Source: Carcharhinus amblyrhynchos | Lineage: Eukaryota | DNA length: 64,000 bases | Direction: 5' to 3' | Assembly: GCA_965287045.1 (NCBI GenBank) | Contig: OZ336873.1 | Location: 113,398,001 to 113,462,000 of the forward strand | Shown: positions 1 through 64,000 of the stretch, piece by piece | Numbering within the stretch: the stretch's first letter is position 1 | Layout: each line of letters begins with the position of its first letter | Position numbers and translations under genes: made by a program | Notes under the pieces: model-generated | What the model was told of the DNA's origin: nothing | Database searches by the model: none | What the model saw: only the letters and a program-made list of their open reading frames with translations

Positions 1-833
1 AAGTGCCAAAATAAACATTTATCTCCTCTCTCTCTCTCTGTCTTCCTCTGCCGTCTTCCCACATTAGTTTCATGTCTGGTATTAGATTAAATGCACATGT
101 ATTTTCATTTGACCAATGTCTCAATTCTGACTATTAGAAAAAGTAGACCATTACTGGTTTCCCAATGTATGAAGGAATTGTGAATGACAATATACTACGG
201 AAAGAAGACGACTGCCTTGGGATGTAACTAGTCTATTGAGAAAATATGGTGAACCTCTTAAAGAACCTAGGAGCATATGAAAACATCCTCTCAAAAGTGG
301 TCTTTTGGATATTTTTGCAGTAAACTTTTCATTGTAAAATAAATATTAACCAGTAATTTATATCTGAAAACTATTGTGGGTATTGGCATTAGTCAAAATC
401 ATAAATTTGCCTTGGTATGAAAACTCAAGTTATTGATATCAGTTGTCTTGGATTAAGGCCAGAATTTTACAGACCTACCTGCCACAGGAATTGGAATGGT
501 GAGAGACAGACCATGGAAAGGTCCGTTTACCTCTGGTGGGATTTTACGGTTTCCGAACGAGTGAGGCTCTAAAATCCCAACCTAAGCATTTGTGGTTTAC
601 TTGAGTCAATCACTACCTATATCTAGAAACAGGAATTGCCCATTTACCCTTCCAGCCTATTTCAGTATTGTGAGGGCGTGACTAATATGTGAACTAACTC
701 CACATATTTGATTTTTGCCTCACGTCCTTGAAAAGCTTTGATTAACAAAAATATCCAAATTCCAAACTTTGACTCTCTAGAAAAAATGTACAGTGATTGG
801 AAAAGTTTGCGAAATCCTGGCTTAATTTCTTTG

Positions 834-1035
834 TAAAGTTTGTTTATTAGTCAAAAGCAAGGCTTACGTTAACACTGCGATGAAGTTACTGTTCCGGTCG
901 GTGCCCCTAAACCGCATATCTTTCAGACTGGGAGGAAATCCACGCAGCCAACGTGCAAACTCTGCACACTGTGACTCAAACCTGCGTCCCTGGCGCTATG
1001 AGGCTGCAATGCTAGCCATTGTGCTAATATGCCAC
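834..1035 (-). mobile_element. V-SINE, alternative tail
   Basis: Matches the family by eye. Further partial copies at ~1578-1797, ~3650-3722 and ~4590-4803 (all -). Confidence 0.75.
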
Positions 1036-2099
1036 CTCATGCTATCTATTAAACTTCTATCCACATATCTTGCAATACTCCCTAGGCTAATGCTGCAAAA
1101 CACATGTTTATGTTGGTAACTTTTTAGCTAGAGGCTAAGTTTGTCTCTGTCACCCTGCTTTTTTCAGGGCGGGCATAATAACAAAGTACATTTTTGGAGA
1201 AGTAAGATATCCGTTTTCATAATGAACGTGATGCCAAAATAATGAGTATTTTTAAATAGTATAATTACTGCAAATGCCAGGGACAGCCTCTCAGGCACAG
1301 GCTGTCACACCTCGTTAAAAGTCAGAGAGCTCAAAATAGGATAGTTTAAATTCTCTTTCTGACCAGCAGAGGTTGGATACCATTGCAGCCAAGTAAATCT
1401 CACATTGAAATATACACTTGTCCTGTTGGCATTCTTCACACTTCCACGATGTATGTCATCTGTAGCTATTGCACAAAGCATTTCTCTGGAAACTCGGGGC
1501 GTTTGAGGTCAGTGAATGAGCGGTATGAATCGGTCAGCTAGATGCCTGAACGATAGGGCAACTACTGGGACAAATCTAGTGCAGAAGGAGGCCTTCCCTA
1601 ACTATACGCATCTACCATCCACTAGTATCTGCACATCTTTGGACGCCAAGGGGTAATTTAGCACAATCCATCCACTTATCCTGGGAGAAGAAACCAGAGC
1701 ACCTGGAAGAAACACCAGTCACCCAAGGACGAAATTGAACCCAGGTCCCCGGCACTGAGAGCCAGGAGTGTTAACTAACCATTGTGCCGCCGTGCCATCT
1801 TCTCGGCTTCTGTGATCTTATTGTCTAGCTTTTGCTTTAAGGTACACTGTATTTTCCTATTTGTCGTTCTTACTGTGTTGTGGCGCAATCAATTAAAATA
1901 CTATAGGAATCAAATGAAAAGTTAAAAATAAATGAATGCGGTTTGTAATTGAATTTTAAATTGTTTCATCTATTCACATCACATGGAAAATCCAACTTCT
2001 TTAAAGTCGCTTGCGTAAATTATAGCCTAGTACTTACAAAATCTTGGCACCAATTATCATTTAAAAATGCATTTCCAATCAAAGCTTGGCTGGTTTGAT

Positions 2100-2545
2100 A
2101 CTATAGCAGAACCGGGTAGGGAAGAAGTGGCGGGGTGGTGGGGAGGGAGGGAGGGGGAGGTTTCAGGATTCGAGGTCTGACTAAGAACCTTGCTTTATTG
2201 AAGGATTTATTGACATTAGGATATGTACTAAGCTGCTCTATCTAATGACCCGCCGGAGGAGGAATCTAATACAAAGTTGTGTCTTGGTGGGAAGTTCTGT
2301 GTCGGGGAAAAGTGCCAGGTTGATAAGGATAATCTATTGTTCATTTGCCAACTGTGTTACATCAGAACTAGAGACGCGATGAACAATCGATGAAACGATA
2401 AGTCGACAAGTTAGCACATCTCGAAACCGGTTATTTAGAAAATGAGTGAAACTGTCTCCGAGGTTGATTCGAAGTGTAGTGTGTAGTTCAGATGAACTAC
2501 AGTGCTGGGAGGGAGTGGAAGCTATTTATATCCTGTGTGAGTTTA
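2100..2545 (+). promoter_or_regulatory. Candidate il13ra2 promoter
   Basis: G-rich Sp/G4-like tract at ~2130-2160, IRF-like GAGTGAAACT at ~2444-2453, TATA-like box at 2523-2530, and more CpG than the flanks. Confidence 0.4.
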
Positions 2546-2592
2546 GTCAGATAGACAGACCGACAACACCACAGAGGAACCAACAACACCAG
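2545..2592 (+). other. il13ra2: Probable non-coding first exon of il13ra2
   Basis: TATA-like TATTTATA at 2523-2530 and a strong donor CAG|GTGAGC at 2592/2593 in a locally CpG-retaining, repeat-free region. The start position is an estimate. Confidence 0.5.
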
Positions 2593-5327
2593 GTGAGCGG
2601 TGCTCGGAATACGGGCTTCTGATTTTAACGGATTCACGCGTTGATTCGTTTCTACTTTTTAATTCCCTTGCCACATACTCGGAGAAGTGGAATCCACTCA
2701 ATAGTTGTCCCCATTGTAAATATGTTGGATTATTTTTCTGGGACTCTGAGTTGTGATGACATTTCAAAGCTCAAGGTCAGCCATGTATTGAACATTCGGT
2801 GTATGGATCGCCAAGGAGATGCACGTGGTCTGTGATTTAACACTAAACGGTGTTTAGCATCTCCCCCTCTTTTCTGTATAATATATGTTTATTACGGGGA
2901 ATCACTCACTTGGGAGCACAGGTGACTTCTGTAACGTTAATATTTTGTGTGTGTGCGAAATAGTTAATCGGATGATAGCTGAAGACAGGAGATTATATAT
3001 ATATATATACATCGTTTCAATAAATTATACAATGTAGATAATGTGGAAGTGCAGGCAGTTATTTATCAGCATAATTTCCGAACAATTTGTGAAACGCAAG
3101 AATGGTTTCTCACTTTCTGCTGCGGTGTTTAAGGTCAGGTACATATTAATAGGGTCATTGGGGTTTTCCACAATTTCCAACAATTACCGCTTTCTCTGAG
3201 TCATCTCATTGAATAATTTGTTTTGTGACTGTTCAACAACATGGGGTGTCTTCCGAGAAAGTAATTGGCCTGATCTGCCCTCGAGGTGAGGTTCCGCACC
3301 ATAATCTTTTAGACACGATTAATCCCGTTTGGGTCTCTGCGGCGCCTCTGGCAGTGCCATAGCTCCGGGGAATGCCTGGCTCAAAGCTTGGACACATTCC
3401 AAGCGAGTGAAATGGCAATGGGACCAGACAGAAAAACAATCGGTGCTCTGTAGAGATCAGAAATCTGAAAACGTAGATATTAAAGCTTCCCCACCCACCA
3501 ATAGTACCTCTCTTTCACCAGTTTATCTGAAAGACACGTTCTATCATGAGCTATCACCAATATCTGAACTAATCCAGTATCTCGTAAAATATAATTTTGC
3601 TTACTTGTTTCAGTAGAGGAATACTTCTCTCTTAGAAGCAAAATCTTTAAAGGTAAAGTTTATTTATTAGTCTCAAGTAAGGTTTACATTAACACTGCAA
3701 TGAAGTTACTGTGAAATTCCCCTCCAGTGGTATAACTTCCAGTGGTGTGACTTCACCAGTATTCAAGATAGAATCTCCCTGACTGCCTTACATAATTACA
3801 TCCAGTGGTGTAGTAGGTTCTAAGGGAACTTTACATCTCTACTATTGTTTTGGATTTATCACTGGTTTCTTTTCTGAGGAATGCTTAGACAATCCTACTA
3901 CAATTGGCTTTCTTTTAAGCTTCCAACATGTCCTGCTTTACCACAATTAAAGCATAAATTTTTCCCTTTATCTCTCTTTTTTGGTTTGTTTCCTCAGTTT
4001 GTACCAATGCGAAGACCACAACAGCCCCGCCCCATTCCGCAGCATTATCTTTCACTTGTTTTTCAGTTTTGCTTTCACTGAACATTTTCCTTTGTTCCCC
4101 TATTTGCTGTCTTATCTTTATGCCACTCCATGATGTGGTGATGCCAGAGTTGGACTGGGGTAGTCACAGTAAGAAGTCTCACAGCATCAGGTTTATTTGG
4201 TAGCATGAGCTTTCAAAGTACTGTATCTTCATCAGGTGAATGATGATGGGGCAGCACACCTTCATCACTCACTTGAAAAGTACCTTATTTAGTCCTTAGT
4301 GCCACCATTAACACTCTCTTTATATTGCACCTATGTTAATCCCTCCTTAGCTCTGACCTATCCCTGGGCATCCATTCTGCCTTCCTCCCCCTCCTCTCCA
4401 ATCATTTAATTCATCACATTTCTACCGCAGTTCAGTTCTGAGGAAGAGTCATAAGAGGAAAACTTCAAACATTAACTGTTTCTTTCTCCATAGGTGTAGC
4501 CAGACCTGCTGAGTTTATCCAGCATTTTTAGTTTTTGTTACAAATTTCTTTACAATGTTTTTATCTTCAACGTTATCACCCTTATTAATCATAGAATCCA
4601 ACAGTGCAGAAGGAAGCCATTCGGCCCATCAAGTTTGTACTGACCACAATTCCACCCAGGCCCTATCCCCATAAACACGTGCATTTACTCTGGCTAGGCT
4701 CCCTGACACTAAGGGGGCAATTTAGCACAGCCAATCCACCGAACCCACACATCTTTGGATTGTGGGAGGAAACTGGAGTACCCAGAAGAAACCCACACAG
4801 ACAGTTTCAGTCCTCCCTTAATGCCAGAATCTTTTCCAAATTTCTGATTCTTCCAGATATGAGTCCATAAATGGAGATTAAGGCTCTCTGTTGTCTCTGT
4901 AAGATAGCATATCCATTAGCTAAAAATGCAGCTTCCCATGTTTTAGAAACTTTTGGGTCCTCCAAATGTGACTTAATAGATACTGGAATGCTGTTCCTAA
5001 ATTCTTCCAGGATCATGACCTTCCTCGCCTTCCCCCCCACCCCCCCCCCCCCCCGCATTTTTAGAAGTCTAAGCTGATTTTATTGAATGGTTGAATGGTC
5101 GTACCCATGACATCTCTTTATCTCCAAAATATTCTACAAATGTCTAATTCCGTTTTTCCTGGTAGTCCAAAATCTTAATTGTTATGCCTTAAGAACTAGT
5201 TTATATGGATTAAGTACCATGTTTTTAATTATCTCAGAATCTGAGGGTTGCTTTTCAAAAATACTCAAATAAAGATCTGTTGCTTTGCCCACCAAACACT
5301 TCTCAAAGTCTAAGGCAATGTTCACTT

Positions 5328-5629
5328 GGGTGTGAGGGCGATCTGGCTGCGACATCTGTTACTCTATCGATCGCTAGGGTTGATTCGGCTGATCTGGCTA
5401 GCTAGGCGGGTGTCCCCCTTCCCTCACAGCTCCATGTGCGTCCCTCCCGAAACTCAGCGCTCAGTCACAGAGGATGACCCCCTAGAAAAGGACTGCTCCA
5501 TCAGTCTAGGGTATATGACGTAGCTACACTCCCCTACTAGGCTAAACCTCCAACACCATTTGTAGGATGATGTAGGGAGTCAAGCTCCAAGACTTCAGAC
5601 ACTTGGGCCACTGTAATTGCAGCAGTTTT
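5328..5629 (+). ncRNA. RN7SK: 7SK snRNA copy, probably a pseudogene/retrocopy, in il13ra2 intron 1
   Basis: GGGTGTGAGGGCGATCTGGCTGCGACATCTG...GGGTTGATTCGGCTGATCTGGCT...CCATGTGCGTCCCTCCCGAA...CCATTTGTAGGA...GTCAAGCTCCAAGACTTCAGACAC follows vertebrate 7SK colinearly. It shows CpG decay, a degenerate 3' hairpin and no upstream TATA. Confidence 0.9.
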
Positions 5630-7124
5630 CCCAAAAGAGGCAAAACATCTTAATATTCTGGTGGCAAAATCTGACTAGAATTTGAAATTGATAGTGAATT
5701 GTAATCCTTGCCAGAAGTATTTTGACCAGACCGTGATGCTTGCACTGGGAGAATAAGCTGTGAGTTGTGAGATTTGAATGCATTCTGGTCTTGCCCAGAT
5801 TTGATGGAGCAATAGCAGCTGCAGTCATAGCCAGAGAGACATGTGCAGTTTCATGTTAGGGCACAGATTCCTTTCCATCATTGTCAAACTCGAACACCAT
5901 TAGCTTGCCTCCAGCTGTATCCGTCCCTGCAACAGCACAGCTCAGGACATCCTGTAGTGCAAGTGTTACATTACTCTGATACAAAACTCTGATACTGAGG
6001 CTTACTCCTTTGGAGGGAGGGTAATAAATGGTTGAATTCATGACAGCACAATTCCCCAAGATAATCTGAAAGGTATGCCACAGACAAAATCAAATTATTC
6101 AAAACTGAATGGTTTCCTTGACCACAAAGTTGTGGATGCAGAAGATCAAGCCAAGGATAGGCTATACAGAATAAACCACTTTGGTTTGTCTGAATCTAAC
6201 CAGAGGGATCTGGAAGTTATGACATTAGACGATCAATGTGAAAGTTAATTTTAGAATATGCAGCTTTGAGCTCATGTGATATAGATAGAAAACAATGATT
6301 GATGATTTTGTCAGTAGAGACAAAAGAAAAGAGATAAATGGAAAGAATGCAATTTTATGGATACAGCATTCTCTTGGAATGCACTATGGAGTTGGTCATC
6401 ATCTCTACTCCCCTGGAGACACTCTGGAAAGACCTACTGGAAAAGCTGCAAAGAACTTGTTACAGAACAGGCATTGATATGAGGCCTTTGTAGCAGGGGA
6501 ATGATGTTTGCGAGCCATAGGGTGTGGAATGACTGTTGGCACAACATCCGTGGCAGTCATGCTAAAGATACAGCACTTTACCAGACCGTCACCTCACAAA
6601 TGAGGTGGTCCATGATAACAGATCAGATAGATTGCATTCTATAAAATTGCATTTTCAACAATAAGGCTTAGAAATAATGAGCAGAGAAATGTTGCAACAT
6701 TTGTCTTAAAGATTTAACTTTTGAATATTGCTTTGTGTGGGTGCGGCAATTTGAATATTATAGTTGCTTATCCCAAGTCTAAACACTAACAAAGTCCAAA
6801 CTAACTTTGCCTAAAATGGTCATTAAAAAATTGAAAATATCAAAGCAAAGTAACTTTGAATTGTGCAATAAATATTTTAATAATATTCAACACAAGCAAA
6901 AGCACATACATGTAATGCCCATTTCATGTAACAGAATTGCATAAACAATCCAAAATTTTATTTTAAATGTTCTACTCTTTAGGCATACACTGATGTTGCT
7001 TTTTAAAATTAGAAATGAATTATTAAGTTTATAATACTGGATAGCAAATTGGCAGTATCATGTTTGGATTTATGCATGTTTTTCTTATTTGAGGTAACAG
7101 AGCTGTTCTTGCAGACACTGAACC

Positions 7125-7200
7125 ATGAATCGGAACAATATTGCTGCTTTTTTTGCTGTAATTCTCTGGCTAAGTGCTGCATCAGAGACGTTAACTTCAG
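7125..7200 (+). CDS. il13ra2: il13ra2 coding exon 1 (exon 2), signal peptide MNRNNIAAFFAVILWLSAASETLTS
   Basis: Acceptor TTCTTGCAG| at 7114, Kozak-like AACCATG, hydrophobic core, phase-1 donor CAG|GTATGA. Confidence 0.85.
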
Positions 7201-10200
7201 GTATGACCTCAAGAAGCAGATGGTGTACACTTGCTAAAATGTGTTCTTCAGTTATGTAACTTCTCAAAATCTTTTGATTCAGAGTTCCTCTTTTCAAAGC
7301 CTCTATTTTGTTCCAGTTGATCCACCAGCTGACCTACAGGTCACAGACCTGGGCCACCTGGGTCCACTTCAGATCCGTTGGAAAGCTCCACTAAGTTTAA
7401 CCAGCAAGAAGTTGTGTGCAGTCCGCTACATGTTGTCCTATTGCAATGTGGATTCAACAAATTGTAAGGTAAATGAACTCATTGAATATGAGTTTTACCA
7501 AAACATAGAGGAGGATTTTCCACACCACCACCACCACCAACCCCCCCACAGTGTGGTCACCGGCAGGACTGGAGAAGATGTCTGTGGTGTTTTGCATGGC
7601 TCACCTGTCCTGATGCTTGGGAATCCCTCTTGAGGGAATCGTCTTTGGCAGGACTGGAAGATCCTGTGGTGGGCAGGGCTGGAAAATCCCTCTCTAAAAT
7701 GCTGTTACCATTTCCATTACAAGAAAGTAAATTTTGATCAGTGTACAAAACCAAAAGGGATTGAAATCAGAATTAGCTTTGGAAGTTAACTAGCCAGAAG
7801 GCCACCCCCATCATAATAGCATAAGAGTGGCATTTTTCTCACATCTGCGCTATTCTATTGCCGTATGGAGTATAATAGACTCCATTGGAAAGTATGGTAC
7901 ATCTCTCTGGAGGACACGAGTGCCATTCCTTGGTTGATCCACCAGGAACCAACCTTGAGAAATGTCAATGAGGTAAATGTAATTACTTCAGTCTTTATTT
8001 TTATCACAAGACCAGTTGAAATTATTGAAACCTGCACTTGGGAAAGCTTTGCACAGAAGTCAATCAATTCTATTGATTAATTTCAACGTGATACTTTGGA
8101 TAGAAACCTGAGCAGTTTCCATTGTTATCTTATTTGTAACATTCTTAAATTAATGAAGTTTCCCTTATCAATATCAGGGTGCTTTATGTTCAGTATTTGT
8201 TCGGCAACATTATGTGAGATGGAAAAATCAAGCCACCTTCATTTGAAAAGGGCTTAGATTATGAACGATGTGAGAGAGCACAACTGGTATTGAAGTACTT
8301 TGTATCTTGTGCATTTTCCCCATCTTTTTAAAAATTTTCCTGCTCCTGTACTGGCTGCTTCCCTGTGGTTACAGTTTTCTCCAATCAGCTAAGGTCCAGT
8401 CCACATGCTTGTGTGATGTAAAAGATCCCATGGTACTAGTTTGAAGGGGAACAGGGGATTGACTCTGCTATCCTGACCAATCTTTATTCCTCAATCACTA
8501 AAACAGATTATCGATCATTTCCCATTCCTGTTTGTTGCATATATTGGCTGCTGCATTGGCTGCAAAGGACATACGATATTGATGAAAGAAGCTATATAAA
8601 TGCAAGTCTTTTTTTTGAGTGCTGCTGACAGTTCCTTTTTCAGGCCATTGTTGTAACAGCACATGCATCAAATGGAGGACTGGCACATGTGACTTACTTA
8701 TCTATCTTTTCTGAAAACAGCATTTTGAAACAGGGGTGCAGTGAGTGAAAGGCCAGCTCTTTTGCTTTTGGGTGAATGGTCAAGAATAATGGGATGAAAA
8801 CTGCCCTCCTCTAATGTTCTATGTGAAATGAATACAGGTACTCTCAAACCAATTCTAGTGGTCTTGAGTTCACAATTCAAAATAGCAACTGGAGTACTGT
8901 GTGCATTTTTGGGCGCCGCACCTGCGCAAAGATATTTTGGCCTTGGAGGGAGTGCAGAGGAGGTTTACTAGGCTGATACTGGAGTTGAGGGGGTTGAGCT
9001 ATGAGGAGAGGCTGAATAAACTGGGCTTGTACTCGTTAGAGTTTAGAAGAATGAGAGGAGATCTCATTGAGACGTATAAGATGATGAATGGGATGGATAG
9101 GATAGAGGTGGAAAGACTCTTCCCGCTCAAAAAAGACAATAGGACTAGGGGGCACAGCCTCAAGATAAAAGGGGGGCGGTTTAGAACGGAGTTGAGGAGG
9201 AACTTCTTCACTCAAAGGGTGGTGAATCTCTGGAATTCTCTGCCCGTTGAAGTGGTGGAGGCTGCCTCGCTAAATATTTTTAAGACGCGGGTTGATGGGT
9301 TTTTGATAGGAGAGGGGATTAAGGGTTATGGGGAGAGGGCGGGAAAGTGGAACTGAGCAGTGACAGATCAGCCATGATCTTATTGAATGGCGGGGCAGGC
9401 TCGAAGGGCTGGATGGCCTACTCCTGCTCCTATTTCTTATGTTCTTATGTTCTTAAAACTAATCCTAATGTATGGAATTTTGATAGTCACGTTGGTGCAA
9501 TGAATGGTTTGCTTAAGAGATTGAGGCTAAGGAACTAGTTAGGTTGGCTAGAGTAAATGTTGGACTCTTACAAGGCGAGAAGGGGGATTAATAATGGGAA
9601 ACGAGGAAATGGCCAAGGCTTTAAACAAGTTTGTTGTGTCTGTCTTCACAGTGGAGGATACAAATAGCACACCAATAATTGATGGTCATGGGGCTGTAGG
9701 GGGTGAGGACATTGAAATGATCAATATTACTAAAACTGCAGTGCTGGGTAGAGTAATGGGACTAAAGGTAGACAAGTCCCCTGGTCTGGATGGAATGCAT
9801 CCCAGGGTACTAAAAGAAATGGCAGAAGTAATAGCAAATGCATTAGTTGTATTTTATCAAAATTTGCTGGACTCTGTGGAAGTGCCGGCTGATTGGAAAA
9901 CAGCTAATGTAACACCACTGTTTAAAACAGGAGGTAGACCAAAGGCAGGTAACTACAGGCCAGTTAGCTTAATACCTGTAGTTGGGAACATGCTGGAATC
10001 TATCATTAATGAAGAAATAGCAGGACACTTGGAAAAGAATGGTTCAATCAAGCAGATACAGCATGGATTCGTGAATTCTTTATTAAATGTAAAACACAGT
10101 GAGACTATGAAGTGAGTAAAAAAAGTAAACTATTCAGCTGGATAAACTTGTGTCATATTTGGAAAAGTTTGGGTAATAGAAGCTGTCTATGTTATAGCTC

Positions 10201-13200
10201 ACATAGGGCTATTTTGTGTTGACTGTGGATGAGCAAATTGGAAAATAAAATTGTTGATTCCCTCTTACTTAGTGTTCCTCATCTTGGAAAAAAATGACAA
10301 TAAATCCTCCATCTGTTTTAGATCCTTCCTCTCCCTAAAGAATAATTTGATTGAAATTCTAGTTTAAACAAAGAAATGAACTTTTGGGAACAGTAAATTC
10401 AAATGTCCTATCTATTGTGTAAAGTGTTGAATGGGGATATTTTTATCTTTGATGGATTTGTTTCTTCTGATAGCGTGTAATCACCAAACAACTGGAATAC
10501 ACAGATGGATTTAACCTCAACAAGGGAATACAAGTGAAACTCCAGACACTCGTGAAAGAACAATGCACAAATGGAACTGAGCAACAAAGTGACTGGGTTG
10601 AAACAGTATACTGGCCACCCATGGATGGTAAATCACCACATGCAGAAGATATCTTGTTTCAATTTTCTCCTGTGCCTTTGTAAAGTGATAAATGGCAATG
10701 ATAGTTACCAATTATAAAATACTTCTTTTATATTTCTAGGCAAGTAACTTGAAATGCTGGAAAATCTCAGCAGGTCTGGCAACATCGCTAAGGAGAGAAA
10801 AGAGCTGATGTTTCGAGTCTAGATCATACTTTGTCAAAGAATGGACATTTGAATTTATTATTCCCATGATTTCATTTCTTTGTTTAAACTAGAATTTCAG
10901 TTAAATTATTCTTCGGGGAGAGGAGGGATCTAAAACAGATGGAGGATTTATTTTCATTCTTTTTCCAAGAAGTGAGAGGGAATTAACAGTTTTATTTTCC
11001 AATTTGCTCACCCACAGTCAGTACAAAATAGCCCTATGTGACCTATAGCATAGCCAGAGCTTTGACAAAGGGTCATCTGGACTCGAAACATCTGCTCTTT
11101 TCTCCCCTTACAGATGCTGCCAGAACTGCTGAGATTTTCCAGCATTTTCTGTTTTGGCTTCAGATTCCAACATCCGTAGTAATTTGCTTTTAACTTGAAA
11201 TACTGGATTTATATTCACATGTTTCCAATTCCCTTAATAAACAAGTAAAATAAACGCGGCCCTTTCAGTGAATAGAGAAGGCAGCTCACTAGCTCCTTCT
11301 TAAGGACAGCTAGCAATAGACAATAGATGCTGGCCTTACCCATGATACCTGCATCCCAAAAATGTTTTATTTCAAACCATGAATTCAACTGCTTTTGCAT
11401 CGCACTAAGTTCGATAACCTGTAGTACCTTGAATATACTCATTCAGGAGTCCTTTCTCACCAAACTGGCAATAGTCATGGACCAGCACAGCTGTAGCAGA
11501 AGGCCAGTTTATATCCCTCATTAACTGTAACTGGCAGAAACCAGCTCCTCTGAAGTGTAAAGCTGACTGCTAAAACTGCCCAGATGCTGTGAAAATTGGG
11601 AAGGTCACCACAAACTGCAACATAGATAATAAAATTTGAACATGCTCCATGATTAACATTAGTGTGCAATTGCTAGTTGTGCTGCTCCCAATTATAGACA
11701 GAGGTTGGAAAACTGAACATGGCAGACCAGCAGAGCTGAATCAAGGCACACACCAGGGAAGTTGATGACACGTGTATATAAATTAAAGAGGAGAAGAGGT
11801 CAATATATGTTGAAATGATGAGATGCACTGTGGTTTTTGCATCTGTGCATCGTTGTAAACTCCTGGTATTAGACTCAAGCCAATGCAGTGTCACACAGCA
11901 CTAGATAGTTTAGATAAAACAAGGAAGAGTAACAGTAAATCTGAGGTTTCTATTCAGATGTTACTGTGATGTTTGTTCTGATTGATATGAATGTAGTGCT
12001 AAATGAGTCATCGAGGCTGTACTCACTAGGATGCAACAAAATCTTAAACACGGATTGGTTCTGCCAGGCTTTAAGTTTTGTCATTTGGATGGTGCCAATC
12101 TGGGAGTAGATATCATGAGCTCCTTACACTTAAGCTTGAAATAAGAGTGGAGTGAGAAGGGAGTGGAAGTTTATTAATATGGTTGACTATGGACAAAAAT
12201 AGCTTATTTCTACGTTACTTTTATCTGCCCTATTCATCTTCCTCTTTGACTATCCAAGTCGAAAATTACCAAAGTGGCAGTCTTTGGACTTGCAACACAA
12301 GTCGTTCGTGGAAACCATTTCATAAGTCAAAGCCGTTATATGTCGGAACCGATGTTTCCTACAGGGAAAAAATGTTAAAAATGGGAGATTAGTTCTGTCG
12401 GCAGGGCAAGGCAGATTGCAACCCCAGGCCCAATTTGCCCAAAAGTGCTGAATTGACGAGAAAACTGGTGGAACTCATGACTATTTTTTCACTTAAACTT
12501 CAGACCAAATATCCGCACTCTGTGCAATGCAGAGGTCACAATTGTGAATGTTATTAAAAGTTTGGAGGATGGGGCCTATTCGCATGGAGTCTGACAGTAC
12601 CGTATGTGCAGTGGCCCCAATCTGTCAGATCACAGTTGCTGGCCAACTTGTTCAATGGCCAGCCTTGGATTCTGACAACGCTGCTCCCCAACTACCCCCA
12701 GGGCTCGATCACGGCCCCCAGGGGCATTCCCTGGCCAGCCTCAACTCTTTCCCTCCCCCCTCCAAGTTAGAGCACAATGATCTCCAGTACACTGCCTACT
12801 CCCCCCAGCAGACCACCCCTGCGGGAAGCAGACCACCCCCCAATCCCGTCCCCCACAGACTACCATCCCCCAGCCCACCCTGATCGCTGGCCTCCCTCCA
12901 ACCCTGACCAATCCTAATGCAGACTGGCAGTGGAACTCCACACCCCCACCAATCACCCACAATAGGCCCTGCCCCCTTAGAACTGCCCACAATAGGCCCC
13001 TCCCCTTTCTCCTGCCCCCTTCTCAGGCTCCATCCCCTGGTCCTACCCCCTACACTGCTCCCCAAGTTGCCCTCTGTGCATGATTACTTTTCCCCTTGGG
13101 CAGTGCAGGGGGCACCATCCCCTGCTGCCCAATCACTGGCAGCCCCAATTACTCCCCCCCCCACCTTCACTCTGGCGGTGTCTCCTGCTAGTTTTCCGCA

Positions 13201-16200
13201 AGTGGGGAGCTACTCTAAACCCCACCGGAGTGAGATACTCCTGGCGGGGTGGGGAATGCTATTGGGCTCAGAGAACTCTGTGCCAGAGCCGATTAATCAC
13301 ATTTAAAACACGTTAAAATGACTTAACTCTGTCTCAGCCAGTTCCCAGCGTGGTCACGTCTGTGCCTGCCCTCCAGCCGTGGGAGACACACACGCGTCGG
13401 GAATGCACACACAAACCCGCAAAATGGCCGACATGCGATTCTCCCATCCCAATGCATCGGGATGGGAAAATCCATCCCCCCTCCCTTACCCATGGGTTTT
13501 AGACGTTTGTCACCATGGATGCAAACCGGGTCACAGCAACTGTTCTCTGTAACTGAGCAAGCGAACGGCCTCAGACTGTAGGCACAGAAGTTCCCGTTGT
13601 AATCAATGGGAGATCAGCCAGAGGGGAGAGGCAAGAGTTTTTAACCAGTAAAGTGTGGCCTCGTTCCCCAGTTTTCAAAAGTAGGTTTTTGGTTTCTGGG
13701 GCTGTAGCTCGGTCAGGCACTGCCGGCACAGCGACTCTTCTCTTTAGTGATCCTCTGGTCTGGAATGATGGTCTGGTGAGTGAGGGGTGCAAGGGGAGGG
13801 TGGGGTTCAGTGTTTCGCAGCAGATTCACAATTGTCCCAGGCTCCTTCAAAATATATCAAAATGATAAATCATATTTATAATAGTTTAACAGATGGGTTG
13901 GTGGCATTGCAAACTCAAAGCTGACATCATGAATTCAAAGCAGGGAGTCAATTTTTATTGTAGTTATTGTAATCATGATTGGATGGTTCGATGTCACTTG
14001 AATATTGTAAAGCTGAAGACTGCGTCTTGTTAACTTCCTATTTTTATTAGCTTGCCTTGGCATACTTCCCAGTCAGCAGATTGAGAGCTCAAGTCCAAAT
14101 CCAGAAATTAGAACACATAATGCAGGCTGACATCTCCATGCAAATCTAAGGCCAAATTTACTGCTGGAGGTGCAATTTTTAGATGAGACTTTAGAAGGCC
14201 CCATTTGCATTCTACAGTGGACATAGAAGACCCCATGGCCATATTCAAAACAGAGCAGGAAAGTTCACGTGGTGCCCAAGCCAGTACTTATCCTTCAACC
14301 AACATCAGTTAACCGATTCTCTGGCCATTTATTTCACTGAGAGATTGTGCTGTGTGCAAATTGGCCACCGTGCTGTCATGATTACAGCAGCATACAGTCT
14401 TAAAAGCACTTGATTGGCTTTAAATTATTTCTACTTGCTGATTCCATTTATGTACAGAGTGAAGTCAATAAAACCAGATTGTCTTGAATGTACATCCCAT
14501 TATTACATAGTAAGACACATCCGCTGCTATCACACACTTTCATTACGGTGAATAACATATAGCTATCCAATTTGCTTCAAAGAGAAGAATGACCTTTTTT
14601 GATTAATCTCAATCCATATATTTACTTATCAGATAAAACAATTAACATTCTCTTTTTCCTTTAGGACATGCAGATTCCAAAGTTAGGGACTTGCAATGCG
14701 TTGTTTACAACCTGGAACATATGAACTGTGTATGGCAGAATGGAATGAGTGCACCATATGATATCAAGTACAGACTTTATTACTGGTATGTACCACAGTG
14801 CTGATAGCTCAATAAACCAGGTTCATGTAAAAGAAAGTTGATGCATTGTCACAGGCATCAGAAAACTAACACAGAATTGCTTGTTTTGTTAATGTACCAA
14901 AGAAAGTACAACCAATGTTGTTGGTCAACGATTAAAGGTCAGTAACAGCGACAGTACTTTCTCAAAGGAAGTTGCCCGCAAAGATCTAATGACTTTTGTG
15001 GTGTGGACATTCCCCTTTCTGATGTGGGTTTGAATATGGCACTAGGAAAATGGGATTGGCTAGTATTGAGCAACAGCGATGTCATCATGAAGGGCAAACA
15101 GCCAATCATTTTGGTGGTTTGCAATAGCCACAAACCAGGAAATAAAACACATTTATACCTTCATTTAAACTTTTACAGACAGCAAATTAAATGATTTGGA
15201 GTTGTATATGACATTAAGTCAGAAGCCAAAATATCATAAACTTTTAAAATATAAAGAATTAAAAATGTGATTAGCATCATGACTGGATGGATTTGTAATT
15301 CTACAAATATAAAATTATTTTCTTGGGGGGCCAGAGCGATTTCCCAGCAGTAACTCCAAACTTAACAGTTACACCTCATTCAACAAGAGTTTCTACAATG
15401 GGACTCCTAGTGTAAATGGTCAAGTCCTTGTTAGTTTTGTGAACTCTACTTGATTGCAGTCTTGGGATTGAAATGAGGGGCTTCAAAAGCACAACCATCA
15501 GCATCTTCTAGATTTCTGTGTTTAGCTGCACATGTACAGACTCCAGAAGCTGCTGTCAATTTCACTGGGGTAATGATGTGAACACTAACAGTTTCACTCT
15601 CATTACCACCACAAAACTGGGACCAATTATTAAACAATCAATAGGTATACATCATTAAAGAACAAGTGTGTCTGGAGCAACACTTGCTAGTTAAAGTGAT
15701 TTTCCAGTATTGATGAAATAGCAGAAAACAACGCTATTTAATAAAATATACACTAATTTGAATGTAATCATCTCATATTATAGCACCAAAACAGAATATT
15801 GTTAGTACAGTTTGCTGTGGTGCGTTCTCCAACAGAATAATCTAAGAACAGAGAAATTTACAGCACAGGAACAGGCCCTCCAAGCCTGCACCGACTGTGC
15901 TGCCCAACTGAACTAAAACCCCCTACCCTTCCAGGGACCATATCCCTCTATTCCCATCCTATTCATGTATTTGTCCAGTTGCCCCTTAAAAGTCACTACT
16001 GTATCTGCTTTCACTACCTCCCCGGTCAACGAGTTCCAGGCACTCATCACCCTCTGTGTAAAAAAAAAACTTGCCTCATACATTTAATTTCATTTCAGTT
16101 GCCTGCTAACTGCTCACATCATTTCAGGTTACACTTTACACACAACTATATACTTCGCTTTTTAAAAAGTGAAATAAGCATAACTTCTTTGGGGAAACCA

Positions 16201-19200
16201 AATCACACAATATGCATTCAGGTTGTAACTGTCAGTTACATTTAATAAATTTTATTAATAGTAAATTTATAAACTTGTAGTTGTAATACCAACCTCCATG
16301 ACTGTGAAGTTAAAACAAATACAGACTAAACCTAATGCATCCTTTAAATAAAAGAAATAACCACAATTAAATGACAGCTTGCCCTAATGGTTTTTGTCCA
16401 CCACAAACCCATAATAATTATATATATCTAAATATTTTAGATAAAGACATTCAAAGAGCAAAGAAAATTACAGCACAGGAACAGGCCTTTCGGCTCTCCA
16501 AGCCTGCACCTCGTTCAATTTATATTCAATTTATATTTAACAGACTCTGGTTGCAGCATCTTTTGTTTTTGAAAAGATGACCTGTATGTGAATTTGAGAA
16601 AACTTAAGGAACAGATGGAGCCCTTAGTAGATCTCTGTTAAAATTGTGGAACATGACTGATCAATTAAAAATGCAGCAACAGAATCAAAACATGGGAGAA
16701 GTTCACTGTTTTCGCACGAAAGTGACTATTTTTATTATAAACGTGTCTGTTTGCCAGAGTATTGTGTACATTGTAGAGTTACTGTCTATTACAAAGTTTA
16801 ATATTATCCCATGCCTTGCGCACATAGCTGTAAACTCCATTGTAGTTAATTTATTTTTCAATGTTATCAGGCATGAAGATCTGCAGCACACAATGGAGTG
16901 TGATAATTACATTGAAAATCAGGGGACTAATGTTGGCTGCCATTTTCACAGTGACGATCTCATTGAATTCAGTGATTTCAACATATGCATAAATGGCTCC
17001 TCAGCCATGGGGCCAGTGAGACCAGCATACTACACTTTACAGCTGCAGGATCTAGGTAACATGAGCTCATAGCCTTCAATGAAGGCAACTTATGTTTATT
17101 TTGCAATGTTGTCTCAAAGACAGAGATTTATCTGACTGTATTTGAAAGGCCAAATTCGGTATAAAGTAACACACCCAAAAATGTCTAGCCTCATGTTAAA
17201 ACAAGTGACATTGATCCAAATTAATTAAACAAGCACAGTGCTGTTACACTTTATTGCTGAACTTTGGCTGCCACTCAGCTTGAGATGAGCTAACCTGTTA
17301 GAATCCAGAAAATGGAAAGGTGGGTGAGGGTGGGGAGAGGGGGACAAGGGGGCATGGATAAGGGGGTTGCAAGATGGGTAGGGTGGAGAGGAGAGTAGGG
17401 GGCAGGGTGGGTGGGTGTTAGGGATGTGGGTGTAGGCGGGGCAGGGGAGGGGCGATGTGCTGTGAGGGGGGCACTGAGGCGCGGGGGCGGGGGGTGGTGG
17501 GGAATGGAGCATTGTCAAAAAATTCAATGCTGCCAGTTAGCAATTGAACAATCTGATCTCAACCTCAATCATCAGCAAAGTGATGGAAGGTGTCATTGAT
17601 AGTGTTAGCAAGCTGCACTACCTTCTCATTTATGCTCAACTTGGATTCCAGCAAGAGCGCTTAGCTTCTGACTTTTCATCCTCGGTCCATATATGAACAA
17701 AAGAGATCAATTCAGGAGGTTAGGTGAGAGTGGCTGTCCCTAACATCAAGGTAGCATTTGACCAAATGTGGCATCAAGAAGCCCGAGCAAAACTGGAGTC
17801 AGTTTTGAATCGGGGGGAAAATCTCTCCATTGCTTGGAGCATTAGCCAGTACAAAGGAAGATGGTTGTGGTCATTGGAAGGCAATTATGTCTGTTCCAGG
17901 GCATCTCTGCAGGCTAGAAAGGATATTATTAAACTTGAAAGAGTGCAGAAAAGATTGACTAGGATGCTTCTGGGACTTGATGGTTTGAGTTATAAAGAAA
18001 GGCTGGATAGACTGGGACTGAGGCTGAGGGGTGATCTTATAGAAGTCTATACAATAGTGAGGGACATAGATCAGCTAGATAGTGAATATCTTTTCCCAAA
18101 GGTAAAGGAGACTAAAACTGGAGGGCATAGGTTTAAGGTGAGAGGGAAGAGGTACAAAAGGGTCCAGAGGGGCAATTTTTTCACCCACAGGTGGCGGGTG
18201 TCAGGAACAAGCTGCCAGAGGTAGTAGCAGAGGCAGGTACAAGTTTGTCTTTTCATAAGCGTTTAGACAGTTACATGAAGAAGATGGGTATAAAGGGATG
18301 TGGGCCAAATGCAGGAAATTGGGATTAGTTTAGGAGTTTAAAAAAAGGGTGGCATGGACAAGTTGGGCTGAAAGGTCTGTTTCCATGCTGTAAACCTCTA
18401 TGACTCCGTGACTGTAATTCCCCAAGCTAGTGACCCAAGCCCAACCATCTTTAGCTGCTTCATCCATAACCTATCCTCCAGCATAAGATCAGAAGTGGGG
18501 GTGTTTGTTGATGATTACACAATATTCAGTACTGTTCAGACTTCTCAGGTATCGAAGCAGTGGGTGCCAGTGGTGCAACATGTACTAGCTCATCAGAGAT
18601 GCACGTAACCCATGAAAGAATAATTGATTAAAAAAACTAAAAGCATTGTGGCAACTGCAGAATAGCAAACACTTACTAGTTGCACAGAAACAGAAAACAC
18701 TGGAAAAACTCAACAGATCTGACACCATCTGTGGAGCGAGAATAGAGCCAATGTTTCAGTCAGGATGACTGACGGTATGGTAGCACAGTAGTTAGCACTG
18801 CTGCTTCACAGCTCCAGGGTCCTGGGTTCGATTCCTGGCTTGGGTCACTGTCTGTGTGGAGTTTGCACATTCTCCTTGTGTCTGCGTGGGTTTCCTCCAG
18901 GTACTCCAGTTTCCTCCCACAGTCCAAAGATGTGCAGGGTTAGGTTGATTGGCCATGCTAAGAAATTGCCCCTTAGTATCCAGGGATGCGTAGGTCAGGG
19001 GGATTAGTGGGTATAATATGTAGGGATATGGCGGTAGGGCCTGGGTGGGATTGTGTTCAGCGCAGACTCGATGGGCCGAAGGGCCTCTTTCTGCACTGTA
19101 AGGTTCTACGATCTATGACTCTTTGCCTACTCTCATGGTATTGGTTCTATTCTCTCTTCACAAATGCTGTCAGACCTGCTGAGATTTTCCCACATTTTCT

Positions 19201-22200
19201 GTTTCTGTTTCAGAATGCAGCATCTGCAGTATTTTGCCTCCATATTAAAGTTTTAATAGTTTATTTATTAGTCACAAGTAATGCTTACATTAACACTGCA
19301 ATGAAGTGAAATTCCTCGAGCCTTTACGCATCTTTCAGACTGCGGGAGGAAACCGGAGCACCCGGAAGAAACCCACGCAGATATGGGGAAAATGTGCAAA
19401 CTCCACACAGTGACCCAAGCCGGGAATCGTACCCGGGTACCTGGAGCTGTGAGGCAGCAATGCTAACCACTGTGCCACATTGAGTGGAATCAGTGCAATT
19501 CATGAAGACAGTGGGATTGTGTGAAGGATGATGAGGATACATTCAATGAAGCCTTGTATTTGGGCACAGTGGTTAGCACTGCTGCCTCACAACGCCAAGT
19601 ATACAGTTTGATTCCCAGCTTGGATCACTGTCTGTGTGGAGTTTGCACATTTTCCCCGTGGGTTTCCTCTGGGTGCTCTGGTTTCCTCCCACATTCTGAA
19701 AGATGTGCTGGTTAGGTTCATTGACCTGAACAGGCGCCGGACTGTGGCAACTCGGGGAATTTCACAATAATTTCATTGCAGTATTAATGTCAGCCTTACT
19801 TGTGGCTAATAAAATAAACTTTAACTTCAAAAAAAATGCTTGCAGAGTGCATGCACCCCAGAGCTAGCCCTGCTGTTTCTGAATGTCCACTGGGAAAGTC
19901 ATGCTTTGGCAAAGATGGCATCAGTCACTTCCTAAATGTGAGGATGGACAAAAGAGTAGAGCTGCTTGGATCTTAATCGAATCAGTCGATTTTGTGTTAA
20001 CTGAGCCAGCTGTTTGTACGTCTTGTTGCACCTGGTAGCACAACTCTGTGACAGTTCCCTAAACAGGTTGGGTCTCCTTACACATTGTTCCTCACCAAAC
20101 CGCAAGTATGTTGAGCTGCACCTCTCCATGCTATTTAAAAGTGTGAGGGTTCAGAGCTAACGAGAAGCTAAATACTAAATGAACGTAATTTAACGTAATC
20201 AAATCAGTCATATGAAATGGCCTTTGTAGATGTTTAGCTTTCATTTTGATGCTTGTGACTAAAATTGTTGCACTTTTAGTTAAGGTTGCAGCCCCTGATC
20301 TGATCAACCTGACCTCATCAAGAACAGAAACCATTTATATTCAATGGAAGCCTCCAGTTAGTAAAATCAAGGCTCACTGTCTAAAATATGAAGTACAATT
20401 CCATGGGAAAAGCTCCAACTGGCAGGTATGCAAGTTCATTGCGCGAACAAACAAGTTTCTTGGTGCAATACATTAGATACTCCGAGGCAAGAAGTTTACT
20501 GATTAGTCAATAGGTGTAGGAATCAAAGAATGAGACATGGGCTCTATCCCCCACCATCACCCATCCCGGCCAGTCTCCCAGTGATTATGGCTGTGAAACT
20601 GGTGAACTGAACTTTTAGCCCAGATTCTCCATTCTACACTTCCATTAACTAATACTCTGCACCAATTGCCTCACCTTACAAAAACTTTACAGCACAGAAA
20701 CAGACCATTAAGCATAACTGGTCTGTGACACTGCTTGAGCTCCACTCCAGCCTGCTCCTCCTATCTTGCTTCATGTCACCCTAGCTAAATATTCTTAAAT
20801 TCCTTTTTCTGCATGTACTTACTTCACTTCCCTTTCCCTTGCAAAATAGTCTCCAATTACTTAGCCACTGGAACAGTGTTCAAGAATATTTTGCTGCTTT
20901 CTAAACTGTCTGTCGTTCTTCACTTTTCTTGACTTTAGATGTCAGTGGTTAGCACTGCTGCCCCGCAGTGCCAGGGACCCGGGTTCGATTCCTGGCTTGG
21001 GTCACTGTGCAGAGTTTCCTCCCACAGCCTGAAAGCTGTGCTGATTAGGTGCATTGGTCATGCTAAAATTCTCTCTTGGTGCACCCGAATTTGTGCCCGA
21101 GTAGCGGATTTTCACAGTAACTTCATTGCAGTGTTAATGTAAGCCTACTTGTGACACTAATAAATAAACTTATAAACTTATGATACCTCTTTAGTTGAAA
21201 TTTGATATGGTTCGAGAGGGTATTTTAAGGGACTTTTGGATAAATACATGGAACATAGTAAGATAGAGGGTTATGAGTATGCCTAGTAGGGAGGGACATG
21301 TTCGGCGCAACTTGTGGGCCGAAGGGCCTGTTTGTGCTATAGTTTTTCTATGTTTCTATGAAAAGGATAGCAGTGTAGTTCACACATCCTCTGGCAGTGG
21401 ATCTGATTCCATTTCTCAGTCTACATGGTCCTCTGCTTTAGAAAATAAATACTTCTGACATCTGGATTGACGTGAGTCAATGTCTCAACTTCTACAAAGC
21501 TAGAGCGACCAGCTGCCAAGCTTCAAATGCATTAAACAGGAGTGTCAAATTGGTTGTCTTCTTCCTCCAGCAGCTTTTCCCTGCCAGAGCTGTCTCCTGG
21601 ATTTGACGAATTTATCTACCATCTGTCCTAATGGTTGAGCTGTCAGTTTCTCTTTGAAAAAGTTAACCTTTTTTGGTGTGCTTCTCTGTTTTAATTCCAC
21701 TGGATTGAATGTGTTCTATCATTGCTTTGTATTAAGTTAGTGATCCTGGTGCTAAGTGTAGTGCACTGGCCACTATGCCCCTGGTATGGAGTGGGAAACC
21801 AGCAAGTCTTCCCACTTCAGGTTGCCTACAAGTACACTTGTGAATACCAGATACAAATTGGGCTGGGCTCAGCTGTGATATAGAACAAAGAACAAAGAAA
21901 ATTACAGCAGAGGAGTGGGCCGTTCGGCCCTCCAAGCCTGCACCAGCCATGCTGCCTGACTGAACTAAAATCCCCTATGCTTCTGGGGACCATATCCCTA
22001 GGATTGAACTGGTTATTGTCACAACTCACAAGTGAGAAATGGAAGGTAAACGCATTCCTGGAACTATTCCCTAGAATGTAATCAACCATGAGGAAGGGAT
22101 AGAGAAAATTGTGAGAGAAAAGAATTGTTGCATTTCTTCAATTGGTTCCAACATTATGTCCAATGTTCAGTTTCATTTTTTTATCAGTTCTATAACTTGA

Positions 22201-25200
22201 AAGCAGCAAGGTGCAATATAGTATATCTTGTATCTCTCTCAAGATGTCTGTCTCCTTATTTACCCCCATCTTGTCATTCTTTCTTCCTTCCCATTCCTTC
22301 TCTTTAGAAATATTCACCCTCTCCCTAAGAATGGCCATTATTCTTCTTGTCCTGAAATCTCTATTGCACTTGCATTGGTACTTTCTAAAGCCCTGAAAAT
22401 GCTGCTAATTGTCACCATTGGAACAATTTTTCGAATTGGCCAATTTGTTGGTGATCTAATAAAAATCAAAGCAGAGTAACAACAGAAATTGTTGGAAATG
22501 CACAAGGCATGTATTGGCATCAATAAAGGAAAAAGCAAGAACATAAGAAATAGGAGCAGGAGTAGGCCATCCAGCCCTTCGAGCCTGCCCCGCCATTCAA
22601 TAAGATCATGGCTGATCTGTCGTGGCTCAGTTCCACATTCCCGCCCTCTCCCCATAACCCTTAATCCCCTTGCCTATCAAAAACCTATCAACCTGCGTCT
22701 TAAATATATTTAGCGAGGCAGCCTCCACCACTTCAATGGGCAGAGAATTCCAGAGATTCACCACCCTTTGAGTGAAGAAGTTCCTCCTCAACTCTGTTCT
22801 AACCCCCCCCCCCACTTTATCTTGAGGTTGTGCCCTCTAGTCCTACTGTCCTTTCTGAGCGGGAAGAGCCTCTCCACCTCTATCCTATCCATCCCATTCA
22901 TCATTTTATATGTCTCGATGAGATCTCCCCTCATTCTTCTAAACTCTAACAAGTACAAGCCTAGTTTATTTAGCCTCTCCTCATAGTTCAACCCCCTCAA
23001 CTCTGGTATCAGCCTAGTAAACCTCCCCTGCACTCCCTCCAAGGCCAAAATATCCTTGCGTAAGTGCGGCGACCAAAACTGCACACAGTACTCCAGCTGC
23101 GGCCTCACCAGTGCCCTGTACAGGTGCAGCAAGACCTCCCTACTTTTATATTCAATCCCCCTCGCTATGAAGGCCAGCATCCCATTCGCCTTCCTGACCA
23201 CCTGCTGCACCTGCAGGCTGGGTTTTTGCGACTCATGCACAAGGACCCCGAGGTCCCTCTGCACCGTCGCATGCTGCAGTTTTTCGCCATGTAAGTAATA
23301 GTCCTTCCTACCATTATTCCTACCAAAGTGGACAACTTCACACTTGCCAACATTAAATTCCATTTGCCAGTTCTTGGCCCATTCGCCCAGCCTATCTAGA
23401 TCCTTCTGCAGACTCTCCACACCCTCCGCACAATTTGCCGTTCCACCAATCTTGGTGTCATCAGCAAATTTCGACACCATACACTGGGTTCCCTCCTCCA
23501 GATCATCTATATAAATGGTAAATAGCTGAGGCCCCAGCACCGACCCTTGGGGCACTCCACTAGTCACCAACCGCCAATCCGAATAGCACCCGTTAACCCC
23601 CACTCTCTGCCTCCTATTTGACAGCCAGTCCCCTATCCACGCTAACACCCTACCCCCAACTCCATACCCCCTGACCTTCTGTAACAACCTCTTGTGTGGC
23701 ACCTTATCAAACGCCTTCTGAAAATCAAAAAACACCACATCCACTGGCTCACCTCTATCCACCGCCCTAGACACATCCTCATAGAACTCCAATAAATTTG
23801 TCAGACACGACTTCCCCTTAACGAAACCTTGCTGTGTCTGCTCTATCAAGCAATTCCCCTCAAGATGCCTTGCTATTTTCTCCTTGATCACGGACTCTAA
23901 CATTTTACCTACAACAGACGTTAAACTAACCGGCCTATAATTCCCTGCCTTTTGCCTGCCACCCTTCTTAAACAACAGCATAACATTAGCCGTTTTCCAA
24001 TCTTCCGGCACTTACCCGGAATCCAGCGACGTCTGGAAAATAACCACCAAGGCATCCACTATCACCTCCGCCATTTCTTTCAGAACCCTTGGATGCATTC
24101 CATCCGGTCCTGGGGACTTGTCCACAATCAGTCCCTCCAGTCTTTCGAGCACTGCCTCTCTAGTAACAATAATGTCATTCAGGCCCTCCACTCCTACCAT
24201 CTTTCCATCGCTAACACCCGGCAAGTTATTCACGTCCTCCTCCGTGAAGAACGAAACAAAAGTTATTCAAGGCCTCAGCCATTTCCCCATCCCCTACCAC
24301 TAAGTCCCCCCTCTCATCCTCTAAGGGTCCAATGTTCACCCTAGTCAGCCTCTTCCTTTTTATATATTTATAAAAACTCTTGCTATCCTTTTTTATATGA
24401 AGTGCTAGCCCAGCTTCATAGTTTCTCCTACCCTTCTTTATCAACTTCTTTGTCATTCTTTGTTGATATTTAAACCTCTCCCAATCCTCTTCTCGCCCAC
24501 TACTCTTAGCTACTCTAAACGTTTCAAGGTTAACGTTTCAATGGTAAATCCTTTGTTGGATCAGGAATATAGCAACATGTCATTGGAAATATTTTCAATT
24601 GTGTGCTATTTCTATGCTTGAAAGTGTATTTAAAAAAAAACTATGCTTTGTTTCCAGTCTAAAATAATTCCTGACCCTGTTACCTCGACAACTCTGAATA
24701 TGACAGCTAATGCAATGTATTGTGTCCGTGTGAGAGCAACTGTTAATATGTTCTGTGCTGATGAGAGCATTTGGAGTGATTGGAGCTCTATCCGCTGCTT
24801 AACAGGTATGTTCACCACTTAAAGAATCGAGTGTAAAGTTTATTTATTAGACCCAAGTAGGCTTACGTTCACACTGCAATGAAGTTACTGTAAAAATCCC
24901 CTCATCGCCACACACCTGTTCAGGTACGTTGAAGGAGAATTTAGCATGGCCAATGTACCTAGCCTGCACATCTTTAGACTGTGGGAGGAAACTGAAGCAT
25001 CCAGAGGAAACACGCGCAGACATAGGGAGAATGTGCAAACTCCACACAGACAGTGACCCAAACTGGGAATTGAACCCGGGTCCCTGGCGCTGTGAGGCAA
25101 CAGTGCTAAGCACTGTGCCACCGTGCGCCTTATCTAATGGGTGTATGTGAGAATTCGGTAACAAGTCATAAAACGAATGCAAATCTTTACAATTAGTTTC

Positions 25201-27510
25201 TTTTATTTTGTATATTTAGTTTATATCAAAATATATATTGCAGTACCAACATAACCTGTGAAACTAAACACAAGAACCTTGCGTTTCTTTAGTCAGACTT
25301 TAACTATTTTAACAGACTTTAAGTAACAGGCAACTAACCTCTCATGGGTCTAAATTGTCAGAAGTGTCAAAAATAGTGTTAATTACAATGTGGATAGGCC
25401 AAACCTGTTAAACCATAAGATAAGCCCGCCATCCCAGAAATGAGTTGCATGAACGTTCTCTGAACTGTTCTCGTGCAATAGTATCTTTTACTTGCAACAA
25501 AGTTGGCTGAAAGTAAACAAATAATGAACAATCACATGACTTTTTTCACCACATGCCAGCATTCTGATGAGCTATTGTTCAAAGCAGTGTCCTCATTTAG
25601 CATGCTATGTTATTGTTACTGTGAAATTAAACAATATTGAATTCCAAAGCTCCGAACAATCCTCATGTAATTACTTCAGCCGCAAGCAAAATTGCAGCAG
25701 AAAATAGCCCTTCAGTGTAATGCATGCAGAAGCCTGTTCTCCATATTATTTCAGTGACTTCAAATGAAGAGAACTATTGTATCCTGGTGGGCGGTGTGTG
25801 TGGGGAGGGATGGAAATACCTTAGCCAGATTTAACAAAGCTGCCAGGTGACTTTATTCTTTATATTCAAAAGCAAATATACAGAAGTGTTTGGAACCAAA
25901 TTCATCAGAAATTGAATCTCTTCCCTTTCCTTTTTTTAATTAAACCCTATTGAGGCAAAATAATGAATGTTAGTTGTTTGAACTGGCATTGATCATTCAA
26001 ACTGTAGGAAATAAATGTTTGGACAAAGGAACCATAATTGAGTTAATAAATCTTGCGAAGTTCCTCTGACCTGGTCAAGTAACTTAATATTAAGGAGACA
26101 GATGTTGGCAGTGGTGCAAATATTTTTTAGAACTTTGCTTGGGTTTAATACTGGGTTTTATGTCCAATAATGGTTTGAGGCAAAACAGATGGCACCGTAA
26201 CAGGCAAATAGTGTTTTTTTTTGACTTGTTTTCAATGAAACAAAGCCAATTTCTGATCTTCTTATCTGCAGAACATTCAGACAGTGACGATGATGCAACC
26301 AAGCGTAACATCTTTGTAGAACTGATTGTTCTTACGGCTTTAGTACTGTTTGTATTGATGGTATGTTTTAGCAGTATCTACACCTGGATCAGATGGAAAA
26401 GGTAAGAGCATTTAAAAGGAATTTAGGACTTGGTGGCAGAAGTAAGCCATTTGGCCTGTCAAACTCCAGTAAAAAGTCCAACGCCGGCATACCCACATCC
26501 TGTCAAACTCCACACAGACAGTGACCCAAGCCAGGAGTTGAACCCAGTCCCTGGCACTGTCAGGCAGCAGTGTTAACCACTATGCCACCATGCTATCCTG
26601 GCTACACCCCTTTATTGACTCTCCATCTTCTCTTGACAACTTACTTTCCTACTTGCTGTCCTCAGTAAATTTAACTTCCATACATTTTGTAATTTCATCC
26701 AAGTATATGATGTAGATTATAAATAGTTGAAAACCCAGGACTAATCCCTATGGCACTCGACTAGTTATAGCTTGCCAAGATGGAAAAGGTCTGTTTATTC
26801 CTGCTGTTAGCTTCCTGTTAGCCAGCCAATTGTTTATCCATGCTAATAGGTTACTCCCTACACCATGTTCTTTTCTCCTTTCTTGTGACCTTTGATGTTA
26901 TACCTTAGCAAATGGCTTTTGGAAATCCAGGTACACTACATCTACAGATGCCCCTTTATCCACTTAATGTAATGGCAATGTGGCTTGTTCCTAACATCAA
27001 ATCACCCATGGTTTTAAAAATATAATCAGAAATCCAAAGCTCACAAAAATTGCTTAAAAATATGCTCATTTCTATGTGACTGCAATAATCATATGGCAAC
27101 TAATATGTAAATGTTAATACTTGTTAATGTTACTGTTCCACTGGACAGCTACATCTGCTAGCTATAAACATGATTTCAATATACCTTTTCCTCGGCTCTA
27201 ATGCATCACTTATAAACAAGGTGGAGGTTAAATACTAAACATGTTTCCCTTGCAAAAACATTTAATTGCAGAAAAGATTGGAAACATGCTTTATTACGAA
27301 ATTACATGTACATACCTGATGTATATCATGTTGAAGTAATATAGTAAGTGAAATCATGAAGAGGTGTAGTAACATTTGTATTAATAACTACTTTCCTGAA
27401 ATTCATTTTTATTACTTTTCTTTCCTAGATTGATTGCAAAGAAGAAACCTAACATGTTGCTCAATGACGACATCAAGGATGTCACAAAAAACATCTACAT
27501 AGACTGTTAA
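7125..27510 (+). CDS. il13ra2: Interleukin-13 receptor subunit alpha-2, spliced CDS join(7125..7200,7317..7468,10474..10627,14665..14785,16871..17055,20280..20425,24658..24805,26272..26401,27429..27510), 397 aa
   Basis: Manual splicing gives an open 1194-nt frame with GT-AG at every junction. Motifs match IL13RA2 as I know it: VDPPADLQVTDLGHLG, DGFNLNKGI, QCTNGTEQQSDW, CINGSS, VNMFCADESIWSDWS. A single TM helix is followed by a short tail with no Box1 PxP, unlike IL13RA1. Confidence 0.93.
7317..7468 (+). CDS. il13ra2: il13ra2 exon 3, D1 N-half (VDPPADLQVTDLGHLG...DSTNCK)
   Basis: TTTTGTTCCAG| acceptor, AAG|GTAAAT donor, 152 nt. Confidence 0.93.
8888..9455 (+). mobile_element. CR1-clade LINE 3' end (young subfamily)
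   Basis: ORF2 C-terminus LEGVQRRFTRLI...FFTQRVVNLWNSLP and a (TTCTTATG)n tail. Confidence 0.92.
9520..10072 (+). mobile_element. CR1-clade LINE internal ORF2 fragment
   Basis: KSPGLDGMHPRVLKE...DWKTANVTPLFK...NYRPVSL. Confidence 0.88.
10474..10627 (+). CDS. il13ra2: il13ra2 exon 4, D1 C-half (RVITKQLEYTDGFNLNKGI...YWPPMD)
   Basis: TTCTTCTGATAG| acceptor, G|GTAAAT donor, 154 nt. Not in the ORF track; translated by hand. Confidence 0.93.
10750..11190. mobile_element. Palindromic MITE-like element with an insert at its centre
   Basis: GAAATGCTGGAAAATCTCAGCAGGTCTGGCA...TTTGTCAAAG is the reverse complement of CTTTGACAAA...TGCCAGAACTGCTGAGATTTTCCAGCATTTTC. Confidence 0.75.
12380..13480. mobile_element. 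GC-rich non-autonomous TIR element with C-rich interior
   Basis: GC-rich block with GGGAGATT...AAAATCCATCCC-type ends. Similar ends occur at 457-583, 7508-7693 and ~33250-34170, the last with a G-rich interior. Family not identified. Confidence 0.45.
14060..14425 (+). mobile_element. Old DeuSINE (SacSINE1/AmnSINE1-like)
   Basis: Deu-domain-like AAGACCCCATGGCCATATTC..AGAGCAGG..TATCCTTCAACCAACATCA..TGCTGTGTGCAAATTGGC. Related copies at ~8422-8615(+), ~29380-29690(-), ~34525-34670(-), ~56455-56685(+) and ~62100-62300(+). Confidence 0.65.
14665..14785 (+). CDS. il13ra2: il13ra2 exon 5, D2 N-half (HADSKVRDLQCVVYNLEHMNCVW...YRLYYW)
   Basis: Pyrimidine tract + TTAG| acceptor, TG|GTATGT donor, 121 nt, class I cytokine receptor C-x9-C-x-W. 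Confidence 0.93.
16871..17055 (+). CDS. il13ra2: il13ra2 exon 6, D2 C-half (HEDLQHTMECDNYI...LQLQDL)
   Basis: ATCAG| acceptor, G|GTAACA donor, 185 nt. Confidence 0.93.
17490..18570 (+). mobile_element. CR1 LINE 3' end (~17915-18405) nested in an older RT-bearing LINE fragment
   Basis: LERVQKRLTRML..LRGDLIEVY, flanked by degraded NIKVAFDQMWH and FVDDYTI RT motifs. Confidence 0.75.
18685..19240. mobile_element. Palindromic MITE-like element of the same family with a SINE at its centre
   Basis: Inverted arms at ~18685-18770 and ~19140-19240. Confidence 0.7.
18771..19120 (+). mobile_element. tRNA-derived V-SINE (HE1-like), full length, CR1-type tail
   Basis: A box TAGCACAGTAGTTAGC, B box GGTTCGATTCC, V core TGTGTGGAGTTTGCACATTCTCC, tail GATGGGCCGAAGGGCCTC, ATGACT direct repeat at both ends. 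Confidence 0.88.
19246..19826. mobile_element. Two head-to-head V-SINEs (19246-19478 -, 19562-19826 +) with the alternative tail
   Basis: Same head and core, tail TTCATTGCAGTRTTAATGT...TTACTTGTG...AATAAAC. Confidence 0.85.
20280..20425 (+). CDS. il13ra2: il13ra2 exon 7, D3 N-half (VKVAAPDLINL...CLKYEVQF...NWQ)
   Basis: CTTTTAG| acceptor, CAG|GTATGC donor, 146 nt. Confidence 0.92.
20938..21180 (+). mobile_element. V-SINE, alternative tail
   Basis: GTGGTTAGCACTGCTG...GGTTCGATTCC...TAATAAATAAAC. Confidence 0.82.
22537..24518 (-). mobile_element. CR1-clade LINE, 5'-truncated, RT domain nearly intact (young subfamily), il13ra2 intron 7
   Basis: 407-aa ORF with DFQKAFDKVPH, GVPQGSVLGP and KFADDTK. 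Stop at 24012-24014, frameshift in the poly-G at ~22805, microsatellite tail. Confidence 0.95.
24658..24805 (+). CDS. il13ra2: il13ra2 exon 8, D3 C-half with WSDWS
   Basis: TTTGTTTCCAG| acceptor, G|GTATGT donor, 148 nt, encodes YCVRVRATVNMFCADESIWSDWS. Confidence 0.93.
24834..25127 (-). mobile_element. V-SINE, alternative tail, ~30 nt downstream of il13ra2 exon 8
   Basis: Full head, core and tail on the - strand. Confidence 0.85.
26272..26401 (+). CDS. il13ra2: il13ra2 exon 9, transmembrane exon
   Basis: CTTATCTGCAG| acceptor, AG|GTAAGA donor, 130 nt, hydrophobic IFVELIVLTALVLFVLMVCFSSIYTWI then RWK. Confidence 0.9.
27429..27510 (+). CDS. il13ra2: il13ra2 terminal exon, cytoplasmic tail (R)LIAKKKPNMLLNDDIKDVTKNIYIDC*
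   Basis: Long pyrimidine tract + CCTAG| acceptor, phase matches exon 9, TAA at 27508-27510, AATAAA 155 nt later. Confidence 0.78.
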
Positions 27511-27665
27511 ACTTTGCTTATGCTGTCTGAGTATTGTTGAATATTGATGGATCCCAGTTATTGCATAGTAAATATATCCATTTTTAACTTTCATTTTCAC
27601 TTTGTAGTGACCAGGTGAAAAGGGGTGAACTGGTTTCCCTCAATCCAACCTCCTTGGTTGGTCAC

Positions 27666-27671
27666 AATAAA
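27666..27671 (+). terminator. Candidate polyadenylation signal AATAAA of il13ra2
   Basis: First AATAAA after the stop codon, with T/GT-rich sequence downstream. Confidence 0.5.
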
Positions 27672-29094
27672 AGTTTCTCTATTAATGAGGATTTACCTTT
27701 TCCAAATCAGAATGTGTTTTACTATAAAAGCTGAGAGCAATAAGGAGTCAGTCAAAGAAAGTTTTCTTGAGTCAAAGAACGAGCAAATTTATTAACTATT
27801 AAACCTGAGAAAAATAAGAAAAACACAATGTCAAGAATTCGAAGCTTGTGCAGTTTTGTACACACTCGGGTATCAGAAATAAGGGAAATTAGAGCTCAGT
27901 AGAAAAATAAATATAGAGATCATTGTCCTTTGAAAGTCTTTAAGGCATAGCTTTTAAATATTGCGGGCAATTTGTGTTAGCTGATTTCTTGAATGTGGTC
28001 AGACCCAGAAGATGTTGCAATTATTACGAGATCTCAGTTTGCTAGTAGGTTTATGGTAAGGCGACATTCCCATATTTAAAAGAGAGAGAAGGAGAGAGCA
28101 TTCCTCAGTTTGTTTCCTCTGCTGGGCAGATTGAAACTGCCTATATTGCTTGCAATCCTTCACAAGTGGCTGGCCGCCTTGGTTTGAAATACTTCATCCA
28201 TTGTGTATTTCCGAGAGGTTTTGTGTGGTCTGCCTGTGGCAGCCATTGATTCAATATCCAGTATTTTGTATTTTTAATGTCTTTTTTTTTCAACAATTAA
28301 GAGTTTAGATTTGTGTCTTGACTACAGAAAATATCTCTCTCCCTCCACACTCTCCTGAGAGTGAATTGTTGGTTTTCACCTCCACCTTGGAATGTGGCCT
28401 TGCATTTTTTAAGCAGTTTGCATTGTCTCAGTTCAAATTGCAAAACATCCAGTCATCTGAAAATAGAACAATCTTATTTTCAAAGATAAAGGGAGTCAGG
28501 ATGGTGGAAGACTTGGAAGGGAGTTGGCTTTCCTGTATGCCTGCCACCTTTATTTTCTTAGATGGCCAAGTTTGCTGGTTTGGAAGGTGTTGTTGAAGGA
28601 ACCTTGGTGAGTTGCTGCCAAGTTTAATCTTTAAGCTGATCTTTTTTCCTAGTAGTGTGACGCCTAAAATAGTGCCTTGGGTGGAAATATGATTTATAGG
28701 AAAAGTGCTTAGATGTACTGTGGTGATTTTTGTATTTAGACAATTGTGTTAATTCTTGCAAAAACTCTTGGCTGTTTTTGATAATCATTTGTGAAATACA
28801 TTTATGAATCAAAAGGACCAAGTCTTCTGCGGGAAACATTATAACTGAAAAACAGATGAAATAGGTGAATAAGATAATCAATGTTTCCAGCTTAATGGGT
28901 TTATAATCATTTAAATATGCACCTTAATGCTGTTTAACAACATTTAAAAAAAAAGCTCCCATCTTTAGCAGTGCCACATCAAAAAATTGCAGTCATTTTT
29001 AGCTGCTGAATGTTCATGTAACATGAGCAGGCAAAGGTTTCCGGGTGGTTTCCTGGGCTCAATATAAAATTGTTCTTTGCAATCTCCTTGATAA

Positions 29095-29335
29095 GAACAT
29101 AAGAGCTAGAAGCAGGAGTTGGCCATCTGGCTCCTCGAGCCTGCTCCGCCATTCAATAAGATGATGGCTGATCTTTGCGTGGACTCAGCTCCACTTACCT
29201 GCCCGCTCACCATAACCCTTAATTCCTTTATTGTTCAAAAATTTATCTTGCCCTAAAAACATTCAAGGAGGTAACCTCAACTGCTTCACTGGGCGGCAAA
29301 ATTTCACAATTCACTATCCTTTGTGTGAAGAAGTT
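29095..29335 (-). mobile_element. CR1 LINE 3' tail fragment
   Basis: AAGAACATAAGA...GGCCATCTGGCTCCTCGAGCCTGCTCCGCCATTCAATAAGAT, shared with the other copies. Confidence 0.8.
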
Positions 29336-29874
29336 GTGTGAAGAAATTAATTAACAAGGCCACAAAAATGCTCTGAAAGCTCTGGTGCAAAAGTGAAGAC
29401 AAAAACTGATAAACAATGAGTATCCTTTATGAGTTATGTCCCTCAGAAACATCCCACATTGCTTCACCCTGGAGCAAACTCAGTTGACTCAGTTAGTTAA
29501 GAAAATACAGAAGCCATTTTGTACAAAGTGGGGTCTTGCTGGCAGCATTGAAAGAAATGGCTAGATAATGTTTTTGTTGAAAGAATGTTGAAGAGAACAT
29601 CAGGAGAACACCACTTACCTCTTCTAAGGAGATCATGGAAGCAAACAGCACATGCAGATGGAGCTTTGGCTTAATGTCTCACCCAAAGCATTTAAAATGC
29701 TTTGTAAAATGAAAACACAAGTGTAAGTTGACATTGTACAGTTGTATTTTTGATTGATATTTGGTATACTTGTCATTCAGATGTAAAACTTTTCAATTAA
29801 AATATATTTCTTCACTGCATTGACTAATTGAATTAAGAACTTGGAGCAAGATTGGCACAGTGGGGATTTCTTAT

Positions 29875-30356
29875 CATAGAACATAGAACATTACAGCGCA
29901 GAACAGGCCCTTCGGCCCACGATGTTGCGCCGACCAGCTTTTAAAAAAAACAACACTAACCCACTAATCTAAACCTATCCCATTTCGTCCATAAACCTAT
30001 CCACAGATCTCTTAAACGCCCCCAAACTAGGCGCATTTACAACTGCAGCTGGCAGGGCATTCCAGTCCCTCACCACCCTCTGGGTAAAGAACCTACCCCT
30101 GACATCAGTCCTATAACTACCCCCCCTTAATTTAAAGCCGTGCCCCCTCGTGCTAGCTTTCTCCATCCTAGGAAAAAGGCTATCACTATCCACCCTGTCT
30201 AAACCTCTAATCATCTTATATGTTTCAATAAGGTCCCCTCTTAGCCGCCTTCTTTCCAGCGAAAACAACCCCAAATCTCTCAGTCTCTCCTCGTAGGATC
30301 TCCCCTCCATACCAGGCAACATCCTGGTAAACCTCCTCTGCACCCTCTCCAAAGCC
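29875..30356 (-). mobile_element. CR1 LINE 3' end (second subfamily)
   Basis: ERVQRRFTRMLPGM...FFTQRVVRDWNALP and a (TTCTATG)n tail. Confidence 0.9.
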
Positions 30357-31287
30357 TGATCGGTGTCCTGATTCTCTTAAAAACTTAAAAAAAATTAAAG
30401 AATGAAGTTTGCAAAGGCAACATCATAGCTCAAGACGTAACTAAAATTTATTAAAAACATGAAAAATCATTTACAAAACAAGACAAGACCTACAGCCATG
30501 GGAGACCTTCAGATCGTTAAATAACTCTGGATCAGTGCCAAAGACCTCTCCAAAGATCTGAGGCACTGAGCCAAAATCCATTGTAATTTATACCCTTTGC
30601 TATCTAAGATATACTTCTAATAAGCTTAGATTTGATTTCATTTCATATTAACATATCAGTACAAAATATGACAGATTATCTCAGCCAATTGGGATGCATT
30701 ACTAGACTTAATGATTTTTCATTGCCAATCAGAATAAAACACATTTTTCTGCCTCTGGCAAGGGTCATTTCCTTGTTGCTATTACATCTAAGGACTCTTC
30801 TACTCAAATACTATTCTGACATGCATACTGCCAGAACAATCTGAAAGTGTCTTCTCTGGGCCCAGGAAGTGACACTTTCTATGTCTTGAACAATAGGACC
30901 TTTTACTTTAAACATTAAGTGTTTCAAAAACTGTCCCCAGGCTCAGAACTATATTGTATGTTTCTGCTAATTAATGGGTTTAGCTGTTGAAACTTTGAGC
31001 TTCCATTGTCTTTTCTGCGCTTGAATTTTTGACTGAGGTGAACAAATCTATTTAAATTAAATTTAATATATATTAACATATATTATTTAACATACAAATA
31101 TTTAACACAACTTACTTAACATTAAAATTATATCTCATTCATTTTAATAGTGTCTTGGCATTCACACGTGAGCAAACTGTTAACATCGTCTTGTTAGGTA
31201 AATATCTTAACTCTTTCCTTCCTAACTGTTAGTAAAACTAAAAATCTGCCTGTAGCTCTGCTAATTAACTCAGAACTCACCTCCACA

Positions 31288-31535
31288 AATGGTTAGCAAT
31301 GCTGTCTCATAGCGCCAGGGACCCTGGATTGAATTCCAGCCTCGGGTCACTCTCTGTGTGGAGTCAGCATGTTCTCCCCGTGTCTATGTGGGTTCCCCCC
31401 CCGCCGACCCCCCCAGTGCTCTGGTTTCCTCTCTCAGTCCAAAGATGTGCGGGTTAGGCTGATTGCCACGCTAAATTGTCCTGTAGCGTAAGGGGATTAG
31501 CCGGGTAAATATGTGGGGTTACAGGGTAGATTTGT
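31288..31535 (+). mobile_element. V-SINE
   Basis: TGGTTAGCAATGCTG...TGTGTGGAGTC...CAGTCCAAAGATGTGCGGGTTAGG. Confidence 0.78.
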
Positions 31536-33702
31536 TGTCATAGACATCGGCAAGATGTCAATCATGAGCTGCCTCCGTTGCCTCTGAACATGCTGTGTGG
31601 TGGTAGGAAAATCCCACCCATTGTCATTGGTCAGGTTTCAGTCCTGTTCTCTTCCCTCTAGCCCTTAGACAGAACTAACTTTGCAGCAACTGAGGGATTG
31701 TTATCCAAGGACTTGCTTCATGCATCCATTAACTTGTGTGTAAGTTCCATGTGACTTTAAGAAACTGAAATGGCCGAGACCTTGAAGCACAGAAACAGAC
31801 CATTTAATTGACCCACCCATTTTTATTCAATGTTTCTGCTCCACATGAGTCTCACCCACCAGGCTGGGGTTGTTTCCTTTTGAGTGGAGAGGCTGAGAGG
31901 GGACCTCGTAGAGGTGTGCAAAATTATGAGGGACTGAAAAGGGTAGAAAGGAAGAAACATTTCTCCTTAGTAGAGGGGTTAATAAGCATGGGGTGTAGAC
32001 TTAAAGGGATTTGAGGAAAACCCTTCTAACCTGAGGATGTTAGGAGTCCGGAACCTACTGCCTGAAAGGGTGATAGAGGCAGGAACCCTCACAGCATTTA
32101 ATAAACAATTAGATGAGCAGTTGAGACATCATAGTATACAAAGCTATGGAAAATGGAATTGGAATAGATATTCAGCACAGATGTAATGGGCTGAAGGGCC
32201 TCTTGCTGGCTGCTTACACTTGAAATCGTACAATCCCTACAGTGCAGAAGAGGCATTTGGCCCAATGAGCCTGCAGCAATCCTCTGAAAGAGCACCCAAG
32301 GTAGGCCCAAACCCCGCCTTAACCACACAGAGTATATAACACCAAGGAGTAACATAGATAACATAGACCCAAGGAGAACTGGGAAGAACCTGAAATAGTG
32401 AAACTGCTAAAACAGAGGATCTGGAAAATTAGTTTTTAAGCTTCACAGCAGAAGTCAGCAGGAACGGGATGAAATTGCTCCTTCCCACACTTCCTACTTG
32501 TTCTGATTAAAGCATGGTTAATTGGAAATGTTTCAAATACCCATCTCTTAGGAGATAAAATCATGACCTACAACTCAAAAGTACATTATTGGCTTTAAGA
32601 TAGCCTATGGTTGTGAAGTGCTCTATGTAAATGCAAGTTTTTAATGTAACCTGTTACTGTGCAAAATCTGATTTCCTTTTTCTAAAATTAGATACATGGA
32701 GGGATTTAAATGGAAATACAAGTTTGACGACTGGCGTATTATTAATCAATTTAATTCATCTGATCTCCGGGGAATCAAACCTGACATTTTGTCAATTATT
32801 GTTTGCAAATGGATCATTCGTGTCTTTGTCTCTCCACAAGCTCTTGCACACACTTATTTAAAATGTAGAATAAATTAGATCTCTGTGAGTCTCCTGATAT
32901 CAACTGAGAGATCTCAATTCTAAGATGCGTAATTTATTATCTAAAATATATAGGTGCAGGGAAAAAGAAACATCATGCCAACTATCTTGTGTTACTTTGC
33001 TATGAATATATGTTGGCAAAATTATATTTGAAGCCTTCGGGCATGAATGCTTTTAAATTAAATTGATTAATAATACTGTAGTGCAGTCCAGTTGTCAAAC
33101 TGTATTTCCATTTAAATCCTTCCATGTATCTGATTTTAGAAAAAGATAAATCAGATCTTTATGCAATAACAGGTTACATTAAAAACTTGCATTTACATAG
33201 AGGACTTCACATAGGCTATCTTAAAGTCAATAATGTACTTTTGAGGTGTAGGTTGTGATTTTACCTTCTCGTCCCACAGGCCGCTGGTGGTGCTAGCTGG
33301 TAAAATCATGAGAGAGCCAAGAAATTGATCTCTTGCCTCTCGCAAACTTGCCAGCACCAGATATCCACTGAAAGAGGCTGATTGTAATATTTAAATACTA
33401 CGTTAAATAGCATTAAATTTTACAACTGAGCCAGGGACGCTATTGTCCAGGATCGCTTGTCTCTGTGGCCTCGCTCGTGAAGGTTCTCTTGGCGAGGATC
33501 ATGTCTGGTCCCAGGCTTGATGGCCTTGCCAGTCGGACCAGAAGCCATTGAGGCCGCCCCTGGAGATCGTACCACAAGGTGGTGCACTGCCACAGTGGCA
33601 ATTCGTTTTGGGCACTGGGCAGTGCCAAGGTGGTGGGGCATGAGGGCGCAAACAGGATTGGACCAATCAGGGGGACTGCTGCGCACTCTGCAACAATGAT
33701 CT

Positions 33703-33890
33703 GGGGAGGGGGATGAGGGGGGGGGGGTGGTGGCAGGGGTGGGGGGGGGTGGCGGGGTGTGGGGGGGGCAGGCGGGGTGGGGTGGTGGCGGGGGGGTGGT
33801 GGGGGCGGCGGCGGGCAGCGGGGCAGTGGGGCGGAGGGGGGGTGGGGGCGACGGCGGTGGGGGTGGGTGGCGGGGTTTGGTGGGGGATGT
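33703..33890 (+). repeat. G-rich low-complexity tract (G4-prone)
   Basis: Dense (GGGG[T/C])n runs. Similar tracts at ~17320-17500 (G-rich) and ~57960-58110 (C-rich). Confidence 0.85.
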
Positions 33891-35654
33891 GTGTAGTGAT
33901 TGGCCATGAAGCAGGGATAGCTGGTGTGGCAGTGGCAGTGACAGGTCTCTGTGCTCAATGAACACAAAGATCTGAGCATGTGCAATTGTGCCCCCTGTTG
34001 CTATCAGCTGGCTTTCAGGCCCATGCTCCCTGCTGGCAAGAAACCAGTTTGGCCTAATTTTTTTGACAGTCAGGTATGATACAATCTTTAAGTTGCCTTA
34101 AAAAAATGGTGCAAATGTTGCCCATTTTCACACTTGTTTGGCACTTATAATTATTTTGATAAGGTTGCACCTGTGATTGCTGTGTAGGAAAAAGTGGCAG
34201 CCATCTTAAACAAAGCAAAACCCCAGACTCCACACCTCTTCAGGTAGTTCACAGTCAATGAATGGAGTGCAGTAACTGATGTAGGGAAACATGACAGGTG
34301 AGGTTCTACAAACAGCATTGACATAACAACCAGTTAACCTGCTTTTGTCAATGACACAGAGCATTTGAATGGCTTTGTGTATGATTATCTAATGATTGCT
34401 GGAATACTTCTGTCGACTTCATCAGAAATTAAATGTACTTGAAGTTTTTATAAGTGAGGGCATTTGGTAGAAATATGACGGTAGAAAGAACTTTATTTTT
34501 TTTGGAGTGGAACTATTAATAGGAAAAACTTTATATAGTGTCTTTCATAACTTCAAGTCATTGCAAAGTGCTTTACAGCCAATGAAGCCCTTTTTACAGA
34601 ATAATCATCGTTGTCAAAAGAGAAGCGGCATTTTGTGCACAGCAAAATCCCACAAACAGCAGTGTGATTAAGTAAATGACTGGTTCCGCCAATCTGCCAT
34701 TCACACCATTTGAGTTAGATTTTTTGTTTCTTTTCCTATTCTACTACTGTTTTCTTTGGTTTGCCACCAGCAACTCATTGGTTATTTAATCTTTCCTGTC
34801 TTGCATCCAAACACAGGCATTCCCTTTGTTATTTCTCCACCCTCTCCACATTCAAATGTCTAATTTTCCCAGTTTTGATGTGAGGTTATCCACTTGAAAC
34901 ATTAAATCTGGCACAGATTTTCATCATGACCGCGAGGCTCCTTGTTGCGGTGAAAGTGCCAGGGGAGCCAGGAAATTCTAAGTCCCACCCAAGAACGTGT
35001 CACTGCAGGGACTGGAGTCAGACAGGAGTTGAGTATACCATTTAAATCATCAGCTGCTTCAATTGAAGTGCTAGGTCAGAAGTGTGAAATCCAGTCTGTG
35101 TAAGTTAGATCAGATAAGATCTGGTCTGAATTTGGTGGATTCTTTTCAATAGCCAGGTTATCCCTTTGGAGAGATAAGACACTCCTTTTTGCTATGGTCC
35201 TAGGACACCTTTGGTAAGGCACCATTTGGGATTATTGAAATGAAACTAATTGTGCATAAGAAGTGCAGGAACTAATTGGAACTGCTAAAGCTGTCAAGGA
35301 ACTGTCAAAAGGTATTAGATAAATTGAAATGGGTAAAGGCAAAGCATAGAGGTGGGAGGCATGTTTTGATATATATGTCAACCCATGGGAAGGGTGAGTG
35401 ACGTTTATTGTTTTAACTTTTTAAATTTAAGTCAACAAAGTGTTAGGCATTCCTCCTAGTCTGCCTCCATACTTGGCAGTTTCTCTGCACTTATTCTGGG
35501 TCTGGAGGGCCCAAGTCCTAATCCAGCCCACACACCCGGAACAAAAATCCAACTGCAGGTAGCCATTATTAAAGATCGAGTTTGCAGAACCAGGAATTCT
35601 CTCCACTCTGCATGCCTGACCTGAGTGTAAATTTCTGGGGCCCCTGCTCTGTCT

Positions 35655-37269
35655 CATAAGAACATAAGAACATAAGAAATAGGAGCAGGAGTAGGCCATC
35701 TAGCCCTTCGAGCCTGCCCCGCCATTCAATAAGATCATGGCTGATCTGTCGTGGCTCAGTTCCACTTTCCCGTCCTCTCCCCATAACCCTTAATCCCCTC
35801 GCTTATCAAAAACCCATCAACCCGCGTCTTAAAAATATTTAGCGAGGCAGCCTCCACCACTTCAACGGGCAGAGAATTCCAGAGATTCACCACCGTTTGA
35901 GTGAAGAAGTTCCTCCTCAACTCCGTTCTAAACCGCCCCCCCTTTATCTTGAGGCTGTGCCCCTTAGTCCTACTGTCCTTTCTGAGCGGGAAGAGTCTTT
36001 CCACCTCTATCTTATCCATCCCATTCATCATCTTATATGTCTCAATGAGATCTCCCCTCATTCTTCTAAACTCTAACAAGTACAAGCCTAGTTTATTCAG
36101 CCTCTCCTCATAGCTCAACCCCCTCAACTCCGGTATCAGCCTAGTAAACCTCCTCTGCACTCCCTCCAAGGCCAAAATATCCTTGCGTAAGTGCGGCGCC
36201 CAAAACTGCACACAGTACTCCAGCTGCGGCCTCACCAATGCCCTATACAGCTGCAGCAAGACCTCCCTATTTTTATATTCAATCCCCCTCGCTATGAAGG
36301 CCAGCATCCCATTTGCCTTCCTGACCACCTGCTGCACCTGCAGGCTGGGTTTATGCGATTCATGCACAAGGACCCCAAGGTCCCTCTGCACTGTCGCCTG
36401 CTGCAGTTTTTCGCCACATAAGTATTAGTCCTTCCTACCATTATTCCTACCGAAGTGGACCACCTCGCACTTGCCAACATTAAATTCCATTTGCCAGTTC
36501 TTGGCCCATTCGCCCAGCCTATCTAGATCCTTCTGCAGACTCTCCACACCCTCCGCGCAATTTGCCGTTCCACCAATCTTGGTGTCATCAGCAAATTTTG
36601 ACACCATACACTGGGTTCCCTCCTCCAGATCATCTATATAAATGGTAAATAGCTGAGGCCCCAGCACCGACCCCTGGGGCACTCCACTAGTCACCAACCA
36701 CCAATCCGAATAGCACCCATTGACCCCCACTCTCTGCCTCCTATTTGACAACCAATCCTCTATCCACGCTAACACCCTACCCCCAACTCCATACCCCCTG
36801 ACCTTCTGCAATAACCTCTTGTGAGGTACCTTGTCAAACGCCTTCTGAAAATCAAGAAAGACCACATCCACCGGCTCTCCTCTAACCACCGCCCTAGACA
36901 CATCCTCATAGAACTCCAATAAATTTGTCAGACACGACTTCCCCTTAACGAAACCGTGCTGCGTCTGCTCTATCAAGCAATTCCCCTCAAGATGCCTCGC
37001 TATTTCCTCCTTGATGACAGATTCTAACATTTTACCTACAACAGATGTTAAACTAACCGGCCTATAATTCCCTGCCTTTTGCCTGGCACCCTTCTTAAAC
37101 AACGGCGTAACATTAGCCGTTTTCCAATCTTCCGGCACTTCCCCGGAATCCAGCGACGTTTGGAAAATAACCACCAAGGCATCCACTATCACCTCCGCCA
37201 TTTCTTTCAGAACCCTTGGATGCATTCCATCCGGTCCTGGGGACTTGTCCATAATCAGTCCCTCCAGTA
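35655..37269 (-). mobile_element. CR1-clade LINE, 5'-truncated (young subfamily)
   Basis: 284-aa and 211-aa ORF2 pieces split by one stop, nearly identical to the 22.5-kb copy. Confidence 0.95.
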
Positions 37270-37969
37270 TGTCGAGCAAAAGTTACTGCTTGAGCTGCTG
37301 AGTATTTCTGGCTATTTTTTCTTATCTATTTGCTTTCCGACATTTTGCTTTTGTTTCAGAGGCAAGGCAATCTGGAGATGTGTAAAAGCTCCATAATGGG
37401 AAGAGTGCAGAGACCTCAAAGGGTTGCAGGGCTGGAGGAGGTTACAGAAATAGAAAGGTATGAGGCCGCAGAGGGACTTAGGAACAAAGACACACACCTC
37501 AAGTTGTGGCAAGCTGGAGCAAGAGCCAATGTAAGTCAGACAACACAGAAGTGCTGGGCAAATACAGGAAATTGAGCAATCAATATCTGTGCTTGTCTCC
37601 AGGAAAATATTTGCTGTTGAACAAGCTGAAGGACAAAGCAGATGTTGAAATATTTATCCTCTCCTGTTACACCATTCTGTGGAATAAATATGGTTCAGTG
37701 CAATCACTTGACCATAATAAATGAGACATTTTTACATTTTTAAAGTCACCCACAGAAGTTAAAACTGGAAGAAAAACTGCCATCATCCACAAAGAATCCT
37801 TTGGGAAACCACAATCATTTGCTAACATTGCAAAAAGAAGCTTCTGAAGCAGCGAGTTCAGTTTAAGAATGTCATAACCGTCTCTGCGCAAACTCAAAAA
37901 GCATGTTTTGCAGTGAGCTTTCAGACTCCACAGCCAAAGAGGCCTCGCACGATTTGTAGATTTTTCCAC

Positions 37970-38295
37970 AGATAGTCAGAAGCTTCTTCCCAGGGTGGAA
38001 GAGTCAATTACGAGGGGGCATAGGTTTAAGGTGCAAGGGGCAAGGTTTAAAGGAGATGTACGAGGCAAGTTTATTTACACAGAGGATGGTGGGTGCCTGG
38101 AGCTTGCTGCCTGGAGGAGGTACTGGAAGCAGCTACCATAGTGACTTTTAAGGGACGTCTGGACAAAAACATAAATAGGATGGGAATAGAGGGATATGGT
38201 CTTCCGAAGGGTAGGGGGTTTTTGTTCAGTTGGGTAGTAGGGTCAATGAAGGCTTGGAGGGCCAAACATTACATGCTGTAATGTTCTTTGTTCTT
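37970..38295 (+). mobile_element. CR1 LINE 3' tail fragment
   Basis: GGGGGCATAGGTTTAAGGTG...TTTACACAGAGGATGGTG and a GTTCTTTGTTCTT tail. Confidence 0.78.
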
Positions 38296-40117
38296 TTAAT
38301 TCTTGCTTGTAACAGTTAATGTTCAGTGATAGAGCAGTTGACTGACAGTAATTAAAACTTATCACATCATCAAAAGGATACTTTGACTGGAATAGACAAA
38401 GTTGAACTTCCTCTGTTGGTTTAGTTTTTATCTGCTGTGTAACTGCATACAAATTGCTACATCTGGGGCATCAACTATATAGGATTTTCACATTTAATCA
38501 GGCATCCGCTTGAAGTTGCTACAGCATTTGTGCATGAACACTGACACACACGTCATTAGCTTCAATGTTATTTTGCCACAACTGATGAGCCATTGAATCA
38601 TGTTTTCGGCGTATGAGTTATTCGTCATCATCACAATCAGTAATACATTAATGACGTCCAAGCCACAAGAGCAAAACCTGAGGTTTGATGAACATCAGGT
38701 AAACAATGAGAAATGTTATAGAAGCAAATTTGCTGGTTTCTGTTCTTTCATTAAAGAGACTTTTGAAATCATTCATTTTCAGTATATAAAGTGCTAAACC
38801 AGTTCACACAAAGGTTTGTGGAAATATGGAACTCTCTTCCCCCACCCCAAACAGAGTGGATGTTGAATTGAAATTCTCAAGACTGAGAAGGACAGATTCT
38901 GTTCGGTTTAGGACATCTTACCTTCCAAACTGCCTTGCCAATGCCAAGGCTGGTGAGTACATTCTTCCAGTGCATCTTCAGCACTGCAGGTTCTAGTCGA
39001 TTGCAAAGCAATTGCTAAATAGGTGGGTTACACTCTGCAGTTAATTGTTGGATTATTTTTGCAGCCTGTATTTAAAAGTTTAATCCAATGCACTAACAAG
39101 TATATTGATATTTTGATTACCTGGTAAGTAGGCCAGGTGAGACATGGAAAGGTATAATTGAGATGGTAAAACCTGATAACTGCATTAGCTTGACAGTTCT
39201 AGAATGGTTTGTTTTGCATTGGAAGTGCAACTTGATTATGATCAGTTTGATTGTTATCAAAACACTGCATTCTTTCCATGAAGCTGTTATTTATTGCTTA
39301 AGTTTTGAAAGCTTTGGCACATTATGTAGAACATTTCTCTTCATCATATACTTTTATGTGCATCGCAAGTTCTTTTCTGGTCAATTTAACCCTGCCTTTT
39401 TTACTTCAAATAAAGTAAGAGCACTATCTGCCAATGTTGTGAATTCATCATTTAACAACTTCATATGTATACTTTTTTACAACCTCCTCTCTTTATATAA
39501 TCTGAAAGCAAACTGCGAGAGCTTAGCCTGAAGAAGGAAAGCTGAGCAGTATAGCTATTTGGCACTTAAGCTCTATAGGGAAATATGGAGAATTAATTTG
39601 AGCTGAATGTGTGTAAACATTTAATTGGACTCAGTGCACCAGATAATTGCAACTAATTACCCAAGTGCTAATTGAATATCTCTTATCACTTATGGTACTC
39701 TTTAATCTTCTGATGTTTTACTTCCCCAATTGATATCACAAATATTTTTGCTGACACCGTGCAGAAATAGGAACACTTTGTAACAGATTAATTATAGTTG
39801 TGTCCAATTATATCCTTAATGTCTTACCAGAGACACATATCTTAAATTGATGCTGTTCCTGGAACAGGAGCCAATTCTGAGAATTCTTGATTCTTGCACA
39901 TCCTCAACTTTCTGCTCTGGCGACTATCACTTACATCACTTTTGCTCCCTTCCCTGAACCTTTCCACTCCTCTGCATCTCTCTGTCTTTGATTTTGTGTC
40001 ATCTTTTCTTCTCAAGTGCACTTCTGGGAATTGCTTTGATGCATTTTATTACTTGAATAATGCTGTATGAGTGCAAGCTGTTGTTGATATGAAAGATGTT
40101 GTAATACCTCTTCAATT

Positions 40118-40725
40118 GAAGATAAGAGTAGGAATGCACTTCTGAGGCTGTATAAGGCTCTGGTCAGACTCCATTTGGAGCATTGCAAGCAATTTTGAGC
40201 CCCATATCTAAGGAAGGATGTGCTGGGCTTGGAAAGGGTCCCGAGGAGGTTCACAAGAATGATTCCTGGAATGCAGAGCTTGTCATATGAGGAACGGTTG
40301 AGGACTCTGGGTCTGTACTCATTGGAGTTTAGAAGGATGAGGGGGGGATTTTGTTGAAACTTACAGGATACTGCGGGGCCCGGATAGAGTGGATGTGGAG
40401 AGGATATTTCCATAGTAGGAAAAACTAGAACCAGAGGGCACAACATCAGACTAAAGGGACAATCCTTTAACACAGAGATGAGGAGGAATTTCTTCAGCCA
40501 GCGAGTGGTGAATCTGTGGAACTTATTGCCACAGAAGCCTGTGGAGGCCAGGCCATTGAGTGTCTTTAAGACAGAGATAGATAGGTTATTGATTAATAAG
40601 GGATTAGGTGATGTGGGGAAAAGCATGAGAATGGGGATGAGAAAAATATCAGCCATGATTGAATGGCGGAGCAGACTCAATGGGTCGAGAGGCCTAATTC
40701 TGCTCTTACGTCTTATGGTCTTCTG
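40118..40725 (+). mobile_element. CR1 LINE 3' end, decayed
   Basis: MRRNFFSQRVVNLWNLLP and a TCTTATGGTCTT tail. Confidence 0.85.
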
Positions 40726-41480
40726 ATGATCTTCTGAGAAGGAAGGTCACATTCCGTGCTGTATCAAGTAGGGATGGATTAAAATTTTGAGAGGAGTTCC
40801 ATACCATTTGTTTCTTTTAAGAATGGGCCATTAATTGGAAGAAAACATCATCTTACAAACCTGTGCACAAGTTATTTATCTCTTACTATGTTGAACACCA
40901 TGACAGTGAGGCCCAAAATGAATCAATTGTTCTTCCCGAGTCCACCATAAATTTGTATATAACTATTTGGTGTTTCCGGCTAAAATTGCAGCAGGAACAT
41001 CCATTTTATTTCCATATTGTTTTGAACGGTTTTTGTAGTCAGAGGCAAGAAAATGGCCTTTCTTTCTATTTCTTATGGCACAATTCCAAATATAATAGTT
41101 GATTTCAGGACATCAATTTGTAAGGTAAATACAGAAGTTTTAAACAAAATTCAGTTCCACCATTTTGGTCGCCCAATCAGTTAGATCATATCTATCTGTA
41201 AAAGAATTTGATTTACCCACTTTGTCTCCATAACTCTTGTAACCCTTACCAAATAAAAATCACTCTGAAAAGCTGAAGCATTGCACCCAATTCCAAAGAA
41301 AGGCCACTGTCTCACTGCTGTTCAGCTGTGAATTCATGAATACAAGTAAGATTAAATCATATCTGGCCACCATTCACCAGGAATCCTTTGGGAAACTTCA
41401 CAAACATTTTGCTAAGACTGCAAAAGGAAGTTTCCGAAGCAACAAGTTCCATTTAAGAGGGTCGTTATCCCGTGCTACTG

Positions 41481-41880
41481 GGGTAGCATGGTAGCGCAGT
41501 GGTTAGCACTACTGCTTCACATCTCTAGGGACCTGGGTTCGATTCCTGGCTTGGGTCACTGGCTGTGTGGAGTTTGATGTAGAGATGCCGATGTTGAACT
41601 GGGGTAAACACAGTAAGAAGTCGCCCACCAAGTTAGACTCTAACCTGTTGTTGTGAGACTCCTTACTGCGTGGAGTTTGCACACTCTCCTTGCGTCTGTG
41701 TGGGTCTCCTCCAGGTGCTCCGGTTTCCTCCCACAGTCCAAAGGTGATTGGCCATGGTAAAATTGCCCCTTAGTGTGCTGAGATGCGTAGATTAGTGGGT
41801 GGGATATGGGAGTGGGGCCTGGTTGGTGCAGACTCGATGGACCAAGTGGGGTCTTTCTGCGCTGTAGGGTTTCTATGATT
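41481..41880 (+). mobile_element. V-SINE with a Penelope-like fragment nested at ~41577-41668
   Basis: The core is interrupted at GTGGAGTTTG, which appears on both sides of the insert. Confidence 0.8.
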
Positions 41881-42005
41881 CATCTCTGGGTGAATGCAAA
41901 GAGCATCTTTTGCAGTGAACTTTCAGACTCCACAGCCAAAGAGGCCTCATGCGATTTGTAGAACCTTTGATTCGACCTACTGCAATCATAAAAATATTTG
42001 AGGAA

Positions 42006-45000
42006 TGTAATAATCTTCCCAAGGCCAGTCTTGCAATCACCCTTTATTCACAATGTGGTCAGAATGCCATTCAGCAGCTACAGAGTGCAGCTCAACCCCG
42101 AGTCTTTCCACTGCCAGCCCGAGTGGAGCGAGCTGGTTTCAAACTCCCTGCTGCTCCTGTCACGAGCTAATATTCTATAAGGCCCACCGGGAGATCTATT
42201 GACAATCCACCATGGCCATCACACCATCCCTCCCCCCCTCAAATCTGTTTCCTCCCCCGTCTCTTCCTGACATGGGGGTGGGAGTGGGGTGGGGTCGGGC
42301 AGTGGGGGGGCTTTTCTGTTATTTAGGGATTGGCCTGGGATTGATTGGAGGCAGAGGGTGTGAAGTGGATCAGTGACCTTCCTTTCCTAAAGAAATGTCA
42401 TAAAGCCACCAGCTCTGTCTCTTCTTGAGATCTCGCTTCAGTGGGAGAGCCAGTCTCTCCTGCCTCCATCTCGGAAACCGCATCCTCAACACTCTGAGGG
42501 ACTGGCATGGGGTCGACTTCCGGTTATGCCTTGATACCATGGCTGATGATGAGACCTGTACTGGCAGGGTCTCCCTATTCCTGAGATGGTCCAAGTGCTT
42601 CCTGGCAATTTGCTCTACACTTGGACCTTATAAGACACAAGCCCTGTTTTGTTCATTATGATTCTGGGGAACCAGCTGAGGGTGTCCCGAAGTTCCTCAC
42701 GTGGACTGGGTGGCCAGCTTTGAAAGTTTGGTCTGTCTCTATAGCATCATGATTCTTCTTCTGGGTTTCTTGTTCGGATTCCAACATCTCTGCCAGATTT
42801 GGGAACTGTAGTCTTAATCTCGTCTGAAGCCTTTGTCCCATTAGCCATTCACACAGTCTCTACTTTCCTCTACTTTCTCAGAAGACTAAGGAAATTTGAC
42901 ATGTCAGCTACAACTCTCACCAACTGTTACAGATGCACCACAAAAAGCATTCTTTCTGGTTGTATCACAGCTTGGTATGGCTCCTGCTCTGCCCAAGACC
43001 GCAAGAAACTACAAAAGGCCATGAATGTAGCTCAATCCATCACACAAACTGGCCTCCCATCCATTGATCTATCTTCTCTCCCCATTGCCTCAGCAAAACA
43101 GCCAGCATAATTAAGGACCCCATGCACTTTGGACATTCTCTCTTCCACCCTCTTCCATCAGGAAAAAGATACAAAAGTCTGAAGTCACGTACCAACAAAT
43201 TCAAGAACAGCTTCTTCCCTACTGCCATAGACTTTTGAACGGACCTACCTTGCACTAAGTTGATCTTTCTCTATACCCTAGCTATGACTGTAACACTACA
43301 TTCTGCACTATCTCATTTCCTTCTCTAAAAACGGTATGCTCTGTCTGAGTAGCGCGCAAGAAACAATACTTTTCACTGTATGCTAATACATTTGACAATA
43401 ATAAATTAAATCAAATCAGTCGCTTAGTGAGAAGCAGTCTTGTAGTCAAATAAAAATCGTGTCAGTTTGATCTCTATGGATGCTGCAGGTTGCTTCTATA
43501 TGCCGAGTAAAGAAGTCTATACCACTGTTCAGCCAACCCATTTGGTGACAGGTGATGGGTGCTGTCCTAACGTTTTGATTCCATTGGAAAGCATGAAGGT
43601 CTGAAACTCAGTGCTTGTAATGGCAGTGCAATTGAGAGAAACCAGAGCTTCAGGTATCCAATGTGTGCAGTAGCTTTGTTGTAGTTTCTCAATGGTAGCA
43701 TAGAAAGTGCTGGAGTGCATGTGATGTACCTGCAACCATTTGGAATGTACATCGACCATAATAAAGAACATGGAGCCTGTACAATGCCCGGCAAAGTTCA
43801 CATGCACTGACACCAAGGGCTATCAGGCCACTCCCTTGCATGTAGGGAGGCTGGAGGGTGGGGAGGGAAGTTTTTGATTCTCTTGTCATCGCTCACACTG
43901 TCCGACCAAGTCAGTAATGTCTACATCAAGGTCAGGCCACCATTTGTAGCTCCTGGGTTAGCATTTTCATCCTTGAAATCCCAGGGCGGCTATGGCGTAA
44001 TCCATAAGTGTCAGACGTCACCCTGGGTGAGGAACAACTACTTGGGAACTCCAGAGCATAATGCTATCCTCAACACAGAGCTCACCTTTCTTCATCCAGC
44101 AGTGTTTAATTTCATCTGAGCATTGTCCTCTGAATCCTCATGTTATAGTATGCTTTTTAATTCAAACGGAACTGGATCCTTTTGTGTCCAGACCTTGAGT
44201 TACGTTGGCAAGATGTCCAAAATATTGGGGATCATCACAAAGTGAAGCTAGGCTAATGGGCAGACGACTCAGTGCATCAGTAATAGCTATCCAGGTGCCG
44301 GGGCGGTACTCCGGGAGATATTCATTAGTAATGTGGTATCCAGGTGAAGGCAATGGCGGATATTGCCTTGTCTTCTTTAAAAAGTCCCAGTTTGTGATCA
44401 GTTACTATAATGGAGCATCTACTATAGACATATTGACAGAATTTTTTAATGCCAAAGACAACTGCCAAACCCTCTTTCTTGATCTGGGAATACCTCTGCT
44501 CAGCGTCCGAGAGGGTGCTAGATGCAGACGTAGTAGGCTTCTTTATCCCATCATCCAGCGATATGCAGTACCAGCCTAACTCTGTAAGGGGAGACATTGC
44601 TTCTCAAGATAAGATCCTTTTTTTGGGGGTCAAAATGGGCCAATGAATTAGAGGACAAAAGTTGCTGTTTAACATTATTGAAAGCCTCCAGCTGCAGCGC
44701 ACCCCCCCTCCCCCCCACACACAAGGCCACCTTTGATATATCTATAGTGTGTCATGAAGGGGGCCAGCAAAGAAGCTAAATTAGGAATAAACTTCATGTA
44801 ATAGCTCACTACCCCCAGGATGGAATTCAATTCCGTAGGGCTCCTTGGAGTTGATGCCTCCTTAGGGGCCCTCACTTTTCCCTCCTCCAGATGAAGGCCC
44901 TTGCCATTCTCCTGATAGCCCAAATACATCACAGCAGTTGCTAGGAAGACATATCTTTCCCTTTTTAGGTTACCCTAACCTCTGGAATTCTTTGCTAGGT

Positions 45001-47074
45001 ATTTGCATTCCGAAGTTCCTGTGATCATGATATCGCCCAGGTACACCGTTACCAGAGGTAACCCTCAGAGTATGTTCTCCATTGAAACCTAGCACGTGCC
45101 AACAAGACTCCAGAGGGTAGGTGGGTGTACTCATATAGGCCTCTGTGCATATTAATTGTCATGTACTTACAGGAAGGCTTGTTCAATTCAAGTTGGAGAT
45201 ATGCACGTCCAAAAATGTTTGGCTCCCTGCTAACCTGGTCTACATGTCTTCAATCCAGGGCATGGGGTATCTGTCAAGCTTAGAAACCCTACTGACTGTA
45301 ATCATGTAGTCTCCACAAAGTCAGATTGATTTATTTGGCTTAAGGACAAAAACAACAGATGTGGCCCTCACAGTGAACTCTGCAGGTCTTATTATGTCTA
45401 GCTTTTCCAGGCATTCTGGTTCTGAATCTACTTTCTCCAATAGGGAGTATGGAGCTTGTCTCATTCTAAGATATTATTTGTAGCATTGGGATCAACTAAG
45501 AATTTAGAGTTGGCTCCCCTTATTTTTCCAAACAGTTCTTAGAAAACCTCAGAACACTTATTGATGACTTTATACAGTCCTCCAGTTCCCAGCCTGAAGA
45601 TATTCAGCCACTTCAGTCTGAAGGGCTGGAGCTAATCTCTCCCCATAAGGCTAGATCCTTGTCCCAGACAATGATGAATGGAAATTAAGTAGACTCCTGC
45701 CTGTAAGTCACTAGGGTTGCCAAACTGTCTTTTATCTGCAATGATTTCCCAGTGTTGGTGGTCAGCCTGGCCTTTGTGCTTTCTCAGTTCAGGAGTGAAA
45801 TGCCAGCCCGGAGGTGATTATAATTCTTCTCTCTGGTAACTGAGGCCACAGCCCCTGTATCCACTTCCATTTTTAATGGGTGGCCATTTACTAACAATTC
45901 CACCATTATGAGGGTAACCTTTGTCATAAAGATGTGATTTAACTGCATTGTCCCTGTTCTTGCTTGTACTTGCAAGGTACGGTCTGGTATTGGTCTTGGC
46001 ATTTTTTCAATATAGCATGTGTTTTGACCATCCCTATGGTCCACTGTCCGGCATCTATAAACTTCTGGAATATGATCCCCCGGATTCTGAATTCCTAACT
46101 TATCTTGACTGCCTGGTAATGTGACTCAGGTTCTACAGTAATAAGGGATTCTGAGGTGTTCTACCAAAACCCTTGCTCCCAGTTGAGGGATTGACATTGC
46201 ACGAGGCACTACTTGGAGGACACTGCTATATGATGTCTCCTGTAGATCCTCAGCTCCTTTCTCTGCATTCTCCAATGATAGAGCTATCTCAATGGCCTTC
46301 TTTAGGCCCAAATAGAGTTCTGCCAATAATTTATTTTAGACTGTCACATTGTTAATTACACAGACCAGTTTATCATGTAACATGTCATTCAGGGATAGCC
46401 CAAATTCACAGTACTCTGCCAATTTTCACAGCCTGATCAGAAATTCAGTGATGGACTCCCCAGGGCTGAGTGAAAGAAGTATCGTTCGAGAATTATGGAA
46501 GATTTTGTGTCATTATATCTTTTAACCAAGTCCACCAATTTATGAAAGGTTTTGGAGTTGGGGCATCAGGGTAGGTTAGGCTTTTTTAATACTGAAGGTT
46601 ATGACTCTGCATGGTGTCAACAGATTCACTTTCTGCTTCTTGTCCCCCTCAATATTGTTAGCCCAAAAGAAGTAGCACATGCACTCTGCGAATTGGGCCA
46701 AGCCTTCTTTGCTCTCATTGTAGGCTTCAGAGTTACCAAAACGAGACATTTTTCTTACTGGAGTGTTACTTGTCTCCTCAGTAAAGATGGTTCAGAGGGA
46801 AGAAAAAACTCACCTTGCTCCTCATCGCCAGTGCAATAATCTTCAGCCTTCCATCACCCATTATATACAATGAGTTCTGAACACCTTTCAATGGCTACAG
46901 AATGCAAATCAGCCCTGAGTTTATCGCCTGCTGGCCTGAGCAGAGCCAGCTGGTTTTACACTGCTCCTTCCCTATCAACCAAGCCTCCACTTGCCTAATA
47001 GATGAGCTCATATTCAACAAGGCTCATGGGGAGATAAATTGACGATTCCCCCCACCCCCCCCGCCATCCTAACA
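42006..47074 (-). mobile_element. Decayed full-length Gypsy/Ty3 LTR retrotransposon
   Basis: Fragments in PR-RT-RH-IN order: gag (LKKAIEIALSLENAEK), protease (MEVDTGA), RT, RNase H (AEQRYSQIKKEGLAVVFGIKKF) and integrase (VHVNFAG..VDVHSKW). Homologous LTRs at ~42006-42226 and ~46832-47074, PBS TGGCGATGAGGA (tRNA-Ser-like) at 46819-46830, PPT at ~42227-42240. Confidence 0.88.
42851..43417 (+). mobile_element. Rex1/Babar-clade LINE 3' fragment nested in the Gypsy integrase region
   Basis: LYFLRRLRKFDMSATTLTNCYRCTTKSILSGCITAWYGSCSAQDRKKLQ and an AATAAA-(AAATC)n tail. Confidence 0.8.
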
Positions 47075-48227
47075 GGGAGGCAGAGGCAAATAGACATGCA
47101 GCTTAGTCCCTCCCAAAGAAGAAAGAAGAATTCAGGCAATTGCTGCTGAACAGGAATCCGTACTTGGGGAGCGTCAGGCCTGATATTGCTGTTCAAACGG
47201 ATGTGAGCACAGGGGGTAGTGATGGAACACACATGACTTTCAAAAGCTACATATGGATGAATAGCATTATTGAAGAGGTTCTGTTCTGTCTCCTGCTATT
47301 TGACCACAGAAATATTTAATGTAACAAGGGTACATTGAGTACAGAAATATTTCCAGGATCACATTGTTGGATTTTGTACTGACTACTGTAAACCACAAGT
47401 CAGCGGAAGAGGATTGCTTTGTCTGCTGTTCTGACTCACTTCATGATTCATAGGCAAATATCAACAGTGAAAGAACTGAGGACAGAGGTGAAGTATTGCA
47501 GTGAATCATGTCAATTGTTATTTTTAACATTATGGCTGGGAATCTCCCAAAAAAATTCGAAGTTCCCAACATGCGGAAAACGGGAGTAATTTCTGCTGTT
47601 TCTTATAGCGTACTTACTACAGTCCCACTGATAACTGACCAGTTCAGCCACCTGGAAAAGCTTTTTATATTCTTCTTCCTAGTCCAAAAAGAGGTGTTGG
47701 TTAGGTGCATTGGCCAAGCTAAATTCTCCCTCAGTGTTACCTGAACAGGCACCAGAGTGTGGTGACTAGGGGATTTTCACAGCAACTTCATTATAATGTT
47801 AATGTAAGCCTTACTTGTGACTAATAAATAAATAAACTTTAAAGTTGGATGGGACAAAGTTCAAGTGGGTCCAAAACTCTTTTCAATGCCAACCTGACAG
47901 GGAGAGCCCAGAACCAGGTCACAATCTAAGGATACGGAGTAAACTATTTGGGACAGCGATGAGGAGAAGTTTCTTCACCCAGAGAGTGGTGAGCCCATGG
48001 AATTCTCTACCACAAAAAGCAGCTGAGGCCAAAAAACTGCATGTTTTGAAGAAAGAGTTAGATATAGCTCTTGGGGCTAAAGGGATAAAGAATATGGGGG
48101 GAATATCAGGATAAAGATACAAAAGTCTGAGGATACTACCAACCAACTCAAGAACAGCTTCTTCCCTGCTGCCATCAGAATTTTGAATGAACCTATCTCT
48201 CATTAATCTATGAACGCTATGCTTTTT

Positions 48228-49056
48228 AAGAACATAAGAACATAAGAAATAGGAGCAGGAGTAGGCCATCTGGCCCTTCGAGCCTGCCCCGCCATTCAAT
48301 AAGATCATGGCTGATCTGTCGTGGCTCAGTTCCACTTTCCCGCCCTCTCCCCATAACCCTTAATCCCCTCTCTTATCAAAAACCCATCAACCCGCTTCTT
48401 AAAAATATTTAGCGAGGCAGCCTCCACCACTTCAACGGGCAGAGAATTCCAGATATTCACCACCCTTTGAGTGAAGAAGTTCCTCCTCAACTCCGTTCTA
48501 AACCGCCCCCCCTTTATCTTGAGGCTGTGCCCCCTAGTCCTACTGTCTTTTTTGAGCGGGAAGAGTCTCTCCACCTCTATCCTATCCATCCCATTCATCA
48601 TCTTATACGTCTCAATAAGATCTCCCCTCATTCTTCTAAACTCTAACGAGTACAAGCCTAGTTTATTCAGCCTCTCCTCATAGCTCAACCCCCTCAACTC
48701 CGGTATCAGCCTAGTAAACCTCCTCTGCACTCCCTCCAAGGCCAAAATATCCTTGCGCAGGTGCGGCGCCCAAAACTGCACACAGTACTCCAGCTGCGGC
48801 CTCACCAATGCCCTATACAGCTGCAGCAAGACCTCCCTACTTTTATATTCAATCCCCCTCGCTATGAAGGCCAGCATCCCATTCGCCTTCCTGACCACCT
48901 GCTGCACCTGCAGGCTGGGTTTTTGCGACTCATGCACAAGGACCCCGAGGTCCCTCTGCACCGTCGCCTGCTGCAGTTTTTCGCCACGTAAGTAATAGTC
49001 CTTCCTACCATTCTTCCTACCAAAGTGGACCACCTCACACTTGCCAACATTAAATT
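48228..49056 (-). mobile_element. CR1 LINE 3' end (young subfamily) inserted in a Rex1/Babar tail (~48110-48227 and ~49057-49131)
   Basis: 254-aa ORF matches the other young copies, and the flanks join into the Rex1 3' end seen at 43165-43417. Confidence 0.92.
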
Positions 49057-49711
49057 TTCTGTACAGCGAGCAAGAAACTATACTTTTCACCGTACACTAA
49101 TACATTTGACGATAATAAATGAAATCAAATCATCCTATTTTCTTTGTCTTCAGCTCTGATGGTCATCCAGACTTAAAACTCTATTCTCTCTCCACAGATG
49201 CTGTCAGACTGTCTCAGGTTTTCCAGTGTTTACTGTTATCATCAGTATAACTCTGGGACAATTGGGAAAAAGACTTCTCCAAACTTAACAAATGTGACAC
49301 ATTACGGAAAGCTGACAAGTACCAGTTAACGGCAGCCGGATGGTTATACTGTGCATATGCCAAGCTCCAACTGCATGCTGTTATAACCACATCTGCAATG
49401 CACATCATGCTCAAACTGCTTTTATGGGATACCAGCATGGCTGGCTAGACCACCATATATTGCCCACACCTAGTTGTCCTTGCAAAAGTGGTGGTGAGCT
49501 GCCTTCTTGAACGGCTGCAGTCCCCGAGGTGTAGGTACACCCACAGTGCTGTTAAGGAGGGGGTTACATAATTTTAACCCAGCAACAGTGAAGCAATAGC
49601 GGTGTATTTCAAGTCAGAATGGTGAGTGGCTTGGAGGGGAACTTCCAGGTGATAGTATTCCAAGGTGTCTGCTGCTCTTATCCTAGATGGCAGTGGTCAT
49701 GGGTTTGAAAG

Positions 49712-50135
49712 AATCATAGAATCATAGTGACCCTACAGTACTGAAGGAGGCCACTTGGCCAATCAAGTCTGCACTGATCACAATCCCACTCAGGCCCTAT
49801 TCCCACAACCAGGCATTTTACCCTGCTAATCCCCCTGATATTAAGGGACAATTTAGCGTAGCGCGTGTACTATATTGTAGATGGTACACACGGCTGCCAC
49901 TGTGTATTGATGGTGGAGGGATTGAACGCTTGTGGAAGGGATAGCAATCAAGTGGGCTGCTTTATCTCCCTCCCAATCAACATAACCCGCACATCTTTGG
50001 ACTGTGGGAGGAAACCAGAACACCTGGAGGAAATCCATGCATACATGGAGTTAATGTGCAAACCCCACACAGATGGAGTTGAACCTGGAGCCCTGGCATT
50101 GTGAGGCAGCATGCTAATCACTGTGCCACCTTGCT
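49712..50135 (-). mobile_element. V-SINE, CR1-type tail, with an internal ~105-nt insert
   Basis: Family match and a (GAATCATA)n tail. Confidence 0.78.
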
Positions 50136-50153
50136 GGTCCAAATTATTAGTAC

Positions 50154-50225
50154 CTCTCTGACAGGGAATTGAACCCCAGTCTCCCGCATGACAGGCAGGA
50201 ATACTAACCATTATACTACCAAGGA
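50154..50225 (-). tRNA. tRNA-Asp(GTC)-derived sequence, probable pseudogene
   Basis: Minus strand reads TCCTTGGTAGTATAATGGTTAGTATTCCTGCCTGTCATGCGGGAGACTGGGGTTCAATTCCCTGTCAGAGAG (72 nt). Anticodon GTC; CpG-to-TpG changes weaken the acceptor and T stems. Confidence 0.8.
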
Positions 50226-50654
50226 TTGGAAAAGTGCTGCCTAAGGAACCTTGGTGAGTTCCTGCAGTGCATCTTGTAGATGGTACACATGGCTGCCAAT
50301 GTGCGTTGATGGTGGAGGGATTGAACGTTTGTGGAAGGGGTAGCTATCAAGCGGGCTGCTTTATCTTCCTTCCAATCACCGCTATTCCAACAGTCTCCCA
50401 CATTTTACCTAAGGTTATCCAAAGTTCTGTTGCTCCTGTTTTAACTTGCATCAAGTTCCGTATCCCCATTGCCCCTATGCTCTTTGATCTATATTGATCC
50501 TGCAAAATCCCAATGTATCATGGGAGTATTATAAAAGAAGATTTTGACACCAAACCACTTAAGGCGATGTTGGGCCAGGTGACCAAACGTTTGGTCAAAG
50601 GCTTTAAGAATGCCTTTAAGAGGGATAGAGAGGTCGAGACGGGAAGAGGTGTAA

Positions 50655-50916
50655 ATCCAACCAGAAATACACCCATTTATCCCCACTCCTTGCTTTCTGT
50701 TAGTTAACAAATCCTCTATTATGCTAAGGCATTTCCTGTAATACTGCGCACATCTATCTTATGCAGCAGCCTTTTGTGTGGCACCTTGTTGAATGCTTTC
50801 TGGAAATCCAGATACACCACATCCACCGGCTCCCCATTGCCCACCCCACTTGTAACGTCCTCAAAGAATTCCAGTAAATTAGTTAAACATGACCTGCCTT
50901 TCATGAACCCATGCTG
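50655..50916 (-). mobile_element. CR1 RT fragment
   Basis: KGRSCLTNLLEFFEDV...YLDFQKAFNKVPH. Confidence 0.85.
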
Positions 50917-51179
50917 CTTGTGGCCTCAGCCAGTGGTTTAAAGTCAAGATGTTGCTTGGGAATCGGTGTAGGTCAGTAAGCACAGGGAGGGGTGTCTGGG
51001 AACCGGGACTTGCTGCGAATTAGAGAATGAGCAGCAGAGTTTTAAATGATCTCAAGTTTACAGAGGGTAGAATATGGGAGTCAGCCAGGAGGGTGTTGGG
51101 ATGTCAAAGGGGGTCAGGGATAGAAGTGGGGATGGGAAGATGGGGTGTGGCACAATGGCCCAGGTCCCTAGGACTGTGA

Positions 51180-51452
51180 GACAGTGATTAGCACTGCTGC
51201 CTCACTGTGCTAGGGACCTGGGTACAATTCCCAGCTTGGGTCACTGTCTGTGTGAAGTTTGCACGTTCTCCCCATGTCTGTGTGGGTTTCCTCTGGGTGC
51301 TCTGGTTTCCTCCCACAGTCTGAAAGACATGCTGGTTAGGTGAATTGACCTGAATAGGTGCTGGAATGTGGTGACTTGGGGAATTTCACAGTGATTTCAT
51401 TGCAGTGTTAATGTAAGCCTGCTTGTAACTGATAAAAAAACTTTTTTACTTT
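51180..51452 (+). mobile_element. V-SINE, alternative tail
   Basis: Family match; a second copy lies at ~51893-52130 (+). Confidence 0.82.
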
Positions 51453-52277
51453 ACATTAAGATGGGAAGTGTTCATATGACATTTTACAATGCCAAACTGT
51501 GACCCAAGAAGTAAGGGTGATTGTATGTCACATGAAAAATTATGAATATCAATTTAAAAGCAAAGTACTGTGGGTGATAGAAATCTGAGATGAAAATGTT
51601 AACTCTGTTTCTCTTTCCACAGATGCTGCCAGATGTTGTGCTGAGTCTTTTCAGCCTTTTTAGTATATATCACAAATGTCAATGGATAGATTACATTTCA
51701 GTTTACATTTTATGGTTAGCAATGTGACATTTAAGAAGTTTTCTCACTTTAACACAAACTCTTTCTTCAGCATCAAATTTTGGCTGGGTCAGCAGGGCTG
51801 AGCATTTTTTTAGAACCTGTCAGCAACTGTTCGTCCCCCGCCGCATCCCTCCCCGTCAATGAAAACAAAATTGTTTAAGGCTGAAGAAGCGTGCAGCACA
51901 GTAGCACAGAGGTTAGAGCTGCTGCTTCACAGTGTCAGGGACCTGGGCTCAATTCCCAGCTTGAGTCACTGTCTGTGTGGAGTTTGCATGTTCTGCCCCT
52001 GTGTGTGGGAGTGCTCCGGTTTCCCCCCACAGTTTGACTGACGTATTGGTTAGGTGAATTGACCCAAATAGGCGCTGGAGTGCGGCAACTAGGGGAATTT
52101 CACAGTAACTTCACAATAACTTCATTGCACTTTGAGTGGCCAGAACCACAACGGATGAGCTGAGTTGAATAGGCGTAAAAGGTGCGACTGTAAAGGAATT
52201 TGGGTTCAAGAAAACTTGGGTGACACTCAAGTCTTCAAAGAATGGAGGAATTACTGCGGCTAAAATCAATCCAGTTG

Positions 52278-52296
52278 TGGCCACTAGGTGGAGGCA
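52278..52296 (+). promoter_or_regulatory. Candidate CTCF site
   Basis: TGGCCACTAGGTGGAGGCA resembles the CTCF core TGGCCAC(C/T)AG(G/A)(G/T)GGCGC, in unique CpG-retaining DNA. Confidence 0.45.
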
Positions 52297-52769
52297 GCCT
52301 CCGTCGTGCGCTTCCACATTATAAAATCAGTGGTGAAGACAATCCAATTACTTCCTCACTGTGATCTCCAGCGTGTGGCGAAGAGATAGAACGACTACAA
52401 TCGCGACCTGCTTATCGGCCAGACAATGCAATTCCGCAGCTTGATTTCACATTCCACTGTTCCTCAGCGAGGAGAGACTGTCGCAAAGCTATTGGAGACA
52501 AGACAAATATACAGGGCTCAGCACAAGCTGCATTAGCGGAGTCCTGAGCTTCAATTACTGCGTTCAGTTTGAAAACAAGTACGTGAAGGTCAGCATAATA
52601 GGGGCTATCAGAGGATTTCTTTGTATCGTATCAAAGGATTTTTTCCCCTCTTAACAAAAATCACAATGGCCCCTGTAAACAATGAAAAAAATATACAAAT
52701 GTTAAATATAATTTGTAATGATTAACTGCAGATTGCTTAATAAGCATATAATGATATTCCAGTCATTAA

Positions 52770-55700
52770 CCTCCCCACATCTCTTTAACCTGTGCTTAAT
52801 CCTCTCTCCACTCACATTGTCTGTACCTTTAAGACTTGATTATTTGTAAAGACTCGCATTCCAACCATTATCTTAAAGAACAAAGAACAAAATCAGCCCG
52901 GGAAACAGGCCCTTTGGCCCAACGAGCCCACGCCGCCATCTCAACACCACCAGTCCACCTCTCTACCCATGACCCCTATCTAACGTTTTATGGCCATCCA
53001 GATTGAGGGAAACTGATTTAGGGACAATTTATTCCTGCCAATCAGCCTAATAGCACATCTTTGGGGTGTGGGAGGAAACCGGAGCACCCGGAGAAAACCC
53101 ACGCAAGCACGAGGAGAATGCGCAAACTCCCACAGACACCGGCCCAAATCCATGTGTCTGCACAGCAATCAGAGATAGTCACTGAGCTGTTGTCTTGCCC
53201 AGTATCTTGTCCAGTTTAGGCACACACTAACGACATGAAGCACTAGGCCAATCTCAAACAACCAAGAGCAGCCCCAGTACGACCCATTGCGTGTATGCCC
53301 CTCGTTGGACACGAGGTGGACCGACTTAAACCCTGTGAATGAAAAGAGAAAAAACATTATTATCATACTATACCCATTTGCATTACCAGGGACGCCCCAA
53401 TGCTAATGACCCTTATTTAAAAGGTTCTCCTATATCCACCCATCTCCAACTCAGTCATGTGCCTGTCTAAGTTACTCTTAAAGGACTCTAGCATGTTTGC
53501 CTCCACCACCTTACTTGGCAGAGCCTTCCATACCTCCACTACCCTCTGTGTGAAAAACCTCCCTCTAATATCTGTGTTGTACTGCTCCCCCCTCACCTTA
53601 AGTCCATGGCCCCTTGTCCTACGTGTCTCTATTATAGGAAATAGCTTACCTCTGTTTACTCTATCTATACCCTTCATAATCTTATATACCTCTATTAGAT
53701 CCCCCCTCAGTCGGCATCTTTCAAGGGAAAAGAGCCCCAATTTCTTCAATCTTTCCTCATACCCCAGTCCTTCCATACCAGGCAACATCCTGGTAAACCT
53801 CATCTGCACTCTCTCCAGAGTCTCCACGTCCTTCTGGTAGTAAGGCGACCAGAACTGTATGCAGTACTCCAAATGCGGCCTAACCAACGTTCTGTACAAC
53901 TGCAACATTAGACTCCAGCCCTTATATTCTATACCCCTTCCTATAAAGGCTAACATACCATAGGCTTTCTTCACCACACTCTCCACTTGCACTGCCACCT
54001 TCAAAGACTTGTGCACTTGCACCCCCAGGTCTCGCTGCGACTCTATACACCTTACGGGCTTACCCTTTATCATATAACTTCCCCCTACATTATTCCGGCC
54101 AAAATGCATCACCTCGCATTTATCCGGATTAAACTCCATTTGCCATGTATCTGCCCAATCAACCAGCCTATCCATATCCTGTTGTATTGCCAGACACTGC
54201 TCCTCACTGCCCGCCAATCCAGCCATCTTGGTGTCATCAGCAAATTTGCTGATCACACCACCTACTCCCTCTTCCAAATCATTTATATACACTACAAAGA
54301 GAAGAGGTTCCAGTACCGAGCCCTGCGGCACACCACTAGTGACAGACCTCCAGCTAGAAAAAGACCCCTCCACAACTACTCTCTGACTCCTCTTTGCAAG
54401 CCAGTTCTCTACCCATCTAGATACCTGACCACATATCCCATGAGCTTTAATCTTCTGTACCAACCTACCATGAGGGACTTTGTCAAACGCCTTACTGAAA
54501 TCCATATAGACGACATCAACGGCTCATCCTTCGTCAACCGTTTTTGTCACCTCCTCAAAAAATTCTACCAGATCCGTAAGGCAAGACTTCCCCTTGACAA
54601 AGCCATGCTGCGTATCCTTAATCAGATCACAACGCTCCAAGTGGGCATACATCCTATCCCTAAGAATCCTCTCCATCAACTTACCTACCACTGACGTTAG
54701 GCTCACCGGCCTATAGTTACCTGGGCTATCCCTTCTACCCTTTTTAAACAATGGTACCACGTTCGCTATCCTCCAGTCCTCTGGGACCTCACCTGTGTCC
54801 AAAGAAGAGACAAAGATTCGCGTCAGAGGCCCAGCAATCTCATCCCTCGCCTCTCTAAGCAGCCTAGGATAAATGCAATCAGGCCCCGGAGATTTATCGG
54901 TTTTAATGCCCTCTAAAAGCCCTAACACTTCTTCCCTCGTAATCAATAGATCTTTCAATTGGTCTACCGCTCCCTCAGTGACAGTACTAGACATCAAGCC
55001 CCTCTCCTTTGTGAATACCGACGCAAAGTATTCATTCAGGATCTCCCCCATTCCCTCTGCCTCTAAGCACAATTCCCCACGTCTGTCCCTGAGAGGACCG
55101 ATTTTACCGCTAGCCACCCTTTTGTCCTTAAGATAGGAGTAAAACGCCTTTGGATTCTCCTTAACCCTACCTGCCAAAGCCATCTCATGCCCCCTCTTTG
55201 CTCTCCTAACTCCCCGTTTGAGATCCCTCCTACTCTCTCTGTATTCCTCCAACGCTCTTTCCGTTCCCAGCTACTTAGACCTGACATACGCCTCTCGTTT
55301 CTTCCTAACCAGGTCTTCTATATCTCTAGTAATCCACAGTTCCCTAATCCTACCTTTCCCATCCTTTCTCCTAACCGGCACATGCCTTTCCTGCACCCTT
55401 TGCAGTTTTCCCTTGAAAGACTCCCACATGCCTAACGTGGTCTTGCCTTCCAACAGCCTATCCCAGTCTGTATTCCTAAGCTCCTGCCTAATCCGGCTGT
55501 ATCTAGCCTTCCCCCAATTTAGCACCCTCCCCTTAGGACAGCTCTCATCTTTTTCCATTCGTATCCTAAAGTAGACGGAGTTGTGGTCACTATTAGCCAC
55601 ATGTTCGCCTACTGCAACCTCAACCACCTGGCCCGGCTCATTTCCCAGAACTAAATCCAGTATCACCCCCTCTCTAGTCGGGCTATCTACATACTGTTGC

Positions 55701-56106
55701 AAGGATCCTTCCAATACACATCTTACAAATTCCTCCCCATCAGACCCCTCAGCTCTAAGCACCTTCCAATCCACCCCAGGGAGATTAAAATCTGGGGCGG
55801 ATTGGAAGGTGCCTAGAGCTGGGCACCCTATTCTTCCTACACTTATCCAAAATGTCCCTACATATACCCTCTTCCACTGCCCATGGGCTATCGGGCGGCC
55901 TATAGTACACTCCTAGCATAGTAATGGCCCCCTTCCTTGTAAATTGAGTTTGTGTCTGCATATGCCCTGTTGGTGAACACAGCTCCTCAATCCCTGAAGA
56001 AGGAGTGACACTCTGAAAGTTTATGCTACCAGATAAACCTGTTGGACTTTAACCTGGTGTTGTCAAACCTCTTACTGTGCTTACCACAATGCTGGCATCT
56101 CCACAT
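52770..56106 (+). mobile_element. Penelope-like repeat split by the CR1 insertion (arms ~52770-52874 and ~55936-56106)
   Basis: CCAACCATTATCTT and GTAAATTGAGTTTGTGTC appear to be one interrupted sequence. The right arm has CTGAAGAAGGAGTGACACTCTGAAAG and ATAAACCTGTTGGACTTTAACCTGGTGTTG; related pieces lie at 4130-4240 (-) and 41577-41668. Confidence 0.55.
52875..55935 (-). mobile_element. CR1/HER1-like LINE, ~3.06 kb, APE C-terminus + RT, long 3'UTR
   Basis: Three ORFs in one frame (55774-55271, 55252-54524, 54505-53417) separated by two stops; SDHN APE motif, FADD RT motif, (TTGTTCT)n tail at 52875. Confidence 0.95.
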
Positions 56107-56679
56107 TATTTTTAGCCTTGCACCAAGGACGTACGGACAGCCACTTCCCAGACCCACCTACAATAAGCCCATCAGATAAAATTGAAACACTACAAATTGT
56201 TAAGGACCATCAATGCCAGGAAAGGCTTTCAAATCTGGAATCTAATCTCAGATGTAATGTGCCAGCTGCTCCTCCCAAAGGTTTTGCTCTGGTTCCACAA
56301 TTTCTTTTATGGATATTCAAGTCATGATGGCAGCGTAACAACAGCTAACATTTTTGAAAGGAACCGTTGCTGACAGCTCCTGAGATGGGCTGTTAACTCG
56401 CTAAGTTGGTAAACGCAATTCCAGCAACAATGCCACAGCGTTTCAAATTGTGAATAAGAGCTGGGGATGCTGTCCCAGTGTCCTGGCTTAGTATTTATTC
56501 TTCAATCAATGTGTCTTAAAAATCAGCGTATCTGTAATGGTCAGATTGCCATTGCTGGTGCTTGCTGGGTGAAATTGGCTGCAGCACTTCTGACATTACA
56601 ACAGTGGCTACACATCTAAATTAATTAGTTGGTTGTAAATTTCTTTGGGGTGACCTCGAGAGTGCGAAAGAAAGCCATG

Positions 56680-57905
56680 AAAAGGTTATAAAGAAAAGTA
56701 AGAGCCTGAGGGTAAACTAGCTCAGAATATAAAAACATATAGTAATATTTTCTACAAATATATAAATTGAAAAAGAGGGGCTAAGATAACCATTGTCTCT
56801 AAAAGAATGAGAAGGGGGATTTAGTAATGGGAAACGGCCGAGGCATTGAACTGTCAGTCTTCACACTGGAATACACAAATAACATGCCAAAAATTGATGA
56901 CAAGTAGGCTATGGCAGGAAAGCTCTTAGAAACGATCATTATCATTAAAAAGGTAAAGGTGGGCAAGCTGATGGGACTAAAGGTAGACAAGTCTAACCCC
57001 GATGGAATGCTTCCCAGGGTACTAAATGAGATGCTGGGGGAAATAGCAAATGCAGCCATGGCAATTTATCAAAATTCACTGGACTCTGGGGTGGTTCTGG
57101 TGGAAAACAACAAACGTGATGCCGCTGAATGAAAAAGGAGGTAACTATAGCCCAGTTAGCTTAACTTCTGTAGTGGGAAAAATGCTTTAATTTATCATCA
57201 AGGAAGAAATAGCGAGACACCTGGATAGAAATTGTCCCATTGGGAAGACTCAGCATGAGTTCATGAAAGGCAGATCATGTTTAACTAATTATAAATATGG
57301 GCAGCACGGTGGCACAGTGGTTAGCACTGCTGTCTCACAGTGCCAGCTTGCGTCACTGTCTGTGTGGAGTTTGCACATTCTCCCCGTGTCTGCGTGGGTT
57401 TCCTCCGAATGCTCCGGTTTTCTGCCACTGTCCGAGAAACATGCTGGTTAAGTACATTGACCCAAACAGGCGCTGGAGTGTGGCAACAGGGAAAGCTTCA
57501 CAGTACCTTCATGGCAGTGTTAATGTAAGCCTTACTTGTGACCAGTAAATAAACTTTAATTTGCTGAAATTCTTTGAAGACGTTATGAGCTTGGTGGACA
57601 GTGGGGAACCAGTAGATGTGGTGTATTTGAATTTCCAGAAGACATTTGACAAGGTGGCACTCAAAAAGGCTGCTGCATAAGATAAAAGTGCATGGTGTAA
57701 CGGTAATGCATTAACATGGATGAAGGATTGGTTAACTAACAGAAAGCAAAGAGTGGGGATAAATGAGTGTTTTTCTGGTTGACGATCAGTGACTAATGGT
57801 GTGCCTCAGGAATCAGTGTTGGAACCACAATTGTTTACAATTTACATAGATGATTTGGAGTTGGCGATCAAGTAGTGTGTCAAAGCTTGTAGATGGCATT
57901 AAAAT
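56680..57905 (+). mobile_element. Decayed CR1 LINE ORF2 fragment with a SINE inserted at 57299-57558
   Basis: LMGLKVDKSNPDGMLPRVL, KGRSCLTN, and GGTGTGCCTCAGGAATCAGTGTTGG (GVPQ). Confidence 0.85.
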
Positions 57906-58267
57906 GTCACTAACGTGTCTCTAGATGCTTGCTCTCCTTGCTCAAGGCTCTCAACCAGCCCATCCTCTTGTGTCTGTTCCCTATTCCCCCAGGCTCCTGT
58001 TCCCCATTCCCCCATCCCCACTCCCCACCTCAGGCTCCTGTTCCCCCAGGCTCTCGTTCCCCCTTCCTCCCTTACCTGCTCTCCCCATCTCCCCCACCCC
58101 CAATGCTCCTGTTTTCTCCACCCTTATAAGAAAATTCAAATCTGACAAAGAATTTGCCTGAAATACGTAAGCTTACTGAGATTGACAGCTTTTGACACTT
58201 TGCAATGTCTCTCGGCTGTAAACGCGAAAGCAACTCCCCTGCGTTCCCTGGGTAGAGTGATAACCTT

Positions 58268-58603
58268 AGAACCCTACAATACAGAAGGAGGCCATTTGGC
58301 CCATCGAGTCTGCACTGATCACAATCCCACTCAGGCCTTATCCCTATATCCCTACATATTTTACCTGCTAATCCCTTTTAACCTACGCATCTCAGGACAC
58401 TAAGGGGCAATTTTAGCAAGGCCAATCAACCTAACCTGCACATCTTTAGATTGTGGGAGGAAACCGGAGCACCCGGAGGAAACCGACGCAGACACGAGAA
58501 GAATGTGCAAACTCCACACAGACAGTGACCCAAGCCGGGGATCAAACCCAGGTCCCTGGAGCTGTGAAGCAGCAGTGCTAACCACTGTGCTACCATGCTG
58601 CCC
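58268..58603 (-). mobile_element. V-SINE, full length, CR1-type tail
   Basis: Family match with intact A and B boxes. Confidence 0.88.
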
Positions 58604-59259
58604 AACCTTAATTGGCCCTTTTGACCCTGACTCTACAAACTGCTAAAGAATGCCTAAGGTCTTTATAGGACTATACGTATGCACTCTGGCTTTGCTCTTT
58701 CACTATGACAAGTGCTATCGTGATGAGATATTTCCTACAGAACTCTAGATGATAACTTGTTTTCCATCTGGAATTTAACTAATCATTCCGAATCGTACTG
58801 CCTCATTTCCTATTTCGAGGGCGGCTTGGCTGCCTAATTTCACAATGTGGCCACAAGAATAAGTCAATAGGCATGAATCATCTGATCTGCAACTTGTGCC
58901 CCAGCAGATGCTGATCAGTGCAGTCAGCTAAACTGTACTTTGACATATTAAACGCTAAGGTGTTCTGATAATCAACAATTGTAACCATTCCATCAGTTCT
59001 AGCTGCAGCACAAATTTACAAGCCACTCATAAGCATAAAAAAACGCAAAAGAGTTAACCGGATGAGATTAAACCAAATTTGAACCTGACCTACGTGGGTC
59101 TTCACAATGAGAGAGCTTAGACAGGGGAACACTCAACAACCATTTCTCTGCCCTGCACCTTCTGTACTGCAAGTGAGTCTTCTTCTTTTCCAAATACTGG
59201 AGGAGAGTAACAGCCGGAAATAAAGTCTCATTCCACTGCACATTGTTCTTACAATAATA

Positions 59260-59567
59260 AAAGCAAAATATTACTGGAACTCTGAAACAGAAGTAGAAAA
59301 TGCTGGATGAATTCAGCAGGTCTGGCAGCAAGCGTGCAGAGGGAAATAAAATTAACAGGCAGAATTTTACTGGCACGTCTGCCCGGATTTCATACAATCC
59401 CGTCTGAGGCCAATGGAGAATGCTGTTCTCCGAGCCTCGCTCGGCCCTGGAACCTGGGCAATATTTCGAGTATGTAGAAGAGTCATATGGACTCAAAATG
59501 TTCACTCCGTTTCCCTCTCTGCAGACGCTGCCAGGCTGGCTGAGTTTTTCTGGCATTTTCTATTCTA
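59260..59567. mobile_element. Palindromic MITE-like element of the same family
   Basis: GAAAATGCTGGATGAATTCAGCAGGTCTGGCAGC pairs with GCTGCCAGGCTGGCTGAGTTTTTCTGGCATTTTC. Half copies occur at ~4430-4540, ~49150-49230 and ~51560-51660. Confidence 0.7.
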
Positions 59568-59739
59568 ATTACACATTGTTTTTAAAAGAGTTTATAATAA
59601 TGTGTTATTATTATTCCTCCCAGGCATGTGGGCATTGTTGGCGAAGCTGACATCCCTCGGCAATATCCAATTTTCCTGAAAAGGCAAAAATGAAGCTCCT
59701 TGTTGCTCTGCTGGCAGTGGTTTGATAAAGTACAGTTCA

Positions 59740-60494
59740 TTTAATTAGTCGCAAGTAAGGCTTACATTAACACTGCCATGAAGTCACTGCAAAACTCCCC
59801 TACTCTGGCGCACCTAACCAGCAGATCTTTCAGACTGTGGGAGGAAACCGGAGCACCCGGAGGAAACCCACACAGACGTGGGGAGAACGTGCAAACTCCA
59901 CACAGACAGTGACCTAAGCCAGGAATCTATCTGGGTCCCTGGCACTGTGAGGCAGCAGTTCTAACCACAAGGCCGTCCAATACAGCTGAATTGTTTTGCT
60001 AGATCACATCAGAGGGCGGTTAAAAGGTAGCCACAATGACGTGGAATGAAAGCAGCATGTAGGTCAAACCCAATACAGATGACAGATTTCCTTCTCTAAG
60101 AATTTTAACAACAACAGCTTCAAGGTCACTGATACTGTATTTGTGCGCCCAGGCTTATTGTCAAAACTGAACTCAAATCATTTTGAATTGAATGATTAAA
60201 GTGCAGCTGTATTAATGTTTAATGTTTATTTATTAGTGTCACAAATAGGCTTACGTTAACACTGCAATGAAGTTACTGTGAAAATCTCACCACACTAAGG
60301 TTGAATTTAGCATGGCCAATGCACCTAACCAGCACATTTTTCAGACTGCGGGAGGAAACCAGAGCACCTGGAGGAAACCCACACTGACAAGGGGAGAATG
60401 TGCAGACGCTGCTCAGACAGTCACCCAAGCTGGGAAAAAATCTGGGTCCCTGTCACTGTGATGCAGCAGTGCTAACCACTGTGCCACCATGCCC
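59740..60494 (-). mobile_element. Two V-SINEs with the alternative tail (~59740-59970 and ~60222-60494)
   Basis: Family match. Another SINE head runs off the window at 63935-64000 (+). Confidence 0.82.
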
Positions 60495-62479
60495 AGAAGT
60501 GTGATATGCAGTAGGTCTTTAATCTGGTTTCTGTGATGAATATTGAAGACGTCTCAGACAAGCCAAACTACCAATAAACAGGTGCTGGTAAAATCCAGAA
60601 AGACTCTGCTGCCCACGATTAGGAAGGGAGAGTGGGAAATTCTTGGCAGTCACGATTAATAGGCTGATGCTGAAGGAGAAGACCGATGATAGAAGAGATT
60701 GATGTAGAAAAAGGAATATTTCTTTTAAAGAGGCCCACAAATAGGATGAATGCACTACCATCAAAGATGATCTGCGCCCCTAGAGCACAATGGACATAGA
60801 GCTCCATGGTCGCCAATGTTTTCATAAGACATGGCACTGGAAACAAGAGAGTAATATAGCAGCTAATCTAGCAGCTAAGCCTTTACCTTAGAAACTCTAC
60901 CCTGCAGATTGGTTTCTTCCCTGCATACCCATTAACGATTCACAGACTGATTGTCATCAGATGATTATAAGAAAACTGACAGAAAATATAAAGCTGTTGC
61001 ATGCAAATACAACTTTAATCTCCTCTATCCTCTCCTGAAAGATCTCACTGCAGTATTCTCCCCTCTGAGTCAGTGCGGAGTGAATGCAAGACTGATGCCT
61101 CAAGACTGCTACTTATTATAATCCCAACAGATACCAATAACTTTTAAAAAAGACATTCAAGTTCACTTAAAACTTAAAGGAATTGCATGACAAGATTTTG
61201 AGAATTTAACTGCAACAAACAAATGAAAAACAATGACTAAACTCTATTTTTTGGGCAACTTGTACTCCAAACAAGAATTCCCTTATTAATGCTTTAACAT
61301 GGTGAGGAAGCATTCTCCATGATTATGCTTTACTCTGACTCTTAAGTAATCGGTGTATTCACTCAGAACCAAAATGTTCTCAGCTCCTGAGGTCTTATTT
61401 TCTTTATTTTTAAATTCTAGCCAGATAACTTCTAATCTTGAACTGGCTTTCATGATGATGGATAATGGGAAATCCCTCCCTCTAACCAAAGCCAAGCGGA
61501 TCTTATCGCATTTATATCCTTGCAATCTCAGTGTCTTCAATTCAAGCATTCTTGCATTCTTGCAAGACAAACCACAGAGACTTGCCACTCTGATCACTCT
61601 GCCCTGCCTCTCTCTTTCTCAGATTCTTGCAGATTGAACCTATGAGATTCAATGATTTTTGAGGAAATCTGTAACATTATTCTACAACACTTTTCTATGT
61701 ACTCTTCCCTTCTCAAGATCCACCTGTGTGGCAATGGAACTCACTAGGGCCTTGTATTCATGTAGAAATGCCAGTTGGGTATCCTTTAGACTTTCAGCTC
61801 TATTCAACCTAAAATTAAATAGATAGCTTAAAATAATATTTAGAAAACCTGACATTCCTAAATCTCCCTGAGACTTGGGAGGTTAACAGAATGGTACAGC
61901 TACCCTGACAATTATTTATAGGTGTGAATATCTTGCACCTGCTTCTTGGTAAAACAGCCGGTGGCCACACTGAATCTGTAACAATGAAGCTATCTGGCTT
62001 GTTGTCAGGTAGAATTCAATACAGGCCACTTGACCTCCTTCATCCCAACATGTTTCCTTGAATTAAAAAGACTGTCCCTAAGCATAACAACCTTACAACC
62101 CCTCACATTTGGAGCACTCTTTAGTGCAGTACTGAGGGAGAGCTATATTGTTGAAGGTGCCATCTTGTGGGATGAGATGCTTAAATCTTAACCAAATCTA
62201 CTTTCTTATTTGGATGGCACGATTTAAAGAAGATCAGTGGAGCTCTTCCTGATGCCCTGGCTAACCTTTAACCCTTAGCATCATCACTGAAAGAGATTGG
62301 GGGTTATTTTGGCCAAAGGATGGAAACAGATTATACCAGAGTGCCGTGCTAATGGATTGGATATTATGGTCTACAGCAGAGTGATACTGTTGACTTTGAA
62401 GAAAGCCGTCCACAACGATCTAATGATCTCGCTGCCATGGATTTCCCATTTTCCAATGTCAATTTGTATCTGCCACCAT

Positions 62480-63925
62480 GTCCAGCAACCATGATGCCAT
62501 CAAACAGATTAGCAGCCGAAAGTCGCAAATCACATCGTATGTGACTATGGAAAGAGTAAGCTATCCCTGCCCACTCTTCCTGATCTGTCTGCAGCTTTTG
62601 TAGGGTTGCTTCAAAGACTCTCCAGTGCTGTCCAGCTGGGTGGGACTGCTCTTACCTGGTTCCATTTCTACCTCTCTATCACTAAGGAACCCAAATACAA
62701 TAACTTTTCTTCCTGCTCCCACACCATTGTATTTGGTGACCCATCCAAACATCCATTCTTAGCTCCCTCCTATTTCTCATCTACACGCTACCCCTTGGTG
62801 ACATCATTCAAAAGCACAATGTCAGTTTTTATATGTGTGTTGGTAATACCCAGCTCGCCCTCATTACTACTTTTCTTGAGCCATCACTGTCCCCAAACCA
62901 TCAGACACTTGCCCACCCTCCAGTACAGACAAACAAAAGTTTCCTCCAACTAAATATTGGGAAAACAGAAGCCATTATCTTTATTCCCCATCACCAGCCC
63001 TTGCCACCAACTCCAGCCCTTAAAACTGCCTGGGGTTGAATGATTGGTGTTGTATTTGACCCTGAGATCAGCTTCCTACACAGACTCACATGATCACTGA
63101 AGTGGTCTCTCTTCCTCTCTGTGACTTTACCTGCCTCAACGCTTTTCTCTTTCCTTCATCCATTGCTGGAATCTTATTTGTGTCTTGTGACACTAATAAA
63201 TAAACTTTAAACTTTAGCTGCCAAGGCCATAAGTTCTGGAATTCCCTACAATTCTCTTCTTCTTTACTTCTCGTTTCTCCTTTCAGACGCTCCATCAAAC
63301 TGATCTTTTTGACCAAGCACTTTGGTCAACAGACCTAATATCTCCTCTTGTGCGTCACTGTCACATTTGGCTTGGCAATGCTTGTATCGAATTACAGGAT
63401 GTTTAATCATGTTAAAAGCAGTACATAATTGCAAGTTGCTGTTGTACGTAAAACAAACCATCTGGTAGAGCTTACAAACAACACTCATATCATTTTAGTG
63501 TCCTCTGACACTGATTTTACTACTCTAGATTAGCACAATATAAATTTTGGCTGGCCCCCAGTTTCGAACCTAGACAAACTCAATTTCAGTCAAAACTCTG
63601 CTGCCTATGACTCAAATGTCTCACTATTTCACAGTAACTTCATTGCAGTGTTAATGTAAGCCTTACTTGTGACTAATAACTAAACTGGCACCATGTTTCA
63701 CATATGTACCTTCCCTGTACCTGCTGATCTACATTGGCTTCTGATAATGGAACGACTCAGTTTAAAAAATGTTCATCCCTGCTCTTAAACCCCTTCATGG
63801 CTGCAACACTCCCCATCTCTGTAACCTCATCGAGAATTACAATCTCCCAAGACATCAACCCTCCGTCAATTCTTGCCTCTTGAGCATTCCCGATTACTCC
63901 CATCATTGGCAGCCACGCCATCAGT
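62480..63925 (+). mobile_element. Old L2-clade LINE fragments
   Basis: Degraded DLSAAF, LTWFHFYLS and FLQLNIGKTEAIIF motifs. Related pieces occur on the - strand at ~37340-37540 and ~50500-50650. Confidence 0.7.
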
Positions 63926-64000
63926 GACATGAGGATGCAGTGGTTAGCACTGCTGCCTTGCAGCGCCAAGGACCTGGGTTCGATTCCCAGCTTGGGTCAT

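Follow-up and report, generated by a model that had tools for sequence, protein, structure and literature searches.

The window, a 64,000-nucleotide stretch of the Carcharhinus amblyrhynchos genome, appears to carry a single insertion of a Penelope-like retrotransposon (PLE) in an intron of an IL13RA2-like gene (il13ra2). The insertion lies within one target-site duplication (TSD), and the junction inside it is occupied by an inverted copy of nearby intron DNA. We propose, with a probability of roughly 0.6, that this copy is a templated patch made during the sealing of the insertion, and that it likely has no selected role in splicing.

The insertion and its filler

The host insert consists of two PLE 3' ends placed head to head. 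The left arm (10752..10842, minus strand) is an inverted 3' end without the tail and differs from the family majority at 9 of 90 positions, while the right arm (11058..11192, plus strand) carries the tail and differs at 7 of 135. The tail is confined to the right arm, which reaches element position 135, the left one stopping at about 90-95. The stretches 10752-10839 and 11060-11147 are 89% complementary.

The arms belong to a family that extends into coding sequence. At other loci (n=29) the 3' end is fixed and the 5' truncation variable, with both tandem and inverted copies, and longer copies run into a reverse transcriptase (RT)/GIY-YIG-like frame with a GIY-YIG-like C-terminus. In one decayed copy (L206), sequence resembling RT and GIY-YIG precedes the arm, which matches at 85% over 138 nt; the copy's Pfam match to RVT_1 (E 2e-4) is below the curated cut-off, and its GIY-YIG-like motif was recognised by eye. 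A second decayed copy (L207) matches Pfam GIY-YIG at E 0.019, also below the curated cut-off, and short GIY-YIG-like peptides gave no relevant match in Pfam.

MITEs are short, palindromic, high in copy number and flanked by TSDs, and the family shares all of these properties. A preliminary description of this DNA had accordingly called the insert a palindromic MITE, which we now consider wrong, the arms being PLE 3' ends connected to the RT/GIY-YIG-like frame. Where MITEs would have matched terminal inverted repeats and a uniform length, the copies are mostly one-armed and 5'-truncated (most of the best 29 others have a single arm, and their 5' ends vary) and two-armed copies have unequal arms; and where derivation from a DNA transposon would be expected, the arm leads into that frame. 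Judged from these features, the insert is an EN+ Penelope-like element insertion.

The right arm starts with a motif resembling a minimal hammerhead of the U3-A8 type, in which helix III is broken. The core, helix II and GAAA were identified by eye against the definition of the minimal motif given in PMC4209133; CGTC comes next in 28 of 77 copies and CATC in 33 of 77, both il13ra2 arms having CATC. An Rfam search found no hammerhead.

The putative TSD of 11 bp, TAACTTGAAAT, is read from the insertion sequence itself rather than against an empty site. Its left copy (10745..10755, plus strand) overlaps the end of the left arm with its last bases, and the first TA of its right copy (11191..11201, plus strand) overlaps the element at its 3' end. 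Within the window the 11-mer is found only at 10745 and 11191, bracketing the whole unit. In the family, 23 of 54 copies have a word of at least 8 nt shared between their two ends, compared with 60 of 2862 mismatched pairs.

Where the two PLE halves meet lies the filler (10843..11057, minus strand), an inverted copy of 10183-10408 that lacks 12 bp of the source. The source (10180..10408, plus strand) is intron DNA upstream of an exon and outside the TSD-bounded insert; BLAST, a genome search and alignment identify it as unique and as the template of the copy. BLAST of 10183-10408 against the reverse complement of 10843-11057 gives 85.5% identity over 227 columns (E 4e-72), and a global alignment counts 194 matching columns, 15 transitions and 7 transversions, with a gap of 12 bp, so that 22 of 216 columns differ, or about 5% per arm. 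The inverted repeat described earlier (10180-10408 with 10843-11061) is thus real, and it is, as was claimed, a copy of a local and unique intron segment at the symmetry axis of a palindromic insert. The AGCTT microhomology proposed for its junction fares less well: AGCT(T) is present both at the source end and at the start of the arm, and its role is plausible but unproven, because AGCT(T) also belongs to the element's own sequence.

The window is rich in repeats, and it could be argued that the 220-bp segment is a dispersed repeat inserted twice independently, or that the second copy is an assembly error. We consider this very improbable and have rejected it. A search of the genome (2.9 Gb) with 10180-10410, in which very common words were skipped by the search tool, returned only two matching places, the source and the copy, contrary to the dispersed repeat that the preliminary description had named as fatal to its reading. 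Moreover, divergence between the two 220-bp arms amounts to 10%, besides a 12-bp gap, and the junction between copy and PLE arm was found in one related organism.

Origin of the filler

The proposed patch would arise as follows. The endonuclease would make a staggered cut at TAACTTGAAAT, and both 3' ends would prime reverse transcription, one at the start of the tail and the other at an internal start. Both cDNAs would halt at the AAAGCT point before the hammerhead motif. The end of the top-strand cDNA would then anneal about 340 bp upstream, on exposed top-strand DNA or on the nascent RNA of the gene, and be extended by about 220 nt; the new end, AGCT(T), would pair with the end of the second cDNA, closing the gap. 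A stem in the pre-mRNA around the exon would be a drifting by-product, causing at most some unselected skipping.

The filler template lies 340-570 bp upstream of the insertion, with a weak TCT-TTG/TCTATTG similarity at the proposed annealing point. In support of this proposal, purified PLE protein is described as cleaving and extending both strands, with two start sites by which the tail is defined (PMC11167929), and templated insertions of less than 250 bp are known for L1 (10.1101/2024.08.27.596794). The right PLE arm is 5% off the family majority, in line with the value of about 5% for each 220-bp arm, so that the ages agree; the left PLE arm is 10% off, twice as much, which counts against the patch.

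The PLE might instead have inserted first as a perfect head-to-head palindrome, with a cruciform later cut at its tip and repaired by copying nearby DNA, a history that we regard as unlikely. It is the route of the preliminary description with a PLE in place of the MITE. Suitable substrates exist: of 46 copies with a short centre, 7 are folded precisely at AAAGCTTT and in 13 the centre measures 8 nt, and both il13ra2 arms retain the full centre. Inverted copies of unique local DNA are not confined to PLEs: a random 1-Mb sample holds 4 such pairs within 1.5 kb, none of them beside a PLE arm. A later break would be expected to show resection, and here the junction has been made without loss of arm sequence. 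The divergence of the filler agrees with that of the right arm; the ages do not fix the timing, however, because a tip break soon after insertion gives the same ages. Of the four relatives with the insertion, none was seen to carry an allele lacking the filler.

The family bears on both histories. Of 54 two-armed copies that could be scored, 45 bear the tail on a single side. Among 57 two-armed copies 22 have foreign spacers, of which 6 match their own flanks, where the sample was limited to spacers of at most 400 nt and the counts miss copies with fillers longer than that of il13ra2. Four of the six own-flank fillers are unique sequence and match none of 56 control flanks; the six occur in both orientations and on both sides. 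The distance to the template is about 170-1400 bp, and at least 4 of 73 two-armed copies with the strict motif are of this kind. By a hand count, own-flank fillers are found in 6 of 14 copies in which both arms stop at the palindrome centre and in 0 of 8 asymmetric copies (one-sided p about 0.04, the asymmetric fillers being mostly short). This confinement to symmetric copies fits tip breakage too. In general the junctions of the family are heterogeneous, with PLE-derived and short fillers as well, which is what end joining in the course of insertion would be expected to produce. We favour patching during insertion over breakage of a hairpin tip.

Also counting against the patch, the match of L146 reaches just 77% and could represent an old paralogue. 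A unique inverted copy at the 5' end of the arm was found at none of the best 29 other single-arm loci. Nor is every nearby inverted pair due to this PLE, those in L004, L013, L026 and L028 being ordinary repeats. The spacer of L158 resembled a piece of tRNA, but ARAGORN and Rfam detect no tRNA in it, and it does not serve here as evidence for RNA templates.

A more general proposal, which is speculative and rather doubtful, is that shark PLE insertions are assembled simultaneously from the two cut ends and that, when both cDNAs run off at a single point before the hammerhead, it is routine for a free end to seek a template across hundreds of bases of flanking DNA or nascent host RNA. PLEs would then be a steady genome-wide source of local inverted duplications of 30-400 bp, some enclosing exons and creating new skipping, as in il13ra2.

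The exon and the predicted stem around it

The IL13RA2-like exon (10474..10627, plus strand, 154 nt) was placed by a tblastn map and by RNA contigs of a relative, which use the same splice sites. It has AG/GT borders and encodes a peptide that shares 96% identity with Mustelus asterias IL13RA2-like. It was correctly described as lying inside the loop, 65 nt from the left 220-bp arm, and as shifting the frame if skipped, 154 nt being its length. The exon called exon 4 is likewise real, but the tblastn map places it third among the coding exons, and the number presumes a non-coding upstream exon. In the relative's RNA it is joined to an upstream exon of 152 nt (7317..7468, plus strand) and to a downstream exon (14665..14790, plus strand, end approximate), both also placed by tblastn.

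As had been suggested, a stem could loop out this exon: the predicted minimum-energy fold has a 209-bp stem around it, with a predicted duplex of the 220-bp arms at -309 kcal/mol compared with -130 for the competing PLE arms. It is from here that a selected role could be argued, in which the stem, whatever its origin, was co-opted to loop out the exon, the frameshifting skip lowering the receptor via nonsense-mediated decay (NMD). Skipped RNA would be hidden by NMD, and inverted Alu pairs are reported to be associated with skipping, more so near exons (PMC13019944); in that report, skipping fell by about 1 to over 40% in 7 of 8 selected reporters once one arm was deleted. Between the 220-bp arms, 12 of 15 transitions (12:3) preserve pairing, as G-U, in the sense strand. 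We reject this excess as proof of selection: its p of 0.035 is post hoc, unrelated pairs are skewed in a similar way (9:4 at 32.5 kb, 8:2 in L106), and the skew attains p 0.05 in 2 of 27 control PLE pairs.

Several other observations make co-option improbable. The stem includes neither of the two splice sites nor the roughly 65 nt preceding the acceptor. In RNA of a relative that shares both outer insertion junctions, three runs from two studies give one contig through exons 3-4-5, in the earlier numbering; the runs are taken as RNA by inference, none being recorded as such, and four runs show spliced contigs. Neither the exon 3-to-5 joint nor the exon 4 back-splice that had been proposed as a check is among the 15 of 33 contig joints listed, where contigs drop rare forms. 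Back-splicing of a 154-nt exon is in any case disfavoured if ZKSCAN1 is a guide, since exons of at most 400 nt are described as circularising poorly there (PMC4201285).

The insertion is common to four related organisms, and their sequences indicate that pairing between the 220-bp arms is decaying. Of 16 listed differences, drawn from a larger set with 28 further ones, 9 break a pair, 5 are positions where the window's letter is the mismatch and 2 lie opposite a gap; no compensatory double change is among them, and transversions and A-C pairs are among the changes confined to relatives. The organism with the RNA data, whose DNA run covers the copy only in part, has a 53-bp deletion in the left 220-bp arm. 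With the exon kept in the contigs, the changes mostly breaking pairs and this deletion, the regulatory skipping proposed in the preliminary description is not supported by these data: no support was found for a regulatory role of the stem, and the insertion is probably an ordinary scar.

As a single locus, a decaying insertion scar in an intron carries little weight. The pattern of the family offers a modest hint at a step yet unsolved, the completion of PLE insertions after both ends have primed. That fillers are drawn from such distances, and in either orientation, points to flanking DNA that was resected or invaded, or to nascent RNA, and local fillers provide a signature that can be counted. 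If the stem did cause skipping, a retroelement would have made a splicing-active duplex from unique host sequence in one step.

Comparison with known systems

The closest likeness is to the inverted-pLTR insertions of EN+ PLEs, for which a general scheme is given in PMC8557442. As described for Adineta Pen2a (PMC3846280), the il13ra2 insertion has a head-to-head inverted, 5'-truncated copy, a palindrome at the junction, a tail of 30-40 bp at one end and a TSD in the range of 8-11 bp. Unrelated sequence captured between pLTRs inside TSDs is also described for Pen2a. In contrast, the il13ra2 insert keeps only about 90 + 135 bp of the element and its filler can be traced to its own flank, a local origin that is not reported in the accessible part of PMC3846280. 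A literature search that reached few subscription papers found nothing on locally templated fillers in PLE junctions.

A second likeness is to the templated insertions and twin priming of L1 (10.1101/2024.08.27.596794), in which a non-element template of less than 250 bp is copied in, both nicked ends prime, and the cDNA ends are joined by microcomplementarity. That source describes 22 instances, found incidentally, and a legend names 3,598 insertions. The L1 templates are typically within 15 bp of the site, whereas those of the shark PLEs are about 170-1400 bp away, and, unlike in L1, both shark PLE cDNAs copy the same 3' segment, which produces the palindrome. Finally, as with the inverted Alu pairs at skipped exons (PMC13019944), a long intronic duplex lies near both sides of the exon; unlike them, the il13ra2 duplex is made of unique host DNA by one insertion, and no skipping shows in the available contigs.

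Inverted intron copy and enclosed exon

Within the window, segment 10183-10408 (the source) aligns with the reverse complement of 10843-11057 (the filler) at 85.5% identity over 227 columns; 194 positions match against 22 substitutions, and the copy lacks 12 bp of the source. A whole-genome search with the source, which passes over very common words, found only these two places (the two host arms), and within that reach a dispersed repeat is rejected. The inverted intron copy of the preliminary description is thus confirmed, as is the 154-nt exon (10474-10627) in the loop, whose peptide is 96% identical to Mustelus asterias IL13RA2-like. By tblastn the coding gene il13ra2 spans 7125 to about 27507 (+ strand), with this as its third coding exon, so that the label "exon 4" presumes one upstream non-coding exon.

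The window holds a second unique inverted local copy (32550-32756 / 33056-33269, 85% over 219 columns, 299 nt apart), whose right end adjoins not the Penelope-like element (PLE) described below but another dispersed repeat, from about 33262 (162 candidates). A 7SK RNA copy, probably a retrocopy, precedes the il13ra2 start codon by about 1.5 kb (5328-5638, + strand, 203.5 bits, 3' part degenerate). A tRNA-like sequence (50154-50225, - strand, 43.7 bits) lies within a 108-bp direct repeat pair (49872-49979 / 50271-50378). A LINE-like element is also represented by its 3' part in four young copies that are 93-97% identical (8885-9458, 22537-24151, 35657-37278 and 48224-49056), two of them inside il13ra2 introns.

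Identity of the host element

The filler is flanked by two inverted arms (10752-10839 and 11060-11147), previously assigned to a palindromic MITE. That identity is rejected, given the PLE layout and the RT-like and GIY-YIG-like frames upstream of the arm in longer copies. The arm family has 4407 first-look candidates in the genome, and in 29 other best copies of these the 3' end is constant and the 5' end variable, many being one-armed, some tandem and others preceded on the 5' side by an inverted copy. Ten of the 29 run on upstream into a longer element, and the longest of these finish in a GIY-YIG-like C-terminus. In one longer genomic copy (L206) an RT-like frame (Pfam RVT_1, E 2e-4, under the curated cut-off) is followed by a GIY-YIG-like stretch and, beyond it, by the arm (85% over 138 nt); in another (L207) the GIY-YIG match has E 0.019, also under the curated Pfam cut-off.

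At il13ra2 the last 40-45 nt of the element are found in the right arm only, a one-sided tail shared by 45 of the 54 scorable two-armed family copies. The TSD-like word TAACTTGAAAT occurs at 10745 and again at 11191, enclosing both arms and the filler; a word of at least 8 nt is common to both ends in 23/54 family copies, against 60/2862 mismatched pairs. The arm begins with a motif like the U3-A8 minimal hammerhead, as defined in PMC4209133, reading CATC in both il13ra2 arms and CGTC in 28/77 family copies; Rfam reported no hammerhead. Endonuclease-bearing PLEs, as outlined in PMC8557442 and PMC3846280, have an inverted 5'-truncated pLTR, a tail on one side and a short TSD, and the il13ra2 insert is alike in its inverted truncated arm, one-sided tail and short TSD.

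It is worth adding that at L020, another place in the genome, telomere-like filler (CCCTAACCCTAA) lies just 5' of the arm in a junction between two inverted arms. At L135 and L136 (G000:C2, 6.3 kb apart) a nested palindromic PLE junction occurs twice, with the unique core of one copy inverted relative to that of the other.

Predicted stem and splicing

In the predicted fold, 209 bp of the two host arms form a stem that encloses the exon, as anticipated. Given this predicted stem and the precedent of close inverted Alu pairs, which promote exon skipping (PMC13019944), a small skipping effect is possible. The skipping suggested previously, and back-splicing, did not appear among the 15 joints listed out of 33, in contigs that include the exon and drop rare forms. 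Three RNA runs (two studies), from a related organism with a 53-bp left-arm deletion, each joined exons 3, 4 and 5 (7317-7468, 10474-10627 and 14665 to about 14790 in the window) in a single contig, and a fourth run, from another organism, contains the 3-to-4 junction. Short exons were poorly circularised in one reporter study (PMC4201285).

Both outer junctions are present in four related organisms, and the copy-to-arm junction was directly shown in one. Sixteen arm differences are listed in the relatives, with 28 further differences in the stretch beyond those listed: nine of the 16 break a pair, five fall at the window's own mismatch letter and two are opposite a gap, with no compensatory pair among them. 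Transitions between the host arms comprise 12 G-U vs 3 A-C (p 0.035, post hoc), and similar G-U skews are found in unrelated inverted pairs. This G-U excess is the sole hint of selection.

Fillers elsewhere and origin of the insert

Two-armed copies were gathered by pattern (27, 1 and 44 matches), 6 duplicates were removed (a segmental copy and five places that had come up before) and 57 were kept. The spacer holds at least 25 nt of non-PLE sequence in 22/57, and in six of these 22 that sequence has a match in the copy's own flanks, no more than 1.5 kb away: L139 (34 bp, direct, +532), L140 (120 bp direct at -550, plus 45 bp inverted at -672), L146 (106 bp, inverted, +1389, only 77%), L151 (28 bp, inverted, -320), L183 (123 bp, direct, -917) and L200 (106 bp, direct, -169). 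Control flanks were matched in 0/56 cases for four of the six, and in 7/56 each for L151 and L200, whose fillers are repeats. A further match, L156 (41 bp direct, -210, 95%), emerged from one comparison but fell below the cut-off in the flank-match test. The strict motif gives 46 copies with 0-39-nt centres, outside the local-origin test, and 27 with 40-300 nt, and therefore a local copy is present in at least 4/73 (L139, L140, L151, L156). Literature searches listed no paper on PLE junctions with locally derived filler.

A one-armed PLE copy is straddled by a unique 206-bp direct duplication (L027:1256-1461 / 1840-2045, 92%, 378 nt apart), which may be a TSD of exceptional length or a templated copy made downstream. 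The spacer L158:2018-2128 looks similar to a tRNA in its 3' part; ARAGORN and Rfam did not confirm a tRNA there.

A sample of 100 evenly spaced 10-kb stretches (L033-L132, 1 Mb) contains 7 unique inverted pairs of at least 60 bp, 4 of them within 1.5 kb and none of those 4 beside this PLE arm. Unique duplications of 60-220 bp whose copies lie no more than about 1.5 kb apart number, per Mb, about 4 in inverted and 7 in direct, non-tandem orientation, most having no recognised element adjoining. By these counts, local inverted copies are a common type of scar in this genome, PLE junctions being one source.

The il13ra2 structure is real and mostly ordinary, and is best explained as a PLE insertion whose filler was probably copied from a local template and which encloses the exon by chance. 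A purified PLE protein acts on both strands, nicking and extending them, with two start sites that delimit the tail (PMC11167929); priming from the two sides of one cut, giving a left arm without the tail and a right arm with it, would fit this. Both cDNAs would have stopped at AAAGCT; the left would then have annealed about 340 bp upstream, copied about 220 nt from flanking DNA or nascent RNA, and used the AGCT(T) end thus made to join the right cDNA. Against this route, own-flank fillers occur in 6/14 symmetric vs 0/8 asymmetric copies (hand count), a pattern that breakage of the palindrome's hairpin tip after insertion, as proposed originally, would explain as well. Divergence is about 5% for each host arm and 7/135 positions off the family majority for the right PLE arm, values consistent with a single event, and 9/90 for the left. 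A parallel is found in L1, whose templated insertions are similar but typically draw on templates within 15 bp (10.1101/2024.08.27.596794), whereas the il13ra2 template lies 340-570 bp upstream.
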